Origin: Cetorhinus maximus
Taxonomy: Eukaryota
Assembly: GCF_964194155.1 (NCBI RefSeq)
Contig: NC_135898.1
Coordinates: 13,516,001 to 13,580,000, forward strand
Reading direction: 5' to 3'
Length of the DNA stretch: 64,000 nucleotides
In this document: one piece after another, positions 1 through 64,000 of the stretch
Numbering within the stretch: position 1 is the stretch's first letter
Layout: every line of letters begins with the position of its first letter
Made by a program: the position numbers and the translations under genes
Notes under the pieces: model-generated
Database searches by the model: none
Told to the model about the DNA's origin: nothing
What the model saw: the letters and a program-made list of their open reading frames with translations, nothing else

Positions 1-425
1 TCCAGAGGAGATGAGGTCAGTGACAGTCCTGGAGACAATGGCTTGATGTTCAGTGGTGAGGTCATGGTCCAGGGGGAGGTAGGAGGAAGTGTCTGTGAAT
101 TGACGCTCAGCCTCTGCGAGGTAGAGGTCAGTGCGCCAAACAACAACAGCACCACCCTTGTCAGCGGGTTTGATGACAAAGTCAGAGTTGGACCTGAGAG
201 AACGGAGTGCGGCAAGTTCAGAAAGAGACAGGTTAGAGTGGGTGAGAGGAGCAGAGAAATTGAGACGACTGATGTCACACCGACAGTTCTCAATGAAAAG
301 ATCAATGAAAAGACCACGTCAACTGTATCCCTCTTCACAGATGCTTTCAGACCTGCTGAGTTTTTCCAGGTATTTTTGTTTTTGTTCTAGATTTCTAGCA
401 TCCGCAGTATTTTGCTTTTATCTTA
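1..425 (-). mobile_element. Penelope-like element fragment: RT N-terminal region plus inverted terminal (pLTR-like) piece at ~330-425
   Basis: The minus strand translates to SELAALRSLRSNSDFVIKPADKGGAVVVWRTDLYLAEAERQ, containing the IKPADKG motif of Penelope-like RTs. The 330-425 segment matches the terminal repeat at ~58095-58174. Confidence 0.75.
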
Positions 426-936
426 CTGTTGTAGTATTGTTCAGTAAAATAGAGTGAGAGAAATGTTGGTTCACTCTGCACTAAGTTGCTTATGTGAGTC
501 ATGCCAATGAGATTCAAGAAGTCCCCTCTGCAGGGATGATGTAAATGCCAAGTACTTTCTGCTGGTGTGCACTGCAGGGAAAATTGATGCCAGACTGGGT
601 CTAAGCTACAGTTCAAGGCAGCAATGCTGGACTTTCTCTTCTGTTTTCCTAAGAAGCCATCAGTGTAAGTCTTTGCTTGAATATCATGGGGTCTTTCCCA
701 AGGACAACTCGTGGCTGAGATCAGCAAATTTGTCTCTTTGGACAATCTGGACTTCTGTTTAAAGGGCCAATGGGTTAGTGCTATCAATTTTAAAAGTTGC
801 AAATGTGGGCCTATTTGTCTATTATTATTCAAACCAAGCAAATATTTTCTTTTCACCAAAACATTCTCTCTCATGAGAGATTGATTTCTGATCAATTGAA
901 TTTAATTTTAACTCCATTTCTCTCTCTCCCCCGCAG

Positions 937-3900
937 CTGCTGCATCTAGTAAAATGTTTCAGAAATTTCCTCCAGATGTGTACCATGCTTTATCCAGTGA
1001 ACCACTCACTGGGAACTTCCATGACTTTTCTATTTCTGTGAAGGTAGTATTTTTCATGTTGTTCAGTGTGTCATTGTGTGCATTGCAATCAGCAGAGAGG
1101 ATGTGAAGTTGCCTGAGAATGAGGTTCAATAAAGGTTGACTAGATTAATTCCAGGGATGAGAGGGTTGGCTATGAGGAGAGATTGAGCATAAAGAGCTGA
1201 TAGTCTCCTGCGTTTAGAAGAGTGAGAGTGGATTTTTGATAGGGTGGATAACAATTTTCTTTGGGAAATTATTCATTTGACAAAGGGTGTCATTGAGAGA
1301 AGGTTGAGGATTGACGTTGCTAGCATAGAGGAAATGTTAGAAAGAAGAGAGATTCCAAAATAAATTGGATGGAAGCAAGTCACCAATTGTCAGACTTTTT
1401 TTTACAAAGAGAGGTGCTTGCTCCAAGATATTGGATCTACTGGAAGAGGGACGCCTTGTGTTATAATGCAAATATGGAAGACCAATATTTTCTTTGATTG
1501 CTTGTAATTACTCATCTATGGTAAAGAAGAAAATAAGTTTTGTTTAAAGAAAGGGGTATATGGGATCTATTAATGGTTGGTTGTATTATATAGTGTGCGA
1601 CCATACAGCTATAGAGTCATTATGGCACAGGAGGAGGTCATTTAGTCCATAGAGTCCATGCCAGCTTTCTATAGAGCAATCAAATCAGTCACATTCTCCT
1701 ATTCTATCCCATAGTTTATTTCCAGCAAGTGGCCATCCCGTTTTGTTTTGAAATTATTGATCATCGCCACATCCACAACCCTTGAAGTCAGAGAGCTCCA
1801 GGTCATTACCACTAGGTGCGCAAAAGAGTTCCTCCTCACATCCCCTCTACCTGCCTTGCCCAAACCCTGAAATCTGTGCCCCCTAGTTATTGTGCCGTCA
1901 GCTAATGGGTACAGCTTATCTCTATCTAGCTATCTAAGCTTTCATAAACTTATATGTCTGTCAAATGTCCCCTCACTCTCCTTTACTCCAGAGACAATAA
2001 CTCCAACTGCTCCAGTGTAGCTAAAACCCCTCATCCCTGGAACCATTCTGGTAAATCTCCTCTCCACCATCGCAAGCCCTTTGCATCCTTACTAAAGTGT
2101 GATGACCAGAACTGGACACAATATTCTAGTTGTGGCTTAATCAGAATTTTATAAAGGTTCATTTTTCTGAAATAGATAATGAAAAAATATATATAATTTT
2201 GTTTGTTTTCGATTAGTTTGAAAGAATGTTCTTGTGTTTTCAAAACTTGTAATTTAAAGAAAAGAGGGGAATCTGTCAATGCCTTATCAATTACATTGTT
2301 AAGAAAAACAGATCATGGGTATTTGAACACAACAATTAATTAGGGATAGCTGGGACACTGGGTGTATGTGATGAGTGTTGACACTGAACAAAGTCAGTAA
2401 ACTCAGCAAGGAAAGGCTCTGTGTCTTAGTTTTGACTTCACCAACTGGCATAGATCCCATTAACAGATGCTGAGAGTCTGTTTCCCCTAGCTGGAGAGTC
2501 TAGTTGGCTTAGTCTGAGGACAAGAAGTCGACCATTAAATCTCTTCATTCACTTCTTCACATTCAGGGTTGTGAAGCTTGGAATTTTTTAAAGTTCATTC
2601 ATGGGATGTAGGTGTCGCTCACTCAGCCAACATTTATTGCCCATCCCTAATTGCCCTTGGGAAAGTCATGGTGAGCTGCCTCCTTGAACCCCTGCAATCC
2701 ATGTGGTATAGGTACACCCACAGTGCTATTAGGGAGGGAGTTTGACCCAGCGACAGTGAAGGAACAGTGATACACTTCCAAGTCAGGATGGTGAGTGGCA
2801 TGGAGGGGAACTTGCAGGTGGTGGTGTTCCCATAGATCTGCTGCCCTTGTCCTAGAAGGTAGTGGCTGTGGGTTTGGAAGGTGCTGTCTAAGGAAGCTTG
2901 GTGAGTTCCTGCAGTGCATCTTGTAGATGGTTGCCACTGTGCGTTGGTGGTGGAGGGAGGGAATGTTTGTGGACGAATCAAGTGAGCTGCTTTGTCCTGG
3001 ATGGTGTCAAGCATCTTGTGTGTTGTTGGAGCTGCATTCATCCAGGCAAGTGGAGAGTATTCCATCACACTCATGACTTGTGCCTTGTAGATGGTGGACA
3101 GGCTTTGGGGAGTCAGGAGGTGAGTTACTTGCCGCAGCATTCCTAGCCTCTGACCTGCTCTTGTAGCCACAGTATTTATGTGGCTAGTCCAGTTCAGCTT
3201 CTGGTCATTGGTACCCCTAGGATGTTGATAGTGGAGGACTCAAGATTGTGTACTTTAGAGGGCTGTTGAACTCAGTCAGTGAGTGTGTTCAAGGTGAGAT
3301 CTACAGATTTTTAGGGAACTGAGCAATAAGGAGATAATACGAAAAAGTGGAGTTGTGATTGAAGATTGGCCATACTCCTGCTCCAATTTCTTAGGCTCTT
3401 TTGCATTGGTAAGTGAGACAGGACATGTAATTATACCAGCCCATGATCTGTATTTGTGTACAACTCATTGCTTTACTTACAGGGGAGTTAGATTTTGTAG
3501 AACATTATTCACGCACCCCAGCATCACTGAGGACAGGAGGGGAAAAAAACTGTGTGGGTTGAAAAGAGAAGATTGCAATCATGTCCTGCATCAGTCAGTG
3601 AATGACTAGATAGAACAGGTTATTTTTCCACTTCTGAGTTAGTGGTGAGGAAGACCATTTAGCCCATTTAAATTTATCCATCTAGAAAGAACATAAAGCC
3701 CCTCCACCGCTGCAATTTCTTCCCTTTATTTACATTGTAATTTGATTGCTCTTTTATTTGGCAGGCGTTTCTGGAAGATGAGAAACTGAGTAAATTCTAT
3801 TCAATCCTGTCCACCAATAATGACAGAAAGGGTGTGGAGTTTGTATCTACTATGGAGGGTAGGTTGAACAGTGTGACTGCTATTGTACAATTAACATAAC

Positions 3901-6900
3901 TGTGGCAAGAGCATTAATGGCAGTGCTGTATCGTGTACAAAGAGCACTGTTTTTTTATCATTTGTTTAACCTCCATTTCCAGATGAAGAGGCCATCTCCA
4001 AACAAGGCATCCACAAGGACACTGTTTAGCTAGTTGTTAACAGTCATGTGTTTTCTTCTCATTGCTCTGTATAAATATCAAGCTCGTTTTAGAATCATGT
4101 TTCAGTTCTTTCAACTTGTTACATTTCTTGTCACTTGGTTTAGTCAAACTTTACACATTAGTTCACATCCTCTTTATAGCCTTTTGCAAATTTTTGGCAA
4201 AATGTAATCATCAAAGATTGTTCCTTTTATGCCAATTTTTTAGAAAAATCGTTGTCCTTAGCCTCTAATTGTGGAACATTTGTTACTTATGTTTGTTTAA
4301 AAATGTTGTCACTTTGCTGAGTGACATCATTGATTGGGGTCAAGGTGACATGAAGTTTCAAGTTTTACATTTTCATTCCCAGCAACCTAGAACTGTAAAA
4401 TTATTTGTGTTACTAGCTGGCCCCCCGCTCCCTGCCCACCTTCCCGAATTGCGTGCCTTTACTAAAGTCAGCAGTAGGGCTGATCATGGGTATTAAATTT
4501 ACTGAAAACCAATCAAGTGCCTTGATTCTTGGCACAAAGAAACAAGTTCCAGCTCTTTAAAAAAAGGAGTTCCAGCTCATCTTTCCTGTGCAAAAGTTAG
4601 GGGCCATTCCCACAAATGGACCTTCCAACTCTGCAACCTCTATGACCTAGGAGGACAAGGCAGATTCATGGGAACACCACCGCCTCCAAGTTCCCCTCCA
4701 AGCCACACACTATCCTGACTTGGAACCATTCCTTCACTGTCACGGGGTCAAAACCCTGGAATTCACTTCTTTACAGCACTAACGGTGTTCCTACAACACA
4801 TGGACTGCAACGGTTCAAGAAGGCAGCACCCACCACCTTCTCAAGGGCAATTAGAGATGCACAATAAATGCTGGCCCAGCCAGCGTCGTCCACATCCCGT
4901 GAAGGAATTCAAAAAAATGATATGTTCTGGGTTGGCTATGAAGTTTTGAATGAATACTTGTGTCATGAAAATATAATAATTTTCATAATATTATTGTGAT
5001 TTATTGCTAAGCTATGTTAATAGTGGGGTTTGGATTAGTTTCTCTATGTGGATGGGTATGTGTGTGTGGGGGATTTAATTGAATTGGAGACAGCTGATTT
5101 GGAGCTTTTGAGGTATCAAAAGGAAAACTAGGTTTGAAATGCTAAATGCATAAACATGGCTCAAGTTTTAGAATGTGAGGTGTAAAGAAAATTTGCATTT
5201 TTAGATAAATTAGGTTAGTTTGAATTTCAAAGAGATGGTAAGATGTTACACCTAGCCAAAAGAAGCTAAGCCAAGTAGTGTGTTTATTTTTCCCAAAGGT
5301 TACTGATAATATGAGTACTATGAAAGATTTACATTATAAGAAAAGTAAAGTTGCAAAAGACATTGTGGAACAATGGAATTTGCGTTAAAAAGGGAGAAAC
5401 ATGTATAAAGGAGATGAGGTGATATGTAAGGATGAAGGAATTCTAAGATCTAACACAAGTGTGAAAAGCCTCCAGTCTCTGCGCATCAGGTTGCTGTGTG
5501 CAGGAACTGAAGCTAACAAAACTCACTTTGAATACCACTGTCCAGGGTATTGTGTTGCTTTGCCTGGGTCTGTTGAAACTTATTTGTTTTTACTGTTGCC
5601 TTAATGGAGGTGTAACTGGGAGCCAGATTAATTAGGGTAGTTAGGAGTTAGTATCGTGGTAATTTGCAGTCCGATGTATGGGCTTAAAATCTTTTCTTTT
5701 ATTAATAAATGTTTAATTTAGTTTTGTAAAAAAACCTCTAAGACTCGGTGGACTTAATACTACTGAATTCAGGGCACGCATCTCGAAATAAAATACAAAT
5801 TGCAAAACAGCTGTGGCAGCTGTTTCAACTTTCCCTTTGGGATTTGAGCAGCTCGGCATTTACCATCCGCTGTGCCATAACAATTTGTTTTAATCTTCCC
5901 AAGTTCAAACTTTAAGACTGATGGTTACATAGCTCTGATTCCAATCAACGGCAGAGCAAATGAAGGTGGCAAAGCATTGTTGATGTCAACTCTCTCAGTA
6001 GGTGGCTTGATGAGCATTTAGCCATTTTTCTTTGAGATTGTATTGGAGGTCCTCTTCATCCCAGTAACTGTGGATACTCAGTTTTGCATTGAAACAAAAC
6101 CCAGAAAATCACAATTAAAAATCAGTGCAGTATGATCACCAGAATAAAGAATACTAGTATGCCTAGGGAAAGCTGACAATTGTAACTGATCAGATCAGGT
6201 TTAACCAGGAAAGATTGTTTACTTCTATATAAAGCGGTTTAAAGTAGAGATATTTCCATGGGCATCGGTAAAGTCATTTAGTCACCGGGATGAATTCAAC
6301 ACGTGAAGGAATTTTGGGCCACAGGAATCAGTGGCAGGCCCTATGTTGATTCCAAGTAACAGGTCAGCCCATTCTATCAGTGATGCTGGGGATGGCAGCC
6401 TTGGTTATTCTAGCCATTCTTCAATGATGAGTTCAGCCTCCCACTCAATATGTCCTTAGTGCAAGATCCAATGCATCTTGGCGGTATTACCAAGTGGGAA
6501 CTTAACAGAATTTCAGGAGAAAGGGAAGAAACTCTTGTGGGGGTGGGGAAGGATTGTACCATACCTCTACCGTTTATAACAGTTAAAAATTATATTAATT
6601 TATCTTTCTTCATTTTTATCCAATGGAGACCAATGTTCCCTCTAAGCTGTTCACGTTGGCGGCCATGCATCAGTCCAGAGGTTACGACACATACCACTCA
6701 CAAGTCATCCCCTTGACATGCATGACGATGCAAAAAAGATATAAAGCTGCTGTGCACTGAAATTACAGGCTAACAAGAACCCAAAAAAATAGAAGGGACG
6801 TTGATGGAGATCAATATTTCACAACCACTTCCATCCTAAGCTCCCATGATACAATGTGAGGATTGCCAATGTACATTTCAGAATAGCGTCATTCACAAAT

Positions 6901-8914
6901 GGAAGGTAACGTTTCAGAGCAGGTTGGGATAGATCTGGTACGTCCTATCATGTTTAAGGAAAAAAGAATATTAGGAGGGTGACTGTAAGACCTGTATAAT
7001 ATTTCTGCACAGGACACCCTTGCAATACACACAATTGAACCAGCAGAGGATAGATGAAGCAGGACGCTGTAAGGCAACAATCTTTTATACTAGGTATTGT
7101 GAATTTTGCTCAGTAACTACTGGCTCTTAGTAACTCTTATGGTATGACCACATTGTCTCATGAAATGCTGTTTTATGAAGGACATGCACCATGTAACTGT
7201 TAGTCAAGTGCAGCTGTGTGTTATTGGCCTACTCTTTAAGACTTTTATTTAATCTAGTCAACCAGAGGCCAACTCCTCTTCAGCACTTCCTAAGGTTAAC
7301 CTGAGAGTGATTTTTTTCTCTGAAGATTAGCAACTGCTTATGAACTCCTGGCTCATCCCAGGGTCAGAGAATCCTGCAGAAAATCACAGACTTTTTCCTT
7401 GTATTTTTAAAATAACTTTTCATTTGTAACATCTGAGTGGACCCATCACCAACAATTAACAACCTGTAATAAAGATGTATGGAATGGGGGAAATGAATAG
7501 CATCTTGTGTCTGGTTATACATGTATAGTTGTACAGATTCCTAATGAGGATCTTTCATTTGTCAATCATTGCAGGCATCCTATATCCTTTCTATGGGGTC
7601 CAGTGGCATCCAGAAGTCAATCGCTTTCAGTGGCAGCAGAATTTAGCTTTCCCACACTCTCCGAATGCTGTAAAAGTCTCCTATTTCCTGTCCGATTTTT
7701 TTGTAAATGAAGGTACTTCTTTGTGGTTATGAAATGGTTGCAGCTCAGAAGAAAGCGGCATAAAAAAAATATTCTTCATGTTGCTTTTCATTCTTTTGCC
7801 AATCACCTTAAATCTATGTCCTCTGGTTCTTGACCCGTCCGCCAATGGGTACAATTTTTTGGGAGGTGATAGATGTAAAATCATGATGTTTGAAAAATAA
7901 GATGTAACCTTTTGTGCAATGACTGATCATTTTGAGGTAGATGTGAAAAGAATTAACACTTTGTTACTGTCCCTCGACCTGGACAGAGAATCCTCCCTTC
8001 CAACTCATTGCAGAGTCTGCCTTGCATTACATTCTGCATTCTTCGGTGAAAATTTGTACAATTAATCTCACTGAGTGACACTTGAATTTTGTCAATGTTC
8101 GCAATAGCTTATTTGTTTTATAGTGTTTAGGTTTACCATATGGACCAGGAAGACCCTAGATTTACTTCCTCATCTGTGTTAATTAGCTAATCTTCATCAG
8201 GTCAGGAGTAAGGATGATGCAGTTTTGAGGCAGGACTCCTTGGTTAAGGAGGGAAAGTGAACAAGCATTTTGCTCCTGATCGCTGTCCAGTGACTGTGCT
8301 GGAAAGTACTTGGATGTTGACATTGGATGAAAATAGGATTATACTCGACTGTAATTGTTCTGTGGGCAAAAAGCCTGCTGCCCCTCACTTTCATGTCTCA
8401 GACATGAAGATCATTTGGGGTTTGAGACGTTAGAGTGCAAATATACAGCAACCACAGTCATCTCCTCAGATTTCCACACATGTTCTTGAGTTAGTTGCTC
8501 TCCTCAAGACACTACTTTCTCTGTGTTTTTAAGCCAGAGTTCAGAGAGAGAGAGAGAGGAAGTACTTGCTCCGTGCTTCCTGAGAATGGATCACAAGATG
8601 ACAGAACTGATGATAAGTGAATGTGTTATTGTTGCTGTCAGTCCCTGCAGCGAGAGTGGTAATCCTGCCAGCCATTTGTTCAAAGTGCCATTGCTCCCGT
8701 TTCTGATGTGAACCAGCTCCCAGGATGAAAGTCTGTAGTTTTGATATGCTGCACTCTCAGCCTCCTTGTCAGTGATTATTTTTTATGTTTGTTCACAGCC
8801 CGGAAGAACTTCCATCATTTCAAAAACTTAAAGGAAGAGGAGGCAACTCTGATCTATAACTACAGTCCGCGCTATGTGCCTACATCCAGCTATATTCAGG
8901 TCTATTTTTTCTAA
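937..8914 (+). CDS. GGH: Gamma-glutamyl hydrolase (GGH-like), last four coding exons; 5' part lies outside the window
   Basis: Exons 937-1043, 3765-3858, 7575-7712 and 8799-8914 (TAA), with AG/GT boundaries and consistent phases. Translation: SKMFQKFPPDVYHALSSEPLTGNFHDFSISVK / AFLEDEKLSKFYSILSTNNDRKGVEFVSTME / GILYPFYGVQWHPEVNRFQW..HSPNAVKVSYFLSDFFVNE / ARKNFHHFKNLKEEEATLIYNYSP..YIQVYFF*. Collinear with the GGH C-terminus including catalytic QWHPE. May be a paralogue. Confidence 0.92.
1610..2160 (-). mobile_element. Decayed CR1 LINE 3' fragment
   Basis: Minus-strand LYKILIKPQLEYCVQFWSSHFSKD (CR1 ORF2 C-terminal motif) and a CR1-type tail near 1610. Confidence 0.7.
2590..3240 (-). mobile_element. 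CR1/L2-group non-LTR retrotransposon 3' fragment (same family as 24505-26560)
   Basis: ORF2 C-terminal peptide [37 protein letters not shown] and the family 3' tail. Confidence 0.75.
4640..4915 (+). mobile_element. 3' end of the same non-LTR family
   Basis: Ends in AATAAATGCTGGCCCAGCCAGCGTCGTCCACATCCCG plus an A-rich tail, shared with other copies in the window. Confidence 0.65.
4961..5882 (+). mobile_element. Solo LTR (~920 bp) in a GGH intron
   Basis: Starts TGTCATG and ends CATAACA. Flanked by ACTTG/ATTTG (5-bp TSD, one mismatch). Internal TATAAA (~5404) and AATAAA (5704). Highly similar to 11736-13376. Confidence 0.8.
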
Positions 8915-9398
8915 AGAAGTGCCAACAGGGAATTATTCAGTACAGTAACTTAGGTGCAGTAAATTTAAGTAAATTCTGGCAGAAAACACAGTATTTTCAC
9001 CTCACAACTACACTGGTCTGCTTGGAGATAAGGAAGTAGTCTGGCCATCAGCAAGAACCAGAAGCAGAGTGTGAACTTAGGACTGCATTTCCCTCGTACT
9101 GGAGGAAAAGTAAGTTTTAGCATCTAACAAGCAACTAATTTGTCAACTCATAAACATTACTTGCAAAATTTGAAGATATTTAACGTTCTTCCTCTGGGTG
9201 AGGGAATCCACCTTATTGTTCTATCTCCTACATTACAGCAGTGAATACACTGAAAAACATTGAATTGTAAAGCACTTTGAGATGTCCAGTGGTTGTGAAA
9301 AGCACTATTAAAAAAAAGCAAGTCTTTCTTATACATCATACATTTACTTTATACATACAATTATGCATCATTTCTACAATATCTGACAAAATTGTTTC

Positions 9399-9404
9399 AA
9401 TAAA
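9399..9404 (+). promoter_or_regulatory. Candidate GGH polyadenylation signal
   Basis: AATAAA ~490 nt after the stop codon. Confidence 0.45.
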
Positions 9405-11735
9405 TAGTCTTTCCACAAGTTGAGATCCTATGGCTTTTAATGCGCTGGTTTTGAAAGCCCAGGGAGTTGCACATGCAATTACAGGAAATAGTTCAGTGTG
9501 ACATTGGTTAGTATGAGTAAAACCATGAATTGATCAAGATCTGTGAGTAAACTGAAGTCGAAATGTTTTCTTTTTTCACAAAGATTCCAAAATTCCAGTT
9601 CTATCAAAATAATACAGGCAAAAATGACTCGTGGCAGGCGAAGAGAGGGAAAAACATAATAAAAAATATCAGACAAACAAACTAACCTGAGGGGCAAGCA
9701 CAGAACAAAATGAAGGGAGGCAAGAAGGAAGGCTTGGTCAGATCTTGTGATGGCAGACTCAAAGCAGCATTGCTAATATCTGTCAAGACACAGATTTCTG
9801 TTAGTCCCAACTGAATGAGCAAGTGGAGTAGCTGGGAAGAGAATGGTAAACTTCAAACACACAGTAAATATAAATATTAAGAAATTTTCATCCAAAGTTA
9901 CAAATTTTGTTGGCCCATAGTATTTTCCTCAAGTATTGCTATGTTGGAACTTGAGGAAGTGGAAATCTGAGCTGCTCAACAATTGCATGATTTTCAGCCA
10001 ACTCTAATCAGTGTCATTAAATGGTGAACTCTCAACAGAGTTGGTTAGCAGTGTTAGGTTTCCCTTGAGTGAACATGTACTGCAACTATTTAAAGATCAG
10101 GAAGCTTCAGTGGGCACCTCAGCACAGATTCTGATATTTTCTTCTCGTCACACTGACTTAATAGTGAGAGCAGAAGTGTGACCGTCAGCCCGGGCCAGAG
10201 ACATGGAGTGAACTTAAAGCTCTGGCCAGTCTTTCCTGGCCATGGCATCTAACAAGCAACTAATTAATGAACTAATTCATGTTCTCATTTTGTTAGCACA
10301 GTGGAGATTAGGAGCTAATATAATAGAGGTGTCCAAGCTGCTTCCAGTAATTGAGGATATCTAGAAAAAGTCTAGAAAACATAACGTAAATGCAAGGGAT
10401 TTAGGTTGGAGAGCAGAAGAACATTTTGCACAGAGGGCTTGTGAGGCTGTAGAATGCACTACGACGGTTACTCTTTGAAGCAGAGACCAAGTCAAGATTT
10501 TATTTTTATTCTTTCATGGGATGTGGGTGTCGCTGACCATACAAGCTTCCACTGTAAGTGTGGTGATCTGGGTGTGTTGTTGGCCAACATCTGTGCCTTC
10601 TTTCAGAGGTCATTCCATCATGGTAGTATAAAGAATGATAGCCCCATTCATGCTTACATAAATTGATATGCAAGGAGACAATAATGACAATTGTCATTAG
10701 TAGATGTGCCATTTCATATGGAATAGCAAGTGTTCTTGCTGGGATCAGATTTCAGTGTTATTATCTGTGCTGCATAGGAAGCTTTGGTACATGTTGTGCA
10801 CCAAATGAGGCCAGTCACCCACAGTCACGTGTGACTGTCTTCTTGGAGATAGGTTGGAATAAACGGGATCTCTTTGAATTTGAGTGGTTGTCGAGATGAA
10901 ACACCCAATAATAGGAGATTGGAAGTGAGTGTAATTTTCTCTTCTGGCATCCTCTGTGCTCTCATACCTGAGCCAGGTAGGTTCACAGGACTTGGGCAAA
11001 TTGTTGATGTTTGACCAGCTGGAAGAGCAATTTATTTCAGCCTGGGATAGTGGAGACCAGGATTGTTCCTGCCTAATTCCGTATAACTCTGCTAGCCAAC
11101 ACCCTAAAACTGTTGGCATTCAGCTCAAATGTACCATTGAGTCATCAGTTAAGCTATGTGATTTTAGTGGGTTAGACTCCACTAATTCCATTGTGCAGTA
11201 TCACAACCCCTTGTTTTGCCCATTTATGCCTAAATTGTCTGTGATTAGGCAAGTGAGGTGTGTCCCTCCAGGAAGCAAGTGTGCACTCCATTTTCAGGCA
11301 TTTGGAAACTAACTGCATGGATTTCTTAGCAATTTGATATGGTGACTCAAGCATTGTTGTACGTTTCTATGCACCTGACATACAAGACAAACTGTAGGTA
11401 TGACTGACAGATGTCACTTAGCTGGTAGCATTGGACTCAAAAAGGATTGCTGCACAAGTTGCGCTCAAGAAGCCACAAATTGCTTACCTCAAATTACTCA
11501 ATGCAAAAGCTAACTGAAAAACTTCGATCAAAGTAAATTGCTAGTTATTTTCCTCCACTTCTAAAGGTACTGGTTTTTGTTGAAGTACATCTTTGGTAAC
11601 TCTCACTGAAGTTTTTGTGCACAGATGCTATTTGACCATGGAAGTGCAGCATATCCTGGTCCTCCTACCTTCATCCACTGTCTGCAGCCACAGTTCCCAG
11701 GTGGGGCCCGTGGCTAATGCTTAAAAGTAAAACCC

Positions 11736-13376
11736 TGTCACGAAATATAATAATTTTCATCATGTTATTGGAATTTATTGTAAAATAGGAATAGTGTTAT
11801 GAGACAGCCTTTCTGTAAAGCTGAGTTCTTTAAAAATCCCAGAGGGAAACTTTAAACAACTGTCATAACCTATATTTTTAAGTGGTATGTTTGAGACGCA
11901 ACCTTAAATTCAAGAATCAGACCACCAGTTCTCGAGAGGTTTTATATTAAACTAAATGAAACATTTTATTAATTTACACAAGTTAAGTATATCTACATAG
12001 CTACAAATTACTTCTATCATAACTTTTAACAAATTCCCAAACTAATCTCCATTAAGGTAACAGCAACCCACAGACTTAACCGGACACCAGGCAAAGCATT
12101 TTCACATTACGAATTCAAAATGAGGTTCCTTTCACTTTGGTTCCTGTGGAGACAGTTGTAGGCTTACAGCTGCTTTCATCTTACATTGTCTGTGCCTTCA
12201 TACGTGAAAACTGCCCTCTGATATCTAGCATATCTCGTTGACTGTAAGTTCTCATTGTATCACCAGCCCTTTGAACTCCACCTCGTCTAACAATAAAACC
12301 CATTTCATAGTACCAATTTTATTAGTAATATAAACATATTGCTTGGTCTCTGCTAGCTAGGTGCCAAATTTCACCCAATTCTTGAATAATCTATTCAAAA
12401 AATGCAAACGCACTCTACCTCTCTTAAATCTCAAAACTGGTACACATCAAAGCACCCAGACTAGCTGGCTTTAATCCAATTAAGACACACCCAGAGACTA
12501 AACTTCTACTTTAAAAGAAAAAATATTTTCCAATAATATTATATACATTAATAGCTACATGACGATATGTGTGTGTATGTATGTTTGTTTGTGTGTGTGA
12601 CTTAATTGAATTAAAAACAGCTGGTCTGAAGGCTTTGATGTATCAGAAGAGAGGCTAGATTTCAAGTGTTAAACAGGTAAACATGGCTGAAGTTTTAGAA
12701 TATGAGGTGTAAAGGAAAAAATGCATTTTTAGATAAACCAGAGTGATTTGAATTTCAAAAGAGGTGGTGAAATGTTACACTTAGCCAGTATAAGCCAAAC
12801 AGTGTGTTTATTTTCCCCAAAGCTTACTGATAAAGTTGGTACTATGAAAGATTTTTATTATTAGAAAAGTAGACTTAAAAAGACATATATTGGGAAAATG
12901 GAATTTACATTAAAAAGGGAGAAACCTGTATAAAGGAGATTAGGTTATGTGTGAGAGGAAGGCATTCTAAGATCTAACAAGGTGAAAAGCCTCCAGCCTC
13001 TAAGCCTCAAGTTTCTGTCTGCACGAACTGAAGTGAAGAAAACTCACTTTGAATTTGACTGTTCAGGGTATCATGTTACTTTGCCTTGGACTTTTAAAAT
13101 CTGTGTGTTTTACTGTTGCCGTAACTGGGAGTTAGATTAACTAGGGGAGATAGGAGTTATCATAGTAGTAATTTGTAAACCTATGTATGTGCTTAAAATT
13201 TTTTTTTTATTAATAAAGTTTTAATTTCGTTTTATAAGAAACCTATAAGACTCAATGGTCTTATTACTGAATTCAAGGTACTCATCTCAAAATAAATACA
13301 AATTGTAAAATAATTATTTCAAGTTTCCCTCTGGGACTTGAACAGCTCAGCATTTACCATCCACTGTGCCATAACA
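11736..13376 (+). mobile_element. Solo LTR of the same family as 4961-5882, interrupted by a nested LTR
   Basis: TGTCA...ATAACA termini and a perfect 5-bp TSD AACCC (11731-11735, 13377-13381). 12565-13376 aligns with ~5055-5882. Confidence 0.85.
11795..12564 (-). mobile_element. Related solo LTR inserted in opposite orientation
   Basis: The reverse complement begins CGTCATG and ends GGCTGTCTCATAACA. It shares the ATTAATAAA.TGTTT and other motifs with the host LTR. Flanks are ATAG/ATAT. Confidence 0.75.
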
Positions 13377-14488
13377 AACCCTGAAAGATTTGCCCTTGCT
13401 TAGTCCAAAGTCCCTGAAGCCAGTTGTAGTGCAACCTATTGCCTTCCTGGTTGGAATCAGGGAACTCAACACAGATCGCAAGTGGAGGCTGGTACTATCA
13501 AGTCTCTACGAGCCATTACCATAATCTTCAACCATCTGGGAAGCTTCATAACTCGGCTTTAATCACAGCTGTTAAGCTAAATATTAATAGATGTTTCATC
13601 ACAGTGACAAGTTCCAGCATTGCCTCTGATGAAAGTGGAATTATGGAGCTTTTACAGCTGTCCTATTTACTGTACATGCTACATAAATATTGCACTCATA
13701 TATATATATATATGTATATAGAACACAACCGTACCTGTATATATACACAGACGAAATGTCCCACGTAGATCTTGCATGTCTTTGCTGCATTGAGCTGTAA
13801 TCGTGCCATAAACATTTGGCCATTTCTAGACACAGAGATCACAAGATAGATACGGATGTGAAACTCTTCTATGTAGAAAGTACCTGCAACTCCTTTTTAG
13901 AGCAAACTACCTTATCCTGCACAACTGAATGTCTCTCCACCTGTGATCACTCAATGTGTAAAAATCTGTGTGAAAGATGGCCCTCACAACACATGTTTCA
14001 TCATATGTTTGCAGAGTAGAGCACCACGTACAATTGTAGAGTATGTGTATACTTGATGTAGCACAGTGTCTGGATAGAATGTGTAATACTGTGTAAAGGC
14101 ACAGGTTCAACACTGTACTGACAGGATACAGAACTAATTCAATCAAGCGAGCTCGAGGAGCAACCATTCATTGAAATAAAAACAAAGTGGTGGAAATACG
14201 CAGAAAATATGGCAGAATCTCGGGAGAAAAGTAGATTTGATATTCAGGTCTGTGATCTTTCATTGGGACCCAATACATGGAAAAAGAAGTAGGTTGTAAT
14301 GAATGGCATAAAGTTAAAATGCTCAGAGAGCAGGTGCAGACACGTTGAGCCGAATGGCCTCCTTCTACACCATAGAAATTCTGTGACTCTGTAGTAGAAG
14401 GGTCTGGCATATGTGGGCTAATATGGGACTGAGTATTATACCACCTACACAGTGATGTAAGACAGCACATAACCAAGACTCTACAACT

Positions 14489-14498
14489 TGGTGGCAGC
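14489..14498 (+). promoter_or_regulatory. Primer binding site complementary to the tRNA-Leu 3' end
   Basis: TGGTGGCAGC immediately after the 5' LTR is the reverse complement of GCUGCCACCA, the 3' end of vertebrate tRNA-Leu(AAG/UAG). Confidence 0.7.
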
Positions 14499-15789
14499 TT
14501 GAGGAAAAACCCAAAACTTTGCAGAACATGCAGAGAAAAACTAAAATTCTGGAAGACTTAGAAAAGGTTCAGCAAAGCAGTCGTACCTGAAAAGATACTC
14601 CAGAAGCACAGGCGCAGAGTAAAAATCATCAAGAAAATGCTCCAAAGAAAGGCTGGGAAGCTGAAGGCAGTGATTTAAAATTCCTTACTGCAGCAGAAGA
14701 CTCCAGTGCACCTCCTTTGGAAGTCCAGCTTCAAATCCCAGAGCACAGAGTCAGCAGACCAAGCAAGGATTTAAAATTACAGCTTGCAGCAAGTCCTGAG
14801 AAGTGTTTAAAAATGTTAGAGTCAGAAGTGCAGTTTGAAAAAGCCATCGCTAAAAACTCAATCCCCAAGTCAGCATCTGAACACGTTGTGTCCGAGCTCG
14901 CCCTGAAAAGATTTATAAATAACAAATTGAACACTCTGGGAGAATTGCAACTTTTTAAACTCGCTAAAAGCAAGGAAAAGCCAGGATTCTACGAATTTGT
15001 GACTTATACATAAATGCTGAGCAAGAGAACCTGGCAGGCAGCCTTTCTAGCCAGCCATTGTTGAAAATGTTTTCAAGCTGAAAGCATTTGCCATTGTTGC
15101 GGAGCCTGCCAAAACTGGCAAACCAAGGAAATCCCTTTGTCTCCAAGTGACCATGACGCCATCTTGAAATTCAGAAAGCCATAGCAATGGGTCCACAGCT
15201 GTCATCATAACACATAGTGGCCGAGCTCAACTGAATGGAAAAAAAATTTCTCTGATTTAGAAATCCACTAGATGGCCTTGGCTTATTGTTTTAAAGATTC
15301 CCTGCAGAGAATGAAAAGCTTAAAAAGACAGCCCCATCGGCACAACGGGAGCCCACCAAAACCTGAGCAGTGTGGCAAGAAGAAAAAAATGTTCCTCTGG
15401 AGCCATCTTGGAAGAAAAGAAAATTAAAGATATACTCAACTGTTAAGAAATATAGCCATGGATAGTAAATTAAAACTACCAGACCCAAAATTGGGCATTT
15501 TGGAAAAGAGAACTTGTATATTACGGGAGTACGTCAGGTTTAAGTCAGAAATCAGAAAAGTACAAGATAATACATTTTATACTCATTTGATGCATTTGCA
15601 AAAGATGCAAGGCATTGATGAATCCTCAACCAGCTTTGATGAGTATTTTAATCTTCAAGTTGTGGAGCACTCAGAGCTTAAAAATAGTAATAGAAAACCC
15701 CCAGTAAAGCTACGAAAGAGAAAAAGACATTACCTGAGTAAGCTACACAAGGGTGCTAGAGAGGCCAAGAACTTTCTGTAAATCCCAAA

Positions 15790-16750
15790 AATAGATCTTT
15801 TTTGGAAGCTGACCTGCAACAGCAGGTGGCAGTATGGAGCAAGCAGCTGACTGTGAATGAAGGAAAGCTATCTGATCAAGTATAAAATACATAACAAATG
15901 CTGCAAAAGGAAAATGAAATAAGGTTGGAAAACATTCGCAACAAAACTGAATTGGAAGATTTGAAACACAAAATTCAAACTCAGTATATACCTTTGAAAA
16001 TGGATGATAAACTACAGTTTTGAATAAACCAAACTGTTTGAGATCTAAAGAAACAAATTTCTGAGATTTCACAAAGGTGTCAGGAGGAAATAACAACTCT
16101 GAATTTTATTGTTGGTAAATCAAAGTGGGTTTGGGAAAACTCAACCGGAAATGCAGCCAGGGACGGCAGCAGGCAGAAAATGCATACCGAGAAGTTGCGG
16201 CCTTGAAAGACTCTTCGAGGAATCAAGACATGTCCCTGGGATAAAATTAGTATTTTTTAAAATTTGAATACGATTTCAGAAAAAGCTGCATTGTAACTTT
16301 CAGTAGTAACAAAGCAATGCTCTGAAGCGCAGAGTGATAGGGCAAGGCTGAACATGAAAATAAACTGTTGAAAGAACAGCTAACTGTCCTTCAAGATTAA
16401 ATTCAAAAACAGTACGTAATGCTTCAGCAGCATGAAGGAATAAAGACTAGATTGAACAGCAGAATGGAGGAACAGCAGAACAAGTTCAATTAAACTCTGT
16501 TAAATTACAAGAAAGCTCAAGACAAAGTAATTGTGCTTCACAAAGGAAAGGAAAACCTGATAAAGGACCTTCACATGTTACAATGATTGTTCAGATCAAA
16601 GTTTGTTCTCTGGAAAATTATGAAGTGAAGCAAAATTAATTTAATGTCACTCTGAAGGAACTGACGAACCAGTTGGCAGAGAAGACTCAGGAGTATTCTA
16701 TACTCCAGGAGGAAGCCAAGTGGGACTAGAAAGATACCACCGAGCTGAAG
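15790..16750 (+). pseudogene. Disrupted UACA-family (UACA/RAI14/ANKRD24/ANKRD35) coiled-coil fragment inside the LTR element
   Basis: Across stops and frameshifts: QTQYIPLKMDDKLQ; ENKLLKEQLTVLQD*IQKQYVMLQQHEGIK; LNYKKAQDKVIVLH; KELTNQLAEKTQEYSILQEEAK. As recalled, UACA has KNHYVPLKV; IKAEYISLAEHEAK; ANYRKGQEEIVTLH; KELKDQLSEQTQKYSVSEEEVK, in the same order. Confidence 0.7.
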
Positions 16751-17004
16751 AAACCTGCTCTGACATTTAGACATTCAGACAAAAACTCAGAAAAACATTA
16801 CATTCCCAAAGAGATATATGAAGAAATGGAAATCAAGAACCTAGACTGGCAAGAGAAAGTAGAACTTCTCACAAAAGAGCGTGAGGAGTACCAGAAACAA
16901 TTGACATAAGTGCATTTACAGAAAGTGAGCTTGAAAGATAGCGCAGAGGAATTATGCTCTACTAAAGAAAAACTGATCAGTGTAGAGAACCAACTTTCAC
17001 ATAC

Positions 17005-17560
17005 GAGTTTGCAAAGGAAAAGTGAAAACTTATGAGAACACTGGAATGTTGCTCACGGCAAGTAGAAATCCTTAAATGATGAATTTGTAGAAGCAAATTC
17101 AACTAAGATAGATCTTCATTTAAAACTTGATGAACCTAAAGCGCCAGAAGTCTCCAGTAAGCATCATGCAAAATGCCTGGAACAGGAGAAGGAGTTGCTC
17201 AATCAGCAGAAAAGTTGCTTGAAAGCAGAATTAACAATGAAAACTGATGAATTTCTTGAACTTTGGCCCAATCTGAACAACGTGAAGGCTGAGATACACA
17301 GTATGGAAGAGCAAATCCAGACTTTGAAAGCAGATAAGAGAAATTCTACAAAACAGATTGATCTAACGAGTGAATTGAAAGAGTCTGAGGAGCAGACAGT
17401 GACGACAGAAGACAGATTCTGAACAGAACTAAATGTCCAGGTGAAGTTGTCAAGTGTATATGAGTTCCGCAGATAACTATAAAACAAAGGCAACTCAGCT
17501 GACCAGAGTAGTTGCTGAGCTGAATGAAAAGATTCATAAGCTCGAAAATCAACTGGAAAA
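17005..17560 (+). pseudogene. TPR: Disrupted, intronless fragment of nucleoporin TPR N-terminal coiled coil inside the LTR element
   Basis: [95 protein letters not shown]. As recalled, TPR has [97 protein letters not shown]. Confidence 0.82.
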
Positions 17561-18469
17561 AAAGGAAGTACTCAAAAATTTGGATAAAATTGTGAAGCAA
17601 GTGGGTATGAGGGTTCCATTTTTGATACATAAGCTTCCCCATACATTGTGACAACCCACATGATGACAGAAGAAGTGAAAAAAGCGACAAGGCAACAAGC
17701 ACAATGTTCGTCCACCCAGCAAGAAATCAGCTAAGGTAGCAATCATCGACCAGCGCAACAGCCAAACCAAACAAGTGCGGTTGAACATGAAGGAATAGAA
17801 GAAAAGGATGAAAACCTATGCAGATGCAAGAACAACCTGCAAACCTACAGGAAGAGCCAGCAGCGACAGAGCCTACCACTCCAACAGTAGTGTGAACGAG
17901 ATATGGAAGGGTTATAAGGCCTTCAGACCACCTGAACCTTTAAATGCAAGAGATGTAAGGGGGGAGGCGGGGCAGTGATAATATAGCAATGACATTGTGA
18001 ATGTATGATAGGAATAATAATGTAAGGCATAAGGTAAACTATAATCATTTAAAATACATTGGATAAAGACTTGGGGGAGGTGTAGTATAAGTGTTTGGCA
18101 CATATAGGGTTAATGTGAGACTGAATACAGTACTACCCACACAGTGATATAAGAGAACACATAACCTGTACCCATGGTCAGTTGATTATTGGACAAAGGT
18201 GTGAGGACCAGCAAGCATGGAGCCAACTCCTAGCTTGTACCCTTTACTGTACATTTGTTTATATATTTCTCAGAGTCAATGAAGACTTAGGTAACCTACA
18301 TATGACTACAAAGACTTATTCAGATCTACTGCACTGTTGCCAAAACCCCACAACAACGAAGGTGAACAAAGTGGAAGAGACAAACAGAAATCTGGTCAGA
18401 GAAAAGTGCAGAACTTCCTCAAAGTGTGCATTCCTGGAAGGGAAGTGGCATTGAATTAAAAAACTATTA

Positions 18470-18600
18470 TTGAAAACAAAATACTGCTGGAACTCAGAAA
18501 TTAAAACAGAAAATGTTGGAAACACTCGGCAAGTCTGACAACAGCTGTGGTGAGAGAAACAGAGTTAATGTTTCAGGTCTGTGATGTACAATCAGAACTC
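18470..18600 (-). mobile_element. Solo Penelope-type terminal repeat (decayed)
   Basis: Similar to the terminal repeats at 56670-56790 and 58020-58174. Further decayed copies at ~14170-14270 and ~40870-40975. Confidence 0.55.
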
Positions 18601-19289
18601 CCTAAACCGTTCCTGAAATTCTGTTCCAGCCTTCAAAGGTTGAAGAGTTTAGCTGATTTGTAAAGCAATTTAAAATTCAGGATTGTCAGTTATTCCTGGA
18701 TGCTGTATTATATAATTGGGCTGGTTGCCCGAATGTATGCCTCTGGCTTTGAGCCTCCCGACTATCAAGAGGTAACCGCCAGAAAATCACAGACTTCCCC
18801 CTCTTGATTTCCCGGTCAGAGTGGATAGAAATGCATAGGAAGCCTAAAGTTTGCTGCTGTATGCCTACAGTTAGTACTGCTCCTTTTTGAAAACCTACAT
18901 TCAGAAAATTAGGTTTAATGTGTGAGATACACAGGATTGCTTATCCTATTCTCCCCTCCGCCTGTTCCTGCAGCACCCTGCTTTTTACCAGTTTTCCCAT
19001 TCACAGTCTCACCCTTGCCATTTTAGCTTTTCACAATGTCTTTCCCAGCTGCACGTCTTCCTAGCGCCTGGCATAAGCATTATCGGCATTCCTTTTTTTC
19101 AAGAATATACTTCATTCATCAAATGTCTAAAAGAACATTACAAAACATTTCAAAATGGTCATTACACAAATTGCAATGATATTCAAATTTTCTACATTGA
19201 TCATGTTGCATTCTGAGGTGCTTCAATACAATTGTGAAATATGTAATATTTACTGTATACATTCTATGTGAGTCATGCAGCTCAAGGCA

Positions 19290-19650
19290 TTCTACACAGT
19301 TACCAGCCCCTTGATGCACTCTGGCTGAAAGTCCTCAGACAGTGACCTTTCCTCATTGGCCTCTGCAATGGCTGCCTCAAACTTTAGTGCGTCTCTCAGC
19401 ATGTAGTCCTTGGCCTTGGAATGTGCCAGTCTGCAAGACCTGGTCATGGACAACTCTTTGCACTGGAAAACCAACAAGTTTCGGGTAGACCAAAGAGCGT
19501 TGATGATCCTCCAGCTGCAGCTGATGTTTGTCTTGGCGTGTGTCCCTGGGAACATCATCTGCATTACACTCAGGCCATGACTCTCCCAGCCTCCTATTCT
19601 AACAGGCGCCATGACTTAATACAGAAAACTAGTCCACTCTCCCAGTTAGC
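19290..19650 (-). mobile_element. Tx1-like LINE 3' remnant
   Basis: FPGTHAKTNISCSWRIINALWSTRNLLVFQCKELS..DYMLRDALK matches the C-terminus of the 38543-39727 ORF. Confidence 0.75.
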
Positions 19651-20199
19651 TTAGTCTTTGTGACTGACTGCCCTCTGGAATCACAGTGCATGTGATTGGG
19701 ACAGTCCCAAAGTGGAACCAAAATGCTCCACTGGACTGTATGTCCTGGAAACATCTGGATACCTGTTCCCTTGCCTGTATACTCAGAGCTACACATCTGG
19801 ACAAACACATCCCGAGATGATGGACTGCAGCAGTTCAAGAAGGCAGCTCATCACCCACCAACTTCTCAAGGGCAACGAGGGATGGGCAATAAATGCTGGC
19901 CTAACCAGCCAAGCCCACATCCTGCGAATGATTTTTTTTTAAAAAAAAGGATTGGGAAGCGTTGGGGCAATCACAAGTTATGTACAAATGAATGAGTTGC
20001 AGGCAGTCTACTCCAGTCAAAAACAAGCAGAATGGAGCTTAGTTTCTCCTTGTCTTGAAGATACATCGGTGCAACAAACTCGCCAAAAGGAGCATCCCCA
20101 CACGCACAATCAATCACAAGAGGAGTGTGCTCTCGCACTGAGACGGGTGGGAACTGGCTGACTGTTCATCTGTCAATCCTGCCTGCCTGCTGATGTCTC

Positions 20200-21060
20200 C
20201 CTCTCTCTCTCTCTGTTGACGCGTCTGACTATTTGAAGCCAGGCGTTGTTCTGAGTGTTCGGCTGTCAGCCGGAGGCGTGGAGCGAGCACAAGGCACACG
20301 CACTTGGCCTCGACTGGAAAAGGAAGAGGAAGAAGATCAGCTCCTTTAACGTTTTAAGTTGCACTCGGGCTGGAGAGACAAGGGGGAAGTGTGCAGGAGC
20401 TGTCTCCAGCCAGCAGGCCTTTCACTGTGTTTAGCAGAGGATTTCCCTGGGGCTTACCCCTGTCAGTTTTCACAGTGTAACGCAGACTTGGCGCTGTTTT
20501 GAGGGAGGGAGGGGGGGGGTGGGGGCACAGACACAGCCAGTCTCCGCCGCCAGCCTTTCAGCTTCCCCCACCTCCCCCCTCCAACCCCCAATTCTGTGTT
20601 GAGATCAGTACCTGGGACCATTGATGCACCCTTTCCAGTGGTGTAACGGTAAGGAGGCTGTCTTTTTGTGTCAAATTGTGTCCTAGCTGAAACCGAGGGT
20701 CTGTGCATCTTGTTCAGTGGTCTGATGGTGAATGGGGGAGAGCGCCGGAGCTGCCGAGAACAATGAGAAGGACGGATTCCCCCTTCTCGCACGGCAGCAG
20801 CGGTCAGCCGGCCGTCGCCAGCCCAGGCTTTTGTGTGCGGCGTAAGCGCTGGACTACAGGAGACAGCCATTCATCCGCCGCTCAACCAGGAATGCAGGGG
20901 AGCCCGCTTCGGGATGGGGAGATTATTGAGGCTCAAAGAATGGAGCTACACGGGGGCTGGGGGGAGGGGGGGGGGTGTTGGTAAGAGGAACGAACCCCTC
21001 GGGTTCCGAGTCAGAAAAGTATCGGGGTTCAGTTTCTGAGGAATGCAGCTCGATTACCAT
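20200..21060 (+). promoter_or_regulatory. GC/CpG-enriched RNF122 promoter and first-exon region
   Basis: Local CpG enrichment and G-tracts around the ATG at 20624. Confidence 0.55.
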
Positions 21061-24000
21061 CAGGGTCAGAGGGGTCCAGGGAATGAAGAATGGAGATCAC
21101 AGGGGTTCAGGAGGCAGAATGTTGTTTACAAAAATGCCTGCCAGGCAAAATAGAGATTCATAGGCCCTTGTGCATAGAGAGATTGTTTTTGTAAGATCAT
21201 ATACTCAGTGTACGAGCATGGATATACACTCTTTTTGGTATCGATTTAATGTGTGTTTAAGTGTAATATGTATATTCAATATAGCAAGTAAAATGCTATT
21301 TGAATATGGCCACTGAGTCATGCCTGCAGCATCCCAGGTGTTGAATAAGAGTGAGACCCAGTACCAGAGCAGGACCTGATTATCTCTCAAGGTAATGTAC
21401 AGTAACCTGCATATAATCCTCAGTATAGAAATAGGCTATTCAGCCCAACTGGTCTATGCCAGTGTTTATACTCCATATAGGCCGCCTCCCACTCTTTCCC
21501 ATCTTGCACCCATATTCCTCAATTTCCTTCTCCCTCACGTATGCATCAAGCCTCGCCTTGAATGCTTGAAGCGCTCCATGCGGCACTGAGTTCCACATTC
21601 TCACCACTCTGTGTAAAGCACGAGTCAAGAAATTCCTCCTGAAATCTTTATTTGGCCTGTTTGACTCTTATAATTACCTCCCCTTGTTCACCCAAAAGTG
21701 GAAACGGATTCTCCCCATCACCCCAAGAAAGAAAAACCATAATCATTTTGCAGAACTCTATCCAAAGACAGGAGCCCAAGCCTGGCCAATCTTTCCTGAT
21801 AGTTGCATCCTCTCAATTCTGGTAACATCCTTGCAACTCTTTGCCATGCTTTCTCCAATGTTTCAATATTGTATTTGTAGCATGAAGGCCAGAACAGCAC
21901 AGCAGGTTGGGTACAGTCTAACCAAGGGTTTATGACAAGTTAACATACCTCTGCTGTTTTTGTATTCTGTTCCTCCAGAAATGAACACCTATGCTTTGTT
22001 TGCATTCTTCTTGGTCTTACCAACGTGATTCTCTGATTTACGTATGTCTTCCTGGATCTCTTTGTTCCTGCATCCTATTTTGTTTCTTGTCTTCCAAGAA
22101 ATAGATGGCTTCCTTATTCCTCCTACCAAAATGAACCACCTCATGTTTTGCTGTATTGAATATAAATTTCCATTTATCTGCCCACTCCGCAAGCCTGTTT
22201 ATGTCTTCCTGTATTTTGGTGCGCCCCTCCAAATTTTTAATTACAAGCACCACTCTTTTAGTTCATTCTTAGGATGAGGGCATTGCTGGCAAGGGCAGCA
22301 TGTGTTGCCCTTTCCGAATTGCCCTTGAAAAAGTGGTGGTGTACCATCCCATCAAATACAACTGGGTGGATTGCTGTGCCGTTTGAGAGGTCAGTCCAGA
22401 GCCAAAAACATTTCAGAGACAGGTCAGACCAAGTAAGGATGGCAAATTTCCTTCCCTGAAGGACATTAGAGAACCAAATATATCTTTACAACAATCTGCT
22501 AGTTTGATAGTTATCATTACTGATAGCATTTTTATGCTAATTTATTTAATTAATTGAATTTAAATTCCCCAGTTGCCGTGGAAAGATTTGAACCTCTGTC
22601 TCCAAACTTTAGTCCAGGCCTCTGGATTCCTCTGGATTACTGGTCCAGTAACTGTGCTGCCATATCATATTTGATATTTACAACAATCATAATGGAGGCT
22701 AAATTTCAGTGCAGATTAGGAATGATGTGTTGCAGTGTATATCAGGCTTACTGAGAGATATTCACATGCTTCAGACCTAGATGGTGAACTGTCCCTGACT
22801 CCTTGTGGTGGAACCATAGCTACTTCTCAGAAACAGAATGTTCCAGTGATCTGAGGTGGTTATCAGTTTCCTCCCTTCTGCATTCGGAATCACAGACTAT
22901 TAAAACCAAAATTCCAAGTCATCACTTCTTAATTTACCTATTCTTATTTGCTACTCTTTTCAGCTTTATTCATGTCCTGCACCATGGGTCTTTGCCCTCC
23001 ATTTGGGTTTTTTTTTAAAGTAACATTATCTGTTAGGCTGACTGGTCTCTGCCAGAGTGGGAGCCAGTTGGACACAATTGCCCTTAGTGGCCTTTGCCTA
23101 AGGAAGTAAAAATCAGCCAGATCTCCTACTTCTGAATCCCCTCGATGGAAATTGAGCATGTGTGGATGTGACTGGAATTCCTCCCGTGGTGAAACAGCCA
23201 GTTGACACACATGCACAAATAAAGGGATAGACAGTGAGTGACAGTCCCTTCAGGAGAACTGGGAGAAAATTTGCAAGGGAGAATAATATAGGTGCACAGT
23301 CTCCTAACATCACGAAGAAGGTGGGGGAAGGGAAATTAAAGTTTTGACCCTAAGATATCATGTGAACCATTAATGTCTCACTCCTGTTTCTCTCACTTTC
23401 CCAGGATGTTTCTGTGGTTTGGGGTTGATTTACTCGAATAAATCGTGCACAATGCCTCCAATAACCTTCCAGGATCTTCCGTTGAACATCTACATGGTGA
23501 TATTCGGCACTGGAATCTTTGTCTTTGTGCTGAGTCTGATATTCTGCTGTTATTTTATCAGGTAACTCTCACCCCCCTGTCTGCAGTGTTTATCCAGTCT
23601 TTCTGTACTTATCAAGGTGTGGTATGTTTATGCAGGGGTACAGTGGTGTCAGCATTAAGCTTCGCTGAAGCTACATTCGCCAAAATGTACCTTGACTCAG
23701 AAGAATATCTTGACTGCACTGGTGGTACTTTTCCACTGCCCACGCCAGCCGTCCTGAGATTGCTGAATTAGGAACAGTCTTGGTTGGTTTTGTACCCAAA
23801 TCCCAGAGGTGAAAGGCCAGTGTCCGCCTCTTGAACTGCTGCCAAGCTATGATTTGTATTGCTTCCTCTGCAGGTCTTTCCTGTGCTTACCCTGTGCAAG
23901 CGTGTGGTGTGGTTGGTCATTATCTTTACTGGTTTCGATACACAGTGCCCTGCTTCTGAAAGTTGTGCTGTAACCCCCATGAGGATAGATAACAATGCAA

Positions 24001-27000
24001 CTCCCTTGAGGTACAAAGTATTTATATTCTGAAGGCAGGCAAAGCAGAAATGCTCAGCAATTAGATGGGCAGGAAACAACCATTGTGTTCACAAGAAAAG
24101 GCTGTTCGGACAGCTGCTATTAACTCTCTGAGCACTGTATGGAACCTGCAGGACACTGTAAGCAACTTGGGGTAGGAGGGTGTCACTTCTCCACCGTTTC
24201 ATGTTTCTCTTGTAAATTTGTTCAGTGATCTGAACGTTCACATTGCCTTCAATGTCATAGAACTGGGACTCCCGTAGGTAGCTGTCAACAGACTGAAGAG
24301 TGCCTTTCTTTCCATTACACAGAGGACATCAACAAATTGTACTTGAGTACAGCCTTTAAGGTAATAAAATATTCCAAGGCTTTACAGAAACAAAATTTGA
24401 CACCAAGCCTTGTGACAAGTTGACCAAGATGCATAAAACAAATTGTGTGGCTTTCTGGCTTTTATAAATAGAGATGTAGATGCAAAAAGCAAAGAGGTAA
24501 TTTTTTAAAAATTCATTCATGGGATATGGGTGTCGCTGGCTAGGCCAGCATTTGTTGCCCATTTCTAATGGCCCTTAAGAAGATGGTGGTGAACTGCCCT
24601 CTTGAACCACTGCAATCCATGTGGTGTAGGTACTCCCACAGTTCTGTTAGGGAGGGAGGCCCAGGATTTTGATCTGGTGACAGTGAAGGAGCAATGATAT
24701 ATTTCCAAGTCAGGATAATGTGTGGCTTGGTGGGGAACTGGCTGGTGGTGGTGATCCCATGCATCTGCTACCCTAGTCCTTCCAGATGGCAGCAGTCATG
24801 GATTTAGAAGGTGCTGTCTTGGTGAGTTCCTGCTTTGCATCTTGTGGATGGTACACACTGCTGCCACTGTGCATCAATGATGGAAGGAGTGAATGTTTGT
24901 CGATGTGGTGCCAATCATTCGGGCTACTTTGTCCTGGATGGTGTCAAACTTCTTGAGTGCTGCTGGAGCTGCACTCATCCAGGAAAGTTGAGAATATTCC
25001 ATCACACTCCTGACTTGTGTCTTGTAGAGGGTAGACAGGCTCTGGGGAGTCAAGGGCTGAGTTACTCGCCGCAGGATTTCCAGCCTTTGATCTGCTCTTG
25101 GGACCACGATATTTGAATAGCTGGTCCAGTTCAGTTACTGGTCAATGGTAGCCCCCCAGGATGTTGATAGTGGGGGATTCAGTGATGGTAATTGCCACTG
25201 AATGTCAAGGGGCGATGGTTAGATTCTCTCTTGTTGAAGATGGTCATTGCCTGGCACATGTGTGGCGCGAATATTATTTGCCACTTGTCACCCCAAGCCT
25301 GAATATTGTCCAGGTCTTGCTGCATTTGGACATGGACTGCTTCAGTATCTGAGGAGTCACGAATGGTGCTGAATATTGTGCAATCATCAGCGAACATCCC
25401 CACTTCTGACCTTATGATAGATGGAAGATCATTGATGAAGCAGCTGAAGATGGTTGGGCCAAGGACACTACCCTGAGGAACTCCTGCAGTGATGTCCTGG
25501 AACTGAGACGATTGACCTCCAACAGCCACAACCATCTTCCTTTGTGCTAGGTATGACTCCAGTCAGTGGAGAGTTTTCCCCCTGATTCCCATTGACTGCA
25601 ATTTTGCTAGATGCTATACTCGGTCAAATGCTGTCTTGATATCTAGGGCAGTCACTCACACTTCACCTCTGGAGTTTGTTTTGTCTGAGTTTGAACCAAG
25701 GCTGTAATGAGGTCAGGAGCTGAGTGGCCCTGGCAGAGCCTAAACTGGGCGTCAATGAGCAGGTTGTTGCTAAGCAAGTGCTGCTTGAAAACACTGTTGA
25801 TGACCCCTTCCATTACTGAAGGGGTCGAGAGTAGACCAATGGGACGGTAATTTGCTGGGTTGGATTTGTCCTGCTTTTTGCGTACAGGATGTCCCTGGGC
25901 AATTTTCCACATTGATGGGTAGATGTCAGTGTTGTAGCTGCGCTGGAACAGCTTGGCTAGGGGCACGGCAAGTTTTGGAACACAAGTCTTCAGTACTATT
26001 GCCAGAATATCGTCAGGGCCCATAGCCTTTGCAGTATCCAGTGCCTTCAGTCATTTTTTGATATCACGTGGAGCGAATCGAGTTGGTTGAAGACTGGCAT
26101 CTGTGATGCTGGGGATCTCCAGAGGAGGCTGAGATGGACCACCCACTTGAAACTTCTGGCTGAATGCTTCAGCCTTACGATGGCTCCCCCATCATTGAGG
26201 ATGGGGATATTTGTGGGGCCTCCTCCTCCAGTGAGTTGTTTAATTGTCGTCCTCCATTCACTGGCAGACAGGTTGGTGAGGATGAGGTCAAGTATGTTTT
26301 TCCCTCTTGTTGATTTTCTCACCACCTGCCGCCGACCCAGTCTAGCAGCTATGTCATTTAGGACTCAGCCAGCTCGGTGAGTAGTGGTGCTACTAGTGAT
26401 GGACATTGAAATTCCACACCCAGAGTACATTCTGTGCCTTTGCCACCCTCAGTGCTTCCTCCAAGTGGTGTTCAACATGGAGAAGTACTGTTTCATCAGC
26501 TGAGGAGGGAGCGGTAGGTGGCAATCAGCAGGAGGTTTCTTTTCCTATATTTAACCTGATGCTATGACATGTCAATATAAATTATAAGCTTTCAGCCCCA
26601 CGGCTCAGAGGTAGCAGTCTCACCTCTAGGTGAAAGCTTATGCTTTCCAGAAACATGCTTTAGAAAGGCGACCACAAAATCTTGGCTGATATTTTCGTGT
26701 GGTACTGAGAGACTGCTGCAGGGTCAGAAGTGCCGGCTTCTGGACAAGATGTTAAACTGACGCCCCATCTGCCCTCTTGGATAGATGTGAACGTTCCCAT
26801 GGCACTATCTCAAAGAACAGCAGTGGTCTTCATCCCAGTGTCCTGGTCAATATGTATACCCCAACAGACATCACTAAGGCTATTTATCTGGTCATTTATC
26901 TCATTGTCATTTTGGGAGCTTGCTGTCTGCAATTTGGCTGCCACGTTTTCTACATTACAACAGATAGTACACTAAGTTGGCTGTATAACACATGAAAGGC

Positions 27001-30000
27001 AATATATATTCTTTAAGCCACAATTAGAATTTTAGATTGGAGGGGCAGGTAGTAGCATTGTCCTTGAAAAATTAATGGAGAGAAAATCACACACTGCAGT
27101 GCACAATGTCTTAATATGGACACTTTGTTTTTAGGAAAGATGTCACAAAGATGTTGAGTGAGTCCCAAAGTCATTCCTTAATATGTGACACCAGGGATGG
27201 GATAATTTTAAGTATGAGGGGAGATTACAAAATCTGTAATTCAGAGAAGCTCTGATCAAGGTGCTCAATATTATGAGGGGTCTTAACCGGTCAGTTAATT
27301 GGTAACTCGAGGACGTAGATTTGCCCATTACGAGAAGGAAAAATGGAAAAGTTAAGAGAACTGTTTTTTAACACAGAAGATTGTTAGAGCATGGAATTTC
27401 CAACCAGAAAATGTGGTGGAAGCACAATCCATAATGGCTTTGAAAAGAAATTGGATAAATATTCGTCAAGGAGAAATTGAGAAGGGTTTGGGGATGGAGT
27501 AGGGAAATGGAGCAGAGTGGAGAGTTGTTTCAGAGAGTCAGATATGATGAGCTGAATGATCTCCTGTGGTGTAAAACTCCATCAATCACTGCACAGTCAA
27601 CAACAAATTGCATTTATGTAGTGCCTTTAATAGAGCAAAACCTTCCAAGGCACTTCCCATAAGGAGTTATTAGGACAGATAACCAAAAGCTTGGTCAAAG
27701 AGGTAGGTTTTAAGGGGGGCGCTCAAAGGAGGAGAGAGCAGCAGTAGGACAGAGAGCTTTCAGAAGAGAATTCCAGCCCTTAGAACCTAGACAGCTGAAG
27801 GCACAGCTGCCAATGGTAGGGTGATTAAAATTGGGGGTGCACAAGAGGCCGATATTTGAAGAGCACAGAGATCTCAAAGGCAGCTAGGGCAGCAAGAGGC
27901 TACGGAGTTCGAGAGATTTTAACTCAATGTCTTTAACATCCTCTTTGAGTGATGAATCCAAAACTGGACTTGGTTTTGGTAGCAATATCAAGCAGCTTAT
28001 ATCTTGTACCTTATGAAATAAAAAAGGAATAGGCTCAGGTCCAGCACTGAAAAAAAGCACTCTGATTGTTCCAAGACAGGCACTGGATCAGTCTGTGATC
28101 AGCAGCAATTGATAGAATCTTACCAATTACTGTTCTGAAGGTTGCTGTTCTGCACAGTGTTGCTAATCCTGGTACAGCAGAATGCCATCACTACCTGGCC
28201 CTTGCAAGTAAACAGTTGCCTCTGAATCTGATTCTTTTCTTGGATTATTGTGCTTCCTGTGTCTAGCCTGGGAATTTGATGTACGGGCCTGTCAAGGTGC
28301 CGGAAACTTAGAACACATCCTGCAAATTAAAGTCAACTTCCTGAGATGAACAATCGGGCTAAAGGCAGCAAGCTGCTATCAAATTTTGAGGGCTATTTTG
28401 AGCTCTCTTGGCAGAAGGTACGGCTTGCTACTGTTGGGAATGGATTTAACCTCACACTTAACTCTCTTCACATAGCCACAGCATTTAAAAGCTGGGTTTG
28501 TATAACATCACGTTCACACCTGAAAACATTGAACCAGGATAAGATCTCTCCATGTGTTTGCGGATACTTAGATTTTCCACTTAGTTGAAGTTCCCTGGTT
28601 GGAACGCTGTTCATGCCCTCAGAATGAAGGCGGGCTGATTCTGCTGCATATTCCAGAGTTAGCTTAATTTTAATTGTCCCTGTGATCTCCTCAGTAGTAC
28701 CATTGCTGGTTGGGTGTGGGAACTTGCTTGTTGCTGCTGGATTTCAAGGCCTGCAGCAGCTTAATGGGCCAGCATAACAACAGTTCTTAAGTTAAACTGT
28801 TCCTCAAAGAATGACAGTGAAGTTTGCAAGAGGACAGAGACCACTCACTGCCTGGTTCAGACAAAGCACTCCAAGTGCTTCTCCAGAATGTCAACAATGA
28901 CACATTTACAGGGCTATGTGGAAAGAGCAGGGGAGTGGAACTAATTGGTAGTTTCCTTGAGAGAGCTGACACAGGCATGATGGACCAAATGGCCTCCTTC
29001 CGTGTAGTATGATTCTATGGAGGCTGCACTATTTGGAATTTTTAAATTTGTTCCTAGGATGTGAGCTTCGCTGATATGGCCAGTATTTGTTGCCCATCCC
29101 TAATTGCCCTTGAGCAGGTGGTAAATCATCACCTTGAACCTGCACTGTCTTTGGAGAGGGGATTCCAGGATTTTGACCCAGCGACAGAGAAGGAACAGCA
29201 ATATATTTCCAAGTGAGGATGGTATGTGACTTGGAGGGGAACTTTCAGATCGTGGTGTTCCCATGCATCTGCTGCCCTTGTTCATCTAGGTGATAGAGGT
29301 CGTTAGTATGGAAGGTGTTGTTGAAGGAGCCTTGGTGAGTTGCTGCAGTGCATCTTGTGGATGTTACACACAGTTGTCACTGTGCGTCAGTGGTGGATGG
29401 AGTAAATGTTTAAGGTGTTGGCTGGGGTCACGATCAAGCGAGCTGCTTTGTCCTGGATGGTGTCAAGCTTCTTGAGTGTTGCTGGAGCTGCACTCATCCA
29501 GGCAAGTAGAAAGTATTCCATCACATTCCTGACTTGTGCCTTGTAGATGGTGGACAGGCTTTGGGGAGTCAGGAGGTGAGTTACTCACCATAGAATTCTC
29601 AGTCTCTGACCTGCTGTTGTGGTCACAGTGTTTATATGGCTGGACCAGTTAAGTTCCTGGTCAATGGTAACCCTAGAATATTGATAGTGGGGGTTTCAGC
29701 AATGGTAATGCCATTGAATGTCAAGGTGATGGTTAGTTTCTGTCTTGTTGGAATTGGTCATTGCCTGGCACTTAAGTGGCATGAATGTCACCTCTTATCA
29801 GTCCAAAGCTGCATGTTGTCCAGTTGCTGCTGCACGCAGGGACAAACTGCTTCAGTATCTTCGGAGTTGCGAGGGTAGAACGTTGTGCAATCATCAGCGA
29901 ACATCCCCACTTCTGACTTTGTTGGAGAAAAGGTCATTGATGAAGTAGCTGAAGATGGTTGGGCCGAGGACACTGTCCTGCGGAATCCTTGCAACTATGT

Positions 30001-33000
30001 CCTGGGGCTAAGATGAATGGCATCCAACAACCACAACCATCATCCTTTGTGCTAGGCATGACTCCAACCAGTGGAGAGTTTTCCCCCGATTCCTATTGAG
30101 TTCAGTTTTGCTCGGGTTGGTGAATATAGACCCCGAAGGCAGCAGCAGTGAGCTGGAAAGTACGTGCAAGTACAACCACAAGTTCAATGATCCTACTGGG
30201 GAGATAAGGGGAATCAGCAGCACATTGCAGGATTGCACTGCACTTAGCATGACAGCTACTTATAAAGATCTCCCTGGTTTAGTGTTCCAATGAGTGAATT
30301 GCTTACTACAAGGATGACTAATGTAATGTTTTGATGAATGCTCAGCCCCATTTTCAATGCACTCAATGGCATTTCTCCCCAGAATCAGAAAAGCATCCTC
30401 CTCATAGTCATGAACAGGTCTCAAGTTTAGAGGCCCAGTACCAACTCTGTGTACCCTTCTCTCAAAGACCAGCAACTTCCACCTCTGTAACATTGCCGAC
30501 CTCAGTTCTTCTGCTGCTGAAATCCTAATCCATACTCTTGTTACCTCCAGACTCAACCATTACATCTTCCAATTCCCAACCCTCTGTCTACTTCAGCTCA
30601 ACCAAAATAATGCTACCCATACCCAATCCTGCACTAAGTTCTAATCACTGATTAGCCCTATGTCCACTGACTGACATTGGTTCCTGGTACCTGAAAACCT
30701 CAGATTTTAAATTCTTATCTTCTTGGCCAAATCCTATCACGGTCTTCCCCCTCCACATCTCTATAACCTTTTCCTGCCTTTCACCCATCCCCACACTCGC
30801 AATTTTTGTGACCTGAGCCTCTTGTCCATCATCTCCTCCGTCCATCCCTACCATTAGTGACTGTGGCTTCAGCCATCCAAGGGCTCACTTTGGAAGTTCC
30901 TCTCTCAACCTCCCTGCCTCTTCATCTCCCTCCTCCTTTGAGACCCTTCCTAAATCTCAGCAATTTGAACATGCTTTTGGTCATCCCTCATAACATCTCG
31001 TTCTTCATCTCCAGGTTTATTTATTTTCTGGTTACTCTTCTGTGAACAGCATTGGTTATTTTTCTAAATTAGAGGTCTGGCAAATTTGAGTTGTTTTTGT
31101 TATTGCCAATCCCTCCTGGCTGTTGCGAGCAGTGTTCTCCTTTAACAAGAATACAAAATGTGAAAATTACCTTGGGTACCATGAGGTGCCGTAAATTAGT
31201 AGGCAGGTTATAATACTGGGATAATAAATGAATTCAACAAGAAATTCGATTCCTTAGGAGGCTTTTAATAGGGTATTTGCTTGTGAGTGAAGGCACTGTG
31301 CTGCCTTCTGAGCATTGATTGAAGCACATCAGTTTGAGAGAGGTCATTGTGAGCAGCAAACCCATTTAGTACAGTACGTTCTTTGGTGTGACTGACTGCT
31401 GAGATTCCTTGCCCTGCTAAAGGGCTGCTCTAAGTGCCAATGTACAGGATAACCAGTTTAGCATTGAATTTGCTGGCCCCCTGATCTGCTTTCTTTGGGC
31501 CCTCCATCCCTCCACCCCAAACAGTACATTCTGCGTGTCCTCTACCTCCCACAGCTCTTCCACATTGGAATCAGCAAGCCCGGTGACCCTGTCCTCTGCA
31601 AACCATTCTGTCCTGCCACCAAACAAAGTTCAGTGCTGTGGCTTTGTTTAAGCTGCTGTGTGTTTTTAAGCTGTTGGTTCCCACTCCACCAAAATGGACA
31701 AGTCCCAGTCAGAGGTGTGGAGGATGCAGGATTCTGGGTTTCAGATTTTTCACGTGGTTTCAGTACTTTTGCTGCTTTTCTCAAACTCCATAAACACTTC
31801 CTTATATTGCTGAGTTTTCATATGCAGCTCATTAGCACAAAAATGTCACGGTACAAATTGCATTAAACTGGAGAACTGAGTAATGGAATTTGTTGTGGAG
31901 CAGATGCAAATACGTGAATGCATAAATATTTATGTTCATCACAAATAGACATAGAATTTAGCCACATGTGTGTGTCAGTCCATGGCCGTAACTCTTGTTA
32001 CATGATCTGTATAAAGATACAATGGCAGTGGGTGTTGGGGCCCCCCCAGAATTTGGACCTAATTCTCAAGGCCGCAGCAGTTTAGATTCCAGCCAATGTT
32101 CAGATGTGATCGCTCCACCACCATGCTCAGTGCTGGGAGTGTCCAGTTGCTGACTGGCCTTTTGGAGCAGTGAAGTAATGTTGACTGCCAAGTTTGCCAT
32201 GCTGTTGAAAAAAAAGTATGGTTTTCATTTCCTGTGACTAACCATCTGCCTGTTTCCTTTCAGTAAACTGCGACACCAAGCACAGAATGAGAGATATGGA
32301 TACAAAGAGGTAAAAAAAAAAGAACTAACTCAAAACTAGCTTTAGGCAGGCTTCAAACCTTAACCAACTTCACTGGTTAGATTAAAGCTCCACTGCCCCT
32401 GAGCCACACGTCCAGCTCAGACTTTGCAACCACAAGGAGGGTTTCCCTCCATACTATCCAGCATGCAGAATCAAGGAAAAGAAAGAGGGAGGAAGCCGAA
32501 AATTACACCCCTTTTTTTTTAACCAGCAGCAACCACTGTCACGTGGCGGGGGTCTGGAGCTCAGGACTCCTCTGTTCGGCAGCACTGCTGATGATAGTGA
32601 AGGACAGAAAGGAAGAGCGGGTAGGGAGACTGTGTCAATGAGAGCCTTGCAGCGTCAGCAGCGAAGCCTGCATTTTCTCCATTTTAAAATCAGTTTATAT
32701 GCTCTCTGGCCCTCTTCCAAATTACTTCCGTTCCCCAGGGCTTGTAGCCCTTTTGTTGGCCACCCAGTTGTCAGCCAGTCCCTCCAAGCTGCTGCAGCAG
32801 CCGAGTATTTCCCTCCCCCGCCCCCCCACCACTGCGAAAGTGGATCTAGCTCGCACCACGCCACTTCATTGACCTGAACTCAGCCAGGCTGATCTACCCT
32901 AAAAGCTAGGAACTGGAGTAGGCAATATGATCCCTCGAGCCTGCTCTGCCACTTGGTGAAATCGTGGCTGATCTTCTACCTCAACTCCACTTTCCTGCCC

Positions 33001-35067
33001 AATTACCTTTGTTCCTTACTGTCCAAAAATTTATCAGTTACTCAGTCTTGAGTATACTCAATGACTGAGCATCGACAACCCTCTGTGGTAGAAAATTCCC
33101 AAGTTTCACAATCCTCCGACTGAAGAAATTTCTCCTCCATCTAGGTCTTAAATGGCCAACCCCTCATCCTGAGACTCTGCTTCCTCGTTCCTTACCCTCT
33201 AGCCAGGAGAAACATCTACCCTGTCAAGCCCTCCAAATATTTTTTTTAGTGTTTCAATGAAATCGTCTCTCATTTTTTTCGGAACTCCAGCGAATAAAGG
33301 CCCATTTACTCACTCCGTCCTCATAGGACAACTGCCCCGCCCCCCTGCCCCAGCCCCGCACAATTTCTCTGGATCAATCTAGTGAACCTTCATTGCACCA
33401 TCTCTCAGGCAAGTTGATCTTTTCTTCGGTAAGGGGACTAAAACTATACTCCAATAATGAATTCAGAACAGGAGGAAGTCCCTCTCTGATTCTTCTCTGG
33501 CAGTATTGATGCCCTTGAGGAAACCCCTCTGTACCCATGGAAAGTTTTGGAAACAGTAGCTGCACAGAGGGGGCCAGAAAGAAGATCATCTCCCAGAAAA
33601 GGCATCTGTAGCCCAACGGGGATGCCTGGCTATGAGCCCTCCTCATTTCTGAGGCTGTGTGGATTTCTGATGTCTGTTCTCTGCAGCACGTGCGGAGCTG
33701 TAGGCTGGTATCTGGGTTGTCATTCTCACTGTGAATGTGCTTCTTTCACTGTCTCCTCAGGTTATAACAAGGGGAGATGCTAAAAAGCTGAACTTACATG
33801 GGGTAAGTCACGATTTTACTGCTTTTTTTATTGGAGAGTTGCATGATCTGTCACAGTTTGCTGCATTAAAATGAAGTAAGATGTTTATCTTGAAGAATTC
33901 TGTCAAGTTTGGATGACCGAAGGGCACCCTTTTGAAAGTGGCTATTTCAATCCAATACATACAAAATGAAATGAAAAACCTCCATTTTTGTTTATTCCAC
34001 AGCAGACATGTGCTGTTTGCTTAGAGGATTTCAAGATTAAAGAGGAGCTGGGACTGTTACCATGTCAACACGCCTTTCACAGGAAGTGAGTAACCTTTGA
34101 GTCAAACAGTTGTTGTGTTTTGCTCCAGTGCAACATTGTGCTGAGCTTTATGCCCCACACAGGCCACAGTAACTGCACAGAGCTGGAAACCAGCTGGAAC
34201 AGCAATTCATTGCAGTCAAGAAAGAGCAATGACGTGGAAAATTTGCAGCAAATTCCTCTGACACACCACCTACAGAAGCAATTAATCTGACTAAAGTCTG
34301 ATCAATGCAGTAAATTTCAGACCAGGGTCAATGTTTGTACTGACAACTGAATTGCTGCTTATGGAAGTACACCTGAAGTGTCTTGTTCTATCCAGTGACG
34401 CAGTGTCTGCACTCTATTTCCATTTATTTTATGTTGTACTGCTTGTACTCAGTATTTCACTCTGTCAGATGTCACAATGTTCGTGCTGTCTTTCTCAGTA
34501 CAGTGTTGCGCTACCTGGACTGTTCTTTCTGTACAGTGCCACACTTCCAAACACAGTGTCTTGTTTAATACAACACTGTACTGCCTGTACACTGTGTCGT
34601 ATTCTGTACAAAGTTCCCTATGTTAAAGCAGTTACTACATTTCAAAAGTAATTGACTGTAAAGCATTTTGAAAGGTCCAGAGCTCATAAAAGGCGTGATA
34701 CAAACACAGGTTTTTTTTCTTGAACCCAGTATTTCACTTGACTGTGTCAAACTGCTGAAATACAGTGCTTCACTGTACAGTGTTTTAACTTCATATTTCC
34801 CTCTGTACAATATTACACTGCCTCTACATCATGTTTTACTCTGTACAGTCACACTGCCTGTAAACTGTGTTTCACTCTGGATGATGGCACACAGCTTGCA
34901 CACATTGACTGTACTGGCGGTACTTGGTTTCTGATTCTTTTGTGTTCTCTAGGTGCTTGGTGAAGTGGCTGGAAATTCGCTGTGTCTGTCCGATGTGTAA
35001 CAAACCTATTGCTGGAGCACCAGAGCAGCAACAAGCAATTGGCACACTCCTGGATGAACTTGTTTGA
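20624..35067 (+). CDS. RNF122: RING finger protein 122 (155 aa; TM segment plus RING-H2 E3 ligase)
   Basis: Exons 20624-20648, 23405-23561, 32264-32309, 33761-33802, 34003-34085 and 34953-35067 total 468 nt, all GT-AG. Translation [129 protein letters not shown]. Confidence 0.97.
21430..22250 (-). mobile_element. Decayed CR1 LINE fragment in RNF122 intron 1
   Basis: [33 protein letters not shown] and RVVRMWN peptides. Confidence 0.7.
24505..26560 (-). mobile_element. CR1/L2-group non-LTR retrotransposon, internally deleted (endonuclease remnant, RT, 3' tail)
   Basis: [28 protein letters not shown] and [26 protein letters not shown] motifs; family tail at ~24510. Confidence 0.85.
26600..26995 (+). 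mobile_element. Decayed tRNA-derived SINE
   Basis: GGCTCAGAGGTAGCAGTCTCACCTCT head; body and tail resemble the reverse copy at ~55900-56215. Confidence 0.5.
29040..30110 (-). mobile_element. Second decayed copy of the 24505-26560 LINE family
   Basis: [11 protein letters not shown] peptide and colinear nucleotide similarity. Confidence 0.75.
30470..31080 (+). mobile_element. Decayed L2-like 3' fragment
   Basis: CT-rich and similar to 37440-37825 (GCTGCTGAAA..CATCCA..GTTACCTCCAGACT motif). Confidence 0.5.
32900..33460 (-). mobile_element. Decayed CR1 3' fragment in RNF122 intron 3
   Basis: Similar to 41401-41900 (tail, AAGAAATTTCTCCTC block). Confidence 0.6.
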
Positions 35068-36492
35068 TACGTGTTCAAATTGACATGGACAGCAGCAGCT
35101 CGGAATAGCCAAGAATCGGGAGTTTTCTATTTTCTTTTGAACTTTGATTGACTTTTGATTGGAACCATAGAGTGTGTGAGAGGATCTGAGCCATGCCACA
35201 CTGCTGCACTGCAGTGGCAATGGGAATTACTGGGAAGTCTCCTCTCTAACAGCCTTTCCAACACATCTGGTGAGGAATAGAACAACTTTCAGCCTTAGTT
35301 TCTGACTGAGCCCTTTAATGCTCAACAGAAGCCTACTTGGTGAGTCAGTACATTGCTGAGGCACACAAACCAGGCAGTTTGATCCCTAATTTGTGCTGAG
35401 TTGGCTGATCTCAACTGGTGCAATACTTGGTGCTGCAATTTGGCAGTGCCATGGGTTAGAGAGAGTTCCCATTCTGATCGCTACTCAGTCATCCTCAGAG
35501 AACTGTGTGACAGTGTGGACGAGCTCAGCAGTGATGCCCTCCACAGATAGATATGTTACCAAGTCTGACTCACCTTCCAAGTGGAGATTGCCGTCTGCAT
35601 GAGGCATAAGTGAGCTCACAGCAGCCGTGGAATTAAATCACAGTGAGAATAATTTTTCAGACGGGAAACAATTGGTGAGAAGTTAAAGTGCTGAACAGTA
35701 CTTAAACAAACAGAAATCAATATGGTTATTCATACAGACTGCACAAGGAACACGCTGTGATGTACACAGTGGAGGGACCAGACTGTGCTTCATGCACCTT
35801 GGCATATACATGCTGATTCATCCATATAACTGTGTATAGGTTGGAGGAATCATACCAAACTCACATTCACCTGACCTATTCCCATGCCAGTCAAGTGCAG
35901 ACTCTGTAAGTGGATCTGTGCTATTCTCATAGTGATATCCAGTACCACCATCTGAATATCACAGGTTCTCATATCTGTGGTGAGTCAGAGGAAAATCTAT
36001 TTCCTATCACTCACTCAATATGACTATCTGTATGCCTGGCTGTTGTGGGGAGGTGGGGATGGTTATTGCAAATTTGTGCCGAGAATTATCAGTGAGGAAT
36101 AAACCAACTGCCACACTCAAGTCAAGCTATATCTCCCTGCTTGCTTCTGATAAATGACATATCTCCCTCAAAGTGACATTAAATTAAAGGTTTCATTCAA
36201 AGATTCTGTGAGGACAGCTGTGTTGGGGAATGGAAGTGTTACACTGATGTGGCTGAAAGTGCTCCTCTGAGCTCAGGATTAGTACATGTTGTTAGAATAG
36301 AACAGAGAGAGAGCTTCACTCTGCAGATAGCTGCAACATGGGACTTTGTGATGCGTTCTCTGATAATCGTGCTGTATATTGCGCGCCTTTTGTTATTTAC
36401 TGGGCACGACTGTTTTTGTACATAATTTAAATAAGTGCTTTGAATCTGTTCCTTCTTTTATGAAGGGTTTTCTTTTAATGTAAAATACTTTT

Positions 36493-36498
36493 AATAAA
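36493..36498 (+). promoter_or_regulatory. Candidate RNF122 polyadenylation signal
   Basis: AATAAA in a U-rich context followed by GT-rich sequence, ~1.4 kb after the stop codon. Confidence 0.55.
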
Positions 36499-37169
36499 TA
36501 TATGCCTCCAGTGTATTTTGATGCTCTTGTGTGGTTTTTTGCACTAAACTGTACAGTAAGTCACTGGAGATCAGATAAACAGTCTGAGGCAGAAGAAGCC
36601 ATGGGTTCACACATCAAAAGATGATTATTTGAGTAAAATACCAGATCATGCTGGTGTCACTGTATCCTGGAAAAAAGCCAGTATCAGGACATGATGATGT
36701 GTTCTCCTGGCAGATGAATGTTCAGCAAGGAGACCAACTGTTTATTGTCTAGGTTCGTGTCATCTAATATGTGACGTTAAACCAAATCTTTACTTGCAGA
36801 TCCGAATGCAAATATTACATATAAAGTCACTGTGAGAAGGGTGGGTAAAGGCACTGGCTATTCTCGCTTATCCTATAGGGACCTGATTCTGTTCTCCTCA
36901 AATGTTGAGATTGCTTGATGACAGACCTGTCCAAATAGATCTGTCCCGGGTTGTTTATTTCTCAAGCCAGAGAGGAGACGACTACAGAAAATAAGGATTT
37001 GAGTTGTTCAATTGACGCTGTTCTTGTCACTTCCCTAGACTGGAAATATGCTTGTTTACTGTAACTATTACTCAGTAACTGTGAGAAGGACTTTATAAAA
37101 CAATAAGGCACACTCCTGACTATATTTGCAGTTAATTTTATCACAGAACCATAGTGCAATATCACCACA

Positions 37170-37825
37170 CGAGGGAGCCCTCTGCCATTCCTCTGTTTCA
37201 GATTGCTTGCCTGACATCCAATTCTGGATGTGTTGCAATTTCCTCCAGTTGGACAGCGGGAAGACCAAAACCACTGTCTTTGGCCTGAAAACAAACTGCA
37301 TTCCCACATAAACTGTTCTCCTCCCTGGCTTCTATCTCTGGCTGAACTATTGCATTCACAACTTCTATGTCCAATGTGACCCTAAGCTGAGCTGAGCTTA
37401 TGTCCACATATCCTCTCCACCACGAAGCTGCCTCCCACCGCAAGAACTTCAGCCATTATCTCAATTTCAGCCTATCTGCTGCTGAAAACTACATCCAAGC
37501 TTTCGCTTCCTGCAACTTTGACCATTCCAATACTTCATTGACTGGCCTCCCACCTTCCATCCCGCGTAAACTTGAACTCATCCATAACTCTGCTGCCCGT
37601 ATCCTAACTCGCACTAAGTCCCATTTACCCACCTTCCATGTGCTCACTGGCCTATGTTAACTCACAGTTCACCAAACAGTTCAAATTTGAAATCCTCATC
37701 CTCATTCCAATTTTGCCTCCCCCACCATGGTCTCACCCCTCACTATTTCCTTAACCTTCTGCAGCCCTACAACTCTCTGAGAACTCTGCATTCCTCAAAC
37801 TGTGGCCTGTTGTGTGTCCCACATT
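37170..37825 (+). mobile_element. L2-like LINE 3' fragment (appears to continue at ~40100-40290)
   Basis: SDCLPDIQFWMCCNFLQLDSGKT and AAENYIQAFASCNFDHSN..KLELIHNSAARILTRTK are typical L2 ORF2 C-terminal peptides. Confidence 0.7.
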
Positions 37826-37880
37826 CTTTTTACAAAAGTATACTTTATCCATAAAATGTATAAAGATACATACATGACAT

Positions 37881-38310
37881 ATCGGATAGGTTGGAGTTAT
37901 TTTCCTTAGTACAAAGAAGACTGAGAGGTGACTTGGTTGAGGTGTACAAAATTATGAGGGGAATAGATGGAGTGGACAGGATAAAATTGTTTCCCTTGGT
38001 GGAGAACCAGGAGACATAGATTCAAGATAAATGGCAGAAGGTGTAGGGGGGACATGAGGAAGAACTTTCTTACGCAGAGGGTAGTGAGTGTCTGGAATTC
38101 ACTGCCCAAGTCGGTGGTAGAGGCAGAAACTCTAAACTCTTTTAAAAAGTACCTGGATCTTCACCTTAAGTGCTGTAAGCTGCAGGGCTATGGGCCGGGT
38201 GCAGGAAGGTGGGATTAGAAAGGGCACCTGGGTGTCCTCGGGCTGGCATGGACAAGATGGGCCGAATGGCCTCCTTCTGTGCTGTAACTTTTCTATGGTT
38301 CTATGGTTCA
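37881..38310 (+). mobile_element. 5'-truncated CR1 LINE with intact tail
   Basis: RRLRGDLVEVYKIMRGIDGVDR peptide; ends GGGCCGAATGGCCTCCTTCTG..TTCTATGGTTCTATGGTTC. Confidence 0.8.
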
Positions 38311-38319
38311 TTTTTTTTT

Positions 38320-39723
38320 TGTAAAAATATACTTTATTCATAAAATATCTTCAATCACATTCAAAACCATTTCAAAAACAACATTACAAGGGTACAATCC
38401 AGGTTAAACTTTTACAAAATGTATCACCAGGTGCATCAGTACAAACAATATTACAATCATTTACAGCCTTTCATTTTGATCTGTACAGCCCGAGGGGCTC
38501 TAAACAGTTCCCAGTCTCTCGGTGCGCTGTGGTAGAAAGGTCTTAGACAGCTACCCTTCCCCATTGCGCCTTTGAAGCAGCTGCCCCAAGCTTTAGTGCG
38601 TCCCTCAGCACGTAGTCCTGGACTTTGGATTGTGCCAGTCCGCAACAATCGGTCGGGGACAACTCTTTGTGCTGGAAGACCAACAAGTTTCGGGCAGACC
38701 AAAGCGCGTCTTTCACCGAGTTGATGATCCTCCAGCTGCAGTCGATGTTTGTCTCGGTGTGTGTCCCTGGGAACAGCCCGTAGAGCACAGAGTCCTGTGT
38801 CACAGAACTGCTCGGGATGAACCTCGACAGCAACCACTGCATCTCTCTCCAGACTTTCTTTGCAAAGGCACAATCCACAAGGAGGTGAACAACGGTCTCT
38901 TCCCCACCACAGCCACCTCGAGGGCAACGTGCAGAGGGGGTGAGCCTCCTGGCGTGTAGGAAGGATCTGACGGGGAGGGCCTTTCTCACCACCAGCCAAG
39001 CTACGTCTTGGTGCTTGTTGGAAAGTTCTGGCGATGAGGCATTCTGCCAAATGACTTTGACAGTCTGCTCGGGGAACCATCCCACAGGGTCCACCCTCTC
39101 CTTTTCCCTCAGGGCCTCTAGGACATTACGTGCTGACCACTGCCTGATGGACTTGTGGTCAAAGGTGTTTTTCTGCATCAATTTTTCCAACAGGGACAGG
39201 TGGTACGGCACGGTCCAACTACTTGGAGCGTTCCGCGGCAGCGTGGCCAGACCCATCCTTCGCAACACCGGGGACAGGTAGAACCTCAGCACGTAGTGAC
39301 ACTTGGTGTTTGCGTACTGAGGGTCTACGCACCGCTTGATGCAGCCACACACAAAGGTGGCCATCAGTATGAGGGCGATGTTGGGCACGTTTTTTCCCCC
39401 TTTATCTAGAGGCTTGTACATCGCGTCCCTGCGGACACGATCCATTTTCGACCTCCAGATAAAGCGGAAGATGGCTCGAGTGATCGCCATCGCGCAGGAG
39501 TGTGGAATGGGCCAGACCTGCGCCACGTACAGCAACAGCGAGAGTACCTCACACCTGATGACCAGGTTCTTACCCGCAATGGAGAGGGAGCGTCGCTCCC
39601 ACATGCCCAGTTTCCTTTTCACCATAGCCACTCGCTCCTTCCAGTTTCTAACGCATGCCCCGGTCCCTCCGAACCATATCCCCAGCACCTTCAGGCCGTC
39701 AGCCCTGACAGTGAAGGGGACAT
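38320..39723 (-). mobile_element. Tx1-like (L1-group) non-LTR retrotransposon, 5'-truncated, with an uninterrupted ORF2 C-terminus
   Basis: Open frame 38543-39727: KVLGIWFG..WERRSLSIAGKNLVI..KGGKNVPNI..CPRGGCGGEETVVHLLVDC (CCHC zf-RVT). 3' UTR with AATAAA and an A tail at ~38310-38340. Confidence 0.88.
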
Positions 39724-40570
39724 TCATTTCAATGTTGACATTACATAAAGTGCAAACAGATTAATTTCCTTCAATACAGTATGTGGCACTCTGAGGTGCC
39801 TCCCTACACTTTACAATTACAAGTTCAATTTCATATCAAGCATACAGCCTGAGCGGTTTTTAGTTTCCAGCCCCTCGGTGTACTACGGCAGAAGTGCCTG
39901 AGACAGTGAGTGGCCTTTCCCCACTGAGCCTTTGTGGCAGCTGCCCCGGCCCTTTGTGTGTCCCTCAGCGCACCATCTGGGACTTTGAAATGTGCACGTC
40001 TGTGGCACTCAGCTGTTGACAGCTCTTTGCTTGGATGACCAGAAAGTTTCGGGTAGACCAACGAGGCTCTTTCACTGAGCCAGTGATCCTCCAGCAGCAG
40101 TTGCATCCCAATTTCCTTCACCCTCAGCTGCCTAAACTCTGAAATTCCCTCCCAGTTTTCCACCTCTTTCTCAGTGCTCCTTTTGAAAAAGCTTTTGGTC
40201 ATGCGCCCTTATATCTCCTTATGTAGCTTAATATCAAATTTTTGTCTAATTATTGTCCTGGGGCATATTATTACATTAAAGGTGCTGCTGTATTCCAATG
40301 CCAGTTGCCTGGGTTGTGCAGGACAAGCAGCATGGACCCTTTAAAGCCAATGTGCGCTGTGGCGCACGCGCAGTATGGGCGGAATGCGACTCTCGCTTGA
40401 CTATTATTCTACGTCATCACGCACACGCATAAATATACATAATTAATTACTAAGGCTTTCGAAAATAAGATTTAGATTTTAAGAAGTCACCAAACCAAAA
40501 GAAACCGCAAGAGAACCAAGTGAACGCGTCCCTACCAGAGGACGCCAAGGAAATGGGGACATGTTTTGGT

Positions 40571-40588
40571 TCACCCTCACCTAAAAGG
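40571..40588 (+). promoter_or_regulatory. snRNA-type proximal sequence element (PSE) of U13
   Basis: TCACCCTCACCTAAAAGG fits the vertebrate PSE consensus at -61..-44 from the U13 start, with no TATA box. CpG-rich upstream block 40350-40430 has GGGCGG, GCGCACGCGCA and TACGTCA motifs. Confidence 0.75.
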
Positions 40589-40631
40589 AATTTGTTCAGG
40601 GTCATGTTCCGGGCGGCCATTAAATTCGTCG

Positions 40632-40729
40632 ATCCTTCTGGTTCAGTCAAATGATGAGTGGGTTATTCACGCCGATGTGTGATATGTGCCGTCCCTCTTG
40701 TTACGACAGGGCACATTACCCGTCTGATA
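40632..40729 (+). ncRNA. SNORD13: U13 box C/D snoRNA (guide for 18S rRNA cytidine acetylation)
   Basis: ATCCTTCTGGTTCA 5' end, box C ATGATGA (40651-40657), CTTGTTACGAC antisense to 18S GTCGTAACAAG, and 3' GGGCACATTACCCGTCTGA with box D CTGA (40724-40727), as in human U13. Confidence 0.93.
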
Positions 40730-41400
40730 CTGAACTGGAGGCAATTCGTTCTTTGTGGTATCGTTTTTTCCTAGAAGCAAGGTTCCAGTATTTGGCAATT
40801 TAATTTTTGAATGTCAAGGTTTGGCCTGTCTTAGTATATGTCCTAGTAAGCTTCATTAGGTAAAATCAGATTTGAAATCAGAAAGCACTGAAAAACTCAG
40901 CAGCCCTTTGCAGCATCTGTTGAGGGAGAAACAAGAGTTAACATCTCAAGTTCAATATGACTTCTTTGGAACTCATGTTAGATCCTTATTCGAAATTTTA
41001 TGTGACTGCTCCAGTTAAGTCTCTCGAAGATTGTGGCATTGCTGTTGAATATCACAGAAAAATGGTTGGACTCTTCCCTTGTTGGAGGTGGTCATAGCCT
41101 GGCACTTGTGGTATGCACATGTTACTTGCTCCTTATCAGCCCAAGCCTGAACCTTGTTCAAAACTTGCTACACATGGGCACAGGCTGTTCCATTTTCTCT
41201 TTGGAAAGCCACTATGGAATCTGCCTGCACCATGGTCTCAGGCAGTGCATTCCAAATCTTAACCAGATGCTGTGTAAATAAAAGGTTTTCCTCATGTCAC
41301 CACCGCTTCTTTTGCTAATCACCTTAAAATGTAGGTAGGGAGGAGCTATTCTCTTTGGTAAAGGAGTCGAGATCCAGAAGGCATAGATTTAAATGGTTAA

Positions 41401-43125
41401 ACCATAAGACCATAAGACATAGGAGCAGAAATTAGGCCCTTCGGCCCATTGAGTCTGCTCCGCCATTCAATCATGGCTGATAAGTTTCTCAACCCCACTC
41501 TCCCGCCTTCTCCCCATAACCTTTGATCCCCTTACCAATCAGTCTTAAATACACACAATGACCTGGCCTCCACAGCCTTCTGTGCCAATGAATTCCATAG
41601 ATTCACCACTCTCTGGCTAAAGAAGTTTCTCCTCATCTCTGTTCTAAAAGTTCTTCCCTTTACTCTGAGGCTGTGCCCTTGGGTCCTAGTCTCTCCTACT
41701 AATGGAAACATCTTCCCCACGTCCACTCTATCCAGGCCTTTCAGTATTCTGTAACTTTCAATCAGATCCCCCCTCATCCTTCTAAACTCCATCTAGTATA
41801 GACCCAGAGTCCTCAAACGTTCCTCATAAGTGAAGCCTTTCATTTCTGGGATCGTTCTCGTGAACCTCCTCTGGACCCTCTCCAGGGCCAGCACATCCTT
41901 CCTGAGATATGGGGCCCAAAATTGCTCACAATATTCTAAATGTGGTCTGACCAGAGCCTTATAAAGCCTCAGCAGCACATTCCTGCTTTTATATTCTGGT
42001 CCTCTCGAAATAAATGCCAACATTACATTTGCCTTCCGAACTACCAACTCAACCTGCAAGTTAACCTTAAGAGAATCCTGGACTAGGACTCCCAAGTCCC
42101 TTTGCACTCCAGATTTCTGAATTCGCTCCCCATTTAGAAAATAGTCTATGCCTCTATTCTTCCTACCAAAGTGCATGACCTCACACTTCCCCACGTTGTA
42201 TTCCATCTGCCACTTCTTTGCCCATTCTCCTAACCTGTCCAAATCCATCTGCAGCCTCCCCGCCTCCTCAATACTACCTGTCCCTCCACCTATCTTTGTA
42301 TCATCTGCAAACTTAGCCAGGATGCCCTCAGTTCCTTCATCTAGATCATTAATGTATAAAGTGAAAAGTTGCGGTCCCAACACTGACCCCTGCGGAACTC
42401 CACTAGTCACCGCCGCCATCCTGAGAAGGACCCCCTTATCCCCACTCTCTGCCTGCTGCCAGACTGCCAATCTTCTATCCATGCTAGTACCTTGCCTCTA
42501 ACACCATGGGCTCTTATCTTACTGAGCAGCCTCCTGTGCGGCACCTTGTCAAAGGCCTTCTGGAAGTCCAAGTAGATAACATCCATTGGCTCTCCTTTGT
42601 CTAACCTACTCGTTACCTCCTCAAAGAATTCTAACAGATTTGTCAGGCATGACCTCCCCTTGATGAAACCATGCTGACTTTGCCCTATTTTACCATGTGC
42701 TTCCAAGTATTCTGAAATCTCATCCTTAATAATGGACTCTAAAATCTTACCAATGACCGAGGTCAGGCTAATCGGCCTGTAATTTCCCGTCTTTTGCCTC
42801 ACTCCCTTCTTAAACAGGGGAACCCTGTTACATTAGCGATTTTCCAGTCCTCTGGGACCCTCCCTGACTTCAGTGATTCCTGAAAGATCACCACTAACGC
42901 CTCTGCTATCTCTTCAGCTATCTCCTTCAGAACTCTGGGGTGTAATCCATCTAGTCCAGGTGATTTATCCACCTTCAGACCTTTCAGTTTTCCTAGCACC
43001 TTCTTGGTAATGGCCACCATACTCACCTCTGCCTCCCGACTCTCTTGAACTTTGGTGATGTTACTCGTGTCTTCCACCGTGAAGACTGACGCAAAGTACC
43101 TATTCTGTTACTCCGCCATTTCTTT
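41401..43125 (-). mobile_element. Relatively young 5'-truncated CR1 LINE (RT domain, few disablements)
   Basis: NYRPISLTSVIGK, QHGFIKGRSCLTNL, YLDFQKAFDKVPH and [15 protein letters not shown] motifs; (CCATAAGA)n tail at 41402. It interrupts an older + strand CR1 piece. Confidence 0.92.
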
Positions 43126-43494
43126 GACAAAAGAAACAAGAAAAAAATTCATGCAGCGAGTGGCAAGGATCTGGAATGCACTCCCTGAGAGTGTGGTGGA
43201 GGAAGGTTCAACCGAGGCATTGACACTGTCCTGTACACTAATGCCTTGGTCATTCATATATGTAATAATGGCAGGGGTCCTAACACTGACCCCTGGAGAA
43301 CCCCATAATATATCTTCCTTCAGTCTGACAAACACCAATTCACACTACCCTCTGTTTTCTGTCCCTCTGCCAATTTTTTATCCATGTTGCTGATCTCCCT
43401 TTTATTCCAATAGGTGAGAGAAAAGGGAGTAGAAAGATGTGCTGAAAGTCGCTTGGTATTACAAAACTTGAATATTGCTGAAAAGAGAGAAATG

Positions 43495-43530
43495 TTGTCG
43501 AAGGTTTTCATCTTGTTCTCATCAGGACAA
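43495..43530 (-). ncRNA. Minimal type I hammerhead ribozyme-like motif (Penelope-type), degenerate stem II
   Basis: Minus strand TTGTC CTGATGA GAACAAGAT GAAA ACCT TC GACAA: 5-bp stem I, both catalytic boxes and a UUC triplet. Confidence 0.5.
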
Positions 43531-43734
43531 ATGCAGGAATGCAAAATTTCAAACAATCACAACAATTGATACCACAGGAGAAAAGGCTGGAAGCAATATG
43601 GTGAAAGGTTGAGAAAAGGCATAGAATAGCAGGAGACTCGCGTGGAGTCTAAGCACCAGTTCGGATATATAGCCAATATTCCCTGTATTGCATTAATTGC
43701 ATGTCACCTAGTTTGTGGCAGGAGAGGTTTTCTG

Positions 43735-43850
43735 ATGCAGTGGTAGCATCCTTACCTCTGAGCCAGAAGCTCTAGGTTCAAGTCCCACTTCAGGACTTGA
43801 TGGTCATGGAAGGTCTGCTCATAAGGTCGCCAAACAGGTTTATTATCAGC
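43735..43850 (+). mobile_element. tRNA-derived SINE head
   Basis: A-box-like CAGTGGTAGCA and B-box GGTTCAAGTCC; no complete cloverleaf. Confidence 0.55.
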
Positions 43851-44788
43851 CGGGAAATGAAATTGGCCAAGTGACAGGAAACAGAGAGTAGTGGTGGACT
43901 GAAGGAAGGTTCATAATGGGGTTCCTCCATAATGGGGTCGGTGTTAGGACTGCTGCTCTTCTTTATATATATATGAATGACCTAGATATTGGTGTACAAC
44001 AGGACACAATTTCAAAATTTGTGGACAACACGAAACCTGGAAAATATTGTGAACCACAAGGAGGATAGCACTAAGCTTCGAAAGGACATACTGTAGACAG
44101 GTTGGCAGAATAAGCAGACAAGTGGCAGATGAAATCCAATGCAGAGAAATATGAAGTGATTAATTTTTTTGCTAGGAAGAACAAGGAGAGACAATATAAA
44201 GGCACTGTTCTAAATGGGATGCAGGAGCGGAGGGACCTGGGGCTATATATATATATATATATGAATGATTGTAGTACAAACCTATCTGGTTCACTAATGT
44301 CCTTTAGGGAAGGAAATCTGCTGTCCTTACCTGGTCTGGCCTACATGTGACTCTAGACCCACAGCAATGTGGTTGACTCTTAAATGCCCACTGAACAAGG
44401 GCAATTGGGGATGGGCAATAAATGCTGGCCTAGCCAGCGACGCTCACATCCCATGAACGAATAAATAAAAAATACATGTGCACAAATCATGGTACCTGAA
44501 GGACGAGGTGATTTGTGACAACTGTTCAACCGTGCGCCACCGGGTGGCCACAAGGCTGTATCACACCATTGTGGGCGACAGCGGCATCGAGCGGTTAGGA
44601 TGGGGAACTGCAGCAGCCAGCGACCGCCCCCCCCCCCCCCCCCACTCACCCGCCGGTTGCCATGAGGAGGGAAGATGGCGGCCGCTGTGTGAAGCAACGT
44701 GTGTGTGAGGCTGAGGGTTTAAGCGGCGCCGACAGAGCGGGCAAAGGGAATCAAGAGGCTTTGGGCCGGCCAGCACAGGGAGCCAGCC

Positions 44789-54686
<9,898 letters not shown>

Positions 54687-54920
54687 CAGCTTTGATTAAA
54701 GTGTTTGCTTATACTGAAGGTGAGGAGTGGATGCTAACTCCATTGTAAAGACCTTGTAGAGGAGAGCAGCTTTCACAGTGGGCAAAACATTGTGTTGCAG
54801 CTGCCAGGCATCATGGCTTTGACTGAGGAAAGCTAGAACCATGTTGAATATTATTACATATAAATTGTGGGTTTATGTTTCCCCTGTTTATCTTAATTAG
54901 TGCCATTTTATAAAACTATG

Positions 54921-54926
54921 AATAAA
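54921..54926 (+). promoter_or_regulatory. Candidate MAK16 polyadenylation signal
   Basis: AATAAA 235 nt after the stop codon. Confidence 0.6.
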
Positions 54927-56428
54927 GGACGTGACTGAACTGTGCATACATAGTTTTAGAAAAGTCTTCCAGTAATTATCTGCTTGTGTCCCAGTCAAAA
55001 TCTCTCCATACTGAACTGCTATGCCACTGACTGTCAAGGCTGGTGTCAGCAGTTGCCTGAACTGAAACTGCAACTAGGTGGTACGGTCATCATGTGTGGC
55101 TCTCCTGCAGTTAAATGGATGAGCAAAATATTGAGAATTGCTTCAGGGTTGAACGTGCTTTTCAAATGGATCAGTAAGTAAATGCTGTTTCACACAGATG
55201 AGAATGTCTCGGGTTGATGCCATGCTGTGTCTATGCATAGTGGAGGAACTGGTGCTTGGCGAGGGACGGGGAGGTGGGTTGGGGTTTGGTGGTTAACTAC
55301 AGCAACACACGAGGGCGGCATTGGGCTCTGACATTTCCTCCCTCTGATATGACATTCTCACGGGGGGAGGTAGTGAAGGATGTCTGTTGGACTATACCCT
55401 AGCAAGAAACTACCACTCCCAAGGAGGTTCACTACAGCCACACTGGAAGTGGGAAACTTGTCTATTTTTAGCATTCAGTGCAATCATCAAGCTCTCCCAA
55501 GTCAGATGAGGTACAGTTAGAGTTGAAGCCCCTCTTCATGGCCTTGACATCAAGCCCCAATAGAAACCCCAGGGGCACCATCAATTCTCATCCTTTTGCT
55601 CAAATGTGTGACCTTGGCCCTCTGTAACCTCATACATCCCTCTGAGGTATCGGTACTGCTCCAATTCTGTACTCTTGTACATCCCTGATTATAGTTATTC
55701 CACCGTCTGCAGCCGAGCATCAGTTGCCTAGGGCCCAAATGCTGGAATTCCCTCTGAACTTCTCAGCTTCTCCTTTAAGATGCTTGTTAAAATCCATCTC
55801 TTTGAATAAGCTTCTGATTACCTGTCAGAATATCTCCTTAGGTGGTTGGTGTCAAATTTTGTTTGAAATGTTTTACTACGATTTATTAGATAGTGTCTTT
55901 CACTACTTGCCATTGTTGTAATGTAGGAAACACAGCAGCCAATTTTCACACAGCAAGCTCTAATGTGATTGTGTTTGAGTAATGCTTGCAAAGGGACCAG
56001 GGGCAATACCTGCTCTTCTTTGAAATAGTGTTATGGGATCTTTTCTGTGGACCTCTTAAAGCAAAGAGGCTCTCTATTTAACATCTGCTTGAAAGACAGC
56101 ACTCGCTCAGTACCTCATTGGGGTGACGGCCGAGACTAGTCTCGGAGTGGAATGATCCACCACCAACTCACTTAGGCTAGCGTGCTGGTACTGAACCAAG
56201 GGTGACACCAAACCAGTGTCCACACAATTGACCAAGGATGAATGAATATGTGAAATCTACTGTCACAACTGTTAGAGGATTAATCCCCATGCCTGGATCC
56301 AGCTTGCTAAGTTTATTCTGAATAGCTGGATTCGCTGAATATTTCCAATGACAATGGACTCGAAGACTGTGAAGTTCTGCTTGTGTTTATTCAGATTTTG
56401 TACAGTTAACAGTTCTCTCAGTGACTTG

Positions 56429-59400
56429 TTATACATCTTGCTGCACCCTCTGCAGACAGTCCAGTACTGTAGCATTCTCACAGCTCTGACGCACTCCTTC
56501 CAGGAGAACCTAAAGAGCAAAAAAAAAGACAATAAAGTCCATCTGCCTTTCTGCAGTGATGCTGTGTATTTCAGAACAGGTATTTGTTAGATAGTGGAGC
56601 TCAGTGCCATTTCACAGCACTATTCTCAGAAGCGGGAGGACATGGGAACCCAGCTTCCTTAAAAACCCAAAACAAAAATAAAAATACCTAGAAAAACTCA
56701 GCAGGTCTGACAGCATCTGCAGATAATACAGGTAACGTTTTGAGTCCATATGACTCTTCAACAGAACTAAGGAAAAATAGAAAAGGGGTGAAATACAAGC
56801 TGGTTTAAGGGGGGGGTGGAACAGGTAGAGCTGGATAGAGGGCCAGTGATAGGTGGAGATCGCCAAAAGATGCCATAGACAAAAGGACAAAGAGGTGTTG
56901 ACGATAGTGATATTAGCTAAGGAATGTGCTAATAGGTGACATTAAGGGTAGAAAGCAGGATGAGCAAGGTACAGATAGCCCTAGTGGGGGTGGGGTGGGG
57001 GAGAAGGGATCGAAATAGGATAAAAGGTAGAGATAAAACAATGGATGTAAATACATTTTAAAATAATGGAAATAGGTGGGAAAAGAAAAATCTATATAAA
57101 TAATTGGAAAAAAGGGGGATCGTTAAGGGGGTGGGGATGGAGGAGAGAGTTCATGATCTAAGGTTGTTGAACTCAATATTCAGTCCGGAAGGCTGTAAAG
57201 TGCCTAGCTGGAAAATGAGGTGCTGTTCCTCCAGTTTGTGTTGAGCTTCACTGGAACAATGCAGCAGGCCAAGGATGGACACGTGGGCATGGGAGCAGGG
57301 TGGAGTGTTAAAATGGCAAGCGACAGGGAGGTCTGGGTAATGCTTGCAGACGACCGAAGGTGTTCCGCAAAACGGTCGCTCAGACTGCGTTTGGTCTCTC
57401 CAATGTGGAGGAAACCGCATTAGGAGCAGCGAATGCAGTAGACTAAATTGAGGGAAGTGCAAGTGAAATGCTGCTTCACTTTAGGGCCCTTGGACGGTGA
57501 GGAGGGGGTAAGTAAAGGGGCAGGTGTTGCACCTTCTGCGGTTGCATGGGAAGATGCCGTGGGAGGGGGTTGAGGTGTAGGGGGTGATGGAGGAGTGGAC
57601 CAAGGTGTCCCGGAGGGAACGATCCCTGCGGAATGCCGCCAGGGGGGGTGAAGGGAAGATGATGTGTTTGGTGGTGGCATCATGATGGAGTTGGTGGAAA
57701 TGGTGGAGGATGATCCTTTGAATGCAGAGTCTGGTGGGGTGATAAGTGAGGACAAGGGGGATCCTATCATGGTGCTGGTAAGGAGAAGAAGGTGTCAGGG
57801 CAGATGCGCAGGAGATGGGCCAGACACGGTTGAGGGCCCTGTCAACCACCGTGGGTGGAAAACCTCGGTTAAGGAAGAAGGAAGACATGTCAGAGGAACT
57901 GTTTTTGAAAGTGGCATCATCAGAACAGATGCGACGGAGGCGAAGGAACTGAGAGAATGGGATGGAGTCCTTACAGGAAGCGGGGTGTGAGGAGCTGTAG
58001 GAGTTGGTAGGCTTGTAATGAATACCCCTCTTCTATTTTTCCTTAGTTCTGTTGAAGAGTCATACGGACTCGAAACATTAACTGTGTTCCTCTCCGCAGA
58101 TGCTGTCAGACCTGCTGAGTTTTTCCAGGTATTTTTATTTTGGATTTCCAGCATCCACAGTATTTTGCTTTTATCCTTAAAAACCCACTCTCCAATGGGT
58201 TTCTGAGGCTCGCTCTGACAACATTAGCAGAGGCTCCATTGCTAAAGCAAACTGATTTTTGCAAGCAGCTGCCACAGAGACAGTCAGCAAACTGGAACCC
58301 TTGTCTGTGAAATAAATGCAGTTATCTCAATATTTAAAATTATTTGCTATGTAGACAGTGTAAATGGTTCATCTTCTAATAAAATTTATACATCTTGAAA
58401 GAATTGACTGATGAACAGCGGTTCTGTCAGAGTGCTGTGATTGAATATGAAATGGTTTGCCCAGGAATGCGGTGTTGCAGGGAGTGATAGTTAATCTGTG
58501 TTTTGGTTGTATTGGGTGAGTGGGGAATACTAGACGGGACCGTTCCCCCCACCCCACCCCCCCAACCACACACTATCTTACTGTCACTTTGCGTTCACAG
58601 CAGCGATTGAGCAGAATCAGGCAGTGGGTTGCATCCCGTAACAGCTCCTCCTTAACCCGTGGTGGTGTTGGGCTCCGGTCAGTTGCCATATCATATATGA
58701 ATTTGAGTAAGGACTTGAGCAAAACCTCCAGCCTCATGGACATTCTGGTCAACAAAAAAAAAGTGAAAAGTTTGTTGATATTTAACAGTCCCAGCAATGT
58801 GTCCTAATCTCAGATTCATCTCAGTTTCTTTGGTACCTGGGCCAAGCCTGTTGGATCATACTCTGGAATGCCTGAAGGACACAGAGCCTGGCTGCTTCCT
58901 CGGGTCCATCGTACACCTCCAGGTATCCAAGAATCACCCTTTGCAACCGCTTCAAGTGGCGAACAACCAGAATTCCAAGCCTAGCAACAGAAACAAACAA
59001 GGTTGAGTGATCCATACCTTGTTGGTGACCTGTGTGTTGGAGGAAGAGAGAGACATTTCTATGGTGTTCTGGTGTGAGTCAGATAGAGGGGCCTGCATTC
59101 CATGTGTACTACTTGTCCCTGTTTTCCTCACCCTCTCCTGAAATACTGACTCGCCTGCTGGGGCATAGTTCAATCAATGTGGTCATGCATGGTACGTGCC
59201 CACTGTTGAAGGATGAACAGAATGAAAGAGTAGGCTGTTCAATCACAAGAGAGTATTAAGAGTTCAGCCCACATCCTGTCCTCATCCAGCGTCCGCGAAC
59301 ACACTGCAGCAGGGTCACTCAGTAACAAGTGGGAGCTCTGTCTGATTTCTACCGCCACTGCCTTAGCCTGAGAGCACCAAAACTTGATTAGAGCATGCCT

Positions 59401-62400
59401 ACCAACAGTAAACACATCAACTGACCCTGAACGTACTGGGATCGTAAACATGGAGCTTCCTGGTGGTCTGTGACTCAGTTGCATTACTGGGTGGTGCATA
59501 GAATCACTGAGCAATGGTGAAGCATTCCATGTGTCAGAAAAGTGTGAGGTGACAGGAATGCACTGCAAACATGGTGGGCACCACAGGGACTAGTGTAATC
59601 TAAAAATGACACTGCCAATTCAAATACAGCAGTTCTAACCTCTCAGTGAAGATGGGCAGATGCTTGGCATACACTCGTCGCAGAGGGATTTTGTCTTCAA
59701 CCTCCATGTGGGTAAGAATTAGGCAGAATACTTTGTCGTAGCGATTTGCTCTCTGTTGTCCGCGGGTGACGTGTGATTTCTCCAGAAGTGGGAGCAGGTC
59801 AAGTAAGCAGGGCAGCACAGTCTGAAATAGAGAAGGAAGCAGCAGTTATTAGTAACATCAGAGGTCACGCTGCCACTTTCACTGCAAATCCAGAACTGAG
59901 GATGTGCGAATTAAACAGAAAACACAGAACAGTGGAATTACTTAGCACAGGTCGACGACCTGTTGAGAGAACGAGTCTCCAGGGTGACTCGAGCAATGAC
60001 GTTCTGTTGAAATGTGGCTGTAAAGACTGTTAGTCAGATGAAGGTACAGTTTACAAACTGTCTGCCAGTGCAGGCCTTGGGTTAACAGGATGGATCAGTG
60101 ACAAGTCCCGGATCAGTGACAAGTCCCGGATCTGTAATGACAGCTACATTCAGAGGGGAAGAGGACAAGAATGAGGCAGGATTACTCTCGCCAATCTTTA
60201 CTGACCAACATAAATCAAAACGAGTGCTGAACATGGGGAAAACCATGAACGTGAAGTGACAAAATAGTTTAGTCCTTCTACCATGTGGCTCTGCTCATGA
60301 ATCACACAACAGTTCATCACCTGCAGGGCTCAAGAGTCACGGTCTTGTTTCTCTCCTGTACAAACTAACAGATATTAGGGAAGATTTAGAAATTTTGAAC
60401 CTGTAACTGCTGCCTTAAAATTAATGTGGCATATTAAGAGAATTGGAGTCAAACTCCCTGGAGGACACAGAAGGAGAGCACAACTCACCTGAATGAGCGA
60501 AACTTCTGGAGTGTACAAGTGATTGTAGAGAGCGTGGTACACTACCTGCGCTCGGTTATACTGTAAGAGTTCTGCAGCAGGCTGAAACAAGAGAACATGA
60601 AGCTGTCAGACACGGACACATTCAAACCCTTCCAATCTGGTGTACCAACACAGAACACACACATTTTTGAGGAACAGGAAAACTATTGGGCCCAACCATG
60701 TCCTTTTTAATAGACCCACCTTCTCATCATTGTCCTCAATCTCTTCACACTCCAGCAGTAAAAATAATTGTCTCCTGAGCTCATACTTACTGTCCACTGG
60801 AATAACTCCCTACCCAACCCCCAGCATCACATCAATTTTGATTAATAGTTTATGTCTCATTGGTGAAAAGAACATTCCTTCAGTTTAGGAAAGAAAGAAC
60901 TGTTATTTATACAGCATCTTAAAACATGTCAAGGTGCTTCATATCCAATTAATCTTTTGAAGTGTCATTGCTGTTCTGTCGGTAAACACAGCAGAGGATG
61001 TTCGTACAGCAAACTCCCACAAACACCGAATAAGACGACTATTGGCCTGGACACTGGGAGAACTCATTCTTCACATTGTACTGTGGAATCTCTCACATCC
61101 ACAGGAAAATTTGGAACAGACATGTTTCACACTTTGTCACAAACTCAGGCAGACTTGTCTGCAATTTGCCATCTACGTGATTTCTCCCCACCTCATGGTT
61201 CCCACTCTCCGGCCTCCACGTACCACATTGTTAATGATGTGCTGGAGACACCTCACGCCCAGTATCTTATTCTCTGTCCTGTAGTCGTCTGAGAAGAGGA
61301 GGGATGGTGGCAGCACTACGTCCAGGTGCTCAGCCAGCCACGGCCTCCTCACCCTCTGCAGCAACCACCGAAATACATGTTTTGTGGCTGGATTCAACTT
61401 CCACGTGTTTCTGTAGAAATTTGCACACACAAATCAGTTACTGGCACTCTGTTAAAAATTGGGTTAAAAAACACAAAAAAAAGAGTGCAGTGACATGACA
61501 CACCAACTGGTGAGAAAATCTTAGCTGGAGGAGAGAGCTGTGTGCATTTCCTGCTGGGAGCATGGGATATACTGAGTTCCAGCTACAACATGATATAGAC
61601 TGAACACAGCTCAGCACAGAATGACACAGTATAGAGGCTACCTGTAGTGGGATAAATTTTCTCTTATTTGATCCCCCTCTTCCTTCCAGTTGAAGTGAAT
61701 TACAATGTCTAGCAAAGGGAGGGGACCACCTGGTCAAACAGCGGGAATGACAAATAATCAAACACTGGTTCAGACTCACTTGTTCATTTGTGGTTTCATC
61801 AGATGCAGCACAGCTCCCAGGACTCCCCTGCCTTCCTCTTCTGCCCCACACAGGAGCTCCGTGATGGTCTTGCACCCCGCTGCCTGCACTGAGGCTGCCA
61901 GCAGCTCATCTGCAGCAAGCCGAGATGCCGCACTGGTCCATGCTTTCTCCTGGCAGTGTGTGGCGCAGAAAATAACCAGATGCGGCAAAATGGCTCTCAG
62001 AACAGAGTCTGGCGAAATAGTGGGGTGGTGAGTTGTTGCTTGCTCTGGCCTTGCTGATAGTTTACTGAGGAGAGGTTGAAACGTTTGGGCCACATTGCAG
62101 GCCCTCTCGGGTATCATGTGATAAGCACTGTCAGGCAGCTCGCCACTGTCAGTCTCACATATGGGCAGTGCTGAGTACTGGGTCAGAGCGGCTGTCAGAT
62201 TAACGTACATTTGAACGATATCTGACACATCGTTTTGGCAGCAGCTGAGAAGCCAGAGAGGGTCGCCCTGTAGAAACAAATCCCTTGCATCGTCCAAAAC
62301 TGATCCTTTGTGCCTCGTTAGTTTCTCATTTGACATGTCCCCCAGAATTTTCCTTAGAACATGCTGGACTGTTGGTACTTGCTCCCTTTGATAACCAAAC

Positions 62401-62465
62401 TCTTCTACCGACTTGCTTTTGCCTGCCAGGTGCAGTTTCTGAATGATTTCTGAAGGATCTTCCAT
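56429..62465 (-). CDS. TTI2: TELO2-interacting protein 2 (TTT complex subunit, 511 aa)
   Basis: Coding exons (minus) 62465-61780, 61410-61224, 60581-60489, 59821-59640, 58980-58837, 58744-58582 and 56509-56429 total 1536 nt, all GT-AG and in phase. Peptides WKLNPATKHVFRW, LPPSLLFSDDYRTENKILGVRCLQHI, PAAELLQYNRAQVVYHAL, RLGILVVRHLKRLQRVILGYLEVYDGPEE. Convergent with MAK16. Confidence 0.95.
56670..58174 (-). mobile_element. Penelope-like element: 5'-truncated, GIY-YIG domain, inverted terminal repeats, 13-bp TSD
   Basis: FLNRGFPPTVVDRAL, CNRRRCNTC and LVYCIRCS*CGFLHIGETKRSLSDRFAEH (GIY-YIG). 56670-56790 is inverted relative to 58020-58140. CCTTAAAAACCCA at 56657-56669 and 58175-58187. Confidence 0.88.
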
Positions 62466-63407
62466 GATACCTTTTCGTTGGCTTGGTCCACAATCAGAAA
62501 TTCATACTTAGCCTGGGGAAAAAACAGCAATTTTTTTTTGTACTCAAGGCAGTTTGTACCAAGCACCAGCAGAGCGCATATACCAGACTACAGACACCGG
62601 AGCAGATGTTTCAACTAAGCAGCCGAACATCTCTGCAAAACAAAGCAGATTGTCAAAGTGTTTAAGGACTACAACTTAGAGGGAAAAGTTGACCCTTGGT
62701 CACTTCTCAGGTCGCAGAGTACATCTGTTACATTAATTACCTGATTTATTTCAATCCTGGTTTAGCATAAATTCAGAACCAACAGTTTATCAGAACAGCA
62801 GAAATCTTATGTCCCAGCACATTTATGTAAAAACCTTTGGTGTATTACAGTGGCAGGAATCTAGTTTTGAAACTGAAGCCCTGTAACGTAACACAACTAG
62901 TAAGCCACTGAATAAAGAAATGTGGTTTTTAAAATCTGAAGCACACTCTGGATCTTTCCACGTCCCTGAACAGATTTGAGATTCCCTGTCTCGGTTGAGT
63001 CAGGAGTTGACAAGACGACGACAGGCCGGGAAGGCCATCTTAGCTCACCCGTCCTGCAAATCCCACAGCCTTTCTCAGTGTTGCATCCCAGTCCAGGGAC
63101 TCCAGGGATTTCTCCCTCCTCCTCCCACATCACAGGATCAGAGAAACCTACATTCAGCTCATGCTCCAACATCTCTCACCCCCCCACCCCCCCCACCCAG
63201 TCAAAGCCCAATTGATGGAAAGTTAAAAGTTAAGGAAAAATCGCAAATGTTGCGGGGGGAGGTGCACAGACTAGAAGGGCCGAATGGCCTGTTTTCTGTG
63301 CTGTAATGTTCTATGGTTCTAAATGGACAGCAGCTGCATTCAGCATCCAGAAGAGAAACGAGGCGGTGAAACCTGCCTTTTCTCTGTCCGGGCTGTGCAT
63401 TTCCAGC

Positions 63408-63445
63408 ATTATTATTATTATTGTTATTATTGTTGTTGTTGTTGT
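63408..63445. repeat. (ATT)n/(GTT)n compound microsatellite
   Basis: Seen directly in the sequence. Confidence 0.8.
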
Positions 63446-63499
63446 GATTTGCCTCCCATGTGTTGATGCCTCTTTGTGTGAAGCGGCATTTTGCTGCTC

Positions 63500-63900
63500 C
63501 TCAGTCCGTCCAGCGGCGCCGAGAGGGGCGGACGGGACGGGGTGCGGTTCACAGCCTCCAGCGGCAAAGCCAGGCTCCCGGCCCAGTCAGCCGAGCGCCG
63601 GAGGCTGGGGGAGGCCCCGAGGGCCCAGTCGCCCCGGCTCGGGGCCGCCCAGAGCAGATGCGCCTCTCCGTCCCATCGTCAAGAAACGCCTCACCTGCCT
63701 CCCCGCCGACGGCTCGGCGTCTGCTTCCGGTCAGAGAGACCTGAAAAAAAACCGCCATGAGGGAGGGAGAGAGAGATAGGGGGGGGGGAGGAAACTCCCA
63801 CCCGGACCAGATAACCCGGCGGACCCCACCAGTGCACTGGGTGTCACCGCCATTCCGGCTTCCGGAAACCCGCAGCTCGCTCTTTGGTTCCGCCCCACCC
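63500..63900 (-). promoter_or_regulatory. CpG island: TTI2 promoter and probable non-coding exon 1
   Basis: High CpG density, several CCGGAA ETS-type motifs and a GC box. Minus-strand donor CAG|GTGAGG at 63695/63694; the coding exon has an acceptor at 62513/62512. Confidence 0.7.
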
Positions 63901-64000
63901 CTTCCCTTTGCTTGGGTAGAGGTTTGAGACTCTCCTCTTCAGCTCTGACCACTTTCTTCCAGTCACCTGTCCAAATTAAACGGAGCAAGTGTTGACCTCT

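Follow-up and report, generated by a model that had tools for sequence, protein, structure and literature searches.

Does the LTR element at positions 14390-18355 of the window (i.e., the whole 64,000-nt stretch of Cetorhinus maximus DNA that was analysed, from a genome of ~4 Gb) carry pieces of host genes in place of its own, as a first-pass annotation had proposed, and if so, did the reading frame that they form matter to the element? The locus holds a dead member of a non-autonomous Gypsy family; its interior runs from a Gag N-terminus (~80 aa) through a linker to pieces of UACA, ninein and TPR, and ends in an integrase-tail remnant (Table 1). Two LTRs with TG...CA ends, a PBS and a PPT are all present, bearing out the architecture first described, except that the window copy has lost internal sequence from its 5' LTR: positions 14390-14474 match the 3' LTR (18081-18166) at 79% identity, and sister copies align with the window from 14470 to the LTR end. 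All 40 scored genome matches of the 3' LTR were 81-84% identical or the element itself. We take the PBS, TGGTGGCAGC, to be of the tRNA-Leu type. The copy had rightly been called dead, with nine stops in 428 aligned codons and several frameshifts, and none of 77 aligned or 150 scored copies was intact. As for the two pol-tail remnants proposed, the one ending TRYGRVIRPSDHLNL* lies in the pol frame, whereas MKTYADAR does not.

Table 1. Features of the element, in window coordinates.
Feature	Coordinates	Strand	Details
5' LTR	14390..14488	+	internally deleted: first 85 nt and last ~15 nt kept, ~180 nt lost
Primer-binding site (PBS-like TGGTGGCAGC)	14489..14499	+	from sequence; motif follows 5' LTR in many copies
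Long 5' leader	14500..15457	+	14470-15179 common to gag-pol helper family
Gypsy Gag N-terminal ~80 codons	15458..15700	+	chimeric frame begins; matches helper Gag
Linker	15701..15861	+	in frame within subfamily A2
UACA coiled-coil piece, captured	15862..16837	+	~aa 694-1051, one 102-nt deletion
Ninein piece, captured	16849..16953	+	271 nt in longer subfamilies
TPR piece, captured, spliced	16946..17625	+	from CDS nt 292-1318, less three deletions (33, 96 and 186 nt)
3' segment	17643..17812	+	common to gag-protease-only sister elements
Helper integrase C-terminal tail	17813..17943	+	ends TRYGRVIRPSDHLNL*; frame is that of pol end in helper copies
Polypurine tract (PPT)	~18073..18080	+	from sequence; position alike in copies
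3' LTR	18081..18355	+	275 nt, TG...CA

The region is of low complexity and gives weak coiled-coil Pfam matches, and such an interior could in principle reflect composition alone, or separate retrocopies inserted into one dead element. We give this reading practically no credence, as it is refuted by exon-by-exon DNA matches to three host loci, by breakpoints that are identical among dozens of copies on many chromosomes, and by the count of an exact 18-mer (343 genome matches versus 0 for a control; ~1,300 copies estimated). The UACA and TPR matches are specific at both the protein and the DNA level, and these two identifications stood; the boundaries first given for each were ~60-90 nt off. 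The UACA piece matches its host exon (G000:C27:11440482-11443208) at 74-78% DNA identity, with an E value of 4e-46 in a composition-adjusted tblastn search. The TPR piece matches Pfam PF25481 (32.4 bits, cut-off 27) and whale-shark TPR (E 2e-27), and it consists of nine host exon pieces in their original order. The annotation had counted at least two captured genes, which is correct but incomplete, as it missed ninein, the Gag stub and the three LTR types within which the cassette is found. The ninein piece matches sawshark ninein (E 1e-27) and a host exon on C19 (79% DNA identity, E 3e-20); a piece of 82-91 nt also occurs before ninein. The Gag stub, which may be the capsid N-terminal domain, was recognized through sister-copy ORFs that match Gag of the gag-pol family described below (E 3e-14 to 1e-6, 30-44% identity), and in subfamily A2 an ATG column stands in frame with it. 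The linker gave no match in a Pfam search of sister copies. When a junction-spanning ORF was compared with 1.84 billion protein representatives, seven matches were obtained, none of which spans the whole query.

Capture from cellular mRNA, as had been suggested, was borne out for TPR: the piece crosses six host exon junctions in one alignment without any intron match, and hence derives from spliced mRNA. TPR is the one piece for which this origin can be tested, since the UACA and ninein pieces each lie within one large exon. Synonymous differences to the host amount to 44/159 in TPR, 7/21 in ninein and 23/220 in UACA; TPR and ninein would have been captured earlier, and UACA afterwards. The ninein-TPR boundary comprises an 8-nt overlap with an exact run of 5 nt. 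The interior travels with its LTRs in many dispersed copies rather than as independent retrocopies: 10/10 extended loci were collinear with this interior, 9/10 having LTR sequence on both sides, and the insertion at 14390-18355 is common to two other species. By recombining into new LTR shells, the cassette would have survived its helpers.

The annotation had also predicted an autonomous Gypsy partner, and a full gag-pol family sharing LTR, leader and tail with the cassette elements was indeed found in a helper search that covered LTR type 1. This family is likely the cassette's helper. Window positions 14470-15179 match helper copies (L139, L140, L142-L144, L146, L148 and L149) at 71-82% DNA identity, and the 3' LTR is common to all 12 integrase-bearing loci, though partial in some. 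Helper domains are ordered gag, PR, RT, RH, IN (partner loci L139-L149), in line with Ty3/Gypsy elements, as are the TG...CA LTRs, PBS and PPT of the family. Ty3/Gypsy elements also have ~5-nt target-site duplications; the window copy itself showed none, and among 16 scorable loci, counting those of helpers, 7 had flank duplications of at least 4/5 nt. Unlike Ty3/Gypsy elements, the cassette elements lack any pol domains and most of Gag, and six segments gave no pol match in Pfam. The helper copies are ~5.1 kb long and their pol ends just 5' of the PPT, thus leaving no space for env. A Retroviridae-type pol/env organization did not fit these copies in size, pol end or Gag, the last resembling Retrotrans_gag clusters (score 0.96). 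Structure prediction for helper Gag yielded a model of low quality (pLDDT 50, pTM 0.33), and a PDB profile search returned weak ryanodine-receptor matches alone.

The annotation had further supposed that the interior once formed a single long chimeric ORF, and at the subfamily level this is supported. The UACA-ninein join is in frame in 36/46 copies and the ninein-TPR join in 43/50, and the chimeric frame stops near 17652. Subfamily A2 (20 copies) shows no fixed stop over 615 codons, as opposed to ~60 in each other frame. In subfamily A, 52 element-derived residue changes would be accompanied by 4.0 stops and 3.0 frameshifts if source elements mutated like dead copies, yet no fixed stop or frameshift was observed outside CpG columns. 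Real stop columns are few: A/A2 has a single one, at a CpG, C has two, and B has one that reads TGA in 11/17 copies, which CpG decay fits, with no linked sites. Four 'stop' counts from a substitution tally proved to be single-step classes rather than real stop columns.

Moreover, the modal shared deletions (33, 96, 102, 117, 126, 186, 282, 450 and 453 nt) are all multiples of three, as is a further one of 21 nt in ninein, compared with 46/123 private indels of at least 9 nt. Pointing the other way, 21/32 indel clusters found in at least three copies shift the frame, each in at most 11 copies; these are either small or are large deletions merged with a small indel nearby. The longer spacer of B and C likewise joins in frame pairwise in just 4/11, 2/9 and 4/15 copies, although column phase held in B.

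Such a pattern could also arise if the cassette were passive cargo, i.e., if in-frame switches and deletions were mechanistic, reflecting codon-periodic microhomology of A/G-rich coiled-coil mRNAs, and the RNA served as packageable-length filler whose protein is irrelevant. All three pieces are 62-70% purine, and exact repeats of 8-13 nt lie at 5/10 deletion breakpoints, where 3.3 are expected. Since microhomology favours in-frame diagonals (~0.66), the chance of 10/10 in-frame deletions rises to 0.016. On element-only branches, 57 non-synonymous and 32 synonymous changes (versus 2806 and 1185 in dead copies) yield a relative omega of 0.75 (p=0.20), i.e., amino-acid constraint is weak and not significant. 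In addition, both B, from which most of TPR is deleted, and A2, which lacks 151 UACA codons, nevertheless spread. However, passive cargo does not explain why at least 52 residue changes left neither a fixed stop nor a small fixed frameshift, nor does it explain the in-frame Gag start, and 4/10 deletions are in frame despite exact repeats of just 3-5 nt; we consider it rather unlikely. With constraint weak and microhomology itself favouring in-frame joins, selection on the frame is likely, not proven. Ratios of shared to singleton variants were discarded as evidence for selection because recurrent transitions bias them.

The protein may have had a specific accessory role, such as steering the particle or RNA to the nuclear basket (via TPR) or the centrosome (via ninein), or forming a capsid-binding multimer, for which Fv1 and TRIM5 are analogues. 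All three donors are long coiled-coil scaffolds, and in 8/10 deletions the number of lost residues, taken modulo 7, is 0, 3 or 4 (p=0.02 in a post hoc test). Host-versus-element omega is 0.25-0.58, and 0.19-0.31 for TPR, values that include the host branch and were accordingly set aside as proof of constraint. Against such a role, TPR carries ~20% element-derived residue changes and is mostly gone in subfamily B, and ninein is down to just 35 codons in subfamily A. This role strikes us as improbable.

The account we favour, and hold to be probably correct, is that gag-pol was replaced by an in-frame Gag stub-UACA-ninein-TPR fusion, copied by a helper and with its frame selected in source elements. 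Host mRNAs would have been co-packaged and likely captured one by one through template switching by reverse transcriptase, and the helper's proteins likely copied the resulting elements. A putative Gag-led rod protein would enter helper capsids and help the RNA that encodes it to be packaged or to survive; length and residues would then be free to drift, and stops and frameshifts would not. Selection of this kind, acting mainly in cis, likely kept the chimeric frame open during the family's spread. A bolder reading, which we hold to be less likely than not, is that the element built a gene from host centrosome and nuclear-pore scaffolds, whose Gag-led product parasitized helper capsids and was trimmed by selected in-frame deletion, and that the cassette has moved among three LTR shells since before the lamniform radiation.

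We found no published description of this shark family in a literature search that ran outside subscription journals, Repbase, Dfam and supplements. The capture mechanism is already known from Bs1 and retrocopies (PMC5131818); what is new here is the vertebrate host, the high copy number, the swapping of LTRs and the three coiled-coil donors. In animals, LTR-mediated retrocopies are described as partial mRNAs inside LTR elements with microsimilarity at switch points (Tan et al. 2016, PMC5131818), including multi-gene chimeras, e.g., a four-gene mouse case, that are often in frame and undergo secondary retroposition; in the portions available, they are single- or few-site loci (5/7 zebrafish, 8 mouse), and 14/21 older ones are broken (PMC5131818). 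The TPR piece resembles them in its intron loss, while the shark chimera, as compared with the retrocopies covered there, has spread across the genome as a family, its frame maintained despite one deletion after another. In maize, the LTR element Bs1 is described as joining three unrelated host-gene pieces into a new chimeric gene (PMC13317346; PMC5131818). Both families unite several donors in one open frame, in the shark at the subfamily level, the window copy being broken. Bs1 reportedly has few copies and a gag stub within its ORF, in contrast to the shark family, in which about a thousand dead copies are distributed over three LTR types. It is also a plant element with enzyme fragments and, as described, a transcribed and translated gene, possibly host-used, whereas the shark family carries coiled coils. 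Acutely transforming retroviruses are replication-defective and helper-dependent, and in them spliced host sequence continues the reading frame of a Gag stub; the shark family shares the replication defect, the in-frame Gag stub-host fusion and, probably, the helper dependence, and differs in being Gypsy, in showing no env, in its germ-line spread and in its three scaffold donors in place of signalling oncogenes.

Here an LTR element has shuffled exons from several genes with genome-wide success in a vertebrate, and selection apparently served the element, not the host. The ~thousand dated fossils with their nested deletions make the assembly and trimming of a chimeric gene observable, and allow a test of whether a retrotransposon's parasite benefits from a Gag-led open frame. 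Of note for annotation, copies of this family yield many false UACA, TPR and ninein matches in shark genomes; a UACA search of this genome returned 21,162 first-look candidates.

The element, one dead copy of a non-autonomous Gypsy family in a 4-Gb shark genome (G000, with contigs numbered C), carries pieces of three host genes behind a Gag stub. The window corresponds to C21:13516001-13580000. Capture of at least two cellular mRNAs, a UACA-like and a TPR segment, had been proposed in the first-pass annotation; both hold up, and ninein and the Gag stub must be added. The TPR piece is of spliced origin: it matches Pfam PF25481 above the cut-off and whale-shark TPR (E 2e-27), and aligns to nt 292 to 932 of the spliced CDS of the host gene on C18, crossing six exon junctions where the host has introns of 740-7492 nt. 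Further alignments cover nt 1008-1067 and nt 1244-1318, and none of 11 TPR introns matched the window copy. A sister-copy ORF matches shark UACA (E 1e-62; UACA in 15/15 matches), and the window is 74-78% identical to the large UACA exon of the host; the host protein shares 95% identity with white-shark UACA. The spacer of longer copies has sawshark ninein as its sole match (E 1e-27), and a host ninein exon on C19 shares 79-81% DNA identity with it, including window 16849-16953. Template switching would account for these captures. No donor was found for coiled-coil-like stretches at window 15701-15861 and L082:4795-4880 (L-numbers are sampled copies); one of them may be a fourth captured gene.

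Around an interior that is A/G-rich in the sense strand, the LTRs, a PBS-like motif and the polypurine tract of the proposed cis architecture are present, but the 5' LTR is only partly kept. A pol remnant exists; the MKTYADAR motif sits in another frame. No target-site duplication was found at the window copy, and the tail of another repeat (14300-14389), which adjoins the 5' LTR, may conceal one.

Features of the window element, recurrent deletions and bridging contigs
Feature	Window position or record	Detail
Whole element	14390-18355	
5' LTR		first 85 nt retained (79% identical to 3' LTR), and its end
Gypsy Gag N-terminus	15458 to about 15700	first ~80 codons
Pol remnant	17813-17943	
3' LTR		275 nt
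Modal deletions 1-5		102 (50/67 copies), 453 (15/66), 450 (15/20), 126 (4/5), 282 (3/32) nt
Modal deletions 6-9		33 (36/45 copies), 117 (4/48), 96 (32/37), 186 (31/48) nt
Bridging contigs	X5 record 24; X6 record 26; X10 records 10 and 15	

The same interior recurs elsewhere: a search with a junction-spanning ORF drew 9,406 candidates, and each of the 150 that were scored matched it. An 18-mer finds 343 perfect matches in the genome (reversed control, 0) and is present in 20/76 sampled copies, giving a rough family size of about 1,300 copies, although this motif was among the best-shared tried and the sample is weighted to high-scoring copies. We aligned 77 copies to host sequences and grouped 70 by deletion pattern into subfamilies A (including the window copy), A2, B and C. 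Three LTR types enclose the cassette: the window copy's LTR (type 1) occurs in 19/19 A copies, window excluded, and 20/20 A2 copies, a different one in 16/17 B copies, and a mixed older group (n=13) has the third type in 6, type 1 in 3, type 2 in 2 and none in 2. Three similar copies at C4:90.28, 90.42 and 90.56 Mb, spaced by ~136 kb, probably arose by segmental or tandem duplication and not by independent insertion.

Measured against the host mRNAs, nine large deletions recur among copies, their modal lengths all multiples of three, as is an additional 21-nt ninein deletion; private indels of at least 9 nt are multiples of three in 46/123. The UACA-ninein join is in frame in 36/46 copies and the ninein-TPR join in 43/50; for joins spanning the longer B/C spacer, fewer than half of those counted pairwise are in frame. 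The cassette structure is in frame. Indel clusters found in at least three copies are frame-shifting in 21/32 cases, each of these being either small or fused with a small indel nearby. Column by column from the Gag ATG, A2 has no fixed stop over 615 codons, in line with the single chimeric ORF suggested earlier. Two stops are fixed in subfamily A, each in a CpG column, and its alignment slips by one column. In B one stop column is fixed, and tandem repeats (a variable ~24-nt unit between Gag stub and UACA in L084, L089, L092, L094, L100 and L103) prevent alignment of the 5' part.

With outgroup proteins, 52 residue changes were placed on the element side in A; 4.0 stops (P 0.018) and 3.0 frameshifts (P 0.051) would be expected there at dead-copy rates, and outside CpG columns A has neither fixed; in B and C the same deficit test was not significant. 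Microhomology favours in-frame joins, raising the chance of 10/10 in frame to 0.016; beside the deficit in A, passive cargo seems improbable. The dN/dS comparison proposed at first pass gave 57:32 on element-only branches vs 2806:1185 in dead copies (p=0.20), a non-significant constraint. Weighing the frame evidence against this result, the reading frame seems protected and the residues far less so. A targeted accessory protein is also improbable. We favour a cis benefit, under likely selection for an open Gag-led frame, whereby either a putative fusion protein would enter helper capsids and favour its own RNA or translation by itself might shield the RNA from decay; such a benefit would be compatible with free length, weak residue constraint and stop intolerance.

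Copying would occur in trans, and a helper-type family, the partner sought from the outset, exists: twelve integrase-bearing loci all have the tail and the type-1 LTR, whole or in part, most have the leader, and their ORF pieces match protease (weakly), RT, RNase H and integrase in Gypsy order. The cassette's Gag stub is 30-44% identical to helper Gag, vs 58-63% among helper copies, and cassette-helper DNA similarity ends at 15179, so the cassette likely predates its present LTR shell. The same LTR is found on another non-autonomous derivative (L031, L032, L033 and L035, at C5:97.2 Mb, C40:16.2 Mb, C19:37.9 Mb and C7:91.5 Mb), which keeps gag and protease, lacks the RT/integrase core and shares window 17643-17812 with cassette elements.

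Paired LTRs average 79-83% identity, and copies diverge by 7.6-9.4% from their column yardstick. In two other species, contigs run across the borders between LTR and flank of the window insertion with ~2-5% differences, so this insertion predates the split of the species. At UACA sites where host and white shark have a derived residue in common, the element (group C) retains the ancestral state in 18 cases and has the derived one in a single case, which places UACA capture early on or before their common stem. Synonymous codons differ from the host in 44/159 for TPR and 7/21 for ninein, about three times the share in UACA (23/220), which suggests that TPR and ninein were captured earlier, although gene-specific rates may instead underlie this difference. 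Deletion patterns are mosaic across groups, as expected from recombination between co-packaged RNAs. In L074, L075 and L077, a piece at about 3340-3550 lies upstream of UACA, and in older copies follows UACA aa 1185-1210, a rearrangement or duplication within the cassette.

Gag-onc viruses work in a similar way to this family. So do animal LTR-mediated captures, for which microsimilarity, chimeras of several genes and often in-frame ORFs are described (PMC5131818), and maize Bs1, which unites three genes in one chimeric gene (PMC13317346). The shark family is set apart from these by its copy number, by having persisted across LTR shells and by a cargo made up entirely of coiled coils. The family is real, and capture of this kind is already described; no published account of the family was found in the literature searched.

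Elsewhere in the window, a 241-codon open frame at 61779-62501 (-), presumably TTI2-like, resembles a host exon and has no Pfam match, and 38460-39760 (-) holds a LINE reverse transcriptase remnant (zf-RVT match, E 8e-11).

Follow-up and report, generated by a model that had tools for sequence, protein, structure and literature searches.

The window analysed here, a 64,000-nucleotide stretch of the 4.0-Gb genome of the shark Cetorhinus maximus (C21:13.516–13.580 Mb), holds a segment resembling the N-terminal coiled coil of TPR, and it raises the questions of how a piece of this nuclear-basket protein reached its present position, whether it was ever kept there as a protein and what it could have done. 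An initial annotation attributed the segment to capture by a retroelement, proposed a period of protein-level selection inside that element and suggested that the fragment acted as a decoy of the nuclear basket.

Spliced TPR mRNA inside a pol-less LTR retrotransposon

Nucleotides 17066–17419 match the Pfam family Nucleoprot-TPR (E = 1.5e-9; 38 bits, cut-off 27), and TPR is the best match, in agreement with the initial annotation. The best match of the TPR family in the genome was a true exon with splice sites, from which exons 1–12 of the host TPR gene were mapped at C18:68.549–68.570 Mb. The window is collinear with the host TPR cDNA from nucleotide 292 to 1327 (codons 98–441 with gaps) at 78% identity, and the captured sequence occupies 16946–17634 on the forward strand, which also carries all features of the element described below; the interval originally assigned, 17005–17560, lies inside TPR but is narrower than the true span. 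The absence of introns is borne out by comparison with the host gene, as exon junctions 3/4, 5/6, 6/7, 7/8 and 8/9 are crossed exactly, the host introns from 3/4 to 9/10 measuring 740–7,492 nt. At the crossed junctions, 9–14 of 15 bases per side are identical to the exon, whereas only 0–5 of 15 agree with the start of the intron. A deletion private to the window copy covers junction 4/5, and a family deletion covers junction 9/10; across copies each junction from 3/4 to 8/9 is crossed by 38–65 copies with no indel within 6 nt. This exact crossing of junctions indicates that the TPR fragment is derived from mRNA.

The window family retains only codons 98–207, 219–303, 338–354 and 419–440 of TPR. 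The missing equivalent of LLALGREKGNE, which had been noticed at the outset, corresponds to an in-frame deletion of 33 nt, a length that 27 of the 30 copies found by DNA likeness share exactly, and family-wide in-frame deletions of 96 and 186 nt account for further gaps. The longest captured TPR sequence in any copy ends at codon 461–462, that of the window family at 441, and exon 11 and exons 13–17 were absent from all 307 loci checked. A processed TPR pseudogene made by a LINE was rejected, since the segment is flanked by LTRs, covers no more than the first 460 of over 2,000 codons and has no match to exons 13–17; exon skipping was rejected as the origin of the shared deletions because their breakpoints do not lie at exon ends. 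The window copy carries private deletions of 7, 20, 3 and 2 nt in addition to stops, and its frame is thus not intact. A natural open TPR frame of 157 residues is predicted to form a single helix (pLDDT 94, from an alignment that included relatives of host TPR). The TPR fragment matched no solved structure, and no annotated Gag–TPR fusion was present in 62 homologues of near length or in the best 150 of 5,213 representatives.

The carrier is indeed a retroelement, namely a defunct copy of a non-autonomous LTR retrotransposon of the Ty3/Gypsy type, ~4 kb long (14390–18355) and without pol. Its 5′ LTR (14390–14488) starts with TGTAGT, is internally deleted here and is 79% identical over 86 nt to the 3′ LTR (18081–18355), which runs for 275 bp from TG to CA; elsewhere the full-length 5′ LTR measures ~275 bp, and complete LTR pairs are found at L076, L100, L145, L148 and L150. 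The primer-binding site (14489–14498) consists of 10 nt complementary to the 3′ end of host tRNA-Leu and directly follows the 5′ LTR in other copies too, the matching host genes having been identified by searching the genome for a 22-base tRNA motif and confirming the matches as tRNA-Leu with ARAGORN. The leader of ~1 kb (14499–15457) is non-coding at the family level, with stops shared in three frames among 20 copies, and a 140-residue frame at 14591–15010 was rejected as a gene because it has no Pfam match and shared stops occur in every frame. A start ATG, the Gag capsid N-terminal domain and a linker follow at 15458–15861, as located by tblastn against better-kept copies, and are broken in the window copy. 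The top Atlas match of this domain is 'Retrotransposon gag' (0.95), with no Pfam match, and the window Gag, read by eye against that of a sister family, lacks the C-terminal domain of the capsid and most of the Cys–His knuckle.

Downstream of Gag lie a captured UACA coiled coil (15862–16837), an in-frame bridge of 36 codons with no assigned source (16838–16945), the TPR segment and the end of the family reading frame (17635–17678), with the first shared stop near 17676. The 3′ tail (17679–18072) is common to sister families and contains a motif, TR.GR.I..P..L.L, that we take to be typical of Gypsy pol ends, with no Pfam match; a G-rich polypurine tract (18073–18080) immediately precedes the 3′ LTR in almost all copies compared. 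The internal 3.6 kb therefore comprises leader, Gag, UACA, TPR and tail, with no reverse transcriptase or integrase between the LTRs, and searches by LTR, Gag and tail for a helper with pol gave only pol-less relatives among the best-scoring loci. Among 33 sequences screened for target-site duplications, most without one end, exact 5-bp duplications were found at L098, L143, L146 and L149 and duplications with one mismatch at L148 and L150; none was recognisable at the window copy.

Neither the UACA capture nor the Gag domain fused upstream had featured in the initial annotation. This second gene has four shark UACA proteins as its closest named relatives, and the captured part comes from one large exon of the host gene at C27:11.44 Mb (exon nt 865–1938, 73–90% identity by block). 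UACA is carried by 27 of the 30 loci found by Gag. Because the distances between Gag and UACA anchors were too variable for the frame to be read from them, stops were scanned column by column, with the middle of UACA checked by subfamily. Over 15487–16130 (17 copies), the Gag frame contains no shared stops, compared with 16 and 19 in the other frames, and over 16650–17675 (20 copies) the TPR-region frame again contains none, compared with 40 and 39 in the other two frames over 16650–18080. The junction between UACA and TPR is in frame at the modal anchor distance of 183 nt in 15 of 35 copies, including the window copy. At the family level, the Gag N-terminal domain, the UACA coil and the TPR coil lie in a single reading frame, which ends ~400 nt 5′ of the 3′ LTR. 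Separately, a UACA-carrying copy at L143 holds, before its tail, an open frame that resembles histone H2B by eye (reverse strand, ~5769–6263).

Elsewhere in the window, nested inverted repeats at 11815–13377 (11815–12169 versus 12998–13357, 12286–12375 versus 12766–12865 and 12444–12501 versus 12584–12641), which are partly repeated at 5056–5883 and in L077, probably represent a foldback DNA element. The minus strand carries the remains of a non-LTR retroelement at 38457–39760 and 41793–42497 (zf-RVT, E = 7.7e-11; RVT_1, E = 1e-11), and a minisatellite with a 32-bp unit lies at 44925–45471 (~15 copies, 97% matches).

Age of the families and history of the TPR cassette

At least 150 loci exceed the Pfam TPR cut-off, 150 of 1,687 candidates having been scored and all having passed, one of them being the host exon. 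First-look searches returned 3,150 candidates with the window DNA, 1,687 with the TPR family, 9,223 with the UACA part, 9,167 with the Gag part and 5,232 with the LTR plus leader, although such counts (1,687–9,223) are not copy numbers. All copies are old and broken, with a median likeness of 80–86%, and no young copy was found, the top match to the LTR plus leader reaching 87% and most lying at 83–85%. A pair with 99% identity (L003/L008), considered as young copies, looks like a segmental duplicate, and one member was dropped; long open frames in L061 proved to be tandem-repeat artefacts. Contigs from two other species span the edges of the window element into its flanks at ~2–4% divergence, and the DNA of these species contains many TPR pieces with exons 5/6 and 6/7 joined. 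Both the insertion and the family are therefore older than the species split.

The TPR cassette also occurs on a second backbone, termed family B, whose Gag and LTRs differ from those of the window family (family A). Family B encodes, in one frame, a coiled-coil Gag, SCAN (E = 1.1e-8, above cut-off), CCHC (zf-CCHC, E = 0.0014) and a protease (RVP, E = 0.00065, just below cut-off), followed by TPR from its 5′ UTR onwards, with 669 codons open at L062; a single-sequence fold of this 669-residue frame was of low confidence (pLDDT 46). The protease ends in LGNDL, and the full Gag with a DTG protease is kept in 22 of 36 copies. TPR stands behind the protease, in place of pol, in 28 of the 30 loci found by protease, and the junction, where the end of the protease meets the TPR 5′ UTR, is in frame in 11 of 12 family B copies. 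Database relatives of this backbone continue at that point into other pol sequence, and none of the best 150 carries TPR.

In the main B group (L063:5330–5965 and L064:5018–5437; 1,514 candidates), TPR codon 238 is followed by ~300 codons that are partly coiled-coil-like. This tail has no Pfam match and no homologue, and within the genome it occurs only in element copies. Near-identical segmental duplicates of B copies lie on G000:C24, C22, C215, C1272 and C1433 (L068, L079, L191–L198), with L068 and L079 adjoining zinc-finger-like frames.

The tree of TPR copies is ladder-like from host TPR with the B-backbone copies basal, and the 96- and 186-nt TPR deletions are common to early B-backbone copies and to families A and C. 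From these features we infer a single TPR capture in family B and a later transfer into the Gag–UACA backbone. TPR mRNA would have been captured once, by template switching, from its 5′ UTR and beside the protease of a family B Gag(SCAN)–protease element; in-frame deletions would then have shortened the cassette before recombination carried it into an unrelated Gag–UACA element, giving families C and A.

Two further groups were observed among the relatives. Loci L135–L139 combine the Gag N-terminal domain with a longer UACA piece and a short TPR remnant, and this family seems to have mostly lost the TPR cassette again. A sister family of LTR elements that shares the 3′ tail of the window element (1,761 first-look candidates; L271–L274, L277, L279, L280, L282, L284, L286, L288, L289, L291, L293 and L297; e.g. 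G000:C21:33554341–33557619) has a fuller Gag, a Cys–His knuckle, a protease-like motif and a short further coiled coil, with no reverse transcriptase seen in the 1.5 kb 5′ of the tail. The sister-family coil has no Pfam match, and SPATA24, with only 2 matches, was rejected as its source. This family may be the parent backbone, perhaps with a third captured gene. Three different coils are found across these lineages, those of TPR and UACA and the further one in the sister family.

Selection on the captured coils

Selection on TPR was analysed with a 64-state codon model by branch class, summed over ancestral states, using 69 copies and the host over 289 codons; the 69 copies are the 72 usable ones minus one near-duplicate and two A/C mosaics, with low-scoring, duplicate and short rows dropped earlier. 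The dN/dS ratio was 1.02 on terminal branches, which follow insertion, and 0.65 on the tied trunk, along which the elements were replicating (LRT 7.7, p = 0.0056). By class, the ratio was 0.67 on the A trunk (p = 0.046), 0.57 on the B trunk (p = 0.047), 0.77 on the A+C stem, 0.36 on deep branches and 0.10 on the host stem. In the shifted frames, the terminal ratio stayed near 1.0 and the trunk rose to 1.75 and 1.62, and neutral simulations gave a trunk ratio of 0.95–1.32 in six of six runs. Removal of CpG-prone codons left the trunk at 0.64 versus 0.98 on terminal branches (p = 0.024). An enlarged B set yielded 0.44 versus 0.87 (p = 0.009), ratios in B and C being open to bias because these copies were partly found by TPR likeness, whereas those of family A were found mainly by DNA. 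A B sample selected by protease contained too little trunk to be informative on TPR (p = 0.74). Codons 166–207 are kept in all families, which is not evidence of selection since the copies were found with that region.

On the TPR trunk and deep branches, 0.7 changes to proline were seen versus 7.4 expected, 1.2 versus 13.3 to stop and 4.0 versus 11.5 to glycine; proline and stop changes together amounted to 1.9 versus ~21. Family A alone gave 0.9 versus 8.9 (P = 0.0014, or 0.016 without CpG codons, the other classes then being singly non-significant). UACA (59 copies and the host) gave a trunk ratio of 0.72 versus 0.98 (p = 0.054), and its trunk bore 2.0 changes to proline and 1.1 to stop where the terminal mix predicted ~4.5 and ~9.6. 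When mutation types were matched, missense changes alone also fell below neutral, at 0.69 for TPR and 0.72 for UACA. The mutation spectrum was similar on trunk and terminal branches, and the three stops that occur in at least half of a subfamily all fall on arginine codons containing a CpG in the host.

Deletions followed the same pattern. All 10 family-wide deletions (201, or 162 + 39, 117, 33, 96 and 186 nt in TPR; 102, 282, 453, 450 and 126 nt in UACA) are multiples of three, with a probability of 0.011 under a microhomology-matched null, compared with 22 of 113 private indels; microhomology alone yields 45–92% in-frame deletions, depending on homology length. The frame-preserving divergence that the initial annotation read in the window thus holds for family-shared changes but not for the window copy, with its private frameshifts and stops. 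In family B, L056 and L060 have a common 5-nt frameshift near the TPR end.

These results support protein-level selection on the captured coils during element replication, as originally proposed, the ratio on replicating branches not being near 1 and the shared deletions being in frame rather than of random length. They show selection against stops, frameshifts and helix-breaking prolines. The constraint on ordinary missense changes was mild, with a ratio of 0.65 versus about 0.1 for host TPR. The trunk ratio of the B capsid was 0.10–0.14 (one short branch each), and the coils are thus far less constrained than the capsid. No trunk-versus-terminal signal was detected in the B tail after TPR (p = 0.66) or in the B linker and protease (p = 0.93).

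Possible roles of the coils and known counterparts

The reading that we favour, with a probability of roughly one half, is that the UACA and TPR rods joined to the Gag N-terminal domain oligomerised Gag, leading to co-assembly with helper particles and carriage of the element's own RNA. A leucine zipper can stand in for the nucleocapsid of retroviral Gag, and the coils would similarly restore the multimerisation that the element gave up along with its capsid C-terminal domain and knuckle. The truncated Gag with its coils would join helper particles and bring in the element RNA, and reverse transcriptase and integrase would be supplied in trans by a helper element. That UACA is under the same selection pattern as TPR points to a generic coiled-coil role. 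Family B stands against a role of the rod as replacement, since it keeps a full Gag and protease and the coil replaces nothing there.

A second explanation, possible although we judge it rather unlikely, is that only the open frame mattered, translation to near the 3′ end having shielded the RNA from nonsense-mediated decay or linked it to packaging, and that the coils were tolerated filler captured in frame. Stops and frameshifts are the changes most strongly excluded, large pieces of coil were deleted repeatedly in both genes and the missense constraint is mild, all of which speak for it. An open frame as such does not account for the depletion of proline (0.7 versus 7.4) and glycine (4.0 versus 11.5) or for missense changes below neutral (0.69 and 0.72), and the frame stops ~400 nt before the 3′ LTR anyway.

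It appears less probable still that the element used the first TPR coil to bind host TPR, as a dominant negative or a tether, and thereby eased the export of unspliced RNA or blunted TPR-linked silencing. In favour of this reading, two unrelated backbones retained the cassette, which apparently passed from one to the other. TPR has been linked to the retention of CTE-type unspliced RNA in the accessible part of PMC3258255 and, in the mouse work covered by the available text of PMC7618654, which contains no mention of sharks, to piRNA-directed methylation via SPOCD1; in a model proposed in the accessible portion of bioRxiv 10.64898/2026.10.08.757499, the first coil folds onto coil 4, the bearer of the SPOCD1 site. 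The same portion places ZBD1 at residues 29–88, ZBD2 at 386–481 and the pore-anchoring domain at 450–606 (shark numbering is one off that of bird and fish and was assumed equal to human). No capture included the pore-anchoring domain or the SPOCD1 site (775–877), families A and C and the main B group have lost ZBD1, and ZBD2 is broken. The ZC3HC1 sites are correspondingly absent or broken in these groups, with exon 2 surviving in 2 early copies. Moreover, according to the text available for PMC3258255, N-terminal TPR fragments were found mostly in the cytosol and the import signal lies at the C terminus; whether TPR generally retains intron-containing RNA is a matter of dispute. With the anchor never captured, both ZC3HC1 sites deleted or broken, UACA showing the same pattern and sister families having spread with a TPR remnant or none, the nuclear-basket decoy suggested initially is not upheld. 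We likewise regard as doubtful the wider proposal that the first coil was a transferable accessory protein, kept by selection and passed between unrelated lineages, that paired with host TPR to weaken a TPR-dependent barrier, either to the export of unspliced RNA or in the form of germline silencing. If true, it would make this coil a retrotransposon-encoded antagonist of the nuclear basket taken from the basket itself, and a decoy would offer a natural probe for the disputed role of TPR in holding unspliced RNA.

The idea that the coils were neutral cargo, their signals arising from tree error, mutation bias, microhomology or patching by host mRNA, is very improbable and already largely refuted: microhomology does favour in-frame deletions, later re-captures could leak host-lineage changes into deep branches and the single tests for the A and B trunks are moderate (p = 0.046 and 0.047), but terminal branches lie at ~1.0 in three frames, no simulated trunk fell below 0.95, trunk and terminal branches have similar mutation spectra and the shared stops sit on host CpG arginine codons.

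The element can be set beside several known systems. As in transducing retroviruses with gag-onc genes, a host mRNA is fused in frame to gag in a defective element. In the pol of Gmr1-like Gypsy elements, integrase is placed before reverse transcriptase. Family B resembles the Gmr1-like Ty3/Gypsy elements, from whose Gag SCAN derives (PMC8321522, as far as its accessible text goes), in its coiled-coil Gag, SCAN, CCHC knuckle and protease ending in LGNDL, but has TPR after the protease where relatives continue into other pol sequence. TPR-MET-type fusions, as presented in the text available for PMC3258255, likewise reuse the N-terminal TPR coil in a fusion protein. The shark element differs from these fusions and from gag-onc viruses in having no kinase or signalling domain, and it is a retrotransposon of the germline rather than a tumour virus or the product of a somatic translocation. 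Non-autonomous LTR elements that encode only Gag, such as TR-GAG and, in the accessible part of PMC11302176, RLG_Quinta, share the lack of reverse transcriptase and integrase, a Gag frame with an extra domain and the need for a helper. The extra domains of the shark element are host-derived (TPR and UACA), its window family keeps only the Gag N-terminal domain and its host is a vertebrate.

The element falls within the definition of an LTR-mediated retrocopy as worded in the available parts of PMC5131818 and of a review (PMC8232201). In LTR-mediated retrocopies as described in the accessible sections of PMC5131818, where maize Bs1 is cited among them, a partial spliced host mRNA similarly replaces the internal ORFs between LTRs, two parental genes can be joined and copies can move again as non-autonomous elements. 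The cases described there are young or decaying and occupy few insertion sites, whereas the shark chimera founded long-lived families of at least 150 copies and probably thousands, in frame with Gag under selection and with TPR in two backbones. The literature searched, which took in few subscription journals and no repeat libraries and left out UACA by name, yielded no account of a retroelement capturing TPR or UACA.

For annotators of this genome, the finding is a warning that it holds TPR- and UACA-like matches, at least 150 of them and probably thousands, that are not paralogues. LTR elements are known to capture genes, but what they take up ordinarily degenerates or ends up serving the host. 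In this vertebrate genome, host sequence was instead retained as protein to the element's advantage over many successive subfamilies, which amounts to domestication in reverse and provides a measurable case of a parasitic, pol-less element gaining domains, with coiled coils picked repeatedly.
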